A stretch of DNA of 64,000 bases from a virus: the IMG/VR virus record IMGVR_UViG_3300025018_000098, positions 96,001 to 160,000 of that record. The stretch is one strand, 5' to 3'. Shown one piece after another: positions 1 to 64,000 of the stretch. Under the pieces are notes generated by a model that was given only the letters and a program-made list of their open reading frames with translations, was not told the origin of the DNA and ran no database searches. How positions within the stretch are numbered: position 1 is the first letter of the stretch; every line of letters begins with the position of its first letter. The translations under genes were made by a program, and so were the position numbers.

Positions 1-717
1 ACCCTCAAGAAGATGGTCCAGCTGGCACTGCCGTTCACTGACAAGCAGCTCTTCGGACCCAGTGCGGCTCGAGAGGAGATGTTGGAGGAGAGGGAGTACC
101 TCTTCTCTGGCACCTGCGTGTCCTGTGGCAAGGAGTGCGACTTCCTCGACGAGGCGGACCTGCTCAAGGTCTGGTACTGCGTCCCGTGTAACATCAACTA
201 CCCGAAGTACCTCAACGCCCGCATCGCCTGCCAGACGCTGGGCACCGAGTGGGGACGTAGGCTCAACAAGGACTTCTGGGTCACTGCCTCACTCCATAGG
301 ACCTCGGAGGATCACTGCGTGTACACGGACACTCGCTTCATGAACGAGTGGGAGGCCATCCGGAACAAGGGTGGGTTCTTGATCCGGATCCACCGAGGTA
401 GGCAGAGCTACGCCCACGAGAGTGAGAGAGCTCTGGCGAACACCCCAGAGACCTTCTTCGACTACGTGATCGACAACCAGTACAGCTTTGGGAACCTCCA
501 GCTACGCCTAGACGTCATCATGGCGGACATCCACCGTAAGCTGTGGGGAGAAGAAGCATACCTAGACGCGTGGGTGTGCAACCTGCAGCGCTACCGAGCC
601 ACTGCAGTACACAGCTACGGGGAGAAAGATCCCCGGACCAAGTTCTTCACACGAGCCGTACAAGGCCTTCGTGCGAAGCTGACCACACTAAACAAGGAGA
701 ACGAGACAGATGCATGA
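1..717 (+). CDS. Deoxynucleoside monophosphate kinase, 5'-truncated by the window edge, with a Zn-ribbon insertion
   Basis: Frame is open from base 1 (TLKKM..). Motifs QTLGTEWGR, DFWV, TDTRFMNEWEAIR.KGG, HESE and FDYVIDN are typical of phage dNMP kinases. The P-loop must lie upstream of the window. Confidence 0.85.
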   Translation, partial: TLKKMVQLALPFTDKQLFGPSAAREEMLEEREYLFSGTCVSCGKECDFLDEADLLKVWYCVPCNINYPKYLNARIACQTLGTEWGRRLNKDFWVTASLHRTSEDHCVYTDTRFMNEWEAIRNKGGFLIRIHRGRQSYAHESERALANTPETFFDYVIDNQYSFGNLQLRLDVIMADIHRKLWGEEAYLDAWVCNLQRYRATAVHSYGEKDPRTKFFTRAVQGLRAKLTTLNKENETDA

Positions 718-1537
718 TATGACCAGCCAAATCCAGAAACTCCTCGGGGACAAGAAGCCCACTCGAGGCAACATGTATGAGCTGCTGAAGACGCTCAACC
801 CCGAGCGCGCTGTGGGACACTCCCGCAGCCGAAGTGACCTCATCTTCAACATGCTCGTGGAACACCTCCTCGAGGCCCAGCCCAGCGCACCTGAGCCGGA
901 GACGACGGCACTCCAAGCGGCTATCGACGAGGGTGACGCAAGCCCGGTGGTGGATCACTCGCCGGAGCGCATTGCGCAGAGGATCGACCAGGAGGTTGCT
1001 GCGGAGGAAGAGCCCAAGGGGCTTGACTTCAGCGCTGCGCAGACCAGCCGACTTCGCTCGGACAACACGAACCCGAGCCCACCCATGCAGGACCCGGACA
1101 TCCGTCCTCCGCTCCTCCCCGGGCTCGAGCCTCCCGATGAGGAGGCCCCCAACCTCCTTGAGCTCCCGGAAGGGGCTGAGCCTCCGGAGGGCTACACCCG
1201 TGTCCGGAACTACGAGGGCCTGCCCTTCTGCATCGCGAAGGATGGCGGTGACCCCGAGCGCGAGCTGACCCAGAAGGAGTGCTTCTGGTTGCAGGACATT
1301 GGCCAGATCCTGAAGATCATCGGCCCCAAGCAGAAGATCATCAAGAACAACGGTAAGATGGTGCGCTTCGACCCACACAAGAACGCGCGCAAGGCGCTCA
1401 AGCGTGCCCTCAAGCAGCTCTCCTGGGTAGGCATCCAGGTGCTCAATCCGGTGGCCGACGAGATGGTCACGATGAACGAGTCTGACCTCGAGGAATCGCA
1501 CGTGCACGGACCCGAGTGTGGGCACACACACGCATGA
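710..1537 (+). CDS. Hypothetical protein with Pro/Glu-rich linker and His/Cys-rich C-terminus (HVHGPECGHTHA)
   Basis: Long ORF with an AAGGAG RBS and phage-like codon usage; overlaps the previous stop. Confidence 0.7.
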   Translation: MHDMTSQIQKLLGDKKPTRGNMYELLKTLNPERAVGHSRSRSDLIFNMLVEHLLEAQPSAPEPETTALQAAIDEGDASPVVDHSPERIAQRIDQEVAAEEEPKGLDFSAAQTSRLRSDNTNPSPPMQDPDIRPPLLPGLEPPDEEAPNLLELPEGAEPPEGYTRVRNYEGLPFCIAKDGGDPERELTQKECFWLQDIGQILKIIGPKQKIIKNNGKMVRFDPHKNARKALKRALKQLSWVGIQVLNPVADEMVTMNESDLEESHVHGPECGHTHA

Positions 1538-1743
1538 GACGTACACACGTCGTCTGCTCTCGGTGTCCGAATGAGGCCATCATGGACGGGACTGTGAGGC
1601 TGCCTCCCCGCTGGCTACACGTGTTCATACGTACGCAAGGGTCCGGGGATTCCAGCGAGTACATGGAGGGTACTGTGGAGCTCTGTCCCTCGTGCAGCAT
1701 CATTACGCGAGCAGCCCTTCCTGCAGTGTTCGGCCGGATATAG
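1534..1743 (+). CDS. Small CxxC..CxxC zinc-finger protein
   Basis: ATGA overlap with the previous gene; CSRC and CPSC motifs. Confidence 0.5.
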   Translation: MRRTHVVCSRCPNEAIMDGTVRLPPRWLHVFIRTQGSGDSSEYMEGTVELCPSCSIITRAALPAVFGRI

Positions 1744-1756
1744 GAGTGACACGATT

Positions 1757-1779
1757 GAGGGGGCCATGGGGCCCCCTCA
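1757..1779. terminator. GC-rich hairpin between convergent genes
   Basis: gagggggcc-atgg-ggccccctc inverted repeat. Confidence 0.55.
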
Positions 1780-1790
1780 TCTCTCCTTTG

Positions 1791-2081
1791 CTACTCGACC
1801 GTGATGTCGATGGCAGGTGCTGGTGGCTTCTTCTTTTTGCCACTCACCTTGCGGCGAGATGACGTCTTCTCCAATCGCTTCGTAATGATCTCGAGGTGGG
1901 TGTCCACGATCACGCGGCACTCGTCACAGAGGTGCTGCATGTTGTGCTCCTCCTCGCCTCGAACGACGATGTACACCGCGGTCGGCTCTTCCTTGGGGTG
2001 CTGCATCTCTTCTGCAGTGACTTGAATCTCGTCGATGCGTGGGCAGCGAGAGCATGGGCGTTTCTGAAAGAACATGTTCAC
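1791..2081 (-). CDS. Hypothetical Zn-binding protein with basic tail
   Basis: CSRC...HLCDEC motifs; overlaps the upstream gene. Confidence 0.55.
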   Translation of the reverse strand: MNMFFQKRPCSRCPRIDEIQVTAEEMQHPKEEPTAVYIVVRGEEEHNMQHLCDECRVIVDTHLEIITKRLEKTSSRRKVSGKKKKPPAPAIDITVE

Positions 2082-2296
2082 TTCTCAGTCTGGGAGTGGG
2101 CGTAAAGGATGTACGCCTTGACGGCGGTACGCTCGATGGTGGTCAAGGCGGTATCCGGGACGGTAGTACTACCCTTGCTTCGCTCGCGGTACCACTTCTC
2201 GAAGGAGGCGATCTCCCCGCTGAGTACTCGGTCCAGCTCCTCCCGGGACATCTCGTCGGGCAGGGGCTCAAGAGTTACGTGTACGTGCAGTGGCAT
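2078..2296 (-). CDS. Hypothetical protein
   Basis: Tiles between its neighbours with overlapping start/stop codons. Confidence 0.6.
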   Translation of the reverse strand: MPLHVHVTLEPLPDEMSREELDRVLSGEIASFEKWYRERSKGSTTVPDTALTTIERTAVKAYILYAHSQTEK

Positions 2297-2630
2297 TGCG
2301 TGTTCGCTTCTTTCTGGTGGTCTTTACGGGCTCAGGTTCCGGCTCAGGCTCAGGCTCAGGCTCAGGCTCTTCCCCAGGAGGGAGAACCTTCAGCTCGTCG
2401 ACCTCCTTGATACGATCTGAGATGTCGCCGATCTCTTCCTCGAGCTCAGTCACCACGAGCTTGATGTGCTCCTCGGGGACCACGCCGTAGTCCTCACGTC
2501 GGATGCGCTGGTAGGGGCTGCCTGCGTCGGTAGCCAGGTAGTGTGTCTCCAAGAATGCGATGAGCTCCCTGCGCACAGAGATTCTCGAGCGCAGTTCGGA
2601 GAGCTGCTTGTAGTACTCAGAGACAGACAT
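2268..2630 (-). CDS. Hypothetical coiled-coil protein with (EP)n tract
   Basis: ORF tiling; EEPEPEPEPEPEPEP. Confidence 0.65.
   Translation of the reverse strand: MSVSEYYKQLSELRSRISVRRELIAFLETHYLATDAGSPYQRIRREDYGVVPEEHIKLVVTELEEEIGDISDRIKEVDELKVLPPGEEPEPEPEPEPEPEPVKTTRKKRTRNATARTRNS
2328..2369. repeat. Hexamer tandem repeat (ggctca)n encoding Glu-Pro
   Basis: ggctcaggttccggctcaggctcaggctcaggctcaggctc. Confidence 0.85.
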
Positions 2631-2632
2631 TG

Positions 2633-3340
2633 TCAGGCTCGCAAGAAGTTCAAGAAGACCTTCTCGAGGTCAGCCCCGTTGGCTGTGTCCTGGATGATCG
2701 TCTTGAGTGAATAGATGACCCAGTGCTCACGGACTGTACGCACCTGACTTAGTACGTCCCCCTGCACTTTGGTGTCGCTCGCCCGCTCATTGGCTGTGCG
2801 GAGATCCCCCGCCAGCGTGAGCATCCGAACGTCGGCGTTCGCTCCTAGCAGGAGGAACATCTTCAACAGTAGGCGGGCCCACTGGTAGTCGTGCAGCGAG
2901 GCGAAGACCTGGCCTGTGAGCTCAGAGGGCTTGAAGGCGTTCCTACACTCGGGGCAGACAGCGACATGACGTGAGATGTACTTGAGCTCGAGTGGGTGAT
3001 TACACGGCTTGACGTTGCCCGTGGCCAGGTCCGTACGCTGCCCAGAGCAGAAGTACACAACCTCATCCCCGCCGCCGTTGTCGAAGCCCCCGTTGGTCCA
3101 CGCCATGATCATGGCTGGGGTCGGAGCCTTCCGGGAGCGGCTGCCGTGGAACACGATCTCCAGCTTGAAGCGGGCCATGTTCTTGTCGATGCCAAGACCA
3201 ACCTCCTCGTAGAGAGCCGCCAGCTGCTCCGACAGGGCCTCACTGACCTCAAGCCCATCGCCCTCGCCGGCCATGTCGTAGACGTCACCCATACCCTCAG
3301 GAAGAGCCGACCTACCCTCTGCATCTACGAGACCACTCAC
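2633..3340 (-). CDS. Hypothetical protein with Zn-ribbon (C..CNH..CPEC)
   Basis: 235-aa ORF; coupled start/stop. Confidence 0.7.
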   Translation of the reverse strand: MSGLVDAEGRSALPEGMGDVYDMAGEGDGLEVSEALSEQLAALYEEVGLGIDKNMARFKLEIVFHGSRSRKAPTPAMIMAWTNGGFDNGGGDEVVYFCSGQRTDLATGNVKPCNHPLELKYISRHVAVCPECRNAFKPSELTGQVFASLHDYQWARLLLKMFLLLGANADVRMLTLAGDLRTANERASDTKVQGDVLSQVRTVREHWVIYSLKTIIQDTANGADLEKVFLNFLRA

Positions 3341-3792
3341 GTGTTACCTCCGGGTGTGCCGGACATCAGGCCCTGAGACACAAGACTGTTCGCGATACGT
3401 GGGTCATGCCCACCCATGAGCTTGCCCTTGGCGGCGTCAACCTCGTAACGCTTCTGACCCACCAGGGGGAACGACGTGATGTCCACACCGGCCTTGAGGC
3501 TGTTCAGCACCTGCTCCGTCAAGATCCGCTGGGCGACGCGGACGTTGCCTCTCAGCGTGATGCGCCAGTTGTACTTGATCTGCCCACCGATCGTGCGCAG
3601 ATGCTTGCTGACGTCGGCAGACCACTGCTCAGCATCCTCCGCGATGGGGAGGAACTCCTGCATCAAGGTGCGCCATCGAGTAGAAACCTGCTCTTCGAGG
3701 CTCAGGCGCAGATGCAGAGTAAGTCCGTCCGACTCCTTGCTCGCCTTGATGACCGTGATGCCGATCTTGTTCAATGCTTGGTCGAGTCTCAT
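3337..3792 (-). CDS. Hypothetical protein
   Basis: ORF tiling; GGAG RBS. Confidence 0.7.
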   Translation of the reverse strand: MRLDQALNKIGITVIKASKESDGLTLHLRLSLEEQVSTRWRTLMQEFLPIAEDAEQWSADVSKHLRTIGGQIKYNWRITLRGNVRVAQRILTEQVLNSLKAGVDITSFPLVGQKRYEVDAAKGKLMGGHDPRIANSLVSQGLMSGTPGGNT

Positions 3793-3793
3793 T

Positions 3794-4306
3794 TCACACT
3801 CCCATGTCGATGACTACGCCACGGACTACGTTGCTCAGAAGTGCACCGCCTGCAGTACCCGTGAGCACGATACGGCCTGGTCCATACTTCTCGTTCTTGT
3901 ACAGCACGACATCGACACCAAGTACCTTCTCGACGTTGTGATCAAACCCCAACCAGGCAGAGAAGAGCTCAATGTCCTGAACTAGGATGTGACTTGGCAC
4001 GAGACGCAGGCTGCTGACCTGCTGAGAGGCGCGCACCAAGGTGATGTACGGGTTCTCTGCGGGATCGAACTCGAGGGCGACGAGCTCGATGCTTTCGAGA
4101 AGAGCATTCGTGTCGAAGACGGCCTCTTCTTGGAGCTCCGGAGGCACAACGGCCTCACCCTCATCAACAGTGCGCCAGGTGACGACGCTGTCTGGGGTCA
4201 CCTCGAGCTTGACCACGTTGTTCAGGGCGAGGACTCGTCGGATGTAGTCCAAGATCCCGTCCATCGACTGAGGTAGCGCGGCTTCATGTTTTCGGAGGCT
4301 AGGCAT
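3794..4306 (-). CDS. Hypothetical protein
   Basis: ORF tiling. Confidence 0.7.
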   Translation of the reverse strand: MPSLRKHEAALPQSMDGILDYIRRVLALNNVVKLEVTPDSVVTWRTVDEGEAVVPPELQEEAVFDTNALLESIELVALEFDPAENPYITLVRASQQVSSLRLVPSHILVQDIELFSAWLGFDHNVEKVLGVDVVLYKNEKYGPGRIVLTGTAGGALLSNVVRGVVIDMGV

Positions 4307-4517
4307 CAGACCCTCGCAGTGCTTCTAAGATGGTGTCCCGCTGTTGTTGCTTCCCCGTGCTCCGCCTGCGAGACACAGAACGCTTGAGCGTCCCTACAGC
4401 CTCGGCAAGGACGTCTGATGCACTCATGCCCTTCTCCTCAGCGTACTCCGTAACGAAGTCCGCCAGGTGCATGGGAAGCCGCGTAGCGAACGGCTTTGAT
4501 TTAGGGATCCGGGCCAT
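4299..4517 (-). CDS. Ribbon-helix-helix (CopG/Arc-like) DNA-binding protein
   Basis: FATRLP beta-strand followed by LADFVTEYAEEKGMSASDVLAEAV helix-G-S-helix pattern. Confidence 0.7.
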   Translation of the reverse strand: MARIPKSKPFATRLPMHLADFVTEYAEEKGMSASDVLAEAVGTLKRSVSRRRSTGKQQQRDTILEALRGSDA

Positions 4518-4557
4518 GTTTACGTTTACAGTAAACGCACCGGATCCACTACGTCAA
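4518..4557 (-). promoter_or_regulatory. Sigma70-like promoter (TTGACG-N18-TACTGT) overlapped by a GTTTAC/GTAAAC operator-like palindrome
   Basis: Minus strand reads ttgacg tagtggatccggtgcgtt tactgt aaacgtaaac ATG. Confidence 0.5.
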
Positions 4558-4856
4558 GCCGATTCGTCCTGTTGAATCTGCCTCAAACCATCGAGGAACT
4601 CGCGGAGCCCTGAAAAGCCGGGGAAGATCTCTGTAAACCGTCTCACTACAAAGTCATGGGCGGCGTCCAGATCGGCATCGCTAGGGGTGAGCCCCCCGAG
4701 GAACACCGCGGTGTGTAGTTCCTCTTCAATCGTGGACTTCAGCGCTGGGTTGGTCGCCAACCAGAAAGGCAGCCATGTCCACGTGATCTCAACCACACCA
4801 TCTCGTTCTTGTACCAGCCGCATCAAAGCCCTCGAACTGTTGCCTGCATGAGCCAA
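4554..4856 (-). CDS. Hypothetical protein (start may be at 4823)
   Basis: ORF tiling. Confidence 0.6.
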   Translation of the reverse strand: MAHAGNSSRALMRLVQERDGVVEITWTWLPFWLATNPALKSTIEEELHTAVFLGGLTPSDADLDAAHDFVVRRFTEIFPGFSGLREFLDGLRQIQQDESA

Positions 4857-6490
4857 GCCGTGGCATCCGTACGATCATCCGCATGGGTCCAGTCTCGCTC
4901 AATGGTGAACCAGAATGGCTTATCTGCGACAAGTCCTGCAAGCGTAATCGGCACCTCGTACATCGTGTTGCGCGCCGTGAAGGCAACGCTGGCGTCGATG
5001 ATGTTCGGAGGCATGACGTAGGGGGACACGCTGCCGTACCGAACACGGAAGCGGGCAAGGTCATCGCCGGAGCCATCGCTCTCCGCGGTGAGGTAGAGGC
5101 GCAAGACCGGACTGGACACCCCGGTGTACGCTTGGAACCAAGGTCGCATGAAGCGCCCACCTGCGCTGACCACGAAGTTGCGGATGTACCCCGTCGTGGC
5201 GTTGGCGTCGTGTACACCGAACTGGGCGTAGAGCTCGTTGGACAGCGGTGCGGCTCCCGCGGCGTCCGCAACGCTCAGGTTGGGGGAGGTCAGGTCGTTG
5301 TGATTCCAGTACACATCGTCGGTCTGTGTTCGGTTCACAACCAGGCCCGTGTTTTGCCAGCCTCGTAGGTCCTGGAAGGAGGCGCCCAAGGGGTTGGCAG
5401 CACTTGTGAGGGGGGAGAGTCCAGTCCTTCCTGTAACAATGGCCAAGCCTCCGAGTGGTTTGTACAACACACCCCCACCCTTGTAGTCGGTGTCTCCCGT
5501 GTCCGAGTAGAACCCATCGAAGGTGAGCCCGTCGAATCCACCGGCACCTCCAGTGAGGATCATGGCCCGGGAGTACGTGAAGACCTGCGTAGGAGCACTC
5601 GCCAGAGCTAGGCTCTGCGTGTACCGAATGTCCCCGCCTGCGCTGTTGAGGGCCAGGACCCCGGCGCTGGCCAAGGAGAAGTCCCCGGCAGGCCCAGTTC
5701 CGACCTTCGTGAACCCTTGCGCGGCCGGATCCGTGCCGAACCGAGCGTCATACTCGATGACGCCCTGTACTCGGTCGAAGGGGATACCTCGTACCGCGCT
5801 CTGCTGTGGCTGCACGCTGTTGGTCTTGTACTTCCAGGCATGTTCTACCCAAAAGGCCGGAGCACCGTTGAGGTCGGCATCGCTGGGGTTGAGTGTGATC
5901 ACGGTGTTCTCCAGATATACGCTACCGAGCTCGAGCTCGTAGCCTGTGCATGTGTTGACGAGGGTGACTTCATAGATGCCGTCTTCAGACACGACTGGCA
6001 GGGGGGCACTGTACCGGGTGTCCGCAACCAGACCAGCCCCTGGTGTAGGTACTGGCCCCTCTAACGGGATACTCGAGGTCAGTACCGGTTGTAGCGGACC
6101 AACATCCCTCTTGACGTCCTGCAGGAACACCTCTCCGAAGGGGCCCTCGAAGCGTACATAAAGACATGCCGCATCTACATCCGCAGTACTAGGGATGTAG
6201 ATGCGAGAGCCTGCCCGGTACCCGCCCAGGAAGGCGCCCGTGACTAGGGTGCGTTGAGATCGCCTACGCTGGCAGCTCTCACACGTGATGGAGGCCTCGA
6301 CGATGGGTGTAGTCACGCTGAAGAGGCCATACTCCCCAACACCCAGCCCTGCCCCGAGGGAGCCTCCGAGCGGAGTTGCCCCAAAGCCACCCCCAGTGTC
6401 GTACAAGAACCACTGCGAGACGGTAGTTGTGCTCGTGGCTCTGGACTCTCTGAAGCGACGGTAGCCGCAGGTGCAGCGCTCGTTGGCCAT
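4823..6490 (-). CDS. Putative virion structural protein, beta-rich, with N-terminal Cys pairs
   Basis: 555 aa, rich in G/T/S/A and aromatic residues; in an operon with tail-like genes. Confidence 0.55.
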   Translation of the reverse strand: MANERCTCGYRRFRESRATSTTTVSQWFLYDTGGGFGATPLGGSLGAGLGVGEYGLFSVTTPIVEASITCESCQRRRSQRTLVTGAFLGGYRAGSRIYIPSTADVDAACLYVRFEGPFGEVFLQDVKRDVGPLQPVLTSSIPLEGPVPTPGAGLVADTRYSAPLPVVSEDGIYEVTLVNTCTGYELELGSVYLENTVITLNPSDADLNGAPAFWVEHAWKYKTNSVQPQQSAVRGIPFDRVQGVIEYDARFGTDPAAQGFTKVGTGPAGDFSLASAGVLALNSAGGDIRYTQSLALASAPTQVFTYSRAMILTGGAGGFDGLTFDGFYSDTGDTDYKGGGVLYKPLGGLAIVTGRTGLSPLTSAANPLGASFQDLRGWQNTGLVVNRTQTDDVYWNHNDLTSPNLSVADAAGAAPLSNELYAQFGVHDANATTGYIRNFVVSAGGRFMRPWFQAYTGVSSPVLRLYLTAESDGSGDDLARFRVRYGSVSPYVMPPNIIDASVAFTARNTMYEVPITLAGLVADKPFWFTIERDWTHADDRTDATAWLMQATVRGL

Positions 6491-6882
6491 CAGCGTGTGT
6501 CCTTGAGCAAGTTGATGAGCGTCGTGATGAAGCCTGCAAAGGCTGCGATCACCGCCACGACCACAGTGGCTAGTGTGCGGTACTTGGCGCTGTCCCGCTG
6601 AACCCCGGCCACCTCGCCCGCGGCGCTGAGCTCGAGGGCTCGGACCTTGGTGGTGTCCTTCTCGGAGTTCCGCTCCTGAGTATCGATCCTGTGCATGAGC
6701 AGCGTCAGCTTCTTCTCGTTCTCGTGGACGGACGTAGACACAGCTGTAACGGCAGCCCGAACCTCTCCAATGGTTCGGTCATTCTGCTCCAGGAGCATGT
6801 TCAGGCTGGCCACAGCGAGGGTGAGGTCGCTCCGCAACTGATTGACCTCCTTGGCCAGCTCCTTGTAGTCCTCGGGGCTCAT
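6490..6882 (-). CDS. Coiled-coil protein with one C-terminal TM helix (holin/XhlA-like architecture)
   Basis: Heptad-rich N-terminus followed by TLATVVVAVIAAFAGFITTLINLL. Confidence 0.5.
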   Translation of the reverse strand: MSPEDYKELAKEVNQLRSDLTLAVASLNMLLEQNDRTIGEVRAAVTAVSTSVHENEKKLTLLMHRIDTQERNSEKDTTKVRALELSAAGEVAGVQRDSAKYRTLATVVVAVIAAFAGFITTLINLLKDTR

Positions 6883-7652
6883 GACGTGCCCTCCTTACGA
6901 CGAATGATGTCGTACAGATTCCCTCGAGCCTCTGCCGCACTTGTGGGCGGGGCAATATCTTGCGTGATTCGCGTCATGTTCTTCGTAGCCAAGTCCTGCA
7001 CAGAGCTTGTCCGGGCCCTGCGCTCGCCGCGTAGTGTACTTCGTATGTCCTTGAGCACCCCATCGATGCCGTACTTCTCTGCAAGAGCCTCAAAGGGTTC
7101 GATGTGGCTTCGAGCACTCCTGTGTATGTACGTGTCCACCTCGGCTAGGTACTCCACGATCTTCAAGAGGTGGCCCCGGAGCAGGGCAAGCGCCGGGTCC
7201 TCCACAGTTGGGGTCTCCTGCATCATCCGCAGAGACTCCTGGGTCAACCCTTGTGTGACCTCCCGATTCTGGTTGCGGCGGATCGACATCATAATGGTGC
7301 GCTCGAGCGCCTGACCCTGGATCTCATTCTTGATGAGGTAGTCCTGCGCACCAAGAGAGATGCACCTCGAGGCTGTACCCATGTCGTCGTACCCGGTTGT
7401 GACAATCACGACAGCAGAGGGGTACTTGTGCAGGAAGGTCACCGCAGTATCGATGCCCATTGAATCTGGCAGTGTGAGGTCCAGCAGCACCACATCGATG
7501 GGTTGGGTATCCATGACCAACAAAGCAGAGCTCAGGTACTCTGTGTGGGTCACCTCAAACTGATACTGCGTCGACTTACTCAACAGGCGCTTGAAGTAGA
7601 CTGTGTCTCCTTCATTGTCCTCAACTAGAAGTACCCGAATGGCTGTATTCAT
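6879..7652 (-). CDS. Response regulator: REC domain plus ~130-aa unrecognised helical C-terminal domain
   Basis: VLLVEDNEGD, DVVLLDLTLPDSMG (phospho-acceptor Asp), IVTTG, GAQDYLIK. Confidence 0.9.
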   Translation of the reverse strand: MNTAIRVLLVEDNEGDTVYFKRLLSKSTQYQFEVTHTEYLSSALLVMDTQPIDVVLLDLTLPDSMGIDTAVTFLHKYPSAVVIVTTGYDDMGTASRCISLGAQDYLIKNEIQGQALERTIMMSIRRNQNREVTQGLTQESLRMMQETPTVEDPALALLRGHLLKIVEYLAEVDTYIHRSARSHIEPFEALAEKYGIDGVLKDIRSTLRGERRARTSSVQDLATKNMTRITQDIAPPTSAAEARGNLYDIIRRKEGTS

Positions 7653-8077
7653 GATGCGATCTCGGCAAACTCAAACCAGTGCCTGTAGATAGTACCTGCC
7701 AGCTGCCTAAATGTCTCTGGGTCCCCTGGCTTCACCATGTAGCAGTTGGCGCTCATGTCGTAGGCCACCAGTATGTCCTCGTGCGCTCGAGAGCTCGTCA
7801 GGATGAGGACAGGTATGCGGCGCAGTACAGGGTCTCGTTTGATCTCCGCTAAAACGTCCTGCCCGGAACGCAGAGGCAAGTTGAGATCAAGTAGGATGAG
7901 GTCTGGTTGCGGCTCCTTGGGGTCCCGAAGATATTCTAGTGCCAAGACCCCGTTTTCGACAGAATGGATGTGTGCCTGCTGGGTGATCCTGTTGAACGCG
8001 CGCCGAGTCAGTACAACATCACCTGGGTTGTCCTCAACAAGTAGTATCCGTCGTAGTTTGGGGGGAGTCGAAGTCAC
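7649..8077 (-). CDS. Single-domain response regulator, Rcp1-like
   Basis: ILLVEDNPGD, PDLILLDLNLP, LRRIPVLILTSS, ANCYMVKP, HWF. Confidence 0.93.
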   Translation of the reverse strand: MTSTPPKLRRILLVEDNPGDVVLTRRAFNRITQQAHIHSVENGVLALEYLRDPKEPQPDLILLDLNLPLRSGQDVLAEIKRDPVLRRIPVLILTSSRAHEDILVAYDMSANCYMVKPGDPETFRQLAGTIYRHWFEFAEIAS

Positions 8078-9530
8078 GGGGCGGCCCTTCTGGCTTCATA
8101 AGAGTGAATGTGAACGTCGTTCCTACGTTCGGGACGGAGTCTACGCGAATGGTGCCTCCATGTCGCTCCACAATCTTCTTGCAGATGGCGAGACCGATGC
8201 CGGTGCCTCGCTTCGTACTGCTTAGTCGCTGAAAGATCATGAACACCTTGTCAGCGTAGGCCATATCGAAGCCTTCGCCGTTATCCTGCACGGTAATCGT
8301 CCAGTTATCCCCTGTGTCCACACAGTTGATGAACACCTCAGGGTCTTGATCCTTTGAACGGAACTTGATCGCGTTGCCAATGAGGTTCTGGAACAGCAGG
8401 GTCAGCATCATCTGATCGGAGAACACCGCGGGCATTGGACCCATGTGCACTTTCGCGTTCCGCTCCTCAAGGAACGTGTCCAAGTTGGCCAGCGCTCCAT
8501 CAATGGCCTCGGACGCTAATGCCCACTGAAAGGTCTCCTCGCGCCCTACTCGAGAGAACGCGAGCAATCCTCGGATCATGGCCCGCATCCGAGAGGCCCC
8601 GCCCACCATGAAGTCTAGGTACTGCCTACCCTCTGTACTGAACACATCCCCATAATCCTCCTCGAGAATCTTGGCGAAGTTTATGATCATTCGAAGAGGT
8701 TCCTGTAGGTCGTGCGATGCCACGTAGGCAAAGCTCTCAAGGTCTTCATTCGAGCGCTTCAGGTCCTCTGCCTGTCGGGCGAGCCTCGAGTCCACAGTCA
8801 TCTGGTTTGTGATGTCCATACACACACCAAGAAAGTGGTGGGCCTCCCCCTTCCGGTACACGATCTCACCCCGAGCCGCAATAAACCGCCCACCGTTCGT
8901 ACGGTAAGTCACTCGGTACGGATGGTCTTCGCTCTTCTTAGCTAGTTCGATGGCGTCCCGAATGACCTCGTGGTCGTCCGAGTGAACATGTTTCCAGAAC
9001 TCATCGATCTTCCCGCTGAACGTCTCGGGGTCTGCATCAAACATCTCCATCATCTGGGGATCCCAAACTAGAGCATCTGTGGCAAACTCCCAGCGCCAAA
9101 CACCGGCCTTTGCTGCGTCTAGGGCCAGGCGGAGATGTTGCTCGCTCCTCGCGAGCTTTTGGTAGGCGAGGTACTCCTCCGTGGCATCCTCCAGCATCAC
9201 AGAAGCGGTTCGGGGACGGACCCAGGTTATGTACGTCCGATAGACCCGCCCACGCAGGCTCACCGATATGATGTCTGGCTGCCCTCCTCGGGCAGCCTCA
9301 GCGACCTCATCTGCCAGATTGGAGGCACCCAGCAGCGGCAGCGGGATGTCGCCTATCGACGCACCCACGTATTGGCGGAGGTCCGTGCCGTCCAACGCCT
9401 TGTTGTTGGCCCACAGCAATACGAGCTCACGGGAGGAGCTCGTATCGTTTGGCAGCTCCCAAACTGTAGTGGCCAGCGGCAGCCGCTGGATCACAGCGTT
9501 GAGTAAGTGGGGCACTAGGCGCCGGCCCAT
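8034..9530 (-). CDS. Cytoplasmic PAS-PAS sensor histidine kinase (HisKA plus HATPase_c)
   Basis: H-box FAYVASHDLQEPLR, N-box QNLIGNAIKF, G1 VQDNGEG, F-box VFMIFQRL, G2 GTGIGLAICKKIVERHGG. PAS motifs GVWRWE..HSDD..GVCMDIT. No TM helix. Confidence 0.95.
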   Translation of the reverse strand: MGRRLVPHLLNAVIQRLPLATTVWELPNDTSSSRELVLLWANNKALDGTDLRQYVGASIGDIPLPLLGASNLADEVAEAARGGQPDIISVSLRGRVYRTYITWVRPRTASVMLEDATEEYLAYQKLARSEQHLRLALDAAKAGVWRWEFATDALVWDPQMMEMFDADPETFSGKIDEFWKHVHSDDHEVIRDAIELAKKSEDHPYRVTYRTNGGRFIAARGEIVYRKGEAHHFLGVCMDITNQMTVDSRLARQAEDLKRSNEDLESFAYVASHDLQEPLRMIINFAKILEEDYGDVFSTEGRQYLDFMVGGASRMRAMIRGLLAFSRVGREETFQWALASEAIDGALANLDTFLEERNAKVHMGPMPAVFSDQMMLTLLFQNLIGNAIKFRSKDQDPEVFINCVDTGDNWTITVQDNGEGFDMAYADKVFMIFQRLSSTKRGTGIGLAICKKIVERHGGTIRVDSVPNVGTTFTFTLMKPEGPPRDFDSPQTTTDTTC

Positions 9531-10210
9531 TCCTGAGAGATGTACGCGGGGACGTCTGCGTCATACGGGCCATCGTAGACGTAGCCCGCAATCCAGTCGC
9601 CGTTCATCGGGTAAAACGCACCGTTGGTCGCGCCGAGCGTCAGCGGCATGTTTGCCTGAAACGTGGAGCCGCCTTGAGCTTTCGGGTATGTCCCTGTCGG
9701 ATCGCGTAGCGTCATGGTACCGCCTGCGATCGTCTCCAACGAGAACTGAAACAGGGAGCCCATGTACATCGGTATGCCCAAGAAGCTATTGGGCGACGCT
9801 ACCGAGTATGGGACGTACTCGTTGCCCGTGGTCCATGCACCTAGCCAATGCGGCCCACCACCAAAAATGGCGCGGTAGTTCGTCGACACGTTGTCCATCT
9901 GACCCACAAAGTAGTAGGTGCGCGTGCCCCCAACCACTGCCGGTGTGATGCTGAAGTTGGCGTTATAGAGACGCCTGCCCCCAGCGAACCGAATCGCGGT
10001 ATGACCGCCGATGGTCGAGATTGTCGGGCGCGTCGACGGACTGGTCATCGTGTAGCCGTTGCCGCTGACATCAGGGACCGAGTCCACGTCGCCAGAAACA
10101 AGCACGGCATCACGTGCTTCCCAGCCGCCGCGAAGGTCCGTAGTCGGTAGAGTGAGCGCGGGCGCGCCGCTCACCCCCGCCGCAGCGATAGCTCCTACGC
10201 TCGACAACAT
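9515..10210 (-). CDS. LamG/ConA-like tail-associated protein (start re-called at 10210)
   Basis: WEARD..DVSGNG..PTI..FAGG..LTLGA..NG pattern of phage LamG-like domains; TGATG overlap with the upstream gene. Confidence 0.6.
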   Translation of the reverse strand: MLSSVGAIAAAGVSGAPALTLPTTDLRGGWEARDAVLVSGDVDSVPDVSGNGYTMTSPSTRPTISTIGGHTAIRFAGGRRLYNANFSITPAVVGGTRTYYFVGQMDNVSTNYRAIFGGGPHWLGAWTTGNEYVPYSVASPNSFLGIPMYMGSLFQFSLETIAGGTMTLRDPTGTYPKAQGGSTFQANMPLTLGATNGAFYPMNGDWIAGYVYDGPYDADVPAYISQEWAGA

Positions 10211-12057
10211 CACGCGATGACTCCGGCCGCCCACGCCTCGGTGGCGCTCAGCTTGGTGATGGTGACCCCTGCGTAGTCCGCAGCAGCGTCGATGGTGCAT
10301 TCGCCAGCGGTGGGCGTGTCTGCGCTGGGGCCGACAATGGCGAGCCCCCCGGACCCGTCGATTATACCCTCGTACGTGGCGTCGCCGGGCTTGATGACCA
10401 GCGCGTTGAAGCCATCTCGCAGGTCGTGGGCGACCGTCATGACGATATCTGCACCCGCCGTCGCGGTGTCGAGGATAAACGTCTTGCCGCTGTCTGCGTC
10501 TGTGAAGGCGCGCGATGCTGTGATGGTCACGATCTCGACGAACCGGCTCACCATGGGCGGGACGTTCAGCAGCTGGAGCCGGTTTCCTTCGACCACCCAC
10601 AGAACCTGAACCGTTCCTGTTGAGGGCTCCGTAGCCGTGTAATACGGCGCGACAGACGACGACCAGTACTGGGCGCCGTCTGTAAGGCCGTGGCCGCCTA
10701 CCAGCTCGTGGAAGCCTTGGAGTTGGATCACGAACTCGTTCGCATCTACCACTTCGACCACGAAGGCTTGCTTGGTGTGTGCCGGCGTGGACAGGTCAGC
10801 AGTCACCCAGGTCCCTGCGTTGTAATAGACCGGGATTGGGATCCCCGACGACAGCGTGAAGCCGTGGGCACCCTGAAAGACGGTCTGCTGCGACGTACCT
10901 GGCACGTAGTCGGACAAGGTAGATGGCACCCCGTACCGGTTCACCGAGACCGTACCGCTGTACGCCGCCTGCGTGCCGCCACCAACAGGGCAAGCCGTCA
11001 TATACTGAATCGTTAAAGTCCCGTTCCCGGTCACTATGTTGTCTGCGAAAGCGGACCCGACCAACCGCACAACGACGTCTATGCCAACGCCGATGTCCAT
11101 GACCTCCCCGCTGAAGGCGGCGATGGTCGAGTGGCTCTCAGTGATGTTGAGGTTCGCCTGCACGTCCATCAAGAGGCGCGTGCCGTCTACGCTGACCAGG
11201 GTGGTATCCACCAGCGTCAGGGTGCTCTCCTCATCGTAGACCAGCGGCGTGACCACCGCAGGCCCCGCGACAGATCCGGCGTACAGGAACAGACTCTTGA
11301 CCCCAGCCAAGTTTGTGAACACGCAGTTTTCTGCGAACCCCATGAAGTTCGAGTCCACGACGCCGAAGGTGCCGAGCAACGTGATTCCGCGCATGTCCCA
11401 GGTACCTGTCGGGAAGTCATCATTCGTGACCTTCACCGCAAGTGTGCCGACCGGGCTCACCCGCACCGCGTTGTACGCCTCCTCGAACGTGGCATAGCGA
11501 CCCACAGAGGCATCGGTGGCTTGAAGCGGATCCCACTCAGCGCTCGAGGCACCACCACCACTGTTGACCGCCACGGCCAGATCGTAGGCCCACTGGCCCC
11601 AGCCCCTCCAGTTCTGCCCGGCGGACCCGCGACCCGCCAAGTCAGCGTACACGGCGTTGTCCAAGGACTCGTCGGGGTCATTCACGCTCAGTGTTTGGCT
11701 CGCCGGAGCTCCCTCACCGAACAAGGGTGGTCGTAGCCCACTGCCTATATGGGGCACACTGGCCAGGCGCTCCGTGAACGTGATTACGCCGTTGTCCGTG
11801 GCTGTTAGACGGATACGGAAGGCGCAGAACTCCACGATATCGAGAGCAGGTCCGATCGTGACTGTGCTCCCAGTGATCGCGGAGAGCACCGCCACAGATC
11901 CTACCGCGTCTATGAGCTCCCAGATGTAGGAGACCCCGGCGCCCGGCGCTGGGTCGACAGCCTCAAGCGTAATGACCTCCCCTGAGATGAGGTCATGCCT
12001 GGATTGCCCTGCAGTTCCCGCACCAGGGGTTGCTTGATCGATACGAAAGGTGGCCAT
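10210..12057 (-). CDS. Putative tail fibre / virion structural protein
   Basis: 615 aa, G/T/A/V-rich; N-terminal Ig/PKD-like segment (SYIWEL..RIRLTATDNG) and beta-helix-like middle. Confidence 0.65.
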   Translation of the reverse strand: MATFRIDQATPGAGTAGQSRHDLISGEVITLEAVDPAPGAGVSYIWELIDAVGSVAVLSAITGSTVTIGPALDIVEFCAFRIRLTATDNGVITFTERLASVPHIGSGLRPPLFGEGAPASQTLSVNDPDESLDNAVYADLAGRGSAGQNWRGWGQWAYDLAVAVNSGGGASSAEWDPLQATDASVGRYATFEEAYNAVRVSPVGTLAVKVTNDDFPTGTWDMRGITLLGTFGVVDSNFMGFAENCVFTNLAGVKSLFLYAGSVAGPAVVTPLVYDEESTLTLVDTTLVSVDGTRLLMDVQANLNITESHSTIAAFSGEVMDIGVGIDVVVRLVGSAFADNIVTGNGTLTIQYMTACPVGGGTQAAYSGTVSVNRYGVPSTLSDYVPGTSQQTVFQGAHGFTLSSGIPIPVYYNAGTWVTADLSTPAHTKQAFVVEVVDANEFVIQLQGFHELVGGHGLTDGAQYWSSSVAPYYTATEPSTGTVQVLWVVEGNRLQLLNVPPMVSRFVEIVTITASRAFTDADSGKTFILDTATAGADIVMTVAHDLRDGFNALVIKPGDATYEGIIDGSGGLAIVGPSADTPTAGECTIDAAADYAGVTITKLSATEAWAAGVIA

Positions 12058-12063
12058 GTCCGG

Positions 12064-12072
12064 AGTGTACCA
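12064..12072 (-). promoter_or_regulatory. Extended -10 (TGGTACACT) just upstream of the structural/signalling operon
   Basis: Minus strand reads tggtacact-ccggac-ATG; a similar TGGTAGACT precedes the gene starting at 62694. Confidence 0.35.
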
Positions 12073-12136
12073 CTACCTATCCGCGGGGAGGAATGCACAA
12101 AAGGGCTCTCTGCGCGCTAAGATCTACCTCTTCTGA

Positions 12137-12155
12137 CCTATGAGCAATGTGAAGG
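12137..12155 (+). promoter_or_regulatory. Recurrent phage promoter motif (CCTATGAGCA...GTGAAGG), plus-strand copy
   Basis: Variant of the CCTATAAGCA motif; orientation matches the downstream plus-strand ORF. Confidence 0.65.
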
Positions 12156-12186
12156 AAACGGGTATTTCGCCCGTGAAAGGACCAAC

Positions 12187-12702
12187 ATGAACAAGATCAC
12201 CAAGCTACGCACCGCACTCTCTGGCATCTACCGGGAGAGCGCCGCGTACATCAAGCACCTATCTATTCGTGGGAAAGTGGTGCAGTCCCTCTACCGGGGG
12301 GCGTTCCTGCCTCTGAGCCTGGCCCATGTGCTGGTGTCCGAGGATGCAGTCAAAGACTACGCAACGGATGAACAGCGAGCCGCAGACATCCAGGTCTGGG
12401 TCATCATGAACCAGGCTCGGTTGTCAGCGAACGGATTCCCGGCCTCGTCCGACGCATGGTTGGATTATCATGGGGTACTACTGCCCCACGACGACACGGA
12501 TCCTCGGATCCTGAGGGAGCTCTACCGCTTCTTCGACGGCCCCTCGCGCTCCCCGCGAGCGTTCGTCCAGGCGTTCGTCTCGGCCATCACGGTGGCTGTC
12601 CGCATCGCCGAGGAAGAGGCGGAGTCGGTCACTGTCGATATCGAGTCGACGGATCTTAGCGACAACCGAGTCATCCTCGTGAACTTCGGCAACAAGGGTT
12701 GA
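12187..12702 (+). CDS. Hypothetical protein, stand-alone transcription unit
   Basis: Own promoter motif, AAAGGA RBS and a downstream hairpin. Confidence 0.75.
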   Translation: MNKITKLRTALSGIYRESAAYIKHLSIRGKVVQSLYRGAFLPLSLAHVLVSEDAVKDYATDEQRAADIQVWVIMNQARLSANGFPASSDAWLDYHGVLLPHDDTDPRILRELYRFFDGPSRSPRAFVQAFVSAITVAVRIAEEEAESVTVDIESTDLSDNRVILVNFGNKG

Positions 12703-12706
12703 CACA

Positions 12707-12727
12707 CAGGGGGCCCCAGCCCCCCTG
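12707..12727. terminator. Hairpin between convergent genes
   Basis: cagggggc-cccag-ccccctg. Confidence 0.5.
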
Positions 12728-12740
12728 CGCAGTCCCTTTG

Positions 12741-13160
12741 CTATACGATGGTCTCGGGCCCTTCCCCGTCGTTGTACACGAAGAGGAGGTCGGCCGGCTT
12801 GAGCAGAATGATCCCTGCACCGAACTGATGCTGGATATGCTCGTTGGTCGCTTGCTTGTCCCGGAAGCGGAGGAAGCAGCACTTGAGCCCCACCTCGAGA
12901 TCGGGGATGGGCACAGGCTCCTCGAGGAACTTCTGACGCCCATACTTCTTGGGGATCGAGCGGATGTAACCGAACGCCAGGATGGTGGCCGTGGTGTAGA
13001 TGGACTCGATGGCCTTCTCACTGGCCTTGAAGATGAGCCCAGACGTCGTCTTGTCCGACGTCGGATCCACACGCACCAGGATGTGCTCGTTCACGAGCTG
13101 GAAGCTGCGCCCATCCTCGAAGGTACACTCGTCATATGGGTGTCGCTCAGCCATAACCAT
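12741..13160 (-). CDS. groES: GroES/Cpn10-like co-chaperonin
   Basis: HILVRVD..KTTSGLI mobile loop, ATILAFG, LEVG, IILLKPADLL. Confidence 0.7.
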   Translation of the reverse strand: MVMAERHPYDECTFEDGRSFQLVNEHILVRVDPTSDKTTSGLIFKASEKAIESIYTTATILAFGYIRSIPKKYGRQKFLEEPVPIPDLEVGLKCCFLRFRDKQATNEHIQHQFGAGIILLKPADLLFVYNDGEGPETIV

Positions 13161-13641
13161 GCTCGCTGTCCTTGAAGGGCCTGAAGTCCCGCTCTGCCGA
13201 GTAGCGCTGCTGCCTCATGGGCGGCTCAACCTCCATAGGACCGAGGGGCCGCCTGCCCTGCAGCTTCCACAGGAGCTTCTGTGTCGCCGTGTCCTCATCC
13301 TCACGATCCTGGGTGAGCTTCCTGATGGTCTCTTCTACGGCTACCTTCTTCTGGACCGCCACCTGCTTCAGCTCGGGATCCCCTACATGCACCTCAGGCT
13401 TCTCCAGCTCGCCGCCCCCTCGAATCTCATCGGAGTCGTGGGGAACCAGTGGGATACCGAAGTAGGTCTCCACATCGGCCTCTTTCGCCAAGACCCACAA
13501 CCACCCTGGAACGCGGAAGCTGGCGGGCCCGGTCCCCTCGATGACCATGTGGCCTTTGATCTCGTCGTCGAAGGCACGCCGGATGTTGCCATCTTGGTTG
13601 GTCACCGCGGCAATCCATAGGTCTCTGGGTGTGAGCTTCAT
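13147..13641 (-). CDS. Hypothetical protein
   Basis: GAGGAGG RBS; ATGA overlap. Confidence 0.65.
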   Translation of the reverse strand: MKLTPRDLWIAAVTNQDGNIRRAFDDEIKGHMVIEGTGPASFRVPGWLWVLAKEADVETYFGIPLVPHDSDEIRGGGELEKPEVHVGDPELKQVAVQKKVAVEETIRKLTQDREDEDTATQKLLWKLQGRRPLGPMEVEPPMRQQRYSAERDFRPFKDSEHGYG

Positions 13642-14030
13642 CGAGACACCTCCTCTGGGGTCACAGGACCCCAATCATCTGAGAGCATGTCCGTCTGACT
13701 GGCGAGCCACCCGAGGACCTTCTTCCCATCTGCAGTGTGCATCATAAGGGTAGGTAGGATGGTGCTGTCCGCCAGCTGCGCCATGAGCGAGTCCATGAGC
13801 TGATCCTTCACGCCTGCATCGTGCCACCCCTTAGCGTAGCCTTGGAGCGCCTCAGTCAGGACCTTTCCGGGCACGACCCGGACCCACATCTTTTTGCCGT
13901 TCCAGCCCTTCCTGGCGATGCAGCTTCCTGTGTGCCGTGTGTAGCTGAGGGCCTTGCTAAAGCTCCAGTTGAACTCTGGAGTGACGACGGCTGTGGTCTC
14001 GCCGGTCAGCATGTGGTCGACCTCACTCAT
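13638..14030 (-). CDS. DUF2829 family protein (Tad2-like anti-defence sponge candidate)
   Basis: FSKAL..IARKGWNGKKMWV..GWLASQTDMLSDDW signature. Confidence 0.85.
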   Translation of the reverse strand: MSEVDHMLTGETTAVVTPEFNWSFSKALSYTRHTGSCIARKGWNGKKMWVRVVPGKVLTEALQGYAKGWHDAGVKDQLMDSLMAQLADSTILPTLMMHTADGKKVLGWLASQTDMLSDDWGPVTPEEVSR

Positions 14031-14409
14031 CGGAGGCACCTTCATCCAACGAGAAGTCCTCGAGGGCGTTGGCCACACTAGCCTCGTCGGCCACCGCTGC
14101 AGCTGCGCCGTTGTCCAGCTTCTCCAGGTGCGCCAGGACCTGTTCCAGCATCTTCTCCGGCAACGAGCGGAGCTGGGTGCTCATCTGCTTCTCATCGGCC
14201 AAGAGGAAGATACCTGGGCGGCCGTCCGGAGTCTTCCCGAAGCGGTTGACGAGGCACATGGACTCCTTGCCCTCGCTGTTGGTGTACCGGATCGCGTACT
14301 GCTGGCACTCAGTGATGCTGAGGACCTTGTTCTTCTGCGAGTGGTACTTTGCCTTGGGCGTCTCGTAGCTCTGAATCGTTCCGTTTCCCATTGTGTCTCC
14401 TATGGCCAC
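14023..14409 (-). CDS. Hypothetical protein
   Basis: ORF tiling. Confidence 0.6.
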   Translation of the reverse strand: MAIGDTMGNGTIQSYETPKAKYHSQKNKVLSITECQQYAIRYTNSEGKESMCLVNRFGKTPDGRPGIFLLADEKQMSTQLRSLPEKMLEQVLAHLEKLDNGAAAAVADEASVANALEDFSLDEGASDE

Positions 14410-14672
14410 TGGCCGATTAGAAAGTCAGCTGCGCCCTTGCGTCCGTCACGGATCGCTTGGACTTGTCGGGGGTAGAGGACCACCTCCGACTTGGGTGTGT
14501 AATCACCGTTGATGTACACGCCCACACGATTGTCGCTGTGCCTGGCGATGTGTGTGCACAGCAGGGTCAGCATCTGTTCCCGAGTCAGTACGACATCGGA
14601 GGGTTCAGCCTCCGCATCGTAGACTCCCGCCAGGTAGCCGTTCTCTTTGATCTCGAGGTACAGGTACAGCAT
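14400..14672 (-). CDS. Hypothetical protein
   Basis: ORF tiling. Confidence 0.55.
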   Translation of the reverse strand: MLYLYLEIKENGYLAGVYDAEAEPSDVVLTREQMLTLLCTHIARHSDNRVGVYINGDYTPKSEVVLYPRQVQAIRDGRKGAADFLIGQWP

Positions 14673-14674
14673 GC

Positions 14675-15529
14675 CTAACCCTGTGCGAAGCCCTCGTCAT
14701 CGAGGCCGGGGAGGGTGGGTGCCCGCTTCTGCGGGATCTGTGAGGGGTCTGGGGCGCCAGCCTCATCTACTTGGTGTGGGGCCAAGGTACGGATGGGCAC
14801 CTGCTGGGCGCGCTCACGCAGCTTGGCGATGACGTCTCGAGGCACAGGCCGGTTACCGAGGGTCTCCTTGATGTTGGCCTTCCGCTGCTGGGTTGCTGTG
14901 GGCACCTTGGGGCGTTCCGGCGACTTAGGGTTCAGGATGTCCTCGAGGTCCGGGCCCTCGCTGTCTTCGAGGTCGTCTGAGCTCCCCTCGTGCTCCTCCA
15001 CACTGCTGTAGAAGGCGTCGATGTCGCTCTGGGTCGCTCGAGCAGTGTCTTCAAAGAGACCCTCAGGTACGTCGACTGGGCTCTGGATGACGTCTTCGAA
15101 CTGGGGCGGTACGAAGACCTTGCCCACATCAGGACGAGCCGCCTCTCGCTGGGCGATGATGGTCTGCAGCGTCTCAGCCACCTCGGAGATATCGTCACCA
15201 TCTTGAAGGGCGGCCTCGATGGTGCTCCACTCGACGTCCGCCTGTGTCCCGAGCTGCCGCAGGTAACGCTCCTGGTCCGGCAGCGGGGCTCCAATGCGGC
15301 CCACTGGGGGCGCTTCGGGTTCAACCCACCCAACTGTGTGTGGGACAGACACAAGATGCGACTGGGCCGCCTTCCGCTTGGCGTCGATGATGACCTTCTG
15401 CACCTCTGACTCAGTGGTGGGTACGCGGATCTCACGACCCCCTACTTCGAACACCAGGAAGAAGCTGTCCTGTTGGGTATCGAGCACATAGTTCTGCTCG
15501 ACTCGCTTGATGTCTACTACGATCTTCAT
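14675..15529 (-). CDS. Hypothetical acidic, partly disordered protein (start re-called at MKIVVD)
   Basis: ATGA overlap with the gene ending at 15526. Confidence 0.65.
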   Translation of the reverse strand: MKIVVDIKRVEQNYVLDTQQDSFFLVFEVGGREIRVPTTESEVQKVIIDAKRKAAQSHLVSVPHTVGWVEPEAPPVGRIGAPLPDQERYLRQLGTQADVEWSTIEAALQDGDDISEVAETLQTIIAQREAARPDVGKVFVPPQFEDVIQSPVDVPEGLFEDTARATQSDIDAFYSSVEEHEGSSDDLEDSEGPDLEDILNPKSPERPKVPTATQQRKANIKETLGNRPVPRDVIAKLRERAQQVPIRTLAPHQVDEAGAPDPSQIPQKRAPTLPGLDDEGFAQG

Positions 15530-15879
15530 CTTGGGCCTCGTGGGTCTGGTGGTTGTACCGAAGCCGCCTGAGAGCGTGCTTGGTCTTGTTGTTTCTTGGA
15601 TGCCCGGGCGTCGTCCTTCTTGCGCAACTGCACGAACTCGAGAGCGGCGTCTGCGATGGTCGCCACAGCCGAAAGCATCAAACATCTGTCTGCTCCTGCG
15701 GCCATGGGGATGAGGCGGTTGTACGCCAGGCAATCAGGGGCACAGATGCGGTTGGCGTTGTGCCAACACACCTCCCCATTCTTGGCCTCCCGCTCCGAGG
15801 GCTCTTCCTCGTGGATGTAGGGTCGGTTGAGGTCTGCTTGGAGCTCCTCGAGCTCTTGGTCGCGGGTGTCAGTCGACAT
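15526..15879 (-). CDS. Hypothetical Cys-rich protein
   Basis: CWH..ICAPDCLAY..RC; GGAG RBS. Confidence 0.6.
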   Translation of the reverse strand: MSTDTRDQELEELQADLNRPYIHEEEPSEREAKNGEVCWHNANRICAPDCLAYNRLIPMAAGADRCLMLSAVATIADAALEFVQLRKKDDARASKKQQDQARSQAASVQPPDPRGPR

Positions 15880-16495
15880 CGGGCGGTACTCCTAGAACCG
15901 AGGCTCCGGCAAAGTGCTCAACCACTGGGGCGTCCTTCGGAACCAGCCAGGGCCACGTCAGCTTGTTGGCTGTGCCCTCCCAGTCGCACGATCGGCAGGC
16001 CGCACGGTTCTGGGGGGACTGGAGAGGCTCCGCATTGCGGGTGAGATTGATCGTGGTCTTGTGGCACTTGGGGCACTTGGGCTTCTGGTCCTCCTCGAGC
16101 TCCGCTACCTGCTTCTTGAGGTACACGTCGTGTGCCGCCGTGAACGCCGTCTCGACTACCGCGGCGACGACATGAGACATGATGTAGTCCTTGCCTTCCT
16201 GGTCGTCGTCCTCGACAAGGCCGATGAACTTGAACGCCTGCATCAGGGGTCCGGATAGCTGGGCCGTCACGAGGCGCAGAAGCACCTTTGAGATCCTCTC
16301 GATGTCCCAGACAGCCTCGTTCGTGACGGTACCTACAGCGTCCGAGAGGCTGCCAGACCAGCTGCAGTTGGGGCACCTCGTGTCGATGTTCTTGAGCTTG
16401 TCCCCGGCAGCATCGAGGAGCGTCACGGCGCCCTGCTTGATGACGAGGTCGATCGACCCACAGTCCGGGCACATATACTTGGCGGTGGTGGTCAT
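15869..16495 (-). CDS. Double Zn-ribbon protein
   Basis: CPDCGS..CPNCSW and CPKC..CRSCDW. Confidence 0.7.
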   Translation of the reverse strand: MTTTAKYMCPDCGSIDLVIKQGAVTLLDAAGDKLKNIDTRCPNCSWSGSLSDAVGTVTNEAVWDIERISKVLLRLVTAQLSGPLMQAFKFIGLVEDDDQEGKDYIMSHVVAAVVETAFTAAHDVYLKKQVAELEEDQKPKCPKCHKTTINLTRNAEPLQSPQNRAACRSCDWEGTANKLTWPWLVPKDAPVVEHFAGASVLGVPPDVD

Positions 16496-16497
16496 AT

Positions 16498-16887
16498 CTA
16501 CTTCTTCACGAGCCGGAGCTTGCGCTGTGTTGAGGCGAAGTTCCTGGCTTGATGGTTGATGTTGTCTATGAGGGAGAGGTTGTCCTCGACCTTGATCTCA
16601 CGGAGGATGCACACCTCTCCGTACGCTCGAGCCAGGGCAAAAGGGTGAGTACCTTTGCGGTGAGCGCCTTTGCCATTCCGCACGAAGTACTCCTGTGTGG
16701 GGTCTTCCATGTAGATCGAGGGCAGGTAGGCCGTCTGCATCGTCACGATGACGTCCACGTACCCAGACGTGGCACAGGCGACCACAACATTGTCCACGGG
16801 CCAACCATTGAGGAAGGTGATGTAGAGCTCCTCGAGGGGATCATCAGAGATGGTCCTGTAGTCGAGGTAGTCGAGGTCAGTGTCCAT
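16498..16887 (-). CDS. Hypothetical protein ending in KLRLVKK
   Basis: ORF tiling; C-terminus resembles a ClpX-binding tail. Confidence 0.6.
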   Translation of the reverse strand: MDTDLDYLDYRTISDDPLEELYITFLNGWPVDNVVVACATSGYVDVIVTMQTAYLPSIYMEDPTQEYFVRNGKGAHRKGTHPFALARAYGEVCILREIKVEDNLSLIDNINHQARNFASTQRKLRLVKK

Positions 16888-17563
16888 AGTTGAACCCGAA
16901 GATGTACTTCTCGCCATCGATAGTGATCACCTCATCGTAGGAACCGCAGCAACCCCCGTCCCGAGCGCGTCGCCACTCCTTCATCTGGAAGCCGTTGGAC
17001 ATCTTCGCCCAGCGCTCGTTGTCTACGAAGTCCCTGTCTTTCGTGGCAGCCTTGAGTGCATCCCCAAGAGGGCCATGCACAGCGGGGTCCAGGTAGTCGT
17101 GACGGATGCACCACATCTTGAACGGCGGGGACTTCACGGTTGCCTCGTACCGGAAGATCTTTCGATACCACCGGATCCAGGCTACGGGGTCGAAGCGTGC
17201 CTCCCCCTCCAGAGGCTTCATCCCAAAGGACGTGTTGTACTTGCGAATGCATCCGAGGTACGCGTCCAGCTCCCTGAGATCTGGCGTCCAGTAGTCCCGG
17301 GTCCTTAGCCCGGACAGGCCCCGGGCCCGGCACTCCTCCCAGTGCTTGTACGTCTCGCAGATGTACGTCTCGCTCTCTACCCGCTTGTAGATGTCCTTCC
17401 AGACCAACGGGTCCTTGCTGTCCCACGGGATCTGGTTCTTCTTGAGCCAGTCCACTAGAGTTGACCGAGTACGGATGTACTCCTGCGCCTCTTCCGGACC
17501 ATCCGCTTGGAAGTAGTGGATGACCCGGGGCTCACTTGGGTGGTTGATACAGTACTGAGGCAT
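16877..17563 (-). CDS. Hypothetical protein (ends GGCCGSYD..FGFNYGH)
   Basis: Start re-called at MPQYC; composition is protein-like only from there. Confidence 0.65.
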   Translation of the reverse strand: MPQYCINHPSEPRVIHYFQADGPEEAQEYIRTRSTLVDWLKKNQIPWDSKDPLVWKDIYKRVESETYICETYKHWEECRARGLSGLRTRDYWTPDLRELDAYLGCIRKYNTSFGMKPLEGEARFDPVAWIRWYRKIFRYEATVKSPPFKMWCIRHDYLDPAVHGPLGDALKAATKDRDFVDNERWAKMSNGFQMKEWRRARDGGCCGSYDEVITIDGEKYIFGFNYGH

Positions 17564-17948
17564 TGGGCGGGGTGTCTGCTTGTCGGAAGGTTCGAAGACT
17601 GCTTGGGATGGCTCGAGCACGCTGGCGTCGAGCTTGGTAGGCATCAGCTTGCTGCTTGTAGACCTTGCCGAGACTGATCTTGGCGACCGACTTGACGAAG
17701 TCCTTGAGAGCTTCCTGCTGATCCTGGTCTCCCCGCTTCGCCGCCTGAGCGAGGAACGGGAACATGCGGCTGCAGTACATCTCGAATGCCTCGATGGCGG
17801 GCTTCTGCTCCTCTTTGGAGAGGGAGGCTTGTACGAGAGCACGAGTGGCCAATAGCTGCTCTTCCTGACGCTGCAGGTAGATCAACACGAAGACTGACTC
17901 CAGAAGGGTCCCCCTTGGAGGGACACCAACATACTTGTCGTAGAGCAT
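17532..17948 (-). CDS. Downstream (-1 frame) part of a probable tail assembly chaperone G/GT-type pair
   Basis: Frame stays open upstream to the A AAA AAT slippery site at the end of the preceding ORF. Confidence 0.6.
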   Translation of the reverse strand: MLYDKYVGVPPRGTLLESVFVLIYLQRQEEQLLATRALVQASLSKEEQKPAIEAFEMYCSRMFPFLAQAAKRGDQDQQEALKDFVKSVAKISLGKVYKQQADAYQARRQRARAIPSSLRTFRQADTPPNASVLYQPPK

Positions 17949-17977
17949 GTTGGCATAAGCCCATCCTCCTGGAGTCT

Positions 17978-18904
17978 TCAGCCATTTTTTATGTCGTCCA
18001 GGACGAAGAGCTTGTTCACACGCAGGTTGAACCAGTACGAGTGTGTCATCAGCGTGTGGACAAGGGCCGGGGGATAGCGCCGCACGAGCTCGTACTTGCG
18101 CATGAACTGGTCCTCGTGGAAGACCATTTGGCTGGCTGTGCCAGTCACGTGGGCCGGGAGCCTGGAGCCGTTGAGCTGCACGAGTGAGGCGACGCAGAGC
18201 ATGAGGCTGAACCGCTCAGACGTCAGCCCAATCAGTCGCTTGTCGTCGAGCTCCATCTGGAAGATGATCTTGCGGATCTCTTCGTTCTCCATGGGCGAGA
18301 CAGAGCGGAACTTGACGGTCAGCACGTCCTTCTTGATGGGGACCACCTGAGAGAACTCGCCCGTGGCCAGCCCCTCGCCCAGGTCCAGCGGCGTGACGAG
18401 CTTGTCGATGAGCTTCTGCTGCTCGGGGTTGTTGATGAGGTCCTTGTTGCTCCGTCGCAGCATCTGCTCGAGCTCGAGGTCGTCCATCTGCTCCATGATG
18501 GCAGCCATCTTGTTCGGCGACGCCCCCGTAGGGGTCTCATTCTGCGGCGGAACGGCGGTCGGCTGCTGGGTACCAACCTCCTGCTGCAGCGCAGCAAGGC
18601 CTGCCAGCGTCCCCTGGCTCAGAACCCGCTTCGTAGGGTCTGCGGCCTCGCCCCCGATGCCATCAACGGCCTTCTGCTGCATCGCCAACGAGCCCAGGGT
18701 CGTGTTGCCGTCTCGAGCCACCTCATGTTGGGCCGCGGCCCGGTTGAGATCTGGGATGGGTTGCTGCGCCCGGCGAGCCTCCTCAGCCTGGCGGGCACGT
18801 TCAGCTACATCCTGCTTGTACTGAGCTGCAGCTGGATTCTCGACGCCCTTCGGCTGGGGAGGAAACCCTACCGTCACAGGGCCACTACGCTTGGAGTCGG
18901 TCAT
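17978..18904 (-). CDS. Probable tail assembly chaperone / baseplate-hub assembly-like protein
   Basis: C-terminal domain (LTVKFRSVSP..LVQLNG..) ends at the slippery ATA AAA AAT GGC TGA; TTGACA-N17-TAAACA promoter upstream. Confidence 0.55.
   Translation of the reverse strand: MTDSKRSGPVTVGFPPQPKGVENPAAAQYKQDVAERARQAEEARRAQQPIPDLNRAAAQHEVARDGNTTLGSLAMQQKAVDGIGGEAADPTKRVLSQGTLAGLAALQQEVGTQQPTAVPPQNETPTGASPNKMAAIMEQMDDLELEQMLRRSNKDLINNPEQQKLIDKLVTPLDLGEGLATGEFSQVVPIKKDVLTVKFRSVSPMENEEIRKIIFQMELDDKRLIGLTSERFSLMLCVASLVQLNGSRLPAHVTGTASQMVFHEDQFMRKYELVRRYPPALVHTLMTHSYWFNLRVNKLFVLDDIKNG
17984..17990 (-). other. Programmed -1 ribosomal frameshift heptamer A AAA AAT
   Basis: X XXY YYZ in the correct phase; the -1 frame reads KWLKTPGGWAYANMLYDK into the next ORF. 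Confidence 0.7.
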
Positions 18905-18924
18905 GCGTAGTGTTTACAGAACGT

Positions 18925-19329
18925 CTACAGCTTTGTCAACGCATCTCTCGCATCAGCTAGGATTGCGCCCACATATGCAGGCTCCAGGGCCTTTTCCAGC
19001 AGGAAAACAGCACTCTCACAGACCGGCCGACTGTCGTTCCAGAGGCGGAAGGCCCCACCGAGGGCTGTGAACGCCTCGAGGTCGATGCTCTCAGACGACA
19101 TGCAGCATCCTTCGTACAGCGAGGGAGTGTCTCGAGAGCTCATTTGGCGCAGAACGACCTGTTGGCCGAGATTCAGGGCCTTGCAGACCACAATCCGCCC
19201 GTACAGCTCACTCTCGGCGACGCCCCAGCGGCTGCTCCAGGCCCAGAGGTCCCCAGCTGGGCCCCATATGCTCAGAGAGCCCGCTCGGGGCTCCAAATGG
19301 GCTCTGGAGGGAACTGTGACACTAGCCAT
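18925..19329 (-). CDS. Hypothetical protein
   Basis: GAGG RBS; ORF tiling. Confidence 0.5.
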   Translation of the reverse strand: MASVTVPSRAHLEPRAGSLSIWGPAGDLWAWSSRWGVAESELYGRIVVCKALNLGQQVVLRQMSSRDTPSLYEGCCMSSESIDLEAFTALGGAFRLWNDSRPVCESAVFLLEKALEPAYVGAILADARDALTKL

Positions 19330-19609
19330 CGATGACCTCTCGGTGGTCTGCTCGGAACTTGGGCAGGATATCGGGCTTCGAGGGCGTCTTTTTCCGCGGC
19401 TCGAAGCCGCTGCCGCCCCGGAGAAGGCCCTGCTTGAGGATGTGGTGCTGCAGCCAGTTCATGGAGGCGACTTTGGCCTTGGCCAGCTCCTGATTGATCT
19501 CGGCCTCGGCCTTCTCCGCCATCACACCGCAGCTGGGACACAAGAAGAGGCCCACAATCTGGGTCATGGTCGTGGCCGGGACGTCCTTGGTGCAGCTGAG
19601 GCACCTCAC
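19322..19609 (-). CDS. Small Zn-finger protein
   Basis: CLSC..LCPSC. Confidence 0.6.
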   Translation of the reverse strand: MRCLSCTKDVPATTMTQIVGLFLCPSCGVMAEKAEAEINQELAKAKVASMNWLQHHILKQGLLRGGSGFEPRKKTPSKPDILPKFRADHREVIDG

Positions 19610-19839
19610 TTGTTGTACCGGAACTCGACGGTCAGCGCTCCCATCCCTGTGGGGACGTGCGTGCTCGTGGTGAAGGGATCAGCCTCGCTCGTCCTCTGGA
19701 AGCCCCGAGTCTGAGAGACATTGATGGGGTCAGCATGTCCTCCCTCGATGGCGTCCGCCAGATTGCGGAGCAAGGTCACCGACAACTCGCGTGCCCGGGC
19801 ATCTACTACGTGTTCTGCGTTCTTACTTGGCTTAGACAT
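19606..19839 (-). CDS. Hypothetical protein (start re-called at MSKPSK)
   Basis: AGGAG RBS. Confidence 0.55.
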   Translation of the reverse strand: MSKPSKNAEHVVDARARELSVTLLRNLADAIEGGHADPINVSQTRGFQRTSEADPFTTSTHVPTGMGALTVEFRYNK

Positions 19840-19854
19840 ATCAACTCCTATGGC

Positions 19855-19928
19855 AAAAAAGACCAGGCACTGTGAGAGGTTGTTTGAGGGAACAAACTGC
19901 TGAAGGGTGCACCTCTCATAGTGCCTGG
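19855..19928 (-). terminator. Long (18-bp) stem with branched loop and U6 tail
   Basis: ccaggcactgtgagaggt (19863-19880) pairs with acctctcatagtgcctgg (19911-19928); inner gtttg/caaac hairpin. Confidence 0.6.
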
Positions 19929-19982
19929 GCCCGGGCCACATCGACCCATCCACGAACCAAGGTTCGCACCGAAGACAGAGTG

Positions 19983-20453
19983 TTACCCGAGACGAGTACC
20001 GCTGTCCACAAAATCCAGTAGACGATCTTTGGCCACCTCCCACGGAACTACATAGGAGGTGGCTGCGAAGAGCCCGGCCTGGTCGAAGTAGTTGAACCCT
20101 GCCTCGTCGAGAAGCTCACGCAGCACAACTGTCTGCTCGTTCGCTGGGTAGTCGTGTGGCTGGTACCCGGCGTAGACCATCCCGAGCCAGGTGTTGAAGC
20201 TGTACCTCATCTCGTCCTCGACCTCGAGGCAGTGGGTGTACCCCGCCAGCGTCCGCATGGGGACGGCGATGCCGTTGCCGTCTCGAGAGCCGAACTCGGA
20301 GCACTCGGTATCTATGATCTCGATGACGTCGATGACCAGCGACATCTGCCGGCTGCCCATGGTGGCCTGCACACCGTCTTGGAACTCTTGTCTCTCCAGC
20401 ATGTACCTGTTGGGCTTGAACAGAGACGCCTGTTTACGTTTACGTAGCTGCAT
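19983..20453 (-). CDS. Hypothetical protein
   Basis: First gene downstream of the promoter at 20472; AAGGAG RBS. Confidence 0.65.
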   Translation of the reverse strand: MQLRKRKQASLFKPNRYMLERQEFQDGVQATMGSRQMSLVIDVIEIIDTECSEFGSRDGNGIAVPMRTLAGYTHCLEVEDEMRYSFNTWLGMVYAGYQPHDYPANEQTVVLRELLDEAGFNYFDQAGLFAATSYVVPWEVAKDRLLDFVDSGTRLG

Positions 20454-20471
20454 GGTGTTCTCCTTCTACCT

Positions 20472-20481
20472 TGCTTATAGG
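20472..20481 (-). promoter_or_regulatory. CCTATAAGCA early-type promoter, with terminator hairpin at 20497-20514
   Basis: tgcttatagg; ctcccac-cgaa-gtgggag. Confidence 0.7.
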
Positions 20482-20524
20482 CGGAAAGAGAAAGAACTCC
20501 CACCGAAGTGGGAGCCTCTCGTCG

Positions 20525-20818
20525 CTAGCCTCGCTTCTGCGGGCTCAACAGCTCCCGCAGCGCTACCAAGGCCTGGGGCATAAGGGGCATTGAACCGACA
20601 ACACCATCCCTGCCGATGTAAATCGCCCCATCATCCTCGTCCATCTCGAGCTCGAGGTCTCCCAGCGTGGCTGCGAGGGGGCCAGACAGCGTGAGGTACT
20701 CATATGTGGCGTCCAACCACTTGGCCTCCTCCGGCGTCAGCACCAGCAGCTCACCATACTTGTAGACGGTGGCCTTCTCGAACGTGATGCCTTCTGCCTT
20801 GTTTTTCTTCTCGGTCAT
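20525..20818 (-). CDS. Hypothetical protein, LTxEEAxW paralog family
   Basis: LVLTPEEAKWL. Confidence 0.6.
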   Translation of the reverse strand: MTEKKNKAEGITFEKATVYKYGELLVLTPEEAKWLDATYEYLTLSGPLAATLGDLELEMDEDDGAIYIGRDGVVGSMPLMPQALVALRELLSPQKRG

Positions 20819-21147
20819 TCTTTCAGTCTCACTTCCAGGTTGTTGATGTGGCTCAGTTGTAGGTGGATCTCACTGCCGCGGCTCTTCCGCTCGAGGCTTA
20901 CTCGCTCCCCGTCCTCGAACATGCAGAGTTCGAGGTCTCCAACACAGATGATCTCGTACACAGCGACGGCACGCATGAGGCGAACTGTGGCCACCACCCA
21001 GACGGCCTCTTCTTCTGTGAGACAGAACTCCCGGATGCGGTACTCCATACATGCAACCTTAGTGAAGACATGCCCGAGAGGTACTAGCCGCTCGTCGATG
21101 GCTTCCGCTACTTCCCGCGCCTCTGCCTCCTCTGTGTCATAGCTCAT
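20815..21147 (-). CDS. Hypothetical protein, LTxEEAxW paralog family
   Basis: FCLTEEEAVWVV. Confidence 0.6.
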   Translation of the reverse strand: MSYDTEEAEAREVAEAIDERLVPLGHVFTKVACMEYRIREFCLTEEEAVWVVATVRLMRAVAVYEIICVGDLELCMFEDGERVSLERKSRGSEIHLQLSHINNLEVRLKE

Positions 21148-21380
21148 GGTTCCCTGCTTTCATGTGCGCGATGCGCTTCTGCATGACCGTCACCTTGCGG
21201 TAGCGGTCGGTGAAGGACTTGTGCTTGCGCAGGACGGTTGTGTCCCCCGCCGCGGAGCACGGTGTCGAACAGGACACCCAAGGTGTGGACCTGCTCTTCG
21301 GTAAAGGATTGGGACGCATGGGGCTTCTTGTTCTTGGTGCCCCATTTGTTCTCAGGCTTCGTATCTGTTGTGTCGTCCAT
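21137..21380 (-). pseudogene. Small hypothetical gene with an apparent +1 G frameshift at 21244-21248
   Basis: Removing one G joins MDDTTD..VLRGG to DTTVLRKHKSF.. Confidence 0.5.
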
Positions 21381-21381
21381 G

Positions 21382-21759
21382 TCAGGTTCCAGGTAGTTGG
21401 AGGAGCTCCTCGGGGAGGGTGCATACACTGTGACTCCGCCAGCTGTCACGCTCCCAGAAGAAGTTCACCTTGTCGAAGGGTGAGCCGAGCTTGTACATCG
21501 CCGAGAAGATAATCTCCTTGGCCCGCTCCTGCTCAGCCAAGTAGGCCATCTTCGCCTGGTACACGACGTCGTCTCGGTAGGTACCCAGGAAGTGAGACAC
21601 GCTTCTGCTAGTCCCCACCTGCCCGTAGTTCTGCTGGAGCCCGCTACGCACCACCCGGTGCGTACCGTCGAACTTCTCCCACGCCGTCAGGATGCTCCCG
21701 AAGGTGATGTCCCCGTACCTGAAGGGCTCCCCAAGGATGTAGATGTGGTCAATCTGCAT
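21382..21759 (-). CDS. Hypothetical protein
   Basis: ORF tiling. Confidence 0.6.
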   Translation of the reverse strand: MQIDHIYILGEPFRYGDITFGSILTAWEKFDGTHRVVRSGLQQNYGQVGTSRSVSHFLGTYRDDVVYQAKMAYLAEQERAKEIIFSAMYKLGSPFDKVNFFWERDSWRSHSVCTLPEELLQLPGT

Positions 21760-22145
21760 CAGGCACCTTGAGAGAGTAGCTCGCAGCCACCGACCGGAGT
21801 TTCCTAGCTAGTGTCTCCCGGCAAGATTTCTCCGTGCGTTCCATATCGGAGCCCATCCAGAGTGCCGCCTTATACCACTCTGCCGCCACACTATCGTGAG
21901 CCTGCTGAAGGCCTCGCAGCAGTCCCGCCTGCTCGGGTATGCCCAATAGGCGTTCAGCGAACCAGGCTGCGTGCTTCTTCTCATAGTTCTCATGGTAATC
22001 CTCATCCGGGATGAACAGCCCAATGGCACACTTGGCTCCATCATCTCCACGGAGACGGCACCACCCCCCACGACGTAACGCTGTACGGGCTCTTCTTCAC
22101 GATGAAGTGATCCCAGACCTTGTCGAACATCTCCTGGGGCGTCAT
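21749..22145 (-). pseudogene. MTxQExFDxVWxHF paralog with an apparent +1 G frameshift at 22064-22069
   Basis: Corrected: MTPQEMFDKVWDHFIVKK..WCRLRGDDGAKCAIGLFIPDEDY..LQQAHD, homologous to 24903-25271. Confidence 0.7.
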
Positions 22146-22609
22146 CAGCACCACGACCCGGTCAAGATGGTGGGCTCCGTGGTCTGCTCCAGAACCTCCC
22201 GGAACGTGGACAAGCCTCCCTTATCGTTGCGTAGCACGTAGGTGTTGAGTTCTGCTTCTGTGGCTGCTCGGGTGACGGTGTCTTCCCGCAACTCGGGCTC
22301 CGTCACATCCGTGTGGTGTAGCTCCACCGCCTCGCAGGATGTCCTGGCGATGACCCAAGATGACTCATCAGTGCTCGGCTCGCACACAAGCCACAGGGCC
22401 AGGGGTGTGGGCACCTCCTCCAACTCGACCTCGTCGTTGACTAGTTCATCCACCGCCCCGAAGATCTTATGATCCAAGACCTTGAAGTTGCCCTCGAAAG
22501 GGGTCTTCTGCTCTACCAACAGGCTGAACAACGCTTCTTCTAGTGTCTCGGCAGCCACAATCGTGGTGCCTTCTGCGGTGTACATCATCTCAATCTTCCA
22601 CTTCTTCAT
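22145..22609 (-). CDS. Hypothetical protein
   Basis: GAGG RBS; ORF tiling. Confidence 0.65.
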   Translation of the reverse strand: MKKWKIEMMYTAEGTTIVAAETLEEALFSLLVEQKTPFEGNFKVLDHKIFGAVDELVNDEVELEEVPTPLALWLVCEPSTDESSWVIARTSCEAVELHHTDVTEPELREDTVTRAATEAELNTYVLRNDKGGLSTFREVLEQTTEPTILTGSWC

Positions 22610-23013
22610 GTCTTCCTCGCTGTCTTGGTTGGCTCGAGGTTGGGCACCCCGTGTTGTGCATACTCGAGAGTGGGAAGCACAACCAAAACGGCCAGCATGA
22701 AGCCAGCCGCCAAGGTGCCCACCACCACCACCATCAAGATGTTGTCGAAGGCCTTAGTCACAGATGTTGCCTGTCTGGGCATCGATGATGCTCAAGTCCT
22801 TGGGTGGGGCTAGTTCAACAGGCTCCACCGAGTGAGGCAAGGGCAGGTGGACGATCACGAACCGATGCAGGCAAGGCCGCAGTGACTCGAGGTAGTCCGT
22901 CATGTCCTCGTAGGTCTCGAAGTCCTTGTTCCACCAAGGGCCCTTGGGGCGCTCGAGAGGCACCCCCTTGAACCAGTAGTGGAGCCGCCAATGGTTGTTC
23001 ACGTAGTTGCGCA

Positions 23014-23271
23014 TTACAGACGTTCCTTGTTGCAGTTTGGACAGACCCACCCGTAGCGGGTACTTGAGTACTTCCATCCGTTCTCCTCCAGCTCCTTGTC
23101 CGAGAGGGTGAAGAAGGTGAGAGTGCTTGGTACACGCTCCACGAGGATTGCTCCAGGGCTTGCGTCGTAATCAGGCTCGAGAGTGGCCGTGAGCTTGAGC
23201 TTCCTCTTGCATCGGCCCGAGCTTGGGGTCCCGGCACACTGGAACTTGACCTTGAATGTTACGGTGTTCAT
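23014..23271 (-). CDS. Hypothetical Cys-containing protein (MNTVTFK..WVCPNC)
   Basis: ATGA overlap with the DUF1643 gene. Confidence 0.5.
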   Translation of the reverse strand: MNTVTFKVKFQCAGTPSSGRCKRKLKLTATLEPDYDASPGAILVERVPSTLTFFTLSDKELEENGWKYSSTRYGWVCPNCNKERL

Positions 23272-23810
23272 CGAACCACCACTTCCGTCATTATTTCCCA
23301 CGCTGGGTTTAAGGGCTCCGGGACTCTGTCCCCAGGCAAGTACAAGGGGTGCCCAGGGAATCCCTCCTTGGTCGCGCCCAACGTTTCGACCGGGAGGACA
23401 TCTGACGCATCCTTGATCATACGGAAGACATTGTCCGCACGGTTTATGCCTCTGCACACCTTTGCGGCATTGGAACCCCATCCGCAGATGACTCGGTCAC
23501 AGTCGTCCAGAGCTGCCTTGATGAACGCGTCTGCTCTCGGCCCGACCACGTCTATGTCCTTGTACGATGCCTTGATGAGGTCCTTAGGGCATGTGGCCCG
23601 CCAAGCAAAGAGGTTGACTACCTTCAGTCGATCATACCCCCACAGCTTCGAGTACTTTGTGATCTTGCGGATGGTGGCGTCGTCTTCCTCCCCATCCGCC
23701 GTGCTGGGGTTCAGCATGATCCACAGGATCCCAGTACCATAGACGTCTCCCCACTCTCAGCTGAGCTCATACCGGTACTGACCTTCGATGTACGCAGACT
23801 TCTGCGTCAC
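23268..23810 (-). CDS. DUF1643 family protein with an in-frame TGA at codon 18 (23757-23759)
   Basis: YRYELS*EW..WIMLNPSTAD..DDATIR..VVNLFAWRAT.P..CGWG..GHPLY. Confidence 0.8.
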
Positions 23811-24094
23811 GACTCCGCCGCCTTGTCTGCCCAGTACTTCTGCTCGGCAGCGTTCATGGCCTCGATGAGGATGCCCAGGGGCGTCTCAGACTGGGCTGCT
23901 CCGTACAGGAAGGCGACTGCCCTCCCGAGGTCATGGCCCATGCTGATGGAGGCCTCTCGGCTGTTGAAGTGCTTGCCCTTGATGTGTGCGATCACGACCT
24001 TGCCCGCACGTAGGAGGGTCTCATTGCCTCCGTCCTTGACGTCCATGCCGATCTTGCGTGTCCAGCTCGTGATGTTGTGCGACCACGGTGTCAT
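23807..24094 (-). CDS. Hypothetical protein (MTPWSHN..)
   Basis: AAGGAG RBS; ATGA overlap. Confidence 0.55.
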   Translation of the reverse strand: MTPWSHNITSWTRKIGMDVKDGGNETLLRAGKVVIAHIKGKHFNSREASISMGHDLGRAVAFLYGAAQSETPLGILIEAMNAAEQKYWADKAAES

Positions 24095-24603
24095 GACTTC
24101 TCTCCTTCCTGCATCTGCCTCTCGGCCCGCTCGGTGCGTTGCTGCTGCAGATTCTTCAGGACGTCCTCGTCCCACGTGTTGATGGTGTACCAGCCTTCAG
24201 CGGTCACGAGACAGGCCCCGCCGCCGAAGACATCCGGCACAGCGGACCCGGCACCCTGGGACCAGGTGAAGAGGATCGTACGCTCTGGGTTGTTCTCCCG
24301 GAGGAACACGGACAACCATGAGGCCGTCGATGCGATCTCTCCTTCTTGGGTCTGACTCGGGTCTGCATAGAGATGCACGGCCCCGTCCTCGAGGCGCATC
24401 TCAGGCACCCAGAGGTAGCAGCTGTCCTTGTGGAAGTTCTTCTCGATGAGCTCCGTCTGACGCCCCTCGATGATGCCCGTGTCCTCCGACGTGCTGATCA
24501 GTTCGATCAGCTCTCCCAGCTCTTCGTAGGAGGTCTTCAACCACCTCCGCTCTTTCGGTGTCAGTTCCAGGATGAATGAGAAGTGTGTGTAGTACTCTTG
24601 CAT
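24091..24603 (-). CDS. Hypothetical protein, paralog of 34772-35263
   Basis: YYTHFSF..ERRWL..FGGGACLVT; directly downstream of the promoter at 24620. Confidence 0.7.
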   Translation of the reverse strand: MQEYYTHFSFILELTPKERRWLKTSYEELGELIELISTSEDTGIIEGRQTELIEKNFHKDSCYLWVPEMRLEDGAVHLYADPSQTQEGEIASTASWLSVFLRENNPERTILFTWSQGAGSAVPDVFGGGACLVTAEGWYTINTWDEDVLKNLQQQRTERAERQMQEGEKS

Positions 24604-24619
24604 ATGCTCCCTTTCACAC

Positions 24620-24629
24620 TGCTTATAGG
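24620..24629 (-). promoter_or_regulatory. CCTATAAGCA promoter
   Basis: tgcttatagg, with an adjacent agaagacc/ggtcctct hairpin. Confidence 0.7.
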
Positions 24630-24902
24630 AAAAGAGAAGACCATCTTGGTCCTCTCTCCAGGCGTCACTTCCGCCTGTTCTTCTGTTTGCTGCGTCGAGC
24701 CGTCTTGGAGCGGCTCTTCTGCTTGGGGGTCTTGTATTGCTTCTGCTCAGTAGGCCCGTCGAGTACAGCAAGTGCTCTTGCTACATCCAGTTTAGGCTTC
24801 GAGCGCACACCACCTCGCGATATCTCACGATCAAGCAGACGCTGCGCAGCGAGCCGGATCTCGAGCTCGCTATAATCCCTGTTCAACAGGCTGTCTTCGG
24901 GC

Positions 24903-25271
24903 TCAGTCACTGGGCACCTGAAGCCCATGGTCCTGCGCCACGTCCACAAGTAGCTCCCGGAACACGTCTCCACGCCTAGATAGCGCGCAGATGTCGTGCG
25001 CCTGTTGGAGTTCGTACAGCAGGTTTTCGTGGTCCTCGCACCCAGGCTCGAGTGCCCCAAGTAACTCATCTGTGTGCTCTCCAAGGCCAACTCCCTCAAA
25101 GAGTGGGTCGTAGTTGTCGTCAGAGATGAAGAGGCCAACGGCACACCTGACCCGAACCCCATTGTGTGTCCCCACGCCCCGGTAGGCGCACTTCCGCCCG
25201 TTCAAGCTGAATGGGGCCCCACCCACGATGAAGTGTTGCCACACCCTGTCGAAGATCTCTTGTTCGGTCAT
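24903..25271 (-). CDS. MTxQExFDxVWxHF paralog (intact)
   Basis: MTEQEIFDRVWQHF..CAYRG..RCAVGLFISDDNYDP..LQQAHD. Confidence 0.75.
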   Translation of the reverse strand: MTEQEIFDRVWQHFIVGGAPFSLNGRKCAYRGVGTHNGVRVRCAVGLFISDDNYDPLFEGVGLGEHTDELLGALEPGCEDHENLLYELQQAHDICALSRRGDVFRELLVDVAQDHGLQVPSD

Positions 25272-25471
25272 CGCTTGTCCTCTCGAGCCATAAGGCCCTC
25301 CGACACGTAGATCCCCACCTCTTTGGTGACGTCCCCGTGCAGTGGGCATTGCTTCTGTTCTGCTCGCCCCACGAAGTGGGTGCATCGCCCTGCTGCCTTG
25401 CCGTCTCCCGTCACCGTGATGATAGGGCAGTTGTTCGGCATCCAGGGCTTTGGCCTATCCAGTTTGTTCAT
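25268..25471 (-). CDS. Small Cys/His protein
   Basis: Downstream of the promoter at 25490; AAGGAG RBS; CP..C..CPLHG. Confidence 0.55.
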   Translation of the reverse strand: MNKLDRPKPWMPNNCPIITVTGDGKAAGRCTHFVGRAEQKQCPLHGDVTKEVGIYVSEGLMAREDKR

Positions 25472-25489
25472 ACTACTTCTCCTTCACCT

Positions 25490-25499
25490 TGCTTATAGC
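25490..25499 (-). promoter_or_regulatory. GCTATAAGCA promoter variant
   Basis: tgcttatagc; flank aagagaagaccatctt is shared with the 24620 copy. Confidence 0.65.
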
Positions 25500-25542
25500 A
25501 AAGAGAAGACCATCTTTTGTGGCCTTCTCCCGTCTCTACCGT

Positions 25543-25906
25543 CTACTGGGGGATTTGTAGATCCTCGTTCTTCGCGATCCTCTTGAGGCCCGCCTTTAGC
25601 TTCGAGTGACGCTCCCTCACAGAAGCATCATCGTGAGCTGTCTGGAGTACCGTGAGTAGCTCCACGTGGTCTCGAGCATCTGGCTCCACACAGGCGAGTA
25701 TCGCCGCACGGGCATCCTCGTACACCAGTGCGGTCTGCTCAATCTCCGGATCGTAGAGCTCATCTGAGATGAAGATCCCGATGGCACACCGAGACCCATC
25801 CGGGCATCGGTACCTGCACATCTCGTGCTCTCCGCTGTAGCTGAGTGGGGCGTTGTTCACGATGAAGTGATCCCCAGACCCGATTGAACACGTCTTGCTC
25901 GGTCAC
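25543..25906 (-). pseudogene. MTxQExFDxVWxHF paralog with an apparent +1 G frameshift at 25872-25875
   Basis: Corrected: MTEQDVFNRVWDHFIVNNAP..CRYR..RCAIGIFISDELYDP..LQTAHD. Confidence 0.7.
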
Positions 25907-26193
25907 GCCGTCTCCCCAATCGCCGAGGCTAGAGTGTCAATGTCGTCCTCGGTGAACAGGATTCGTGTCCCGTCCGGGAAGGTGATGGTGTACGTGTCGC
26001 TCAGCTCAGTGGCCCTGGAGCACTCCACGAGCACCTCCCGGAACGTTGCACACTCGCCCGGGAACAACTGGTTAGACGCCATCTCGACGATCCACTTGGC
26101 ATCCCGGTACTCCAGCTGGTGCTTGTTGTTGATCACCACTCGGGTGATGGTCTCCATGGTGTTGACACACTCGGTCTTGTTCTTGTCAGTCAT
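25903..26193 (-). CDS. Hypothetical protein, LxxxxAxW family
   Basis: LEYRDAKWIVEMA..LFTEDDIDTL. Confidence 0.65.
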   Translation of the reverse strand: MTDKNKTECVNTMETITRVVINNKHQLEYRDAKWIVEMASNQLFPGECATFREVLVECSRATELSDTYTITFPDGTRILFTEDDIDTLASAIGETA

Positions 26194-26411
26194 CGATGTC
26201 TCCTTGTTCTTGTTTCAGTGTGATGATGAAGCAGTCCGACCGAAGTAGGGACTCCCTCTCACCTTCGTCATCGCGCACCCAGACACGTACCCCGCCATCG
26301 TCGGGGCCCTCCAGGGTGTACTTGCTGTACCCGTAGAAGTTCCTGCACCAGACAGTAGCGCCTGAGTGCTCCATGTCTTGGATCGGGCGGACCTGGACTC
26401 GCTTCAAGATG

Positions 26412-27092
26412 TCATGGTCGGTCATGGACGATGGAACTCCCGAGGTAGGTGGGCGTGGCAAGCCACTCCGGATGGGCTTCAAGGACCTCAGCCAGGTTAC
26501 TGGTGGCGCGTCCTTCTTCGTCATCTGCCCAAGGTAGTTCGCTCGGATCCTCTACGAGGATGACGTCCCTCTCCGTGAAGGGGTCATCCTCGTAGACCTC
26601 CCACTCATGCATCTGGTTCATGGTCTCTACCGCCTGTTCCCAGGTTGCTGCAGTGACCCAGAAGAGCCCACCCCCGGCGTCGAGCTGCCACACTTGGAGT
26701 TGGACCACCTCTTCGTCCTCGAGGGTATCCGGCTGCTCACTGAGCAGGACCTTGAGCTCGCCGGGCTCCCAGTCCTCGCCACAGAAGGGACAGTAGTTGA
26801 TGAAGCAGTACTGATCCTTCCCCTTCCCGCCGCGGTAGGCGATGCCGTACAGGTACTCCTTGTGCTCACCCTTCTTGAACTCCTCCATGTTGACCCGGAG
26901 GACGGCGTGCAGACCCTTCCCAGTCCCGTTCGCAGGACCAAGCATCCGGGTCATCGTCGGGCAGGTGTGGTTCTCCCATGGGCGGCACCACTCCACCCTC
27001 CCCTTCTCGACTAACTTCTGGGCTAGCTCCTGTAGGCGTTCCATAGGCCCAATCATCTCCAAAGACTGATTCTTCTCGTTCGTTGACGTCAT
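26412..27092 (-). CDS. Hypothetical two-domain protein (INYCPFCG Zn-ribbon)
   Basis: AAGGAG RBS; promoter variant at 27111-27120. Confidence 0.7.
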   Translation of the reverse strand: MTSTNEKNQSLEMIGPMERLQELAQKLVEKGRVEWCRPWENHTCPTMTRMLGPANGTGKGLHAVLRVNMEEFKKGEHKEYLYGIAYRGGKGKDQYCFINYCPFCGEDWEPGELKVLLSEQPDTLEDEEVVQLQVWQLDAGGGLFWVTAATWEQAVETMNQMHEWEVYEDDPFTERDVILVEDPSELPWADDEEGRATSNLAEVLEAHPEWLATPTYLGSSIVHDRP

Positions 27093-27177
27093 GTGCGTCT
27101 CCTTCTACCTCACTGATAGCCAAAAAAGAAGGAATACTCACGCTGGAGCACCCCTTCTAGTTCACCATCCGCTCAGC

Positions 27178-27558
27178 TCAGAACGGGATGTCGCCATCGG
27201 AACCTCCTTTGTCTGGGTATCTCTCCTCGAGGTACTCGTAAGAAGCCTTCGCCTTCAGGTAGCCATACACTCGGAATGGGGCTCGCAGGAAGGCGAACGG
27301 GACGAAGAGTGTCACCCAGATCCCTCCTACGAGTAAACAGAGAGCGCCCTCAACGATCTTGTTGGCATAGTTCACCCAGGACAACGCCTCCTCCAATAGG
27401 TCTGTGTCCCCGCTACGGTTGAGGATATCCGTCCAGTGTGGCTTCGCCCACCACCCAACTTTGCGTAGCTCCTCCACGTACGTCTTGAGCTCATACTCAG
27501 TCAGGTGATCTAGGTGCTTGGGCTTGGCCTTCACAGGTTGTGCTCCGCCACTAGACAT
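27178..27558 (-). CDS. Hypothetical membrane protein
   Basis: TM segment ALCLLVGGIWVTLFVPFAFL. Confidence 0.55.
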   Translation of the reverse strand: MSSGGAQPVKAKPKHLDHLTEYELKTYVEELRKVGWWAKPHWTDILNRSGDTDLLEEALSWVNYANKIVEGALCLLVGGIWVTLFVPFAFLRAPFRVYGYLKAKASYEYLEERYPDKGGSDGDIPF

Positions 27559-27788
27559 ACAACCTCGATCTCGACACCGAAGGGGAGCTTAGCCAGCCGC
27601 CGAGCCTCCGATGCGTTGGCGCGCTCATCGTGGAACGTGGCCTGTGACATGGCTGCCACAGGCGTAGTGGGGTGTTGGTATAATCCCCATCAGGCGGAAC
27701 AGTCGTGTGTAGGTAGTCACCAACCTCCCACTCAGGGAGATCTACGCGTGTCGAGCTAAACACTCGAAGCACATACATGCAGTCACGG

Positions 27789-28106
27789 TCATCCACCCAA
27801 CGTCTCCTCGTTGCTACACACGTCGATCAAGGCCAGGGCCAGCAGGGTGTTGAAGTCCGAGCCTGTGTAGCGCCTGCTACCCATGTCGTTGTCGATCCTG
27901 ACGCTGAAGAGGTCATCGTCGTTCCTGAAGAAGATCCCCGGGTACCCGCACTCAACCAGCTGCTTGATGAAGTACCCAGTGAAGGACTTGTGCGTAAGGT
28001 CGGGAACCACCCGCTTGTTCTGCGTGAGGCATGGCATCCCAGGCTCCCACTCCCAACCAGGGCAGTCGATCAACTGTTCCGCCACACTTCGCTGTTCCAT
28101 GTTCAT
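27789..28106 (-). CDS. Hypothetical protein (WEWEPGM..PDLT motif)
   Basis: ORF tiling. Confidence 0.6.
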   Translation of the reverse strand: MNMEQRSVAEQLIDCPGWEWEPGMPCLTQNKRVVPDLTHKSFTGYFIKQLVECGYPGIFFRNDDDLFSVRIDNDMGSRRYTGSDFNTLLALALIDVCSNEETLGG

Positions 28107-28408
28107 CCTTGTTTCGCCTTCTCGCGCACTTCTGCACGTAGTTTGTATAGTCGGTAGAGGTCGCCCGGGCGGATGGTTGGGGGCACCTTCTCGATGCTGT
28201 CCCGAACCTCTCGTGTGAGCCCAAGCCAGGGCCTGTCCATGAAGTCACGAATATAGTCCGCTCGAGTGTCGTCCCCGTGGAAGTCGAGAGCCTCCATCAG
28301 GTACATGAGGGCGAGGAAGATATCCACCTCCGCCTCGTGATGGGACAGCATCGGCTCCTCTTCGATGATCTGTCCCTTGCTGCTTATGCCGATGACGGGT
28401 GCGCCCAT
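28103..28408 (-). CDS. Hypothetical protein
   Basis: ORF tiling. Confidence 0.55.
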   Translation of the reverse strand: MGAPVIGISSKGQIIEEEPMLSHHEAEVDIFLALMYLMEALDFHGDDTRADYIRDFMDRPWLGLTREVRDSIEKVPPTIRPGDLYRLYKLRAEVREKAKQG

Positions 28409-28417
28409 TTGTCGAAG

Positions 28418-28834
28418 TCACTCCACAGCCTTGTGGATCCCCCGCCCAGCCGCCTCAGTGGTGGCTCGAGCGAAGTCGGAGGGTAGGCGGTGCGCCTCCA
28501 GCATGTGCTTCGAGCAGATGTCGAACCATTGGGTCTCGCCCTCCCCAAGCACACCGATGACACAGTGGGATGCGGATCTGGGTGACCTGTCCGGACCTCC
28601 GATGGTCAAGGTCACAACGAGGTACTTCTGTGCAAAGGCCTCTGCAGCGTGTGCCGCGGTCGGCGCCTCAATGGTCTCTGGGCCGGAACCCTTCCGCCAG
28701 ACTTCCCAAGTGGGACCCTTGGGGGGCTTGGGCTTGGGTTGCGGGCACAGGACCTCGTACGTGCACTGGAGATAGCCCTCCATACGCACGATCTCGTCAT
28801 ATTGTTCTTGTAGTGTTCGGTCGACGTTCATCAT
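28418..28834 (-). CDS. Hypothetical protein
   Basis: ORF tiling. Confidence 0.55.
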   Translation of the reverse strand: MMNVDRTLQEQYDEIVRMEGYLQCTYEVLCPQPKPKPPKGPTWEVWRKGSGPETIEAPTAAHAAEAFAQKYLVVTLTIGGPDRSPRSASHCVIGVLGEGETQWFDICSKHMLEAHRLPSDFARATTEAAGRGIHKAVE

Positions 28835-29205
28835 TCTTCACCTTCTTTCTCGTTGATTGTGACCACAACGCAGTCCGCGGCCCAGGCGTCTGTCCCATCC
28901 TTGAACAACAAGAGCGGTGTGTGCTCCGAGGGATAGTCGATCCCAGTAAGGACCCGGCAATCCACCCGGGACCCAATCAGCACCCAGACACGCGTACCTA
29001 TCGGCTCACCCGGCCGAGGCCGCCGCACGTGAACACCGAGGTTGGGCTCGGGCACCCCCGGAATCAGGGCAAGGGCTTCCTGAAAACAGTTCTTGCAGAA
29101 CCACCGTGAGCCGTCTCCCGAGTACTCCATCATGATGACAGTAGGTAGGCCCTTGGCGCCGCACTCATCACACGTGTACCCCAAGTCGGCACTACATAGA
29201 CGCAT
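28831..29205 (-). CDS. Zn-finger protein (CDEC..FCKNC)
   Basis: AGGAGG RBS before MRLCS. Confidence 0.55.
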   Translation of the reverse strand: MRLCSADLGYTCDECGAKGLPTVIMMEYSGDGSRWFCKNCFQEALALIPGVPEPNLGVHVRRPRPGEPIGTRVWVLIGSRVDCRVLTGIDYPSEHTPLLLFKDGTDAWAADCVVVTINEKEGEE

Positions 29206-29440
29206 CGGGCTGTTCCTCCTGGATGGCCGCCCGCTGATCTCCGTCCCAGGCCAAGGTAAGGCGCTCATTGCATGCTGCAGCGAAGGTCGCCCAGTCATCC
29301 TCCCGGTCTGGAAAGCGGCCGGCGCAGAAGCCCAGGGCCATATCGAAGGTGTCGAGGATGGCGGCACAGTCCACCTCAGCTACCCACCTACTGAACTCAA
29401 GGAAGAGATCCTCGAGATCCTTACTCATCTTGGTTGTCAT
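29192..29440 (-). CDS. Hypothetical protein
   Basis: GGAGG RBS; ATGA overlap. Confidence 0.55.
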   Translation of the reverse strand: MTTKMSKDLEDLFLEFSRWVAEVDCAAILDTFDMALGFCAGRFPDREDDWATFAAACNERLTLAWDGDQRAAIQEEQPDASM

Positions 29441-30000
29441 ATGCAGTCCTCCAGCTCTGTGATGTGGTCCTCTGTGAGCATCCAGGAGTTGCCTTCGTAC
29501 TGGAAGATGTACTGCTGCCCTCGGTAGCCCTCGTCGTCCTCCTGGAGAGGAGCCTGCTCGCAGGTGATCCTCATCCCATTATACATGCTTCTCTCCCCTG
29601 GAGACATCCTGCATGCCATGTCAACTAGCCAACGGATCTGTGCCCTGTCGAAGACCACGTTGTCAATCTCTACGCGGGTGACCGCATCGATGGTGATGTA
29701 GGCGGGCTCGGGCTCTTCTGCCATTGCAACCGCCGCCGTGCCTAGATCCGTTGGCTTGACCTCTTCCTCCGTACCTGCGAACTGGAAGGTCTCTCGGTAC
29801 TGTGCCATCGCTACCTCCACCGAGTACTTGTGCGGACTCCCCTCAGCGGGGGACACCCCGAGGAACGTGACAAGGATGTTGCCTCGTTGGACGGTGTCGC
29901 CCGAGTTCTTGAGCGTGCCCACTATCAGGCGCACCCAGAGCCACTCTCGGTCAGTGAGTGGTCGTCCTACTACGTCGAACTTGTTGATGATCTGTCCCAT
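29437..30000 (-). CDS. Hypothetical protein with tandem LxxxxxxW-family domains
   Basis: LTDREWLWV and FDRAQIRWLVDMA..LTEDHITEL; downstream of the promoter at 30018. Confidence 0.7.
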   Translation of the reverse strand: MGQIINKFDVVGRPLTDREWLWVRLIVGTLKNSGDTVQRGNILVTFLGVSPAEGSPHKYSVEVAMAQYRETFQFAGTEEEVKPTDLGTAAVAMAEEPEPAYITIDAVTRVEIDNVVFDRAQIRWLVDMACRMSPGERSMYNGMRITCEQAPLQEDDEGYRGQQYIFQYEGNSWMLTEDHITELEDCI

Positions 30001-30017
30001 ATTCTTCCCTTTCACCT

Positions 30018-30057
30018 TGCTTATAGGCCAAAGAAGGTCCCTCTCAGGACCTTCTTC
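30018..30057 (-). promoter_or_regulatory. Terminator hairpin fused to a CCTATAAGCA promoter
   Basis: tgcttatagg at 30018-30027; agaaggtcc-ctctca-ggaccttct. Confidence 0.7.
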
Positions 30058-30078
30058 TACTCAGCACTAGCTCGCTGG

Positions 30079-30489
30079 CTATACCAGTCGGAGCTTACCC
30101 TTGGGCTTCTTGGGCCCAGAGAGCTTCTGCGTGGTCTCTGCCTGCGTCGGGGTAGGCCTCTCCTCCCCTCTGGTGGTGCCGACAGCACCCATCTTGCTGA
30201 AGGACATCACGTCATCCATGTCTGGTCCATAGATGATGGCAGCAAGTGCCGGCCATGGGATGTAGCAGCTGAAGGATCGCATGTTGAACGAGAGCACTGC
30301 CTCGATCCCCTCCTCATGCATCTCGACCTTTGGCGGTCGCGCTAGGCCCTCGCCTAAAGAAAGCCGTACGAAGTCCTGCGACATCAAGTCCTCAGGTAGT
30401 TGTACGCCCGGTGTCTGCGGACGCACCATGACGTCATACAAGAGCTCGTTTTCTGCGACCATCTCTGCAGCTGCCCACACGTAGTTCAT
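30079..30489 (-). CDS. sspB: SspB-like ClpXP adaptor (stringent starvation protein B)
   Basis: GVQLP..GIEAVLSFN...CYIPWPALAAI core, disordered linker and C-terminal KLRLV ClpX-binding motif. Confidence 0.75.
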   Translation of the reverse strand: MNYVWAAAEMVAENELLYDVMVRPQTPGVQLPEDLMSQDFVRLSLGEGLARPPKVEMHEEGIEAVLSFNMRSFSCYIPWPALAAIIYGPDMDDVMSFSKMGAVGTTRGEERPTPTQAETTQKLSGPKKPKGKLRLV

Positions 30490-31322
30490 TCTTCCTCCAA
30501 ACCACCCGAGGGTGCTCGTGCCTCTACCTTGATGTCCCCTACTCGGCAGTGGTACCGGTCCCCAATGGTTGAGGTCAGGAAGACGGTGTCTTCATGCCCT
30601 GCCTCGATCCACGCCACTATGAAGCTGTGGGCAGCTTGGGGCGGGGACTGAGTCGCTGGCCACCCTATCTGATCCCCAGTCATCACCATGCAAGGGCCCA
30701 TAGCGCTCATCCAGTGCACGTAGTTACCAAGCCGACCTTGCATGGGCACGATCTTCGGAGGCTCCCCCAACTCCTGTGCGATGCGGTCCTTGTATTCCTT
30801 TTGGAACTCCTCATCAGTCATGTGGACTGACTCAGCCTTGTGTATCTCCACGCTCTTCGACTTGGGGAATGGGGCTCGGAAATCGGGGTGCCTGACCTCC
30901 TTGAAGGGGACCTCGAGTGGAGAAGGTGGCTCTCTCTTGTCTTGGTGACGCTGCTCGTTGAGGTTCATGAGGTGGTGGACACTCATGTGCGGGCTGTACA
31001 CCTGCACACCGAGGTAGCGGAAGTGCTCACCCAGCCGGTGCTCCAGCGAGGTGCGGACAGCCTTGTAAGCCGTGCGAATGATCTCCGTGTCTGTGGAGTA
31101 CGGGCTCAGGTACCACTTGCGTGCCTTCTGCAGCACAGGTCGGCCTGGGTCCCCGGGGACACCCCCGTTCACGTCTGACTCGTAGTACGTGAACTGGAGC
31201 AAGAAGCCGTCGCCCTTCTCCAACAGGAGGAACTTGGGACGGTCATACAGGACCCTGCCGAGATCGATACGCTCGAGCTCGGCCATGATGTCAGCTCGGG
31301 TCTTCCGCTCTTGCTTAGCCAT
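30486..31322 (-). CDS. Hypothetical protein (RKWYLS..EH..EHFRY..SPH domain)
   Basis: GGAGG RBS; long ORF. Confidence 0.65.
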   Translation of the reverse strand: MAKQERKTRADIMAELERIDLGRVLYDRPKFLLLEKGDGFLLQFTYYESDVNGGVPGDPGRPVLQKARKWYLSPYSTDTEIIRTAYKAVRTSLEHRLGEHFRYLGVQVYSPHMSVHHLMNLNEQRHQDKREPPSPLEVPFKEVRHPDFRAPFPKSKSVEIHKAESVHMTDEEFQKEYKDRIAQELGEPPKIVPMQGRLGNYVHWMSAMGPCMVMTGDQIGWPATQSPPQAAHSFIVAWIEAGHEDTVFLTSTIGDRYHCRVGDIKVEARAPSGGLEEE

Positions 31323-31524
31323 GCTCACCTCCGCAGTCGATCATCCGTGCACCTAGCTGCTCCATGATCGAATCGATCGTGCGTACCCTGTCTTCCACAC
31401 GCATACGCACGGTGTGTCCCTCCCTCAGGAACAAGTGAAGGATGTGCGGGTTCTCCCCGTCCGGCCGGATGTGGACGTTCTGCCCAGCATCCAAGATGTC
31501 GTCGTATATTCGAGTGAATCCCAT
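31315..31524 (-). CDS. Hypothetical protein
   Basis: GAGG RBS; ORF tiling. Confidence 0.5.
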   Translation of the reverse strand: MGFTRIYDDILDAGQNVHIRPDGENPHILHLFLREGHTVRMRVEDRVRTIDSIMEQLGARMIDCGGEHG

Positions 31525-31531
31525 GTCTACC

Positions 31532-31732
31532 TCATTGGCCCGGGGTGCAGTAGGCGCAGTCTACCTGCACCCACTGCCCGGGCTGTCCGTTGATGCTCAG
31601 TGTGTGGTACCGCCCCCGCCCGCTGCAGTGCGGACAGGAGTGGCGGGTGTACCTCTTCGGGGCTGGCTCCAGAGGGACAACGGCACCAGTTGGTTCGTCA
31701 TTTCTTTTCGGCTCGTCTGATGTATGGGTCAT
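31532..31732 (-). CDS. DnaJ-like Zn-finger mini-protein
   Basis: CPHCSGRG..DCAYC. Confidence 0.5.
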   Translation of the reverse strand: MTHTSDEPKRNDEPTGAVVPLEPAPKRYTRHSCPHCSGRGRYHTLSINGQPGQWVQVDCAYCTPGQ

Positions 31733-31911
31733 TTGGCTGGCATGACGGTGGTTATATCCATCGTGTGTCCCAGCACCATCCTGGTCTCTTCAAGCGCCTC
31801 GATTATCCGGGTGTGTGCCAGCGTTGCTGCAGTGTCTAAATCCTCGGCGTCCACCAGTAGGGTCAGGTGCATAGTTACCTCTACCTCATACTTTGACATC
31901 TTGTCTCCTCG

Positions 31912-32286
31912 TCAGGCTGCACGGTCCACGGGTTTCTTGTCGGTCAGCTCGCACCAGCAGACCGAGCACGCTTCTGGATGCTTGTCTGCGCCACCGTTCT
32001 CCCAGCCGTCCCAGCACCCGCAGTGTGGACAGAGGAACCAGTCCTGCTGTTCTTCGATGAGGAGCGTGTCGAGAAGAGGATCAAGATCAGCGCGAACATT
32101 TGTCTGGCCGACCCTCAACATGAGCTCAGTGTGTGCCCTCTTGTACGCCTCAAGCCCTTCTTCCTCTTCTAGCTCCTCAAGGGCGTAGTACTCCTCGTGT
32201 GTCAGGTACGTGTACAGCACGGTACCGTTGGGATCCATGTTGGCGTCCCACAGCAGTGGGTACTCACAGTCAGCCAGAGTACGCAT
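31912..32286 (-). CDS. Zn-ribbon protein
   Basis: LCPHCG..CSVC. Confidence 0.6.
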   Translation of the reverse strand: MRTLADCEYPLLWDANMDPNGTVLYTYLTHEEYYALEELEEEEGLEAYKRAHTELMLRVGQTNVRADLDPLLDTLLIEEQQDWFLCPHCGCWDGWENGGADKHPEACSVCWCELTDKKPVDRAA

Positions 32287-32881
32287 AGTCGTCTTCCTCT
32301 CGCTGCCGTACGAGATATCCCTGCATCTCGTTGTAGAGCACAGAGAAGGGGAATCGTGCGCGAAGCATGTCGGAGCACGGAACTCCTGCGAACTCTGCAG
32401 ACCCTACGACTGAGTCTGCTTGTGGGTACATTCGTGTGGGCGCGATCTGGAGCACAGCACGCAGGGCATGTATATGGACGGGGAAGTCACTGAGTTCACC
32501 ATAAGTACCACCTTGTTGTGCACGATACTCCAACCAGGCCGACCAGGCCGACGTTCCCCGGGCTGTCTTGCCCGTCGCCATGAGGTCCCTGGCCAGCGAC
32601 TTGTCCTCTTCGGAAGCATGTTGCTCCCAGATGGGAACTGCTGCCTGAGCACATTCTCGAGCAAACTCTAGATAGCGGTCGTGCTCTCCATCATCTAGTT
32701 CCCAGAGCAGCCAGAGCATCCAATCGCTACGAGTACAGTTCTCCCAGAGCCACTTGAGATCTTGGTGGATGTTCGCACTTACCCAATCCGTGGCTTCTTC
32801 ACATGCGTACAGCGTATGCAGCAGATCCAGGAATGCTTGGCCCTGCATGATTTCTCCCTCCGCGATTTTGGAATCATCCAT
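32270..32881 (-). CDS. Hypothetical protein (start re-called at MDDSK)
   Basis: GGAGG RBS; ACEEA..W..C.RSDWMLWL. Confidence 0.65.
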   Translation of the reverse strand: MDDSKIAEGEIMQGQAFLDLLHTLYACEEATDWVSANIHQDLKWLWENCTRSDWMLWLLWELDDGEHDRYLEFARECAQAAVPIWEQHASEEDKSLARDLMATGKTARGTSAWSAWLEYRAQQGGTYGELSDFPVHIHALRAVLQIAPTRMYPQADSVVGSAEFAGVPCSDMLRARFPFSVLYNEMQGYLVRQREEDDYAYSG

Positions 32882-33338
32882 GTTTGGTACCTCCAGTTGG
32901 TGTGGTCGGTGGTTCAGGTGTGTGCCGCCAATGGGTGGGCGTTCCCATCCGGACACCGTCTTGGTCCACCCAGTCTTCCCACCCCTCGTACAGTGTGCCC
33001 AGCTCGAGCACCTCGTTCTCTGCATTCCACGTGAGTACGAGCTCATCCCGCGGTGCCTGGTCCATGGGGAACCAGGGCTGCTCCCGTTCATCATCCATCG
33101 CCTGCAGGATGACCTGGGCCATCGCGACAGCCACATCGTCCGGGATGTTCGCGCCCGGGACCTCAAGACAGTCCAACATAGCCGCTCGAGCCTTGTTCAT
33201 GGCCTCCCAAGCAACCTTCCGGGCCTCGATCTCTGCATGTTGTAAATGTCGGGCTCTGTGGTCCTTGCTATTGGCCGCTACGAACTCGGTACACAGCTCG
33301 TACAGTCCTCGGGGCTCATCATTTGGTGTCTGGGTCAT
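32874..33338 (-). CDS. DUF551-like protein
   Basis: WFPMDQAPRD..VL..PTHWRHTPEPP. Confidence 0.65.
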   Translation of the reverse strand: MTQTPNDEPRGLYELCTEFVAANSKDHRARHLQHAEIEARKVAWEAMNKARAAMLDCLEVPGANIPDDVAVAMAQVILQAMDDEREQPWFPMDQAPRDELVLTWNAENEVLELGTLYEGWEDWVDQDGVRMGTPTHWRHTPEPPTTPTGGTKHG

Positions 33339-33508
33339 CTTTGTCTCTCGTTTGCTTGTTTGGTGCTTCTGCCCATCTACGTGGCCGTAAAGTGGCGTCT
33401 ATTCTGAAGTTGGGGTGGATTATGGTGTTCATAGCCTCTCCAGGGGGCCTCAAATCCTTAGGCGCTGTAGAGAGCTCTGGTGTTGGGGGCATCTTCCCGA
33501 CGTACATC

Positions 33509-33823
33509 TCAGGGCCTACTGCATACCTCGCCCCCCTCCTTCTTCAGCCTATCTGCGATGAGGCGGCCCAATCTGTTCTCTGGGGGCATCTCCTCGAGCC
33601 TACCCATGGCCTCTGGGGTGAAGATGGCCTCCTTTAGCCCCTCCGCGTCTTTACCGTACACCGCAGAGTGCACGGCCACCCTGAGTCGCTTGTACGCATC
33701 GTGCAGTGCCCTGTTCTCATCATCCATGGCTGCGATGATGAGTCTGGCTGCATCCACATGGGTACTTGTACCCTGCATCGTTCTGGGGTGCCCCCAGCCC
33801 TGTCTCTTTGGCCACGGCCTCAT
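33509..33823 (-). CDS. Hypothetical protein
   Basis: AAGGAG RBS. Confidence 0.5.
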   Translation of the reverse strand: MRPWPKRQGWGHPRTMQGTSTHVDAARLIIAAMDDENRALHDAYKRLRVAVHSAVYGKDAEGLKEAIFTPEAMGRLEEMPPENRLGRLIADRLKKEGGEVCSRP

Positions 33824-33920
33824 GCTCCTTCCACAGGCTGTATAGGAGCTCGATGGCCTGTGCGTTGCTTATCCCAGGTCTCGTAGGTGGTGATGACCTC
33901 GAGCAACTTGGAGCGCAGCG

Positions 33921-34114
33921 TCATAGCCACACGCCGTGCCTGTTGTGAGAGTCATCCGAGTCGTCGAGCTTGGCCACATCCGCGGTGTACGCCTCCACAT
34001 ACTCATCCGTGAGCATCCCATCTTGAATAGCCCGGCTGACCTCCTGTTCGAGAATGTACGTGAGGTCTTCGTCGGTGGTTAGATCACCACGATTTCGATC
34101 TTGTATGTCTTCAT
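33921..34114 (-). pseudogene. Small gene with an apparent single-base deletion near 34083
   Basis: MKTYKIEIVV joins DLTTDEDLTYILEQEVSRAI.. if one G is added. Confidence 0.45.
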
Positions 34115-34587
34115 CAGTCTGAGTTCTCCCATGTCAGGATGGCCCGGGCCCCCTTGAGATCTTGTGAGGGCTCATCTTTGCCCAGGCTGAGTGGGTCACC
34201 CCACTCCAGTGTTGGTAGCTCTTCGATGACCACAGGCAGCCACGCCTCCCCGAAGTGCTTCTGATCCCCGAGAAGGTGTGAGCTGATGGCTATCTCTGGC
34301 GCGGTCATGAACCTGAGCCATGGGTACATGCTGCCGGGCCCTACGAGATCCATGGCCCGTGCCCTAATCTTGTTTAGGGGTGCCCAGAAGTCCCGCACCT
34401 TCTCGTAGGCATCATGTGGTCCTGGTGTGAACCCTGTGCTTAGGGGAACCAGATGCCCCTTCGCCCGGGGCTGGGCACACAGCGTCCCGCCTGTCTGGTT
34501 GCTGTACCAGATCCCGTTGGGGCTCAACAGGATGAGGTGGTCATCCTTGATGGGGAATAGTGAGATCGTCACCTTGTCTGTACTCAT
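34114..34587 (-). CDS. Hypothetical protein (GIWYSNQTGG..EAWLPV..ILTWENSD; DUF6210-like)
   Basis: Motifs recognised by eye; TGATG coupling. Confidence 0.6.
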   Translation of the reverse strand: MSTDKVTISLFPIKDDHLILLSPNGIWYSNQTGGTLCAQPRAKGHLVPLSTGFTPGPHDAYEKVRDFWAPLNKIRARAMDLVGPGSMYPWLRFMTAPEIAISSHLLGDQKHFGEAWLPVVIEELPTLEWGDPLSLGKDEPSQDLKGARAILTWENSD

Positions 34588-34775
34588 CAGTAGGGGTTGC
34601 TCCAGGTGTCTGCCTGCTCTTGTGTGATGACCCCGCTCTTCTGGAGACTGTCCACGTAGTTACACCACTCTTGGCTGCGAGCAGGTTTGTCTACGATGCC
34701 GTCCTTCTCGTACTTCTTCTTGATGTGCGGAAGGACATATTTCTTGAAGTTCTCAAGCACCTCGGCCTTGGTCAT
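34587..34775 (-). CDS. Hypothetical protein (MTKAEVL..W..YVDSL.K.G.IT..Q..W)
   Basis: Pattern common in small phage proteins. Confidence 0.6.
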   Translation of the reverse strand: MTKAEVLENFKKYVLPHIKKKYEKDGIVDKPARSQEWCNYVDSLQKSGVITQEQADTWSNPY

Positions 34776-35263
34776 GTGGTCACCATCGCCGCTTCGGCCT
34801 TCTCTTGTTTGTCCGTCTCCCACCGGGCCAGCAGAGTATCCATGACCTCGTCGAAGCAGCTGAAGTAGTAAGCGCCTGGGACCACGAGGGCTATCCCTCC
34901 GCTGAAGGCATCCGCCCGAGGCTTGTCACACCAACAGGCGTAGGAGATAGGGATGCCTGTGCTATGTGGGCGGTGCAGCTCCAAGAACTTGGCCATCCAC
35001 GCCGCGGCGATCTCCACATCCCCCTCGGACTCATCCGAGTAGATGTACGCCCGATGTCCCCCGCCCTTGTCGAACTCCACAGTGGGGATCGAACCGATGT
35101 TCTCAATGTCGTAATCACACAGGATGCTCTCCACATCCTTCTGCTCTGCCGCCCCATCCATCATGAGGTCAGTCAGGACCTTGTTGGTCGTCGTGAGCCA
35201 CTGCTTCTCCGCATCTGTGATGTTGATGAGGCTGAAGCTGAACCCGTTGTAGTAGTTAGCCAC
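34772..35263 (-). CDS. Hypothetical protein, paralog of 24091-24603
   Basis: NYYNGFSF..EKQWL..YACWCDKPRADAFSGG. Confidence 0.7.
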   Translation of the reverse strand: MANYYNGFSFSLINITDAEKQWLTTTNKVLTDLMMDGAAEQKDVESILCDYDIENIGSIPTVEFDKGGGHRAYIYSDESEGDVEIAAAWMAKFLELHRPHSTGIPISYACWCDKPRADAFSGGIALVVPGAYYFSCFDEVMDTLLARWETDKQEKAEAAMVTT

Positions 35264-35528
35264 TGGTGTCGTCCTTTGGGATGCGTGCGAGTTCTTTCTG
35301 ATTCACGTCCGGGATCTCGATGCCGAAGTCTTCGTACATCGCCTTCATCATGTCTCGAGAGGCGAACCTCCGAGCTCGAGCCTCCCGGAACTTGACGTAC
35401 TCATCCGAGTAGAGCTCACTCCCGGAGCTGACCCAGGCCTGGTACGCCTTGATGTGCTCGTAGATGAGCTTCTCTGTGATGATGGCGGCCTTGTCGTAGG
35501 CCATGTTGCGCTTCCTTGCAGTGCTCAT
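35256..35528 (-). CDS. Hypothetical protein
   Basis: ORF tiling. Confidence 0.55.
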   Translation of the reverse strand: MSTARKRNMAYDKAAIITEKLIYEHIKAYQAWVSSGSELYSDEYVKFREARARRFASRDMMKAMYEDFGIEIPDVNQKELARIPKDDTSG

Positions 35529-36106
35529 GGCAACTCCTGCCGTACCCGCTCGGCGTACGTGTTCTGGGCCTCAGCCTCAAAGGACTCTGCGCTGAGCTCA
35601 GCCCAGATCATGTCTTCGAGGTGGTCCTTGTCTGGGTGCCCCTCCCGTACAACGGCCAGAAGATGCCCAACCTCATGGATGACTAGGCCTGTGGACCTCA
35701 TCAACGTGCCGTGTATGTCCTCCACCACCAGCATGGGGATGCTCCGCTTTCCGATCTTGGCCTTGGCGTAAGTCTGCACCCCGTGGAGATCCTTGTTCAC
35801 CTTGATGGCATAGTGCACAACCAGCTTGGGGTAGTCCTTACCTATGGCCCCGTGCCAGGGTGTGTACCGAAGCCAGATGTTACCGCAGATATCGAGGGCC
35901 TTGGCCAGATGCTGCAGGTACCTATCCTGCGTCGCAGTTGGGTACTCCCGCTCGAAGATGGCAATCACCTCGATGCCCCGGATGTTGACGACCCGTCGAG
36001 TGCCAGTGGGATACTGGATCTTGCGCCCCTTGGTGACGAGATAGATGCCCATGCCAACGAAGGCCGCGGCGGTGATAGCTGTGATGATGATCTGTTCTAT
36101 GCTCAT
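35525..36106 (-). CDS. Membrane-anchored HExxH metallopeptidase-like protein
   Basis: N-terminal TM helix; LVIHEVGHLL. Confidence 0.55.
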   Translation of the reverse strand: MSIEQIIITAITAAAFVGMGIYLVTKGRKIQYPTGTRRVVNIRGIEVIAIFEREYPTATQDRYLQHLAKALDICGNIWLRYTPWHGAIGKDYPKLVVHYAIKVNKDLHGVQTYAKAKIGKRSIPMLVVEDIHGTLMRSTGLVIHEVGHLLAVVREGHPDKDHLEDMIWAELSAESFEAEAQNTYAERVRQELP

Positions 36107-36280
36107 GTTTCTGTACTCACTTCTTCAGGCCATACCCGAGTATCTGTTGGGTGAATACCACCCTGTTTCTTCTTCTCCCGCTCAGTGAGTCGCATGGCTT
36201 CCCATGCAGCTACCTGCGTCTTGTGCGGCCCACCCTTGATGAGCCCGCCACCTGCGGCGAACCACACGATCTTCTTCTTC

Positions 36281-36949
36281 TTAGCCATGTGTGCCCTCCT
36301 TGAGCTGCTTCTCGATAATGGCTGCGATATCGGAGGGCTTCCATCCCTCGGGCTTGAGGATCTTGCCGTCCTCTCGGCGCGTGATGACTCCATTCGGGGC
36401 CTTGGCCATGTTGGTGCGCTGCACCTCCGCGAAGACCTCGTTGATGTCGATGCCGAGGGTCAGGGCGTAGCCGTAGGTCACGTACAGGATGTCGGCGAGG
36501 GCATCAGCCATCTCCACGAGATCCTTCTTCGCGATGGCGGCCCAGAGCTCTTCTGTCTCCTCCTCGATCATACCTATCCGCAGGGTGTGCACCTCCTTGG
36601 ACACGTCGATGGGGTGTGGAGGGATGTTTTGCCCCACCAGCTCCATGAACTCCCGCACCTGATCTTGGTGTGTTGTGATGGCGAGGATATCCTCTGCGTC
36701 TATGCTGCATTGGAACCTGCTTCGAAGCATGTTGTGTCTGTCACTTGCTTCGTGCATCGCCACCTCGGCCTCGCCAAACTGTCGTTGGAGACTGATCAGC
36801 TCTGCTGTGTGGGTTTCCAGGTGCTGCACCTTTTTGCGGCGTGCTGCGAGCTTATCCTTGGCCTCGTGCATCTTGTTGATGGCTGCTGTTTCGGCAGCCT
36901 CAGCTGCAAGCACCTTGCGTGCCTGCTCTTGTATCTCGATTAGGGTCAT
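36281..36949 (-). CDS. MazG-like / PRA-PH family all-alpha NTP pyrophosphohydrolase with N-terminal coiled coil
   Basis: VREF..MIEEETEEL..EMADALADILYVTYG..EVQRTNMAK..REDGKILKPEGW. Confidence 0.88.
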   Translation of the reverse strand: MTLIEIQEQARKVLAAEAAETAAINKMHEAKDKLAARRKKVQHLETHTAELISLQRQFGEAEVAMHEASDRHNMLRSRFQCSIDAEDILAITTHQDQVREFMELVGQNIPPHPIDVSKEVHTLRIGMIEEETEELWAAIAKKDLVEMADALADILYVTYGYALTLGIDINEVFAEVQRTNMAKAPNGVITRREDGKILKPEGWKPSDIAAIIEKQLKEGTHG

Positions 36950-37437
36950 GGGTCCTCCAGTGGGAATGCAATGGCCAGCCTCAGCGCCAGCTCAGCTCGA
37001 TCGTTCTCGTCGTCCAGAGACAAGCTGCTCGAGGTATCCAACAGCGCCCTGTACTTCTGCGCCTGGGTGTTGCAGCGGATCTCCTTCTCGAACTCTTCCA
37101 GGTTGTTGAGAGCCTGCACCAACGTGAGACCCTCATGCTCTAGTCGGTGCTTCTCGTACTTATTCCGCCAGTGCCTGGCATAGTCGATAACGCACGTTCG
37201 AAGCTGCTCAAGTTGGTCCTCTTGTCGGGCGTCCATCACCTCCGGATGGGTCTCCTCGAGGAGACACGACTCGGCATGGTTCGCCCAGTGCCGGAGTGCA
37301 GACGCTAGACGTTCGGCCACCTTGCTCTGTGCCATACTGTTATACTCTGGTGCATTAACCCAGGCCATGTAGAGGGTCTCTATCTCCCCGTTGAACTGTG
37401 TGGGGAGCCCCCCCCCCCTTGGGCCAGAAGTGCTCAT
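36946..37437 (-). CDS. Hypothetical protein containing a G11 run
   Basis: ORF tiling. Confidence 0.55.
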   Translation of the reverse strand: MSTSGPRGGGLPTQFNGEIETLYMAWVNAPEYNSMAQSKVAERLASALRHWANHAESCLLEETHPEVMDARQEDQLEQLRTCVIDYARHWRNKYEKHRLEHEGLTLVQALNNLEEFEKEIRCNTQAQKYRALLDTSSSLSLDDENDRAELALRLAIAFPLEDP

Positions 37438-38069
37438 GTGGTGCCTGCGTCAGCTTGCGCGCCCCATCCCGTGCGATATCGATCAACTGCTTCTTCGTAT
37501 AAACTACCATCTGTATCTTCCTGTTATGCAGACTCATCCACCTCTGGGCACAGCCAGAGATCGGGGCACGCTTGGACACGAGCTGCAGCATCGTCACATG
37601 ACGAGGCATCTCGCTCTTGTCCCTGTTCAGGCACCCCTATGTCAACGACTACTTGTACAACCCCAGCATCTACAGCTTCGTAGACAGGTAGGGGCATACT
37701 CACGATGGGGTCGGATATGGCTTCTTGGATCGATGGATGCAGCGAAGCACCAAACAAGATCCCCACCACCCCCACAATCCAAAGATGCTTCGTCATCCTG
37801 TTCCTCCATCGGTGTCGAGGCCCCCTCCCAAAGGAGGAGCACATCGAGTGACTCTTGCTTGACTGGGATGACCGAGAGGTCCTCGGGCCCATAGGGATCC
37901 ACTGAGAGGCGGGCATAGAACATGTCCACCTCTCGGCCTGCAAGCTCCTGTTGGTGCTCAAGGTCGAGCTGGTGCTCGTGCTCGAGCCAGGCGAGCTCGC
38001 ACTCTTTGTCCAGCTGCGTCATCCATGCGATCTCGATCTCGAAACAGCAGTGGATAGTGGTGGGACTCT

Positions 38070-38777
38070 CTACCTGAACTTGATGTAGTAGTTCGTCAGC
38101 CACTGCTTCACCAGCCCTCGCTTAGTGCCTGCATCCCCTCCAACCCCTTCCACGATCTCATCGTACATCACACGACCTGCCCGGATGCCCTGAAGGTTCG
38201 CCCCTTCCGTGTTGGACACGATCTTTGTCGCATCTGCAAAGGTCAGCCCCTTGCCGTACTCCGGCCGAGCATCGTGAAAGCGGGAGGCCAGGAACACTCT
38301 CGAGCCCTCACGCAGGTGGCAGTAGGTGAAGATGCCCAAGTCGCCTCGAGACGTCATGTACATACTGAGAGGAGTCACCGCCCGTTCCTTGCGGTCCTTG
38401 CGCATACCCGTGTAGTCGATGTGCAACGTGCTCCCGTTGGCAAGGGCAACCACACATGTCGTGAGCACCTCCACTATCGTCTCAGTCTCCGCAAGACGCT
38501 TGACCTTAGGCAAGGCCTTCTGCAGCTTGTCCAGCTCGGTTGGGGTGAACAGGTACGACGCACCATCCTGGCGCACCCCCACACCTTCCGGCGCATTGTG
38601 TCTATACCGAACATGGATCTCGGACGTATCCGTCTTGACGAGCGCCTTGGAGTCCTTCCGCTTCCACATCTGAATGACCCAGTGGGCGTCCTCCAAGCTG
38701 AGCTCTGGGTCATGCCCCTGTTCCATGATCCTCGTGGCGTCCAAGAGGATCTTATTGCCTGCTACTTTTATCTTCAT
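38070..38777 (-). CDS. WYL-domain protein with N-terminal LxxEDAxW family domain
   Basis: IDY.G....ERAVTP....FTYCHLREGSRVFLASRF is a WYL core. Confidence 0.8.
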   Translation of the reverse strand: MKIKVAGNKILLDATRIMEQGHDPELSLEDAHWVIQMWKRKDSKALVKTDTSEIHVRYRHNAPEGVGVRQDGASYLFTPTELDKLQKALPKVKRLAETETIVEVLTTCVVALANGSTLHIDYTGMRKDRKERAVTPLSMYMTSRGDLGIFTYCHLREGSRVFLASRFHDARPEYGKGLTFADATKIVSNTEGANLQGIRAGRVMYDEIVEGVGGDAGTKRGLVKQWLTNYYIKFR

Positions 38778-38812
38778 CGTGTTCTCCTTCGCAGCACTTT
38801 GCCGCTTCACCC

Positions 38813-38822
38813 TGCTTATAGG
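38813..38822 (-). promoter_or_regulatory. CCTATAAGCA promoter
   Basis: tgcttatagg, with an adjacent ctcagc-cgaa-gctgag hairpin. Confidence 0.7.
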
Positions 38823-38870
38823 AGCAAAGAAGAACTTCTCAGCCGAAGCTGAGGTCCTCCTTTGTTGTGG

Positions 38871-39333
38871 TCAGAGGTTGATCACCCCGACCGTGCCGTC
38901 GATGTGGTAGCCGTCCACATCGACCCTCTTGGTCGCGACCTTGGCAGGCACATGGGACGGCATCTCCCCCAGTCACCCAGGTTGTGTTGGTGGGGTCGCT
39001 GTACCGCTTGAACACGGTCAGCACCCTGGGTGCCGCGGCCCTCTCTAGGAGATAGTGGAGCTTGGTTAGCCCCCCATCCTTGATGGCGTCCTCAATGTTC
39101 GCTGTGGACAGCGTTGTTTGGCGGAGAAGCATGGAGATGTACTCCCTCCCGTACGTGTCCTTGCCGTACAAAGCGGGCACCCCCCGCGAGGTGAACTCAG
39201 CCACCTCGATGCTGTCGAGGTAGCCGGTGCTGCCGCAGAACCCCTGCGACTCCTCTTGGGTGAGGCGGGCCAGGCCGGTGTCCTCCTGGTCAAGGGAGTT
39301 CAGGGCGGAGGCGATAACGTTGTCTGTGATCAT
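38871..39333 (-). CDS. Hypothetical protein with a probable +1 G frameshift at 38966-38970
   Basis: GSTGYLD..GKDTYGR..VFKRYSD; corrected tail WVTGEMPSHV..VINL. Confidence 0.55.
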
Positions 39334-39375
39334 GATGGGTCCTTTCACGGACGAAGTGTCCGTTTTCCTTCACCT

Positions 39376-39385
39376 TGCTCATAGG
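39376..39385 (-). promoter_or_regulatory. CCTATGAGCA promoter with TTGCTA -35-like element
   Basis: tgctcatagg; taactaac/gttagtta hairpin with U tract upstream. Confidence 0.65.
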
Positions 39386-39472
39386 CCAGATGGGGGTCTT
39401 CTTAGCAAAAAAAGTAACTAACTAACGCGATAGTTAGTTACTTTCGCTCTTGCCTCAGGACCGATCCGCAGA

Positions 39473-39931
39473 TCAGTTCATGAAGATGGGGACCACTGAG
39501 GTATCCCGCATTACGGAGCGTGCCCACTGGAGCCCCCACATGAGCTGCTCCTCTTCGGTGCCGCCCGTGCACTGACCGCAGGCACAGCTGCCATACAGCT
39601 CGGGACACATAAGGTGGGCGAACTTGAGGACAATGGCCTCGAAGAGGCTGTAGGCCTTTCTTCGATCTGCAGGCGGAACTCTGCTGGCCTGGTGGATGCC
39701 CGTGTCTCGAACTTTCTGAACCACCGCCCAGCAGTAGCTCAGTCGATCCTCGGGATCGCCCCCACACAACTCCAGGATGGGTAGGTTGTGTGGGTAGGCC
39801 CCGTCAATATCTGCCGGTGTGGCTACCACGAGGCTGTAGACGAGCGTCGTGACCACCTCAGCAAGGCGGAGGCAGCCAGGGCATGTGGCGGGATCGTGTT
39901 CTTCGTTCGTATCGTGTTCAGTGTTGGACAT
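39473..39931 (-). CDS. Hypothetical Cys-rich protein
   Basis: AAGGAGG RBS downstream of the promoter at 39949. Confidence 0.6.
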   Translation of the reverse strand: MSNTEHDTNEEHDPATCPGCLRLAEVVTTLVYSLVVATPADIDGAYPHNLPILELCGGDPEDRLSYCWAVVQKVRDTGIHQASRVPPADRRKAYSLFEAIVLKFAHLMCPELYGSCACGQCTGGTEEEQLMWGLQWARSVMRDTSVVPIFMN

Positions 39932-39948
39932 GGTGTCCTCCTTCACAC

Positions 39949-40020
39949 TGCTTATAGGCCAAAAGATGCTCTTCTAGCAAAGAGAAACCCCAGGGCGCAC
40001 CATTGCACCCTGGGGTTCTC
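39949..40020 (-). promoter_or_regulatory. Terminator hairpin plus TTGCTA-N18-TATAAG promoter
   Basis: tgcttatagg at 39949-39958; aaccccagggcgca-ccat-tgcaccctggggtt. Confidence 0.7.
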
Positions 40021-40077
40021 CGTGTACTAGGCAACAACGATTCAATAACACCTACCTAGTTACTCTTGGGGGGTCCT

Positions 40078-40626
40078 CTACGAGCGGTCGTACACGCTCC
40101 AGAAGAGGTTGGGCGGCAGACGCCGCTCGGGGTATTGGAAGTCGACCAAGCACTCCACTTGTCGGGAGCCTGGACCCGGACTGCCATCCTGCACACTACC
40201 CCAGTGTCGGGCGCCCGGACACGGATTGCGCGCCTCACCGGACAGGGTACTGCGCACCGCATTGACGGTGTCTGCCCACTTCGCTTGAAGCGAGGGGCGC
40301 AGACGTGCAGGCCGTTCTGGCTCAGGGAGGCGAAGGCGTAGGATGTGCTCGCGCCTTCCTCGGAACACGGCTGAGTAACCACGCGCCACGGTAGCTAGCC
40401 GAGCTCGAGGTACGAGGTTGTCTCGCCGCCACATAATGACGTGTGTCACCGCGGCGCACTCTTCTGTAGTGGCTCCCTCCCAGCCCACCTCCCCGATGCA
40501 CATTTGCGCCAGTGTGAGGACATCTCGCTCATTGGTCTCGGGCGGGGATCGATCCCCCAGGGCCTCTGGCGTAGCGAGTAGAAGGGACATACAGATCATC
40601 GAACAGATTAGGAGCAGCTTGCGCAT
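40078..40626 (-). CDS. Secreted SleB/Hydrolase_2-like cell wall hydrolase
   Basis: Signal peptide; TLAQMCIGEVG (catalytic Glu), AAVTHVIMWR, NPCPGARHW. Confidence 0.65.
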   Translation of the reverse strand: MRKLLLICSMICMSLLLATPEALGDRSPPETNERDVLTLAQMCIGEVGWEGATTEECAAVTHVIMWRRDNLVPRARLATVARGYSAVFRGRREHILRLRLPEPERPARLRPSLQAKWADTVNAVRSTLSGEARNPCPGARHWGSVQDGSPGPGSRQVECLVDFQYPERRLPPNLFWSVYDRS

Positions 40627-40646
40627 ACTTCCTCCTTGTATGAGAA

Positions 40647-40678
40647 AGCCCCCTGCCGGCCGGAGCTAGCAGGGGGCT
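40647..40678 (-). terminator. Intrinsic terminator
   Basis: agccccctgc..gcagggggct. Confidence 0.6.
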
Positions 40679-40708
40679 GACAACATGTGTGGGGGGGGGG
40701 TCGGTCGT

Positions 40709-41020
40709 TCAGACCAGGGCTTGGAGCTTCTTGACGCGGCTCGAGGCCGCCTTCTGGGTTGCCTTGTCGGCATGTTTCTCGGCGTCCGAGGCGATGCGCT
40801 CGTACTTGGCCACCAGGCTCGGGATCTGCTCCTGGTCGAAGCGGGCGAGGCGAGCGGCCGGGGAGCGATCGAAGCGACCGGCCTCGGACAGGTGCGCCTT
40901 CGGGCCCTTGCCGGTGACCTTGGCGTCGTCCGCCAGCTCCGCCTTGCTCTTGGCCTTGCGCGGCGCCTTGGTCTTCGGGGCCGCCGTCTTGGTCGTCTTG
41001 TTTCCGCTACGTGTCTTCAT
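40709..41020 (-). CDS. Small, very basic Lys/Ala-rich (histone-like) protein
   Basis: MKTRSGNKTTKTAAPKTKAPRKAK..; strong codon bias. Confidence 0.6.
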   Translation of the reverse strand: MKTRSGNKTTKTAAPKTKAPRKAKSKAELADDAKVTGKGPKAHLSEAGRFDRSPAARLARFDQEQIPSLVAKYERIASDAEKHADKATQKAASSRVKKLQALV

Positions 41021-41024
41021 GGTT

Positions 41025-41675
41025 TTACTCTCTCTCGGGAAGGGACCACTTATCAGTAAGGGGTCTGTGGTGTCTAGTTCGGCCATGGTCAACCAACGCA
41101 TCGAAGTGTTGGTCGGTCCCATAGCCAGCATTCTTGTCAAACCCATACTCAGGGTACTCGCGGTGGATGATGTTCATCGCATCGTTCCTGTACGTCTTCG
41201 CCAGGATAGATGCGGCGCCCACGGCCATGTGGTTCTCATCCGCCTTTTTCTCAAAGATCATTCTCATCCCAGGCCTAAGTGCCTGTACTGCCTCGAGTGC
41301 TCTAGTGTTGACCGACCCATCAAGGAGAAGATCAACGAAGCCGTAGGGTAGTTCATATTCTTGTAGGTGCGCAAGTAAATCTTCCACTACTCGAACCACC
41401 CCACGAACCCAGGCAGTACCCTGGGTGTGTTCACGTATCTCGGGCACCCCCACAGATGTCACGGGACAGAAGGAGCTTGCCCCCTCAATGACGGGTACGA
41501 GGGTGCGTCTAGCTACGTCACTGAGCTTCTTCGAGTCCCGCACCCCCTCTATCACCTGGCCATACTCTAGTAGGACCCCGGCAATCATGAAGGGCCCTGC
41601 GAGGGCCCCAGTACCACTCTCGTCGATGCCGAATACGTACCTAGTCGTCGTCTTCTTCGTCTTCGAGGAGGTCAT
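41025..41675 (-). CDS. rnhB: Ribonuclease HII
   Basis: GIDESGTGALAGP, VRDSKKLS, LLDG, KAD..VGAASILAK..R, YGFDKNAGYGT..H. Confidence 0.93.
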   Translation of the reverse strand: MTSSKTKKTTTRYVFGIDESGTGALAGPFMIAGVLLEYGQVIEGVRDSKKLSDVARRTLVPVIEGASSFCPVTSVGVPEIREHTQGTAWVRGVVRVVEDLLAHLQEYELPYGFVDLLLDGSVNTRALEAVQALRPGMRMIFEKKADENHMAVGAASILAKTYRNDAMNIIHREYPEYGFDKNAGYGTDQHFDALVDHGRTRHHRPLTDKWSLPERE

Positions 41676-41853
41676 CGATGTCTTCGGGTTCGTACTCCTC
41701 CCCGGAGTCATCCCGGATGCGGAAGATGAGCCACTTGACGATGATGACCCACCAGCGGACCCGCGTGTTCTCCGTATCTTCGCACTCAAGCTCATCTTCC
41801 GCGACATCGATCACCTCACGCAGGTACTCAAAGAACTCTTCCAATGAAATCAT
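41641..41853 (-). CDS. Small, highly acidic protein
   Basis: AAGGAG RBS; D/E-rich. Confidence 0.5.
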   Translation of the reverse strand: MISLEEFFEYLREVIDVAEDELECEDTENTRVRWWVIIVKWLIFRIRDDSGEEYEPEDIDDLLEDEEDDD

Positions 41854-42026
41854 TTCATCTCCTTGTTAGAACCAGAAGTCCGGAACTACGCACGATCGTA
41901 CACTTCCAGTCAAGAGCCTCAGCCTCTCGCAGAATCCTAGCAGCAAGACTGCCTGGGCCTGCGATGGAGGCAATGAGCTCGAGGTGCCTTCGGCTTACCT
42001 CGGGCTTTAGGGGGGATATGGACAAG

Positions 42027-42428
42027 CTAGTCGCCGTGTACGTGACACGTCCTTACGATGATGTGGCTGGGCGTCTTGCCCGCTTCGTAGCGGTAACCCC
42101 AGCCATGTTGGTTGTCCATGACAGGGCAAGTGCACCCAATCTTGGTGGCCTCTGTACCACCGGGGGACCAAGACGCACGCACCTCTGCCAGCCTCTGGTA
42201 GCCCACGTTCCTAGCCATCAGCATGAAGCAGAGCCACACGAAGGCCGTGATGAGCTGAACAATCCCCAGCACCAGCCATCCCGTGGCTAGCAGTAGGACG
42301 CTCACCACAAGGTTGGCCAGCACCACCCTGGCCCACATCCAAGAGATCTCCTTGAACTCCTTGGCCTGCTTGGTCACCGCTGGATGCTCTGGGTGTTCCT
42401 TGATCTTAGGTGGGTCTCGATAGGTCAT
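42027..42428 (-). CDS. Two-TM membrane protein with GCTCPVMDN..G motif
   Basis: Hydrophobic segments; downstream of the promoter at 42445. Confidence 0.6.
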   Translation of the reverse strand: MTYRDPPKIKEHPEHPAVTKQAKEFKEISWMWARVVLANLVVSVLLLATGWLVLGIVQLITAFVWLCFMLMARNVGYQRLAEVRASWSPGGTEATKIGCTCPVMDNQHGWGYRYEAGKTPSHIIVRTCHVHGD

Positions 42429-42444
42429 AGTCTTCCTTTCGTAC

Positions 42445-42454
42445 TGCTTATAGG
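42445..42454 (-). promoter_or_regulatory. CCTATAAGCA promoter
   Basis: tgcttatagg. Confidence 0.7.
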
Positions 42455-42611
42455 CAAGAAGATGGTCTTTGCCACACGCCCAGGTTTGACCTAGACTAGG
42501 GCACTAAACTACCATCAACGCATGAGCGCCAGCCAGCCACAGCTATCTAGTACGCCTACGCTGGTATGGCCTTGAGTAAACAGCGGCAAGTACCGCAAGT
42601 AGGAGATCAAC

Positions 42612-43334
42612 ATGAGTAAGCTATTCGGTAATGAACGCGCCGCGAAGCCCCATCTCGTACGTGGTGGCGGAGGCATCTCCGGTGAGATCGTCGACCTGCG
42701 CGGCGACATCGAGCGCGCCTTCAGCACCCTCGAAGACGGTAGTCTCTTCGGCCTTCTCGTCACGGAGGAGTTCATCAACGTACCTGCGGCGGACCCCGAC
42801 GCCCTCAGGACAACAACGTCCACGTCGGGCGCACCCGCAGAGTTCACTGCGGCCATGGACTTCGACGGTGTGTCTGCTGGCGCCGAGCTAGTGCCGCCCC
42901 GCAACGTCACGATCACCACGTCGGCCCATGCGGACGTCGATGCCGTGGCTGTTGAGGTCACAGGTCGTGTCCGCAATGCCGACGGCGATCTCGTCGCCCA
43001 GACCGACACCTTCAACCTGACCGACGGTGGTGGGGTCACCGACGCTGGTGCAGCGATGTTCTCGTTCGTCGACTCTATCACCATCGAGGCCCAGAGCGGC
43101 AATGGTGGTACGCTCCAGATCGGCTTCGGCGTCCTGATCGGCCTCGCCAACGCCATCAAGGCCCGCGCCGGCTTCATCGCCCCTATCCGTGAGATCGCGG
43201 CAGGTGCGATTGTCACCACTGGGACCTTCACGAGCCCCGCGACCAACTCGCCCTACGGCGCCTACACGCCTGCGACGGCGGCCAATGGGACCAACGACTA
43301 CGCGATCACCTACGAGGTCGACGCGAGCGTCTGA
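42612..43334 (+). CDS. Putative virion structural (decoration-like) protein in its own plus-strand unit
   Basis: Strongly biased codons; G/A/T-rich beta protein; TTGACC-N18-TACCAT at ~42486-42515; AGGAG RBS; hairpin at 43357-43380. Confidence 0.6.
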   Translation: MSKLFGNERAAKPHLVRGGGGISGEIVDLRGDIERAFSTLEDGSLFGLLVTEEFINVPAADPDALRTTTSTSGAPAEFTAAMDFDGVSAGAELVPPRNVTITTSAHADVDAVAVEVTGRVRNADGDLVAQTDTFNLTDGGGVTDAGAAMFSFVDSITIEAQSGNGGTLQIGFGVLIGLANAIKARAGFIAPIREIAAGAIVTTGTFTSPATNSPYGAYTPATAANGTNDYAITYEVDASV

Positions 43335-43384
43335 TCTCAGCCTGTCAGCACTAGAGCGGCGTCCCAGGAGTGGGGCGCCGTCTC

Positions 43385-43645
43385 CTATTCTGGCCTCGAC
43401 AGCTCCTTGTCCAGCCTCTCGATCTCCTCCACGAGAGCATCTACCTTCTGGATGTCTCGGTAGTTGTGCCAGCCCAGGATGAGCATGATGGCCCCGAGCA
43501 CAACGACAGTAGGCCAACGTTCCATGTACACATGGAACGTCATCGCAGACAGCATCAGGCAGATACCTGCAGTAGCTATCGCCACTATATTCCTGCGTGA
43601 CCGGTAGGCCGTTTTCAGGTTGGGACTAATCTCTTTCTTCTTCAT
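43385..43645 (-). CDS. Small two-TM membrane protein
   Basis: Two hydrophobic helices. Confidence 0.6.
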   Translation of the reverse strand: MKKKEISPNLKTAYRSRRNIVAIATAGICLMLSAMTFHVYMERWPTVVVLGAIMLILGWHNYRDIQKVDALVEEIERLDKELSRPE

Positions 43646-44130
43646 ACGGGTATCAGTGTCTCTCTCTGGATGAAGTATTGGATGAGGGTCTCTGCGAGCT
43701 CGCGTGAACGTGCCCTTCGGATCTCATGGCTGATGATCTTAGGGGCGTTCTCAAGGTGTGTGTACTTATGGAGGTTGCGCATGCACCCGCGCAAGATGCC
43801 CTGGCGTAGCTCACGCACAGCACACACCTGCCGCATCACCAAGTAGGTTATGGCAGACGCTCGTATCTCGTTGAAGTCTGATGCCCCAATCCCCAGCTTG
43901 GCGATGTGCTGCCCAATGTTGGATGCCTCCTGCACCTGCAGAGGCAGGCCCATGTCCGCAGCATGTGCCAGCTCATGTGTCACAAGCTCGAGTGTGGCAT
44001 ACCTGATGCCCGCCTGTGTTCTGTGGTTTCGAATGGCAGACAGAGACAGGTATTCGTACCGATCCTCGAACCCTGCTGCAGCTATATCTACCGCCAGCCT
44101 CTCCTCGGCTACCCGATACTTGATCTTCAT
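43642..44130 (-). CDS. HExxH metallopeptidase (ImmA/IrrE-like pattern)
   Basis: LVTHELAHA..FNEIRA. Confidence 0.55.
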   Translation of the reverse strand: MKIKYRVAEERLAVDIAAAGFEDRYEYLSLSAIRNHRTQAGIRYATLELVTHELAHAADMGLPLQVQEASNIGQHIAKLGIGASDFNEIRASAITYLVMRQVCAVRELRQGILRGCMRNLHKYTHLENAPKIISHEIRRARSRELAETLIQYFIQRETLIPV

Positions 44131-45398
44131 TTGATGCCTCCGATCTTACGTACGGCGTGCCGCATGGGGAGGGACTCATCCCCCACTACGGTCTCTGCCA
44201 CTCGAGCGACCTTCATGGCCACCCACTCTGTGTTCTCCTTCATGGGGTGTCCCCGCAGCTCCATCTGCTCGCGCCGCAACTGAGGTGGGTGCTCGAGTTC
44301 GTAGATCTCGTAGCTGTACTTGGTACACCACTCCCGATCCTCGAAGGACATGGGCAAGGGCCCGCGGCGGAACTTCATGCGGAAGTGCCCAGCACGTAGG
44401 TGGCGGTACCGAATCTTGCTACGCTCAGCCACCTCCTTCGTGAGGTCCCGGATGTACCGCTTGGTGTCGGTGGGGATCACCATCGAATAGTACTCTAGGG
44501 GGAGGGGCGCAGGCTCTCTCCGCTTCTTCGCCTGCTTACGCAGCCGCTTCATCTCCTTCTTGGAGGTGAGGACCTTATCGCATTTGCGGAAGAAGGACCG
44601 ACGTACATGGGAGTCGGCTATGCCAAGCGCGCCAAGGGCCACCGAGTCTGGGTGGGTAGTGCTCCGAACGCTGGCTACGTACCCATACACCGCCTCCGGC
44701 CCACGGGGGTAGCAGCAGATCTCTATGGTGCATGTGGTCGTGTACAGAACACCCAACACCACAAGGCACCCACTCAGCCTAGACCTGGCGATCCAACGTG
44801 AGGCCGGCACCAAGTGCCCGAGGTCAATATCCACCGCCCGAGGTACGAGCAAGATGGCAGGGAATGGGAGCTCCTCCAAGGCACATCCTTGAGGCTCATA
44901 TTTAGCGGCAAACCCACTGCATGGGTCGTGCATCAGGACAGTTACCTCACCCGCTGTGTCCAAGTACACAGGGAACCCCAACGCATTAGCGAGTTCCTGC
45001 AGTATCTCTGCGCTGCTGCCGCCGCCGTTTCTGATCAGATCGAGCTTGCCTCGTGCAACCTCAAGAGGGGCGCTGACTAGGTCTTCAAAGAACTCCCCAG
45101 GGACCTGGTACACGGCGGCCTCATCCAAGGTCTTCAACAGGGGGATGCCAAAGATTCGATCGTCGGTTCCCGCCTTGATCGCGTACTGGAGTGCAGTGCG
45201 GCACCGCCCCCTCTGATGAATAGCCCACGGACGTGGGTCCCCAGGGGGTATCATATACCTGATGTCATTAGGGAGCTTGAACGGGTAGTACTTGTAGTTC
45301 TCCAGGTATGTGTTGAGCTTCTCCATCTCTCGGTCGAACTGCACTTCATTATCTTCTTGAGTGGGTGCGTCGAACAGTAGATTTAGATCAGTGAGCAT
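44127..45398 (-). CDS. Hypothetical protein with C-terminal HLRAGHFR motif
   Basis: 423-aa ORF downstream of the promoter at 45417. Confidence 0.7.
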   Translation of the reverse strand: MLTDLNLLFDAPTQEDNEVQFDREMEKLNTYLENYKYYPFKLPNDIRYMIPPGDPRPWAIHQRGRCRTALQYAIKAGTDDRIFGIPLLKTLDEAAVYQVPGEFFEDLVSAPLEVARGKLDLIRNGGGSSAEILQELANALGFPVYLDTAGEVTVLMHDPCSGFAAKYEPQGCALEELPFPAILLVPRAVDIDLGHLVPASRWIARSRLSGCLVVLGVLYTTTCTIEICCYPRGPEAVYGYVASVRSTTHPDSVALGALGIADSHVRRSFFRKCDKVLTSKKEMKRLRKQAKKRREPAPLPLEYYSMVIPTDTKRYIRDLTKEVAERSKIRYRHLRAGHFRMKFRRGPLPMSFEDREWCTKYSYEIYELEHPPQLRREQMELRGHPMKENTEWVAMKVARVAETVVGDESLPMRHAVRKIGGIK

Positions 45399-45416
45399 AT
45401 TACTTCTCCTTCTTCT

Positions 45417-45471
45417 TGCTTATAGGAAGAAGTAGAAAGAGAAGAGGCCGCCGGATGGCGACCTCTTCTCT
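45417..45471 (-). promoter_or_regulatory. Terminator hairpin fused to a CCTATAAGCA promoter
   Basis: tgcttatagg; agaagaggccgcc-ggat-ggcgacctcttct. Confidence 0.7.
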
Positions 45472-45663
45472 CACGTACACAGCGCTGTCAGGACCCTGTA
45501 CTGGCCTTGCGTACGCGGTACTCGCTGTTGTTCTGCCGGAAGCCATACTGGCCCTGCTTGTCCACCTTCTTGGACACGTACACCTTGGCTCCGGCCAGGC
45601 CCATGCCGAAACCGACACCAAGACTGAACACACTGAAGACGACTACGATGATTCCATCCATGC

Positions 45664-45891
45664 TCAACTACCTTCTGCCTTCCCGAACGTATGTGCGTCG
45701 GAGATGGCGTCTTCGAGGAGGTCCACCAACTTGCGGTAGCCCTTGCTCTTCTTGTTGATCAACCCGTCGGTGGCTTCAGACCATTCTGCGGCCACCTTCT
45801 CTGCTCGCTTCCGCGGGTTCATGATGTACCCCGAGGCTAGCAACTCTCGACGGTACCCGAGCTCTGATACGGACACCACCCTAGTCTTCAT
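45664..45891 (-). CDS. Hypothetical protein
   Basis: ORF tiling. Confidence 0.55.
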   Translation of the reverse strand: MKTRVVSVSELGYRRELLASGYIMNPRKRAEKVAAEWSEATDGLINKKSKGYRKLVDLLEDAISDAHTFGKAEGS

Positions 45892-46894
45892 CGTCGTCTA
45901 GCTCCAGGTTGTTCCACTCCTCTTGGTCGTCCTTCATCTTTCGGACAGCCCCACGAAGAATCTCCTTGTCGCGCTCTTCCTGGGCGAGCACCTCCCGGTA
46001 CTTATCCATGTCGATGAGCTGGTCGAGGGCCCCATCGATCAGCACCTGCAGGACCTTGGGCGGCAGTGCATCCACCTCCCAGGAGCTGTGTCCATATTTC
46101 TCGATGTAGCCCTTCGCCCGCGAGTCTGAGACCTTGGTGGGGTTAGGCGGCGGTCGGTACTTGTGTACCTGCTCGATGGTGAGCCCCAGCTTCTCGACCG
46201 TCAGGTCAATGTGGGGCTTCCGGTCTCGAGCGTCCTCCGGATCTTCGATGTCATCAAGAGTCCCGCCCTCGGTATAGCTCACCTCGAGACCGGCGTTGAG
46301 GAACATCTCGGTACGGTCACGAATGTCCCGCACCATGTCCTCCCCGCTGGGGTCGAGGTCCCCGAGGTACAGGATGGCGGCATCCCGAACACTCAGTTCA
46401 TCACAGGCCCTTCGGATACGCTCCGCGGACTCCCGCATAGCCGAGGAGCTCGAGTACCCTCGGTTGACCATAAGCGTCACGTGCCTGCGCCGTGCAATGG
46501 GTGTGAGCACGCTGGCCAGCGCATCCTTCTCCACCCAGAGCTCGACATACACATCCTGCCCCTTCATACGAGGGAGGCGATAGGCACGCAGAGCAACCTC
46601 GAGTAGGTCGCCAACACTGTTGAACGCCTGGGGGACCTCTGGGCTGCGCATGCGGTCCTCGATCGCATCCCAATCCAGTAGCCCACCAAGTCGACCACTG
46701 CTGATCAACTTGCCCAGCTTCTTGTAGCTCTTCTCGGTGTTGGGGATCGTGTTGGCTGTGACCAACTGGTAGTAGAGCTGACGCAGGGTCAGCATGATGT
46801 GGTCTGCCTGGTAGGCCGTGATCACATCACGCGCTGCTACGAGTAGCTGAGCAGACTTCGTCGTGGGTGAGTAGGGGGTATACAGTTCGTACAT
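45881..46894 (-). CDS. Topo VI-A/Spo11/JetD-like winged-helix plus Toprim protein
   Basis: TLRQLYYQLV, ELWVEKDAL, RGYSS, LYLGDLDPSG, WEVDAL. Confidence 0.8.
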   Translation of the reverse strand: MYELYTPYSPTTKSAQLLVAARDVITAYQADHIMLTLRQLYYQLVTANTIPNTEKSYKKLGKLISSGRLGGLLDWDAIEDRMRSPEVPQAFNSVGDLLEVALRAYRLPRMKGQDVYVELWVEKDALASVLTPIARRRHVTLMVNRGYSSSSAMRESAERIRRACDELSVRDAAILYLGDLDPSGEDMVRDIRDRTEMFLNAGLEVSYTEGGTLDDIEDPEDARDRKPHIDLTVEKLGLTIEQVHKYRPPPNPTKVSDSRAKGYIEKYGHSSWEVDALPPKVLQVLIDGALDQLIDMDKYREVLAQEERDKEILRGAVRKMKDDQEEWNNLELDDDED

Positions 46895-46904
46895 CAGTGG
46901 CCTC

Positions 46905-47417
46905 TCATAGTGCCTCAAGCACCGCCTGTGCAGCTGCTGCCCACGCCTCTTGGATGTTCGAGGGAAGGACGTCCCACCCGGGGATGTCCTTGTTGTCGTA
47001 GGTCTTTCCATCCTGTGCGGCGCAGTACGCCTCAAAGGCTGTCCGACCTCGAGCCTTACGCTGACGTGCCCGCTCCTTGGCTGGGTGTTGTGCACGCTCC
47101 TCAGCCTCATCGAGCACCTCCTGCAGCGGTCGATCGAAGAACTTGCGGTCCCTCTCGAGCGTGCCCATCAGCGAGCCGTAACCATGGCCCTTGTTCACGT
47201 CCTTGGCATCAGGGTTACCCAACAACGTCATGGCTGCCTCGCACAGACCTACGAACACGGACAGATGGATCTGCTTATTACTCGTCCGTGTGATGGTGTA
47301 TCCCAGCAGGCGACGCTTCGGGATCTCGTAGTCCACGCCCATCTTGAAGAACCCGTTCAAGAACTCGTGCGCCTGGGTGATTTTCAGCCGTGTGATCGGA
47401 TCGATACCTTCGCTCAT
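46905..47417 (-). CDS. Hypothetical protein (C-terminal AFEAY..W..L..QEAW domain)
   Basis: TGATG coupling. Confidence 0.6.
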   Translation of the reverse strand: MSEGIDPITRLKITQAHEFLNGFFKMGVDYEIPKRRLLGYTITRTSNKQIHLSVFVGLCEAAMTLLGNPDAKDVNKGHGYGSLMGTLERDRKFFDRPLQEVLDEAEERAQHPAKERARQRKARGRTAFEAYCAAQDGKTYDNKDIPGWDVLPSNIQEAWAAAAQAVLEAL

Positions 47418-47803
47418 CAACTCTTCTCCGAGGTAAGGTACCAACCAAGGATACTTGGGTTCACGTCGAGCATCTCGAGAAGACGTTTGAGTTCCCCCTC
47501 CGCTTCGGTGGGTACCTCGTACAGCTTCTCGAGCCTGGCTGCGCCATCGTCCAGAGACACCTCCTGGCCCAGATTCTTTGCGCAGATGAGGAGGGTGTCA
47601 TAGTTGTAGCCCGAGCCTACTGCCTCGATGTGCCCCATCTTCAGCTCCTCCAAGAGCGTCTCGAAGAAGATGAGGGGGTCGTCTGCGAAGTCATCGAAGA
47701 CCCACCCGAGATTGTCGAATGCCTCTTCGGTGAGTAGGGTGGGTCCATCTTCATCGTGTATCTGTGCTCCGTAGAAGATACGGGCGCCTATGTGTTCACT
47801 CAC
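47417..47803 (-). CDS. Hypothetical acidic protein
   Basis: ORF tiling. Confidence 0.6.
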   Translation of the reverse strand: MSEHIGARIFYGAQIHDEDGPTLLTEEAFDNLGWVFDDFADDPLIFFETLLEELKMGHIEAVGSGYNYDTLLICAKNLGQEVSLDDGAARLEKLYEVPTEAEGELKRLLEMLDVNPSILGWYLTSEKS

Positions 47804-48319
47804 TTTTCATGCCTTTCGGTAAGGGCTGCATTGATCTCTGTGTCACACGCGTTGCACCAGTCGTGGTCAAAGGGGTCCGACGTATCGACCCTCTCCCCGC
47901 CGTTGAGATAGTACCACTGCGTGCGAATCACGTCGGTACTTTCACACTCCGGGCAACGGTACATCTGCCGCCTCCCGGTGATCCCCGCCCAGGTGCGCTG
48001 TACCCACAGCCAAGCCACTCCCACAAAGGGGGTCGCCGCGGTGAGAGCCAGTAGCTCGTCTCCACAAAAGTGCATCATCGTCTCCTCTTTTTCTTGCTCT
48101 TCTTTTGTTTACGTTTTGCGAGGCGCAGGTACCAGTTGTAGTCTGCGACCTTGTACTGCCAGTAGCCCCACCACTCTCCCGGGGCGTAGTCGTGCACACG
48201 GCGGAGGGACCACCAGAAGAGCCCCTTGATGGGCTCCTTGTCGTCGTACTTGCAGTACCTGTCCACGCAGTAGACGAACCACTCATGAAGCAGTTCGTCT
48301 CGATCCACGAGGCTCAGCA

Positions 48320-48874
48320 TCACCCCTCGAGCTTCGGCTTGTTGGTGTCCTTGAGCTCGGTGATCGACTGGATGTTGTTCGCCCACAAGTAGCCTTGTAT
48401 GAACCCGAGCCAGCGCATGGCCTTCTCCCGCCGCCCATCTATTATGAACGTGAAGATCTCACGAGACATATAGAGGACATGGCTAGCCATGTCTGCTTTA
48501 CTGTGAATCACCCCGGGGTTCATGTTGAGACGCTCAGGAGCAAGTAGGCCCTGCTTGAGAGCGTCTGGGAACTCCTTGGTGAACCAAGCGATCACGGACG
48601 CCGCGGCGCCCGCCGCAGCCTCCTGTACCAAGTGGTCAGACATCCCGGGCCGCTTGCCATCGAGAGCATCGAGAACCCAGCTGCGGCTGGCATGAGCTTT
48701 GGCCCATGTCCGCATCTTGGTCAGCGCCTCCCCGTAGTTATCCCCCTCCGTCTCGTGGATCAAAGCAGAGGTGTGCCTGAAGAGCATCGTGGGGTTGCGT
48801 TCTGAGTAGGCAGCGATGCGTTCGATCTGCCCATGCTCGTTGATGATCACTAGTAGGTATGCTGCAGAGCTCAT
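48320..48874 (-). CDS. Hypothetical protein (C-terminal KAMRWLGFIQG domain)
   Basis: ATGA overlap at 48871-48874. Confidence 0.6.
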   Translation of the reverse strand: MSSAAYLLVIINEHGQIERIAAYSERNPTMLFRHTSALIHETEGDNYGEALTKMRTWAKAHASRSWVLDALDGKRPGMSDHLVQEAAAGAAASVIAWFTKEFPDALKQGLLAPERLNMNPGVIHSKADMASHVLYMSREIFTFIIDGRREKAMRWLGFIQGYLWANNIQSITELKDTNKPKLEG

Positions 48875-49455
48875 TCGTATGTCTTCTTCTCGGCTAGGTC
48901 GTTGTGGAGGATGTGGTAGTTCAAGGAACCAACCACCATGTTGGGGTGGAACACTTCGATGAGTCGCTGCTCGTGCCTCTCGTGCAGGCGTAGCGTGATA
49001 GGAGCCGGGGTCACGACACGGTAGAACTTCCCCGCCTTCCTGCTGGAGGGCAGCACCCGTATAGCCCCCAGCCATCGAAGCACGGCGTCCATGTTGTGCG
49101 TGTTGTTCTTGCCTGTCGGGGCACCTACCCCGAGCAGGGGCAGCTCGCCCTTATATGAGCAGCCGAACCCGAGGTCTACATCAACCTCCAAAGACTCCAG
49201 TCCGAAGACTGCAGTCACGTGGGCTGGGTAGTCCCGGAAGCGATAGCCCACAGATCCGTAGATCTCCGGCCCACGCAGCACACGTACCGTGGCTCTCTTG
49301 AGCACGTTCTTGTCCGTGTCTGGAAGTAGGTCGTCTAGTCCTGCCGCGAAGCTCTTCTTGAGCTTCGCAGAGAGGTCTGCAGCATGGGGCTTCTCCCAGA
49401 CCGCATCGACCACTACCTTGTAGTGGTTCTTGAGCTCATGGTTGTTCGTGCTCAC
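48871..49455 (-). CDS. Hypothetical protein
   Basis: ORF tiling. Confidence 0.6.
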   Translation of the reverse strand: MSTNNHELKNHYKVVVDAVWEKPHAADLSAKLKKSFAAGLDDLLPDTDKNVLKRATVRVLRGPEIYGSVGYRFRDYPAHVTAVFGLESLEVDVDLGFGCSYKGELPLLGVGAPTGKNNTHNMDAVLRWLGAIRVLPSSRKAGKFYRVVTPAPITLRLHERHEQRLIEVFHPNMVVGSLNYHILHNDLAEKKTYE

Positions 49456-50045
49456 GTCCGGCCACCCCCGACGACGTAGATGAGGAAGCCATCACGCACC
49501 GTCATGGGGTCCCACCCATGCATCTCAACCAGCGTGTCGAAGAGGTAGTCAGCCGTGTCGGCGTCCTCCACACTCCGCACCCAGTAGGTAGGTAGCTCCT
49601 TCTTCTTGAGCTTGGGTCGGTACTTACCCTTGTACGTGTGGCACAGCTCCCCGTACGCCTGGATGCGTGCGACGGGCTTTGCCTTGGGGTCCTTGTAGAC
49701 ACGGACCAACCGGGCCACCCTCCGAGCACGGCGCCCATCGAGCCCCTCCGGGTGTGCCAGGCCCAGCAGCAGTTGGTTGAGCCTCTTGGCTGGCTTCACA
49801 CTCAGTCGCTTTTGTGCGGGCTTTGGAATGGTCGGCTTGGCTGGCTTGGCTTTCCTCATAGGGTACCCATATGCCCTCTCAACTGCCTCCCTGATCGCCT
49901 CGCTGTATTGGAACTCCAGGACGTCCTTCGACGACCTGGTGTGTCCTACTGCATGCTTCGGGAAGTGGTCATGTAGGTATCGGTACCGCTGAGCACGGTT
50001 GAGCTCGCGGAAGCGGGATGGACTAAGTAGGTGTGGGTTGTTCAT
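49452..50045 (-). CDS. Hypothetical basic protein
   Basis: AAGGAG RBS before MNNPH. Confidence 0.6.
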   Translation of the reverse strand: MNNPHLLSPSRFRELNRAQRYRYLHDHFPKHAVGHTRSSKDVLEFQYSEAIREAVERAYGYPMRKAKPAKPTIPKPAQKRLSVKPAKRLNQLLLGLAHPEGLDGRRARRVARLVRVYKDPKAKPVARIQAYGELCHTYKGKYRPKLKKKELPTYWVRSVEDADTADYLFDTLVEMHGWDPMTVRDGFLIYVVGGGRT

Positions 50046-50056
50046 GTTCTTCTCCT

Positions 50057-50575
50057 TCAATCTACAGGTTCACCCCGGAGGAACCACTTCTGCTTCCACC
50101 AGGGCGGGATGCGTACCTCTCGGAAGTTGCGCTCCATGAGTCGCAGCCGTCCGAAAGGTACGCCGTGAATCTGTCTCTGGTACGCCAGCATAAGATCCAC
50201 AGGGATGTTGATGACTGTGGCCTGATAGCCACAAGCATCGGCCAAGGCCGTGTACGGAGCACACTCCGCGGTGGTCAAGTTGGTGTTGTCCACGATGATG
50301 TCTCGCCGGCCGTCCGACTGGACGACACGCAAGAACACCCTCAAGCACTCTGCGTGTGCCTGGCTCAGCTTCGCAGGGTCGAACACATAATCCATCCCCT
50401 CCATGAAGTAGTTGTCCGAGGACACCCATACAGGTGCCCCAGGAATGTCCGACACGGTTCGGGGGTTGTGTGCGCTGGCTGCGTTGAAGTATCCCCGCGC
50501 TATGTAGGACTTACCTGCTCCAGGGATCCCTCGAAGAATATAGGCCTGAGGGGGTTTGCTGACTGTGTCTGACAT
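50057..50575 (-). CDS. AAA_33 P-loop kinase (polynucleotide kinase / N4BP2-like)
   Basis: ILRGIPGAGKS, SSDNYF, AHAEC, IIVDNTN, HGVP. Confidence 0.85.
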   Translation of the reverse strand: MSDTVSKPPQAYILRGIPGAGKSYIARGYFNAASAHNPRTVSDIPGAPVWVSSDNYFMEGMDYVFDPAKLSQAHAECLRVFLRVVQSDGRRDIIVDNTNLTTAECAPYTALADACGYQATVINIPVDLMLAYQRQIHGVPFGRLRLMERNFREVRIPPWWKQKWFLRGEPVD

Positions 50576-50591
50576 AGTATCTCCTTCACCC

Positions 50592-50601
50592 TGCTTATAG
50601 G
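50592..50601 (-). promoter_or_regulatory. CCTATAAGCA promoter
   Basis: tgcttatagg. Confidence 0.7.
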
Positions 50602-50623
50602 GCGGATGAAGGAGATATTGCAG

Positions 50624-51490
50624 TTAGCGGCGTGGACGATAAGGGACACCAGTGTACCGGCTATCCCAAGCCTCTGGGATGGGGGCACCCTCTCGCAGCG
50701 TGTAGCCGGGCCCGCCGTCGGTCAGGCCGAGCTCGCGCTGTGCCCACATGCCCACCTCTTGCCAGACCTTGGAGCCCGGGTCGCTCAGCTTCATCCCATT
50801 CGTCTGTCGGTGGGCGTGGATGTGTCTGAGCCTTCCGCCTTCATCGTAGACAGTGTTGTAAATGTGGGTGACCAACAACCGGGTGTCATGGATCTGCTGG
50901 TCAGTGATGCTGTCCGGCCCTGGGTTGCCTGCGAAGCCACCCTTCCATGCCGTACGGGGGTCCCCTTCGATCCCAGCAAAGCATCCGTTGATCTCGATAC
51001 CCACGTCCGGCTTGTTGAAGGCGTTCCCGTGCCACACGATCGAACGCATGTCGTGCATCTGCACAACACCATGGAAGGGGCGTTCCCGAATCACGGCAAA
51101 GTGGGCTGGGACGTTCTTGAAGCGCTCCGGCTTGTTCGACATCATGATGCCGGTCTGGTGCAGCGTGATCCCTGTGATGTCCTTCCACGCCCGGGACCCT
51201 TTGATGATGTTGCCTTTGCTTGGTGTCGTGCGGGCGATGTCGAGCAGCCCTACCCGGGGCGGCCTACTCTTGGCCCCGATGATCGTCTCGATGAGGGCAT
51301 CAGGTACCGACTCCATAAAAGCCGTCGCGTCAATGCCGTGGTCATGCGCGTACTCCTGCACGGCGTGCAGAGTCTCGTACCCAAAGTCACCGTCAGCTCC
51401 GTACTTCGGAAGGTCATACTCGAGGGCGAGTAGTGCCCCCTGCAGCTTCAGCACATCGGCGCCCTTAGTTTTTCGTACTAGGAATGGCAT
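50624..51490 (-). CDS. Endolysin: PG-binding domain plus Amidase_2 N-acetylmuramoyl-L-alanine amidase
   Basis: GADVLKLQ..GADGDFG.ET..AV; ITLHQT, AHF, WHG, GIEI, HAHRQ..DPG. Confidence 0.88.
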   Translation of the reverse strand: MPFLVRKTKGADVLKLQGALLALEYDLPKYGADGDFGYETLHAVQEYAHDHGIDATAFMESVPDALIETIIGAKSRPPRVGLLDIARTTPSKGNIIKGSRAWKDITGITLHQTGIMMSNKPERFKNVPAHFAVIRERPFHGVVQMHDMRSIVWHGNAFNKPDVGIEINGCFAGIEGDPRTAWKGGFAGNPGPDSITDQQIHDTRLLVTHIYNTVYDEGGRLRHIHAHRQTNGMKLSDPGSKVWQEVGMWAQRELGLTDGGPGYTLREGAPIPEAWDSRYTGVPYRPRR

Positions 51491-51511
51491 GTCGTTCTCC
51501 TATAGCAAAAT

Positions 51512-51541
51512 GAGACATGCGGCCCGAGCGGGCCGCGTCTC
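51512..51541 (-). terminator. Hairpin upstream of the endolysin gene
   Basis: gagacatgcggccc-gagc-gggccgcgtctc. Confidence 0.55.
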
Positions 51542-51960
51542 AGATGTTACTGCATGTCTCAGCCCTTGGGGGACGCCACCTCACCGAGGTACTCGAGAAG
51601 CTCCGTGAAGCTCTCGAACTCCGTCTCTTCGACCCCCTTCTGGTAGACCACATAGGTGCACCCAACGATGTCCGGATCGCTGTCCGTGTACACCCCTGCT
51701 TGGTTGTCCTTCATCCAAGTGAGCACATTCTCGATCGTCGTCTTCATCTTTGTTGTTCCTTGCTCGCCATGATGATCCCCACTACGAGGATCGTGAAGAA
51801 CCCCAGGATTAGGGTCGCCGCGACAACAGGTGCCAGAAGTAGGCACCCGCGCCTCACCCACAGGCTGTGTTGCGTACCGCGCAGGCACACCGACACAAGC
51901 AATAGGGAGAAGCTCCAGTACGCCACTAGAAGTAGGTGCGTCATGTCGTTTCCTTCATCT

Positions 51961-52030
51961 TGCTCATAGGAAAAAAGAACATCTTCTTAGCAAAGAAGAA
52001 GGCCCCCTACCGAAGTAGGAGGCCGTTCTC
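51961..52030 (-). promoter_or_regulatory. Terminator hairpin plus CCTATGAGCA promoter
   Basis: tgctcatagg; ggccccctac-cgaa-gtaggaggcc. Confidence 0.65.
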
Positions 52031-52086
52031 AGCGCCGAGGCTCCATCTGGCGCCCACAGCATGTGGGGACGTCATCCTTGATGGGC

Positions 52087-52588
52087 TTAAGGCTCCCACA
52101 CTTGGTGCACTTGGCGATGGGCTGGGTTTCTCCGGTCTTCTGCATGAGCATTCTCCTGGGTGGGGGTCACAGAACGAGGGTAGCACGCCTGCTTGAAGGC
52201 GAAGGACCGGATCATCAGGGTACGTGTGTTCTTGTTGATTTGTTGCTGCATAGCCAGCCGTCTTCCTTCTGCTCGATCGAGGGTCTTGCGTCGTTGACGA
52301 CGTATCCAAGCCCCCCAGTTTCTTCGTGTCCACTCCCTGCTCTCGCAGTCGGCGGTACCAGGATCGCATCGTCAGGGCCTGCCTAGCGCTGTTGCAGCTA
52401 AAGCAGGCCGTCACGAGGTTGTGTGGGGCGTTCCTGCCCCCACGGTTGCTAGGCGTCACATGGTCCAACGTCAGGCGTAGGGTGGACCTGCAGTAGACGC
52501 AGGCGAAGCCATCCCGATGGTAGATAGCTAGCCGAGTACTTCTACGTATCCACTTGCTGCCGTGCTTGGCTGGCCTAGCCGGGCCCAT
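52087..52588 (-). CDS. HNH endonuclease with an apparent +1 G frameshift at 52311-52316 in the C-terminal part
   Basis: RDGFACVYC..LTLDHVTP..GG.N..NLVTACFSCN; corrected tail KLGAWIRRQRRK.. Confidence 0.85.
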
Positions 52589-52967
52589 GACGTACGGCGC
52601 TCGCCGCGGCGATGACCCTCGTCATCTTGCTCTCGTCCAACAGGTCAGACCACTGGAAGTCCATGTGCTTCATGGCGTCCATGATCTGTGCGAACTGCGG
52701 GCTCGCTAGGCGCCCACCTTCCTGCCTATGTAGGATGTTGCCTACTAGGCCCTCGATGGCTCCGTTCACCGCCTCTGCCTGCCCCGGGGTAGGCTGTACC
52801 TCCTGCATGAAGGTAACGATGAACCCGAGTACACAACGAACGGCCACCGACTCAGGTAGGTGACTGAGCAGTGCGAAGGTAAGTCCCTGCACGAGGTAGT
52901 CGTGGATGACCCCTTCATGCAGTTCCTTGGGCACCTTCTGGAGGATGGGTCCTAGACTATCCTTCAT
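52575..52967 (-). CDS. Hypothetical protein (MKDSLGP..)
   Basis: ORF tiling. Confidence 0.55.
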   Translation of the reverse strand: MKDSLGPILQKVPKELHEGVIHDYLVQGLTFALLSHLPESVAVRCVLGFIVTFMQEVQPTPGQAEAVNGAIEGLVGNILHRQEGGRLASPQFAQIMDAMKHMDFQWSDLLDESKMTRVIAAASAVRHGPG

Positions 52968-53625
52968 AGGGGAACCCAAAGGCTTTGCAGGTGCGCTGAA
53001 GGACACCCTCATCCAAGAAGAGGAAGGCGCCGTTGTTGAGGTCGAGCAGCCCCACAGGAGCTTGGTCCTCCTTGAAGACCTTCCCGGCCAGGTACTCGTG
53101 CACATGACCAGGATATCGCTTGAAGCTGCCTATGTACTGGGGGCCCTTCCCAAAGAGCCTTCGGTACATGTCCTCCATAGGATCGAGGTGCTCCTCTCTT
53201 GCTAGCAGGAACACCTCACGCTCGGCTGTGGAGTTCAGTGTGACCTTCTTGTCCAGCTGGTAGGTGCTAAGCGGGCGGACGCTGCTCTCCCGGAAAGTCA
53301 TCTTGCGTACCCGGAACCACTCACGATCACGGTGCATCTTGCTCGCGCAGTCGGGCAGTGCCCCGAACTCAAACTCGGCGGCACCCATGTAGTCGATCAT
53401 GAAGAGCTTGTCCAAGACCGCACGGAGCTCTGGGCTCAGCCCCAGCATCCCGCCCCCGAAGGCATAGGCGACTGCCTGCTTCTGTGCGACAAGCACATGC
53501 GGTAGCTGAGTCAATCCCTGCAGTAGGAACCTGTTCTCGCACCAGGGCACGAGCTCTCGATCTGCGATTCGCTGTGCCTCGGTTGCTCTCTGGCGGCCCT
53601 TCTTCGTTGTGCTCTTCTTAGGCAT
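52957..53625 (-). CDS. Hypothetical protein (DYMGAAEFEFGALP motif)
   Basis: Motif recognised from phage hypothetical proteins. Confidence 0.7.
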   Translation of the reverse strand: MPKKSTTKKGRQRATEAQRIADRELVPWCENRFLLQGLTQLPHVLVAQKQAVAYAFGGGMLGLSPELRAVLDKLFMIDYMGAAEFEFGALPDCASKMHRDREWFRVRKMTFRESSVRPLSTYQLDKKVTLNSTAEREVFLLAREEHLDPMEDMYRRLFGKGPQYIGSFKRYPGHVHEYLAGKVFKEDQAPVGLLDLNNGAFLFLDEGVLQRTCKAFGFPYEG

Positions 53626-53780
53626 CTTGCACCACCTGTGTCCTGCGTTGTTCCTGCAGCTTGATCTCCTTGCGGCACTTCACACAGGTCACCCTGTCAT
53701 CTCGTGTCTCGAGTCGGGTGGTGGTCTTCGCCCCGCACAGGCTATTCCGCCCTGCGTCCAGCTTGTGTATCGGTTTCTTC

Positions 53781-54248
53781 TTAGCCATCCGTCATCTCCG
53801 TTATGTGCCCTTCTGCATCTACGAGGAAGACAGGTATCTCCCTCTCCTCCAGTAGTTCTTCTAGTACCTCCATGAGAGGGCTCACCTCCCCGAGAGTGTG
53901 CCCGGGGTTCCTAGAGTGGAGCACCAGTACGCACACAACATCGTCGAAGCACTCAGTGTTGGGCTGGTCCATCGTGAACTGCTCCGGGTGCGTACGGACC
54001 TGCAGCTCCGCGGCAGCGTCTCTCACACAGACGTCGAACCCCCATAGACCTCCTACTGAGGCGATAGGTTCGATCCACGCATCCATGAACGTCTCTAGGA
54101 TGTCCCCAACGATCTGAGTGTCGCTCCTCCATGTCCGGTTGATGTGGCCAACGAACGCCACGCGGTGTGCGCCCTCGGGCAATGAGGTCGCAAACCTGAG
54201 TAATGATTCCATGTGTCTCCTCAAGATACTGATAGGTGATCTGGCCAT
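53781..54248 (-). CDS. Hypothetical protein
   Basis: ORF tiling. Confidence 0.55.
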   Translation of the reverse strand: MARSPISILRRHMESLLRFATSLPEGAHRVAFVGHINRTWRSDTQIVGDILETFMDAWIEPIASVGGLWGFDVCVRDAAAELQVRTHPEQFTMDQPNTECFDDVVCVLVLHSRNPGHTLGEVSPLMEVLEELLEEREIPVFLVDAEGHITEMTDG

Positions 54249-54552
54249 GGAACTGGCGGAGTATTCTCACACTCAGCGAGAGCATCATCGATTGCCTGCC
54301 TCAATCCGATCACCTTCGGGACGTCTGCGAAGGGCAGCAAGTACTCCTCTCCGCAGGCGTAGCACAGCAGCTGCACCCCTCCTGTGTAGCCCCGCTTTCG
54401 ATTGAGGTTCAACGACCAGTCCTCTCCATTCCACACGTGGGACGTCCAGTAGAGACATGGCGCGTTCGCATCGATCACGCGGGGAGTATCGCCCACCTCG
54501 AGCCCAATAGGAAAAAGAGAATCCCCTGGCCCGCAGGCCAAGGGATTTCTAA

Positions 54553-54930
54553 TCATCGAGACAGCTCGAGCGCGTCCCACGCCTTGACACTCAGGGTCAT
54601 CTTGCGCCTCCGCACCACATGCTCCCGTATGTCCTCATCCTTCAAGTACTGCAGCACCAGGGCCTCTGGAACCAGTGCCCGGAGTCCACGCCTGTCCGCC
54701 AACTCGAGAAGCACAAGTCCTTGCTCGCCACACCTCTCACAGAGCCGATCATCATCGACCCTGCATCCGTAAGGGAGGTCAACATCGGTGGGATCCTCAT
54801 CGAGCTCCGCCCACTTGTTGCCGATGAGCTCGTCTCTCTCCGCCGCTGTAGTGCGCCCATACGCTCGAATGCCCGTGTCCTCTTGGCACCCGGGGCACCG
54901 CCGGTAGACCCAGTGAACCCGGGCCATCAC
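54553..54930 (-). CDS. Zn-finger protein (CPGC..CERC)
   Basis: Cys pairs. Confidence 0.55.
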   Translation of the reverse strand: MMARVHWVYRRCPGCQEDTGIRAYGRTTAAERDELIGNKWAELDEDPTDVDLPYGCRVDDDRLCERCGEQGLVLLELADRRGLRALVPEALVLQYLKDEDIREHVVRRRKMTLSVKAWDALELSR

Positions 54931-55331
54931 ATCGCCCCACTGTGCTGGAAGTACTCATCGACAACCGCCAAGCAGTTGCGTAGTTGGGTTTCGTGCGTCT
55001 CCGTGTCCTCTTGCAGGAAGTTCCTCGCGAAGTAGGCCACATGCCGCAGCAGTGCCTTGGGGTTATTGACGTCTTCGATGCTGAGCTCCTTCCCGGCCTT
55101 GACCCGACGGGCCTCACCGAGCCACGCCGTCAGGTAGTCATACTCTGACTGCTTGTAGATCTTGGAGGACAAAGCCTTCTTTCTCCAAGTGGCGTAGTCC
55201 TTGGACTGTCTTCGGTCCCGGTCCCCTAGCTGCAGGTCGATGCTCCGTAGGGAGTAGCGAAGTAGCCGCAACCTGTCCTTGCAGTCACGGATATCTACGG
55301 GGGTCTCAAACGTTGGTGCGTTGTGTGCCAT
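54927..55331 (-). CDS. Hypothetical helical protein (MAHNAP..)
   Basis: AAGGAG RBS. Confidence 0.6.
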   Translation of the reverse strand: MAHNAPTFETPVDIRDCKDRLRLLRYSLRSIDLQLGDRDRRQSKDYATWRKKALSSKIYKQSEYDYLTAWLGEARRVKAGKELSIEDVNNPKALLRHVAYFARNFLQEDTETHETQLRNCLAVVDEYFQHSGAM

Positions 55332-55556
55332 GGGGCTCTCCTTCAGAGATTTGGTACACGTAACAGAGCTTGCGCTCCGCCCGTGCTTTGTTGATGGTCT
55401 CTCGTATGCAGGGGGTGAGGCCAGAATGGGCCACAACCACTACATCGGCTTTCGCCATTGTTGTGTATTTGGTGACGCAGTAGGCCGAAGCCTTCACTGC
55501 ATCCTTTCGATGTTCTTCTAGTCCCAAGTAATAGGCGTTCATCTATCTCCTCATCT

Positions 55557-55595
55557 TGCTTATAGGAAAAAAGAGGGTCATTCCCGACCCTCTTT
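55557..55595 (-). promoter_or_regulatory. Terminator hairpin whose U-tract abuts a CCTATAAGCA promoter
   Basis: tgcttatagg aaaaaagagggtc-attccc-gaccctcttt. Confidence 0.75.
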
Positions 55596-55636
55596 CCTCA
55601 CCCTCTTTCCTCACCCTTGCTCCTCACCCTTGCTCC
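55587..55636. repeat. Four degenerate 12-13-bp tandem repeats at the helicase 3' end
   Basis: accctctttcctc accctctttcctc acccttgctcctc acccttgctcc. Confidence 0.7.
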
Positions 55637-56814
55637 AGCCGATGATACAGGGTCGTCATCCGCTCCTGTGGGTCATTGTTTGTCAGGGCCTGATGGATGC
55701 CTTCCTCATTGCCCATGAGCACAACACCACGCTTAGCTCGGGTCACTGCGGTGTACAGGATCTGCCGACTCAACATGTACTTGTGTGCGTCGTGACAGAT
55801 CACAACAACCCAGTCCCACTCGGACCCCTGTGACTTGTGGATCGTAAGGGCGTAGGCGAGACGGAGCTTCATGGCCTGTACTGCATCCAGGGACAGGACG
55901 GTGCCCTCAAAGTCGACAGTCACTGTGTCAGGTGCGACTGCCTTGACCACGCCCTCCTGCCCGTTGAACACCCCTAACTTATAGTCGTTGGCTGTGTAGA
56001 TGATTCGGTCTCCTGCGGTCAGGTCGTAGTAGGTGTCATCCCTGTAGATCCTGAAGGTGTCTGCACCATCCTCTTGTGGGTTGATGCGTGCCTTGAGCCC
56101 CACGTTCAGGAGATCCACCCCGAGGCCATACTTGTTGTAGGGACCCAGCACCTGAACGGTGTCGTGCTCCTTGAGCATGATGCCTACCCTGCGAACAACC
56201 TGCTCTCGAGCCGCGTCCACGTTCTCGTGAAGCCTCACGTACATGAAGTCTGCGCGCTTCTTGAGGTCCAGCTCTGTCCCCTCGATGATGCGATAGGCGT
56301 TGTCGCAAACCCAGGAGCCTCGAGCAGACCTATGCACTGTCTTGAGGTGGACTGCCGGAATGCGCTCGCACTGAAGGATGTCCGCCAACACCCTGCCCGC
56401 GCCTACGGAGGGAAGCTGGTCTGCGTCTCCCACAAGAACCACTCGAGTGGTGCTCGGTATGGAGTTGAACAACCAAGCAGCCAACGTGGCGCTCAGCATG
56501 GAGGCCTCGTCAACGATGACCAGGTCCGGTGGGATCCAATCATCCCCGGCCTGCGTCTTGGTTATGAGCCACCGATGGATCGTGAAAGCCTCTTCCCCAG
56601 TCGCCTCGGTGATGCGCCGGGCAGCCTTTCCTGTGGGCGCCAGCAGTACGTAGCGTGTCGCCACTGTCCTGCCTCCAAGGATACGGTTCAGTGCGATCCG
56701 CAGCGTGGTCGTCTTACCAACCCCAGGACCCCCGGTAACTACCCCGAAGGGGGCGTGCAGGATGAGCTGTGCTGCCTCCTCCTGATCATCATCAAGCGTG
56801 AACTCCGTCGTCAT
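55624..56814 (-). CDS. recD2: RecD2-like SF1B helicase, motor part
   Basis: TGGPGVGKTT, LAPTGKAA, TIHR, IVDEASM, VGDADQLPSVG, LAYALTIHKSQGSE, LYTAVTRAK. Confidence 0.93.
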   Translation of the reverse strand: MTTEFTLDDDQEEAAQLILHAPFGVVTGGPGVGKTTTLRIALNRILGGRTVATRYVLLAPTGKAARRITEATGEEAFTIHRWLITKTQAGDDWIPPDLVIVDEASMLSATLAAWLFNSIPSTTRVVLVGDADQLPSVGAGRVLADILQCERIPAVHLKTVHRSARGSWVCDNAYRIIEGTELDLKKRADFMYVRLHENVDAAREQVVRRVGIMLKEHDTVQVLGPYNKYGLGVDLLNVGLKARINPQEDGADTFRIYRDDTYYDLTAGDRIIYTANDYKLGVFNGQEGVVKAVAPDTVTVDFEGTVLSLDAVQAMKLRLAYALTIHKSQGSEWDWVVVICHDAHKYMLSRQILYTAVTRAKRGVVLMGNEEGIHQALTNNDPQERMTTLYHRLEQG

Positions 56815-57763
56815 CTTTGTCCTCCAGTCTCTGCAAGATGCACTTAGCTATCGTCTCTTCTGCGTTCGCGTACTTCCGGTGCATCAGCACAACGTGATCC
56901 TCATCGATGTCGAAGGTCACCATGGCCCCCTTGTCGACTAGGGCCACACAGGCATCCTCGAAGACACTCGACGACAGGTGCATCTTGGTTGCGTAAGCGC
57001 TCTCCAGATCGTCGTAGTAGCTCGCTGTGTGCCCACCGAAGCTCAGCTGTTCCAGCGAGTAGAGCACCGCGGCTGACGTGCGCCGGGGATCATCCTCGGG
57101 AACGCCTGCCTGTTGTGCGAGGAAGTCGATACGTCCAAACGAGATGAGGCCATGGTCCGTGTACAGGGCGTACGGGTTCTCCTCGAACAAGCGGATGACA
57201 TCCTCGAGTGTGACGTCATCCCCAAGCAGCTTCTGCCGCAAGGTTCCTATCACGTGGTCCGCCTCTCGCTGGCTGAAGCCGTACGAGAAAAAGCGAATCA
57301 GGGCTTCCCGCTCCCCGAGGTACTGGGCATACGCGTGCACGATGGCAGACATGCGGTCGTCACCAATGCCTTCAACCTCCTTCAGTCGCTGCGGCTCTTC
57401 ATCGATAACGTCCCACAGGGACTTGCCGAACGTGTCCCACACCCGCCTGGAGAGCACGTCCCCTAACAGCGGGATGTACGTGGTCATCCAGAGGATGACG
57501 CCCACATCCGTCTTGGGCTCCTCCGCCACGTACCGGATGACCTTCACCTGCTTGCCATAGGTGGGGTGCTCCACCCACTCCCCCTCGAGCTGCACTCGCT
57601 GCCCCTGTGTCAGCTGGTGGACGTTCCCTACGAAGGACACCTCGGTACGGGCCTTGGTCTTGCCGCTCGAGTCCGTCTCCCCGTCTGCCATCAACCGTCC
57701 GAAGCCCCAGCCTCCTGGGTAGACTCGAACGCTACTTACCTCCCCTACGATTAGCGTGGCCAT
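56792..57763 (-). CDS. RecD2 N-terminal part (OB-fold plus HhH) encoded as a separate gene
   Basis: LEGEWVEHPTYGKQ, LKEVEGIG, ENPYAL..ISFGRID..A, GHT. Confidence 0.85.
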   Translation of the reverse strand: MATLIVGEVSSVRVYPGGWGFGRLMADGETDSSGKTKARTEVSFVGNVHQLTQGQRVQLEGEWVEHPTYGKQVKVIRYVAEEPKTDVGVILWMTTYIPLLGDVLSRRVWDTFGKSLWDVIDEEPQRLKEVEGIGDDRMSAIVHAYAQYLGEREALIRFFSYGFSQREADHVIGTLRQKLLGDDVTLEDVIRLFEENPYALYTDHGLISFGRIDFLAQQAGVPEDDPRRTSAAVLYSLEQLSFGGHTASYYDDLESAYATKMHLSSSVFEDACVALVDKGAMVTFDIDEDHVVLMHRKYANAEETIAKCILQRLEDKDDDGVHA

Positions 57764-57824
57764 ATGGTCTCCAAACTTTGCCGAGCAAGATCCTATCTTG
57801 GTCTGCATTTCAAAATGTTATGAG

Positions 57825-57921
57825 AAAAAAGAGGAGCATGCACTCCTGGCCCCCGTCCACACAGAAGTGCGGAGATGAGGAAGGGGGACCGATTCAGGGC
57901 CCAGGGTGCATGCTTCTGCTC
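57825..57921 (-). ncRNA. Candidate ~100-nt structured small RNA or leader
   Basis: Promoter motif at 57928-57937; long terminal stem (agcatgcac/gtgcatgct, cctgg/ccagg) ending in U6; no credible ORF. Confidence 0.45.
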
Positions 57922-57954
57922 TCACATTGCTTATGGGCGTCCCTGCCCCTGTTT

Positions 57955-59871
57955 TCACACCTGCTTGATGTGGGGCAGCGGGATCAACAGATCGTCCTCA
58001 GGGCCACCCAGCTTGCGCATCAAGGTCTCCGCCTGCTTGGATGTCCCACGAGCCTCCAAGAACTCGAGGAGGGACTCAGCCAAACCTGTGTGAGACTCGA
58101 AGAAAGACGCCAAGCTGGCGCGCTCCAGGGAGCTCAAGCGAGACCCGTAGAGGGTGTGCTCCTCGAAGACCTGCCAACACTCGGGCCACAGCGCCCGGAT
58201 GTAGATGGCGATGACCTGGGCATAGGCCCGAGTCTCTTCTTGCACGTCCGCCCGTAGACGCAGGTCCAGGAAGTTGAGCCAGTTGAGGAGGTTCGCCTTG
58301 AGACGAATCTTGGTGTACTGGTTCTGCGGAAGGACCAGCCGAGCGATCTCGGACGCAGTCCCGTAGGCCATGATGGCGTCGTAGGCCGAGCGGGCGCTGA
58401 CCGAGCTCGTCCCAACCAGGTGCTTCACAGCCTGCTGCAGCGGTGGTGAGAGGGGGATCTTGGATCCCTGCTTGTTGTCCGGGTCCGTCCCCTTCACTCG
58501 AGCGAGCTCAGGGATGTAGTAGAGGTCCGGCATCTCACTGTACCGTCCGGAGAACTCGTTCCGGCTTGTGAACTTCCGGAACTGGTCGTAGTCCTCGATG
58601 GTCACGTTCGAAAGGCTCACCGTCCGGTGCCTATCGAACTGCCGTAGGACGAACATCGGAAGCTGCAGCTCCACGCAGAGCTCGTTCATTTCGAACGGGG
58701 AGTTCCCGCTGAGCACGATCTTGCCCGAGCGCCGAACAACAAGAATACCTGTTCTCGTGTGTGCACAGTAGACCCTCCCTTTGTAACCCTCCCAGCTGAC
58801 ATTCTGCTTCCCTTGGTTGATGACTGGGTGCGTCATGCGGCTCAGCATACTCACGGAGAACATACCTTCCACGTTCTCCAGAACATGTGCAGCGCGTCCT
58901 GCATGCAGCGCGATGAGCTGTACTGCATGGGCCACTTCCGCAACCGATGTGGAGTATAGCCAAGTACCTCTGTGCTCACTCCCATCCGATGCTCGAAGTC
59001 CTTCAAGCAGTGCTTCAGACGCTTCTTGGCCCATGTACTGCATATCCACGGGAATACGCTTGTTCCCAGCTGGTGTGTAGAACATCTCCCGAAAGTCCAG
59101 TGTGATTCCGTCCTCACGTACCACATAGTTATTGTTTGCAAGGATGCCAATCTCAAGATTGAGCTCAGCGCACAGCTCGAAGAGGTAGGCCACCTTGCGC
59201 TTCTTCTTCAGATGAAACGTGATGCCATTACGGTAGCTGCCACCAGCGTACCCATCCCCAATGAAGAACCCGTACAGGCGTAGACGAGCAAGATCATACT
59301 TCAAGTTCGGCATTCGGTACGGGGCTAGTTTCGAGTAGCGCACCATGGAGCGCTCTCCGAGCACATCTGCTGCACATAGCCCATAGTCTGACCAAGACTG
59401 CGTCTGGGTGACGTGGTCATACGCCTTTAGACTCACCCACATATTGTGTGACGGGGTTACTAGCAGATCGACACCTCCATGATCTACAGAGTACATCTGC
59501 CCTTCATACTCTTCATCGACTAAGCCTTGTGGGTGCTCATAGCAGAGCGACTGCGCCTTTGGGTCCCATACCCCAAGCTCCATCTCCTTGGTCACGTCAG
59601 GCCAGGGCACAAACCCTCGTCTCTTCACCAAGACTTCCGTCTTTGCGTCATAGCATGTATGTCTGTCACCCCACAATCTGTTGCGCAGTCGGGCGTCCTT
59701 GGTCTTGTCCACCCCAGTCAGGGTGTCCGTGGACATCCGGGCTGCCCGAAGGGGCTCGAGGTCGTCGCCCATCTTGTCCACGTACTTCACGTACCCGTGG
59801 TCGAGGATTTTGATGTGCGTCAGAGGCTTGGCTGGGTCTCCCTTGATTCGGTTCTCGTCGTAACTGCTCAT
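57955..59871 (-). CDS. thyX: Flavin-dependent thymidylate synthase ThyX, intein-containing
   Basis: LDHGYV..RAARMS, HT|SPFE, PMFVLRQFDRHR, NEFSGRY, EIARLVLP, NWLNFLDLR..QEE.R.YA. Confidence 0.92.
   Translation of the reverse strand: MSSYDENRIKGDPAKPLTHIKILDHGYVKYVDKMGDDLEPLRAARMSTDTLTGVDKTKDARLRNRLWGDRHTCYDAKTEVLVKRRGFVPWPDVTKEMELGVWDPKAQSLCYEHPQGLVDEEYEGQMYSVDHGGVDLLVTPSHNMWVSLKAYDHVTQTQSWSDYGLCAADVLGERSMVRYSKLAPYRMPNLKYDLARLRLYGFFIGDGYAGGSYRNGITFHLKKKRKVAYLFELCAELNLEIGILANNNYVVREDGITLDFREMFYTPAGNKRIPVDMQYMGQEASEALLEGLRASDGSEHRGTWLYSTSVAEVAHAVQLIALHAGRAAHVLENVEGMFSVSMLSRMTHPVINQGKQNVSWEGYKGRVYCAHTRTGILVVRRSGKIVLSGNSPFEMNELCVELQLPMFVLRQFDRHRTVSLSNVTIEDYDQFRKFTSRNEFSGRYSEMPDLYYIPELARVKGTDPDNKQGSKIPLSPPLQQAVKHLVGTSSVSARSAYDAIMAYGTASEIARLVLPQNQYTKIRLKANLLNWLNFLDLRLRADVQEETRAYAQVIAIYIRALWPECWQVFEEHTLYGSRLSSLERASLASFFESHTGLAESLLEFLEARGTSKQAETLMRKLGGPEDDLLIPLPHIKQV
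58702..59655 (-). mobile_element. Intein (318 aa) with LAGLIDADG homing endonuclease in ThyX
   Basis: Starts CYDAKTEVL; block B VTPSH; LYGFFIGDG and LLEGLRASDG; ends VYC..VRR.GK..SGN followed by Ser. Confidence 0.92.
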
Positions 59872-60431
59872 TGGTCTGCTCCTTCGGTCACTTCGACCTT
59901 GCTCGCTGTCGTGCCTTGTTGGTTTTGGTACTTAGACTTGCGCCCAGGGGACCCGTAGGGCCTGGCGCAAACACCCTGAAGCTCATGCACTACTAGCTGG
60001 CAGATACGTGCCCCATCAGGGAGGAAGATGGTATGTGGGGAGACATTGTAGATCTCCAGGGTAATCTGCCCGACGAACCCTGGATCGATGACGCCCGCGG
60101 TGATGTGGACCATGATCCCGAGACGCCCGAAGCTGCTACGCCCATGCACCTCCGCGTAGTGATCCGCTGGGATGTCCACCCTCTCTATGGTGGTACCGAG
60201 GATGAACTCACGAGGGCTGATGTAGTACCCAGGCACCCTGATCCGCGAGTAGTACTTGTCCATGTCCGAAACACCAGGGACCAGTGCCAAGCCCTCCACA
60301 CATGGGACACGGAACTCATCTCCCAGTCGCAGGTCTATGGAAGACGGTTGGAGCTGTGTGTTCATGTCTTCGTATCCGGTGACGAGGCCACCCTCCACGA
60401 GACGGGCTAATCGAGTGTCGCTCAGGGGCAT
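59868..60431 (-). CDS. dcd: dCTP deaminase
   Basis: LSD, QPSSIDLRLG, EFILGTTIE, GRSSFGRLG, AGVIDPGF.GQITLE, ICQL, SKYQNQ. Confidence 0.93.
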   Translation of the reverse strand: MPLSDTRLARLVEGGLVTGYEDMNTQLQPSSIDLRLGDEFRVPCVEGLALVPGVSDMDKYYSRIRVPGYYISPREFILGTTIERVDIPADHYAEVHGRSSFGRLGIMVHITAGVIDPGFVGQITLEIYNVSPHTIFLPDGARICQLVVHELQGVCARPYGSPGRKSKYQNQQGTTASKVEVTEGADQ

Positions 60432-60898
60432 CAGGCTTCTCCATAGGCCGGACCCAAGGCGGTGGCCGGCAGTAGTTGTGGAAGGGTGGTTGGGCAGTGT
60501 GTCTCGTACCGGGACACTTCTACTTCTTTGCCCACTGGATACGCGGTGTACCACACCTGGTATCGATGGTTGATCGAATCCAGTAGAAGAACCCCGTACA
60601 TGGTCCCGTCCTCGAGGGAGGCGGGCACCTCGCCGAAGTACTTCCGAAGCTGCGCCCCGCTGACCACGCCGACAACAGCTGCCGCATCCGCATGGTGCTG
60701 TTTGGCGAGGGTGAGAACAGAGCTGACGAGACGTGGCAAAACGTCAGCGGGGTCTAGCCGTGCGATGTCGGGCATCACTTTGCCCACACGTGTGTTGGTG
60801 TTCCTTCGGAGGAACGCGTAGCCAATCGGAGATGCCCCGGTTTCCAGGACCTCCCGTAGGTCAGCCCGCATGAACTCAAGTATCTCTGGTGGTGTCAT
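60431..60898 (-). CDS. Hypothetical protein
   Basis: TGATG coupling to dcd. Confidence 0.6.
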   Translation of the reverse strand: MTPPEILEFMRADLREVLETGASPIGYAFLRRNTNTRVGKVMPDIARLDPADVLPRLVSSVLTLAKQHHADAAAVVGVVSGAQLRKYFGEVPASLEDGTMYGVLLLDSINHRYQVWYTAYPVGKEVEVSRYETHCPTTLPQLLPATALGPAYGEA

Positions 60899-60913
60899 AA
60901 AGGGTATTCCAAA

Positions 60914-60950
60914 AGAGGAGGGGTGGGCCGTATGGCTTCCCCCTCCTCTC
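60914..60950 (-). terminator. Hairpin with U tract
   Basis: agaggagggg..cccctcctct. Confidence 0.55.
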
Positions 60951-60962
60951 TTCGTTGGTGGA

Positions 60963-61505
60963 CTAGAGTTGATCTAGTCCCTCGTTGAGCTCCTGTAGAG
61001 CCTTCTTCATCTGCCGCATCGCGCGGAAGTATGCGCCAAGCCGCAGGGGCTCAGCGGGTGGCACCAACTCGCGGACGATATCGTCCGCGAGTACGGCGAC
61101 CTTCTCGTCGGGGGTCACGGCCTTGGCATGTGGCTTGGGGGCCACCGCCCTCACCATCTCCGGCGTTACCACCGGACGATGGGTGACACGCTCACCCTTC
61201 CGAGGAGGGGCGGTTTCTCGAGCAGCTCGAAGCTGCTCATGCTGTAGCTCCCTGATCGTGCTTGCGAGCATATCAGGGTCGATGCTCAGGACGTCTATCG
61301 CCCCGGCATGTTTGTCCTCTTCCACGAAGGTGCCATCGTCCTGTTGCCGCATGGTGGTAGCAGTCAGCAGGACTCGGAACTTCCCTCTGTTGTGGAAGAA
61401 CCGAAGCCCGACACCCTCACCAACACCGATCCGGTCATGGGAAGGTAGTTGACGAGCCTCTGCACTATTGCGGGCCCGCTTGAAGTAGATTTTCTGTGTT
61501 TGCAT
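60963..61505 (-). CDS. Hypothetical protein (MQTQKIY..)
   Basis: GGAGG RBS; promoter variant at 61522-61531. Confidence 0.6.
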   Translation of the reverse strand: MQTQKIYFKRARNSAEARQLPSHDRIGVGEGVGLRFFHNRGKFRVLLTATTMRQQDDGTFVEEDKHAGAIDVLSIDPDMLASTIRELQHEQLRAARETAPPRKGERVTHRPVVTPEMVRAVAPKPHAKAVTPDEKVAVLADDIVRELVPPAEPLRLGAYFRAMRQMKKALQELNEGLDQL

Positions 61506-61553
61506 TAGAGATCCTCCACTTGGCTTATACCCCAAATAGGTGGATCTTTAGCA

Positions 61554-61994
61554 TCAACCCTGGGTGTAGTGACCCCGCACGTTCCAAAGATCCTCAACTG
61601 CCCGAACAGCACTCCACAAAGTCTTGGATACGAGAACACCGCCGTCCTGCAGAAGGACCAGCTGCTCGTTCTTGCGGATGAGGTGCGGGTACCACGAAGC
61701 CTCTGGCGGCAGTCTCTTGAAGTTCGCGTGAAAGCGACTGCGCATCACCATGTGGCGCATGTCGCATGCCTCTTCTTCAGGCGGAACTACCTTGTGCATG
61801 AGGATGGAGACGAGCGACCGACAGAACTTCTGCCGATCCTCCTCCGGGCCCCCCGCTAGATGTCCTATCGTCTCGCACTTCAGTCGAAAGGCCTCTTCGT
61901 CTACCAACTGTCGGAGGACCACCCGCATCTCCTTGGGTGATATGTCGTCCGAGAGCATTCGAAGAAGGATGGCCCCTGTCTTAGGCGCCGTCAT
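61554..61994 (-). CDS. Hypothetical protein
   Basis: ORF tiling. Confidence 0.55.
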   Translation of the reverse strand: MTAPKTGAILLRMLSDDISPKEMRVVLRQLVDEEAFRLKCETIGHLAGGPEEDRQKFCRSLVSILMHKVVPPEEEACDMRHMVMRSRFHANFKRLPPEASWYPHLIRKNEQLVLLQDGGVLVSKTLWSAVRAVEDLWNVRGHYTQG

Positions 61995-62316
61995 CGGGAA
62001 TGTCTTCAGGCTCAGGAACTGTGCTCAACTGTAGCGTCTCCACGAGAGCTACACCATCGACACTGATGGTGAGTAGTTGGTGCTCCCCAGCTAGCTTCGT
62101 GAGCTTCATCTTGACGCCCGCTGTGTGCTGTCGCCGCTGGCCGTAGAAGACCCAGGCCACTCGAGAGAGCGCGTTGTCTTCAGTCATCATGCACATCTGT
62201 ATCTCGCTCAGCGTCATGCTGTCGCAGACGGCTATGAGCTCATCGATGGTCGTGGGGCTTGCTATCCACGTAACCAGGCGGGCTATCGAAGCAGCCCGCA
62301 CTTGTGTGTTGTTCAT
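61981..62316 (-). CDS. Hypothetical protein
   Basis: GAGG RBS. Confidence 0.55.
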   Translation of the reverse strand: MNNTQVRAASIARLVTWIASPTTIDELIAVCDSMTLSEIQMCMMTEDNALSRVAWVFYGQRRQHTAGVKMKLTKLAGEHQLLTISVDGVALVETLQLSTVPEPEDIPDDGA

Positions 62317-62322
62317 GAAACC

Positions 62323-62694
62323 TCATAGGGGTTTGTTGTTGGCGTAGAAATCGTAGTCGACGAGCAGCGTCCAACCGACGAGGCCCCTTGGATCGTAAGT
62401 CACCAAGGGGTCCACGGGGTTCTGTGCGTTGGCCTGCAGTACAGCATCGACGTCTTCTCGAGCTATCGCACGGTCTTGCACCAGCTTGTACTGCTGGTCT
62501 TGTGGCCAGTCCATCAGGTCGATGCCTTGGGAGACGCTGCCCCCAACCTCGTACCAACGGATCCAGAGGAGATACCTCTTGATGTTGTTGGCCGCGTTGA
62601 TGGCCACCTCGAGCTGGGCGACATCGATAGCGGTGTCACCCTGGGCGGCGAGTAAGAGGGAGTTGTATTGGGCTTCAGTGAGGGTGACGGACAT
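62323..62694 (-). CDS. Hypothetical, possibly virion protein
   Basis: TGGTAGACT element 6 nt upstream of ATG, as at 12064. Confidence 0.6.
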   Translation of the reverse strand: MSVTLTEAQYNSLLLAAQGDTAIDVAQLEVAINAANNIKRYLLWIRWYEVGGSVSQGIDLMDWPQDQQYKLVQDRAIAREDVDAVLQANAQNPVDPLVTYDPRGLVGWTLLVDYDFYANNKPL

Positions 62695-62714
62695 AGCGCG
62701 AGTCTACCACCGTC

Positions 62715-62993
62715 TCACCCACTCCCAATAGGGCGGCCCTCACTGATGCTGCGGATATCTGCGAGCCGCTGCTCGAGAAGCTTCACCCGAAGGCACCACC
62801 TGTTGGCATCAGATGTCAGCGTGATGATCTGCGCCTTGAGTGACTCACGGTCCTCACTGAGATCCGCAAGCTCGAGCTCGTACGCTGTGGCAGCCGCGCG
62901 ATGATTGGCTGCCTCTGCGTTGAGCTCTTCGATGCGATCCTGCGCCTGACGCAGGCGCACCGCCGTGCCGTCCACGAGCTCGACCTCACTCAT
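62715..62993 (-). CDS. Coiled-coil protein
   Basis: Heptad pattern; GAGG RBS. Confidence 0.55.
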   Translation of the reverse strand: MSEVELVDGTAVRLRQAQDRIEELNAEAANHRAAATAYELELADLSEDRESLKAQIITLTSDANRWCLRVKLLEQRLADIRSISEGRPIGSG

Positions 62994-63390
62994 CGTCATC
63001 CTCATCGTCATCGAACGCATCATCACCGTCGTCATCCTCGTCGGTGCCCAGGCGCTCCCGGAGATCATCCAAGGACATCTGCCCAGTCAGGATGTCCTTG
63101 AGCTTGTCGAAAGGCAAAGAAAGCGCGGTCGCATGGTCGAACGCATAGAAGGGTGGGTTGAGGCCCACCACGTAGATGTGCTCCGTGTCGCATGAGGCAC
63201 AGAGCACCGGACCCCGAATGACCTTCTCCTTCCCGCTCGGGTAGCTATCCCACTCTGCCTTCAGCGTCGAAGGAGACACACCGCACCCGGTGGCCTTGAT
63301 CGATCCGCCGCGAGCCGCAAAGGGCACAGGGATCGTCTTTTCCATCATGGCGAGGAGGTTTTCGCTGTCCCCGCAGTTTACACATTTCAT
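62986..63390 (-). CDS. Zn-ribbon protein with acidic tail
   Basis: CVNCG..CASC; D/E tail; AAAGGA RBS. Confidence 0.65.
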   Translation of the reverse strand: MKCVNCGDSENLLAMMEKTIPVPFAARGGSIKATGCGVSPSTLKAEWDSYPSGKEKVIRGPVLCASCDTEHIYVVGLNPPFYAFDHATALSLPFDKLKDILTGQMSLDDLRERLGTDEDDDGDDAFDDDEDDDE

Positions 63391-63409
63391 CGTATTGTCC
63401 TTTCAATGG

Positions 63410-63439
63410 GCTGATAGGCAGCCAAAACGTCCTATCAGC
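63410..63439. promoter_or_regulatory. Back-to-back (divergent) copies of the promoter motif
   Basis: gctgatagg-N12-cctatcagc inverted repeat between divergent ORFs. Confidence 0.65.
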
Positions 63440-63456
63440 ATGGTGGAGGAAGTAAC

Positions 63457-64000
63457 ATGACCAGCAATCTACGTCTAGCAGCAGTTGGAGAACTACATGA
63501 TCGTGACCACGAGTTCATCGCCCTACTAGAAGACCATCCCCCAAAGACCCGTCTCCAGTACGGAGACCTGGTGGTGCTGAAAGATATCCCACCCCGGATA
63601 GCTAGCAGCGCCTACTGGCGGCTGCAGGGCATCCCGCGGGTCTGGAAGGTCCACTTCGTCGTCAGCCTGTGGCAGTTCGAGATGCACAACCTCATGCACG
63701 AGCGTGCAGGTATGGGCATCGATGAGGCCGTGACCTGCATGGAGATGGTTGGGGTCACCTCACGTAAGGAGGCCCGAACACCCATCGTGTATGCCCACGG
63801 CTTCCCACACTTCGACAACCCCAACACATGTGAGTGGTTCTTCGAGAGCTCTCTCAAGAAGATGGTGCTACGCACAGAAGAAGCCCAGTGGGAGGAGGTC
63901 CTCGACGAGTTCAAGACACCCTTCCTTGGGTACGACCCAGGTCCTCTCGGAGCCAACTTCATACTCGACATGGCCCCAGATATGTATGGGACGTCTCAGG
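63457..64000 (+). CDS. Hypothetical protein running off the window end (absent from the ORF track)
   Basis: GGAGG RBS; ATG ACC AGC AAT..; 181 codons with no stop. Confidence 0.65.
   Translation, partial: MTSNLRLAAVGELHDRDHEFIALLEDHPPKTRLQYGDLVVLKDIPPRIASSAYWRLQGIPRVWKVHFVVSLWQFEMHNLMHERAGMGIDEAVTCMEMVGVTSRKEARTPIVYAHGFPHFDNPNTCEWFFESSLKKMVLRTEEAQWEEVLDEFKTPFLGYDPGPLGANFILDMAPDMYGTSQ

Follow-up and report, generated by a model that had tools for sequence, protein, structure and literature searches.

Full two-component systems are considered a feature of cells. A histidine kinase with two receivers among the virion genes of a phage raises the question of whether these genes belong to the virus and, if so, what they act on. 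The window analyzed here, 64,000 nucleotides in length, is part of the complete 168.9-kb genome of an uncultured tailed phage with a 188-bp terminal repeat. The module genes and their neighbors are all encoded on the minus strand in open reading frames, and they overlap at 10210, 9515, 8034-8077, 7649-7652, 6879-6882 and 6490, the coordinates at which the initial annotation had placed a chain of overlapping start and stop codons. That annotation had counted three genes in the module; there are four (kinase, RR1, RR2 and ORF4). The operon and its borders are as follows.

12058..12070, minus strand: G-TAnnnT-N6 motif immediately 5' of the start codon with which the operon opens
10210..12057, minus strand: tail-fibre-like gene, 615 aa, first gene of the operon; context, outside the module (no family match in Pfam and other searches)
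9515..10210, minus strand: 231-aa gene that varies among relatives; context (no match in family searches)
8034..9515, minus strand: soluble PAS-PAS-HisKA-HATPase kinase, 493 aa, Cph1/bacteriophytochrome-type core, predicted phospho-His268 (Pfam, homologues, PDB)
7649..8077, minus strand: RR1, single-domain Rcp1/RcpA-type receiver, 142 aa, predicted phospho-Asp64 (Pfam, PDB)
6879..7652, minus strand: RR2, receiver with a long alpha5 extension and a predicted all-helical tail (~aa 125-257), predicted phospho-Asp58 (residues, predictions)
6490..6882, minus strand: ORF4, 130 aa, coiled coil and one C-terminal membrane helix (~aa 101-123) with a very short C-tail (profile, helix and heptad analysis)
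4823..6490, minus strand: conserved 555-aa gene bounding the slot downstream, found whether or not the module is there; context

Operon Context

The G-TAnnnT-N6 motif also precedes more than 10 minus-strand genes in the virion-gene region and the orthologous operon in relatives, and it stands before in-frame upstream starts of the stand-alone kinase gene of two loci (L008 and L003); a scan for the sigma-70 consensus gave no match. The copy at 12058..12070 is probably a leaderless promoter of the class heading the virion genes, and this class would be expected to act late. Relatives share the N-terminal ~170 aa of the 615-aa product whether or not they have the module. The LamG-like label given earlier to the upstream region found no significant family match. 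An endolysin-like gene (window 50624-51490) and a cluster of small membrane genes without annotation (genome 60.5-61.7 kb) each lie ~41 kb from the module, so lysis genes are not adjacent to it.

The Kinase and Its Two Receivers

The kinase is intact, and its H, N, G1, F and G2 boxes were all found, as first described (H268 with an acidic H+1 residue, N377/N381, D411, F428 and G437-G441), giving it the features of a class I HisKA kinase; the role of the acidic H+1 residue in HisKA kinases has been discussed previously (PMC8292422). Pfam recovered PAS_3 (E=4e-9), HisKA (E=5e-9) and HATPase_c (E=1e-25), and the N-terminal domain matched PAS_4 too weakly to pass the Pfam cut-off (E=0.0017), but ESM Atlas features (0.97) mark it as PAS-like. 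A search for membrane helices found none. Because of the N-termini of homologues, the start codon is most likely GTG 9515 and not ATG 9530, as had been assumed. The 245-aa input region consists of two PAS domains; the bilin-binding PAS-GAF-PHY module is absent, and phytochrome matches in the PDB cover the kinase core only. This sensor region is highly variable among members, and the kinases of several members (L011, L026) have no sensor domain at all and thus fit a sensing role poorly.

RR1 carries D64, T94 and K116, and in the PDB it is closest to receivers of the Rcp1/RcpA type (E 1e-25 to 1e-31), which bears out its earlier description as an Rcp1-like receiver next to the kinase; it had no match among INPHARED phages. 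The second receiver also stands, with D58, T86 and K108 intact in RR2, followed by a tail of ~130 aa with a conserved Y-x-x-x-N-A-P motif. Where checked, this tail was found in phage-like contexts only. Pfam identified no DNA-binding or enzyme domain in RR2, and the tail, predicted to be all-helical unlike the alpha/beta PNP, nuclease or hydrolase enzymes, matched no family or fold (best Z 7.3, to generic helical hairpins; Foldseek E>3; Atlas without a usable match), a result that does not in itself prove a new fold. We suggest that the tail is a receiver output domain so far undescribed. An HPt domain in the tail was considered and rejected because His161 is not invariant (28 of 40 rows retain it).

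The system had been called a phosphorelay. HPt (PF01627) was absent from the complete genome in a search that did recover its controls, although an HPt protein of the host is possible. Since none was found in the genome, the circuit is read from its sequences as a branched two-component system and not as a multistep phosphorelay.

ORF4 and the Membrane Slot

The gene at 6882-6490 had been described as a holin-like downstream neighbor. It does encode a small membrane protein, but it is the fourth gene of the module and not a mere neighbor, and the holin-like label has no significant family match behind it. A single C-terminal hydrophobic helix was present in all 33 rows examined (some redundant), and a heptad signal (p<=0.02) in 11 of 12 members. 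PHROG profiles for hemolysin (phrog_1193, XhlA-like; 3/12, best E 0.005) and holin (phrog_689; 2/12, best E 4e-4) were matched by few members at E-values from 4e-4 to 0.05, and coiled coils match many profiles. Homologues that were detected by the ORF4 profile only sat directly behind a kinase-RR-RR array in all four look-ups.

XhlA proteins are small and combine a coiled coil with a membrane helix at one end. To our knowledge, no XhlA has been tied to a two-component system. ORF4 shares the layout of XhlA/BhlA small membrane proteins, as in the PBSX xhlA-xhlB-xlyA genes (PMC5589764), but differs in lacking a significant family match and in not adjoining the endolysin.

Among seven complete relatives (capsid 72-77% identical), four carry the module. 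The other three (G001, G003 and G004) are without the kinase, both module receivers and ORF4, and an N-terminally anchored membrane protein occupies the same slot; this protein was not detected in the four module-bearing genomes. Its best family matches (E ~1e-3) are too weak to classify it, and a BhlA/holin identity was not adopted because the matches to these families were weak as well. The constant co-occurrence of ORF4 with the signaling genes, together with the presence of another small membrane protein in the slot of module-less relatives, lends support to a membrane output, and ORF4 is the probable target or anchor of the module.

Conservation and Origin of the Module

The order kinase-RR1-RR2-ORF4 recurs identically in 18 phage-like loci, and the module spans at least two capsid lineages, one with a different capsid family. 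All four genes have dN/dS values of 0.09-0.29, indicating purifying selection and no decay. In the RR2 tree, 17 of the 18 phage receivers form one clade apart from cellular sequences (SH 99). The comparison with cellular kinases proposed in the initial annotation yielded a tree, but FastTree analysis resolved a single origin neither for the kinase nor for RR1.

The kinase and receivers are 40-54% identical to very common cellular kinase-Rcp1-receiver cassettes, in line with the resemblance to a bacterial Cph1/Rcp1-type cassette noted earlier, and the module appears to derive from this three-gene type. None of 96 cellular-type loci had the RR2 tail or a convincing ORF4 match; a single-protein GTDB scan, a weak test, gave receiver-domain matches only. 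Cellular cassettes often bear further catalytic domains, unlike RR2.

In an independent hot-spring sample, contigs run without differences across 10210, 9515, 8034-8077, 7650 and 6490. The 6879-6882 junction lies outside these bridging pieces and is present in a second assembly (possibly of the source sample) and in homologues. As independent samples bridge most junctions, the locus is not a chimera. These sequence comparisons indicate that the module is phage-encoded and mobile, with swappable sensors, and is kept as a selected unit.

Comparison With Known Systems

The closest described relatives are Cph1/Rcp1 and the bacteriophytochrome kinases with RcpA/RcpB/DrRR (PDB 1JLK, 1K68, 6XVU), along with the widespread bacterial cassette of kinase, Rcp1 and receiver/effector. 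They have in common with the module the H-box type, the gene order and two receivers from one subfamily, the first a single-domain receiver of Rcp1 type. The module differs in having no phytochrome part, in being phage-encoded, and in its third gene with an undescribed helical tail and its obligatory fourth membrane gene. Detocs (DtcA kinase, DtcB buffer receiver, DtcC receiver-effector) shares one kinase, a lone receiver, a receiver with non-transcriptional output and probable buffer logic (bioRxiv 10.1101/2023.01.24.525353). Detocs, however, defends bacteria against phages through PNP, nuclease or hydrolase effectors, whereas the module has PAS sensors, a separate membrane protein, no recognizable enzyme effector and a place in a virion-gene operon. 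The agr cassette of the Clostridioides phage phiCDHM1 (PMC4124054) also includes a phage-encoded histidine kinase, but its AgrC is a membrane peptide sensor without a phage response regulator, in contrast to a soluble kinase with two receivers and a candidate target.

The metagenome-assembled Microcoleus phage My-WqHQDG (OR578706.1) encodes a kinase, an Rcp1-type receiver, a second receiver and a coiled-coil membrane protein in the module's order (WOL31350-WOL31353, annotated mostly as hypothetical), but with a short RR2 tail and an ORF4 without detectable homology to that of the module; the paper on this phage does not mention the cassette. In other large phages (L140, L141 and L147) a similar receiver is fused to a coiled coil and a C-terminal membrane helix, beside a kinase and an Rcp1-type gene. 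No homology was detected between ORF4 or the RR2 tail and these fused proteins or the Microcoleus ORF4, so they are analogies only. In the literature searched, no description of the four-gene module was found.

Potential Roles of the Module

Because the module genes travel together and replace a simpler membrane gene, the phage probably senses the condition of its host cell and responds at the membrane. Our preferred reading, plausible but held tentatively, is a phage-owned branched two-component module with membrane output, in which phosphorylated RR2 would control ORF4 at the inner membrane, likely in lysis or permeabilization. From family knowledge, the soluble kinase is predicted to autophosphorylate at His268 under PAS control and to pass the phosphate on to both receivers, at Asp64 in RR1 and at Asp58 in RR2. 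RR1, without an output domain, may act as a phosphate sink setting a threshold or delay, for which DtcB of Detocs is a precedent as a buffer receiver (bioRxiv 10.1101/2023.01.24.525353). Phosphorylation of RR2 would rearrange its long alpha5 helix and helical tail, and the tail may bind the cytoplasmic coiled coil of ORF4, holding or releasing ORF4 at the inner membrane. A complex prediction for tail and ORF4 (2:2) scored 0.18, below the mark of 0.32, and speaks neither for nor against such binding. ORF4 would then be a signal-gated counterpart of the small slot membrane protein of module-less relatives, and the process most likely served would be lysis or membrane permeabilization timed to the state of the host.

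Hijacking of host signaling is an unlikely alternative. Host receivers would then take phosphate from the phage kinase, or host kinases would lose theirs to the phage receivers, with effects on motility, development or c-di-GMP, and ORF4 would do no more than localize the complex. The persisting identity to common cellular cassettes and the sensor-less kinases would suit it, as would the proposal that the phiCDHM1 agr kinase signals to a host regulator (PMC4124054). Yet both cognate receivers and the private RR2 tail are retained under selection, and cross-talk does not explain the strict co-loss with ORF4 and the replacement by another membrane gene.

Two further readings seem improbable. The kinase might detect a second phage or a host defense, with phosphorylated RR2 triggering ORF4 to block DNA entry or depolarize the membrane and RR1 preventing accidental firing. 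Such a Detocs-like role in competition or superinfection matches the layout of kinase, stand-alone receiver and receiver-effector (some Detocs effectors are transmembrane), the variable sensor region and the accessory distribution across capsid lineages; it is countered by PAS instead of TPR-type sensors, by the virion-gene operon of apparently lytic phages, by the lack of a recognizable nuclease, PNP or hydrolase domain, and by the absence of a PADLOC model matching the kinase. PADLOC v2 gave weak receiver-type matches only. Alternatively, ORF4 might merely anchor RR2, whose tail would act on a soluble phage target (RNA polymerase, sigma factor or assembly protein) and shift the timing of transcription or assembly. 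The phage does encode its own fused RNA polymerase, the helical tail with its conserved motif could bind a partner, and the module lies among virion genes. However, the lineage with a different capsid family also has the module, so the target should be a general one, and the analogous cassettes fuse the receiver straight to a membrane protein without a tail.

Recently captured, decaying host DNA or an assembly chimera is scarcely credible: the three signaling genes have a GC content of 55-57%, a little lower than the 61-62% of their neighbors, but the 18 phage-like loci, the RR2 clade, the low dN/dS, the bridged junctions and the terminal repeat all speak against it.

Returning to the membrane-output reading, a broader claim is possible but rather doubtful, namely that several large lytic phage lineages gate a membrane lysis or permeabilization protein by their own phospho-circuit through a receiver output domain not described before, timing host death from intracellular signals. 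The four genes of this module appear as one selected, mobile unit with exchangeable sensors; relatives whose slot holds a plain membrane gene instead offer a natural comparison, and all four proteins are small enough for host-independent testing. If the module does gate lysis, it would give lytic phages a novel way of matching the moment of bursting to the physiology of the host.

Composition and conservation of the signalling module

The three signalling genes reported in the initial annotation were present and intact, and their overlapping start and stop codons matched those it had listed. Together with the gene behind them, they form the following module:

9515-8034 (-), soluble histidine kinase with two PAS domains and complete N, G1, F and G2 boxes
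8077-7649 (-), RR1, a receiver of the Rcp1/RcpA type
7652-6879 (-), RR2, an intact receiver followed by about 130 extra residues
6882-6490 (-), ORF4, a 130-aa coiled coil with a C-terminal membrane helix

In the kinase, the residue after the phospho-His, His268, is acidic, as kinase activity in this family requires (PMC8292422). The phage genome yielded no HPt domain; the system is therefore a branched two-component system and not the phosphorelay originally proposed.

Homologues of the kinase, RR2 and RR1 led to 18 loci (one known in part from a gene list alone) that encode, in identical order, the kinase, RR1, RR2 and a protein of 113-179 aa. Members of the ORF4 family share a conserved N-terminal segment, then a coiled coil (signal at p<=0.02 in 11 of 12 members) and a single C-terminal hydrophobic helix. 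In the reverse test, the ORF4 profile alone gave 21 matches, and all four that were looked up lay directly behind a kinase-receiver-receiver set. One module locus adjoins another capsid family, phrog_752, so the module is shared by different phage lineages. At one locus the gene caller overlooked RR1 (L024:7580-7990, receiver frame open) because the kinase frame extends about 240 bases into it.

The output side of the module is constant and the sensor exchangeable. Both PAS domains occur in this phage and at L013, L014, L182 and L183, the first PAS alone at L001, L003, L005, L008 and L184, and a PAS_3-type domain alone at L012, L024, L028 and in the related genome G002; L011 and L026 lack the input region.

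The cassette is neither chimeric nor decaying. A second assembly, possibly from the source sample, was identical across 17 kb, and the proposed check for a chimera was answered by contigs of an independent hot-spring sample spanning 10210, 9515, 8034-8077, 7650 and 6490 without differences. The dN/dS comparison suggested alongside it, computed between two pairs of related phages (this genome itself excluded), gave 0.09-0.29 over all four genes, with values of 0.11 (kinase), 0.11-0.29 (RR1), 0.09-0.12 (RR2; its tail 0.11-0.16) and 0.15-0.22 (ORF4).

The RR2 tail and the probable origin of the module

The RR2 phospho-Asp is conserved in 39 of 40 rows, and an AlphaFold model (pLDDT 87) predicts a receiver, a long alpha5 extension and then five helices. 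A profile of the tail returned 38 matches among 1.84 billion representatives, nearly all of them proteins of 234-298 aa; none of the 30 clusters checked had NCBI or UniRef members, only metagenome or run assemblies, and the contexts examined were phage-like. The kinase-Rcp1-receiver order was common in 80 metagenome and 16 GTDB loci reached through the receiver, but the RR2 tail was absent from all of them and no convincing match to ORF4 turned up. Of the 18 module RR2 receivers, 17 formed a single clade separate from cellular receivers (SH 99, FastTree). This clade, with the lack of the tail and of convincing ORF4 matches in cellular-type loci, suggests that the module arose in a single capture of a bacterial cassette, which then gained a new output; the kinase and RR1 trees leave a single capture undecided.

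Analogous cassettes in other phages

In the large phages L135 and L139, the gene of a coiled-coil membrane protein precedes those of a kinase and an Rcp1-type receiver. Phage contigs of 113-437 kb carry, upstream of the kinase and Rcp1-type gene, a receiver whose chain continues directly into a coiled coil and a C-terminal membrane helix, and these fused receivers form a separate clade:

L140:4027-4932, fused receiver
L141:4025-4957, fused receiver
L147:1947-2870, fused receiver

The four-gene order of the module recurs in Microcoleus phage My-WqHQDG, whose paper does not mention the cassette. No homology to ORF4 was detected in the membrane parts of these five contigs or the Microcoleus phage, so the pairing of signalling and membrane proteins recurs by analogy. 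Further viral contigs have full kinase and Rcp1-type receiver sets (L143:4945-7463, L138:4512-6854, L137:3258-6414, L149:5286-7288, L015:7901-10603), with N-terminally anchored proteins, a second receiver or a probable diguanylate cyclase as partners.

Exchange of the module among related genomes

Six phages with complete genomes have capsid proteins 72-77% identical to that of this phage. In G002, G006 and G007 the module lies between the tail-fibre-like genes and a 555-aa gene (4823-6490 in this phage). None of the four module genes is present in G001, G003 and G004, where the slot holds a protein of 111-168 aa whose membrane helix is N-terminal; a three-row profile of limited sensitivity did not detect this protein in the four module-bearing genomes. 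With the module in four genomes and the other membrane protein in three, the slot is always occupied by a small membrane protein, signalling genes or not. Against PHROGs the alternative protein matched spanin, bacteriocin-associated and unknown families, every match being weak. A 75-86-aa helical gene without a family match follows it in two module-less relatives (L050:16471-16731 (-), L051:10591-10818 (-)) and may be its partner.

Proposed mechanism and timing

Most likely, the kinase would sense a cytoplasmic cue and phosphorylate RR1 and RR2; RR1 would act as a buffer, much as proposed for the receiver DtcB of Detocs (bioRxiv 10.1101/2023.01.24.525353), and phospho-RR2 would control ORF4 through its tail. 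Output at the membrane through ORF4 is reasonably probable. Lysis as the process controlled is a more doubtful, if plausible, proposition: the ORF4 matches to holins and hemolysins are weak, and the endolysin-like gene lies 41 kb from the module:

50624-51490 (-), endolysin-like protein, 288 aa, peptidoglycan-binding domain at the N-terminus (phrog_1493, E=2e-7), no catalytic domain recognised

A group of three genes for small membrane proteins (123, 111 and 153 aa; G000:C1:60496-61657 = L021:496-1657, (-)) gave no family matches and may be the true holin/spanin cluster; in G004, two of the three have apparent homologues beside a lone divergent receiver gene (L042:1492-1881). A 182-aa protein (40078-40626, (-)) with a signal-peptide-like N-terminus resembles a cell-wall hydrolase by eye and had no Pfam or PHROG match. 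Possible alternatives are cross-talk with the host, a competition role of the Detocs type and sequestration of RR2 away from a soluble target.

A G-TAnnnT-N6-ATG motif heads the operon's first gene, the orthologous operon in relatives and more than 10 genes of the virion-gene region; where the module stands alone (L008 and L003), it lies at in-frame upstream starts of the kinase gene. From this motif we infer that the module is probably expressed late.

The phage and its relatives

The source record is one 168,874-bp virus sequence with a 188-bp terminal repeat, and the window covers its bases 96001-160000. Sequencing runs containing this phage were of metagenomes of aquifer, hot-spring and cold-spring origin. 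Its genes include those for a major head protein (phrog_2522), a large terminase, a PolA-type polymerase, DnaB, a gyrase B-like subunit and:

G000:C1:27191-33370 (-), fused beta-beta' RNA polymerase, 2059 aa, related to the separate subunits of Arash

The closest cultured phages, Salmonella phage Arash, a myovirus (PMC10585845), and Vibrio phages D69/D148/D181, are remote (capsid identity 23-27%). The genome also has a pair of 50-bp inverted repeats (94-96% identity, about 28 kb apart; G000:C1:135360-135412 and 163924-163976) and a gene for a GroES-like co-chaperonin (12741-13160, (-); phrog_3188, E=0.001), and similar genes occur in relatives.

A literature search, with most subscription journals outside its coverage, found no published description of the module. 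The phage signalling module is real, conserved and under selection. It is built from a known bacterial cassette and differs from it in an output domain not described before and in its obligatory membrane partner.
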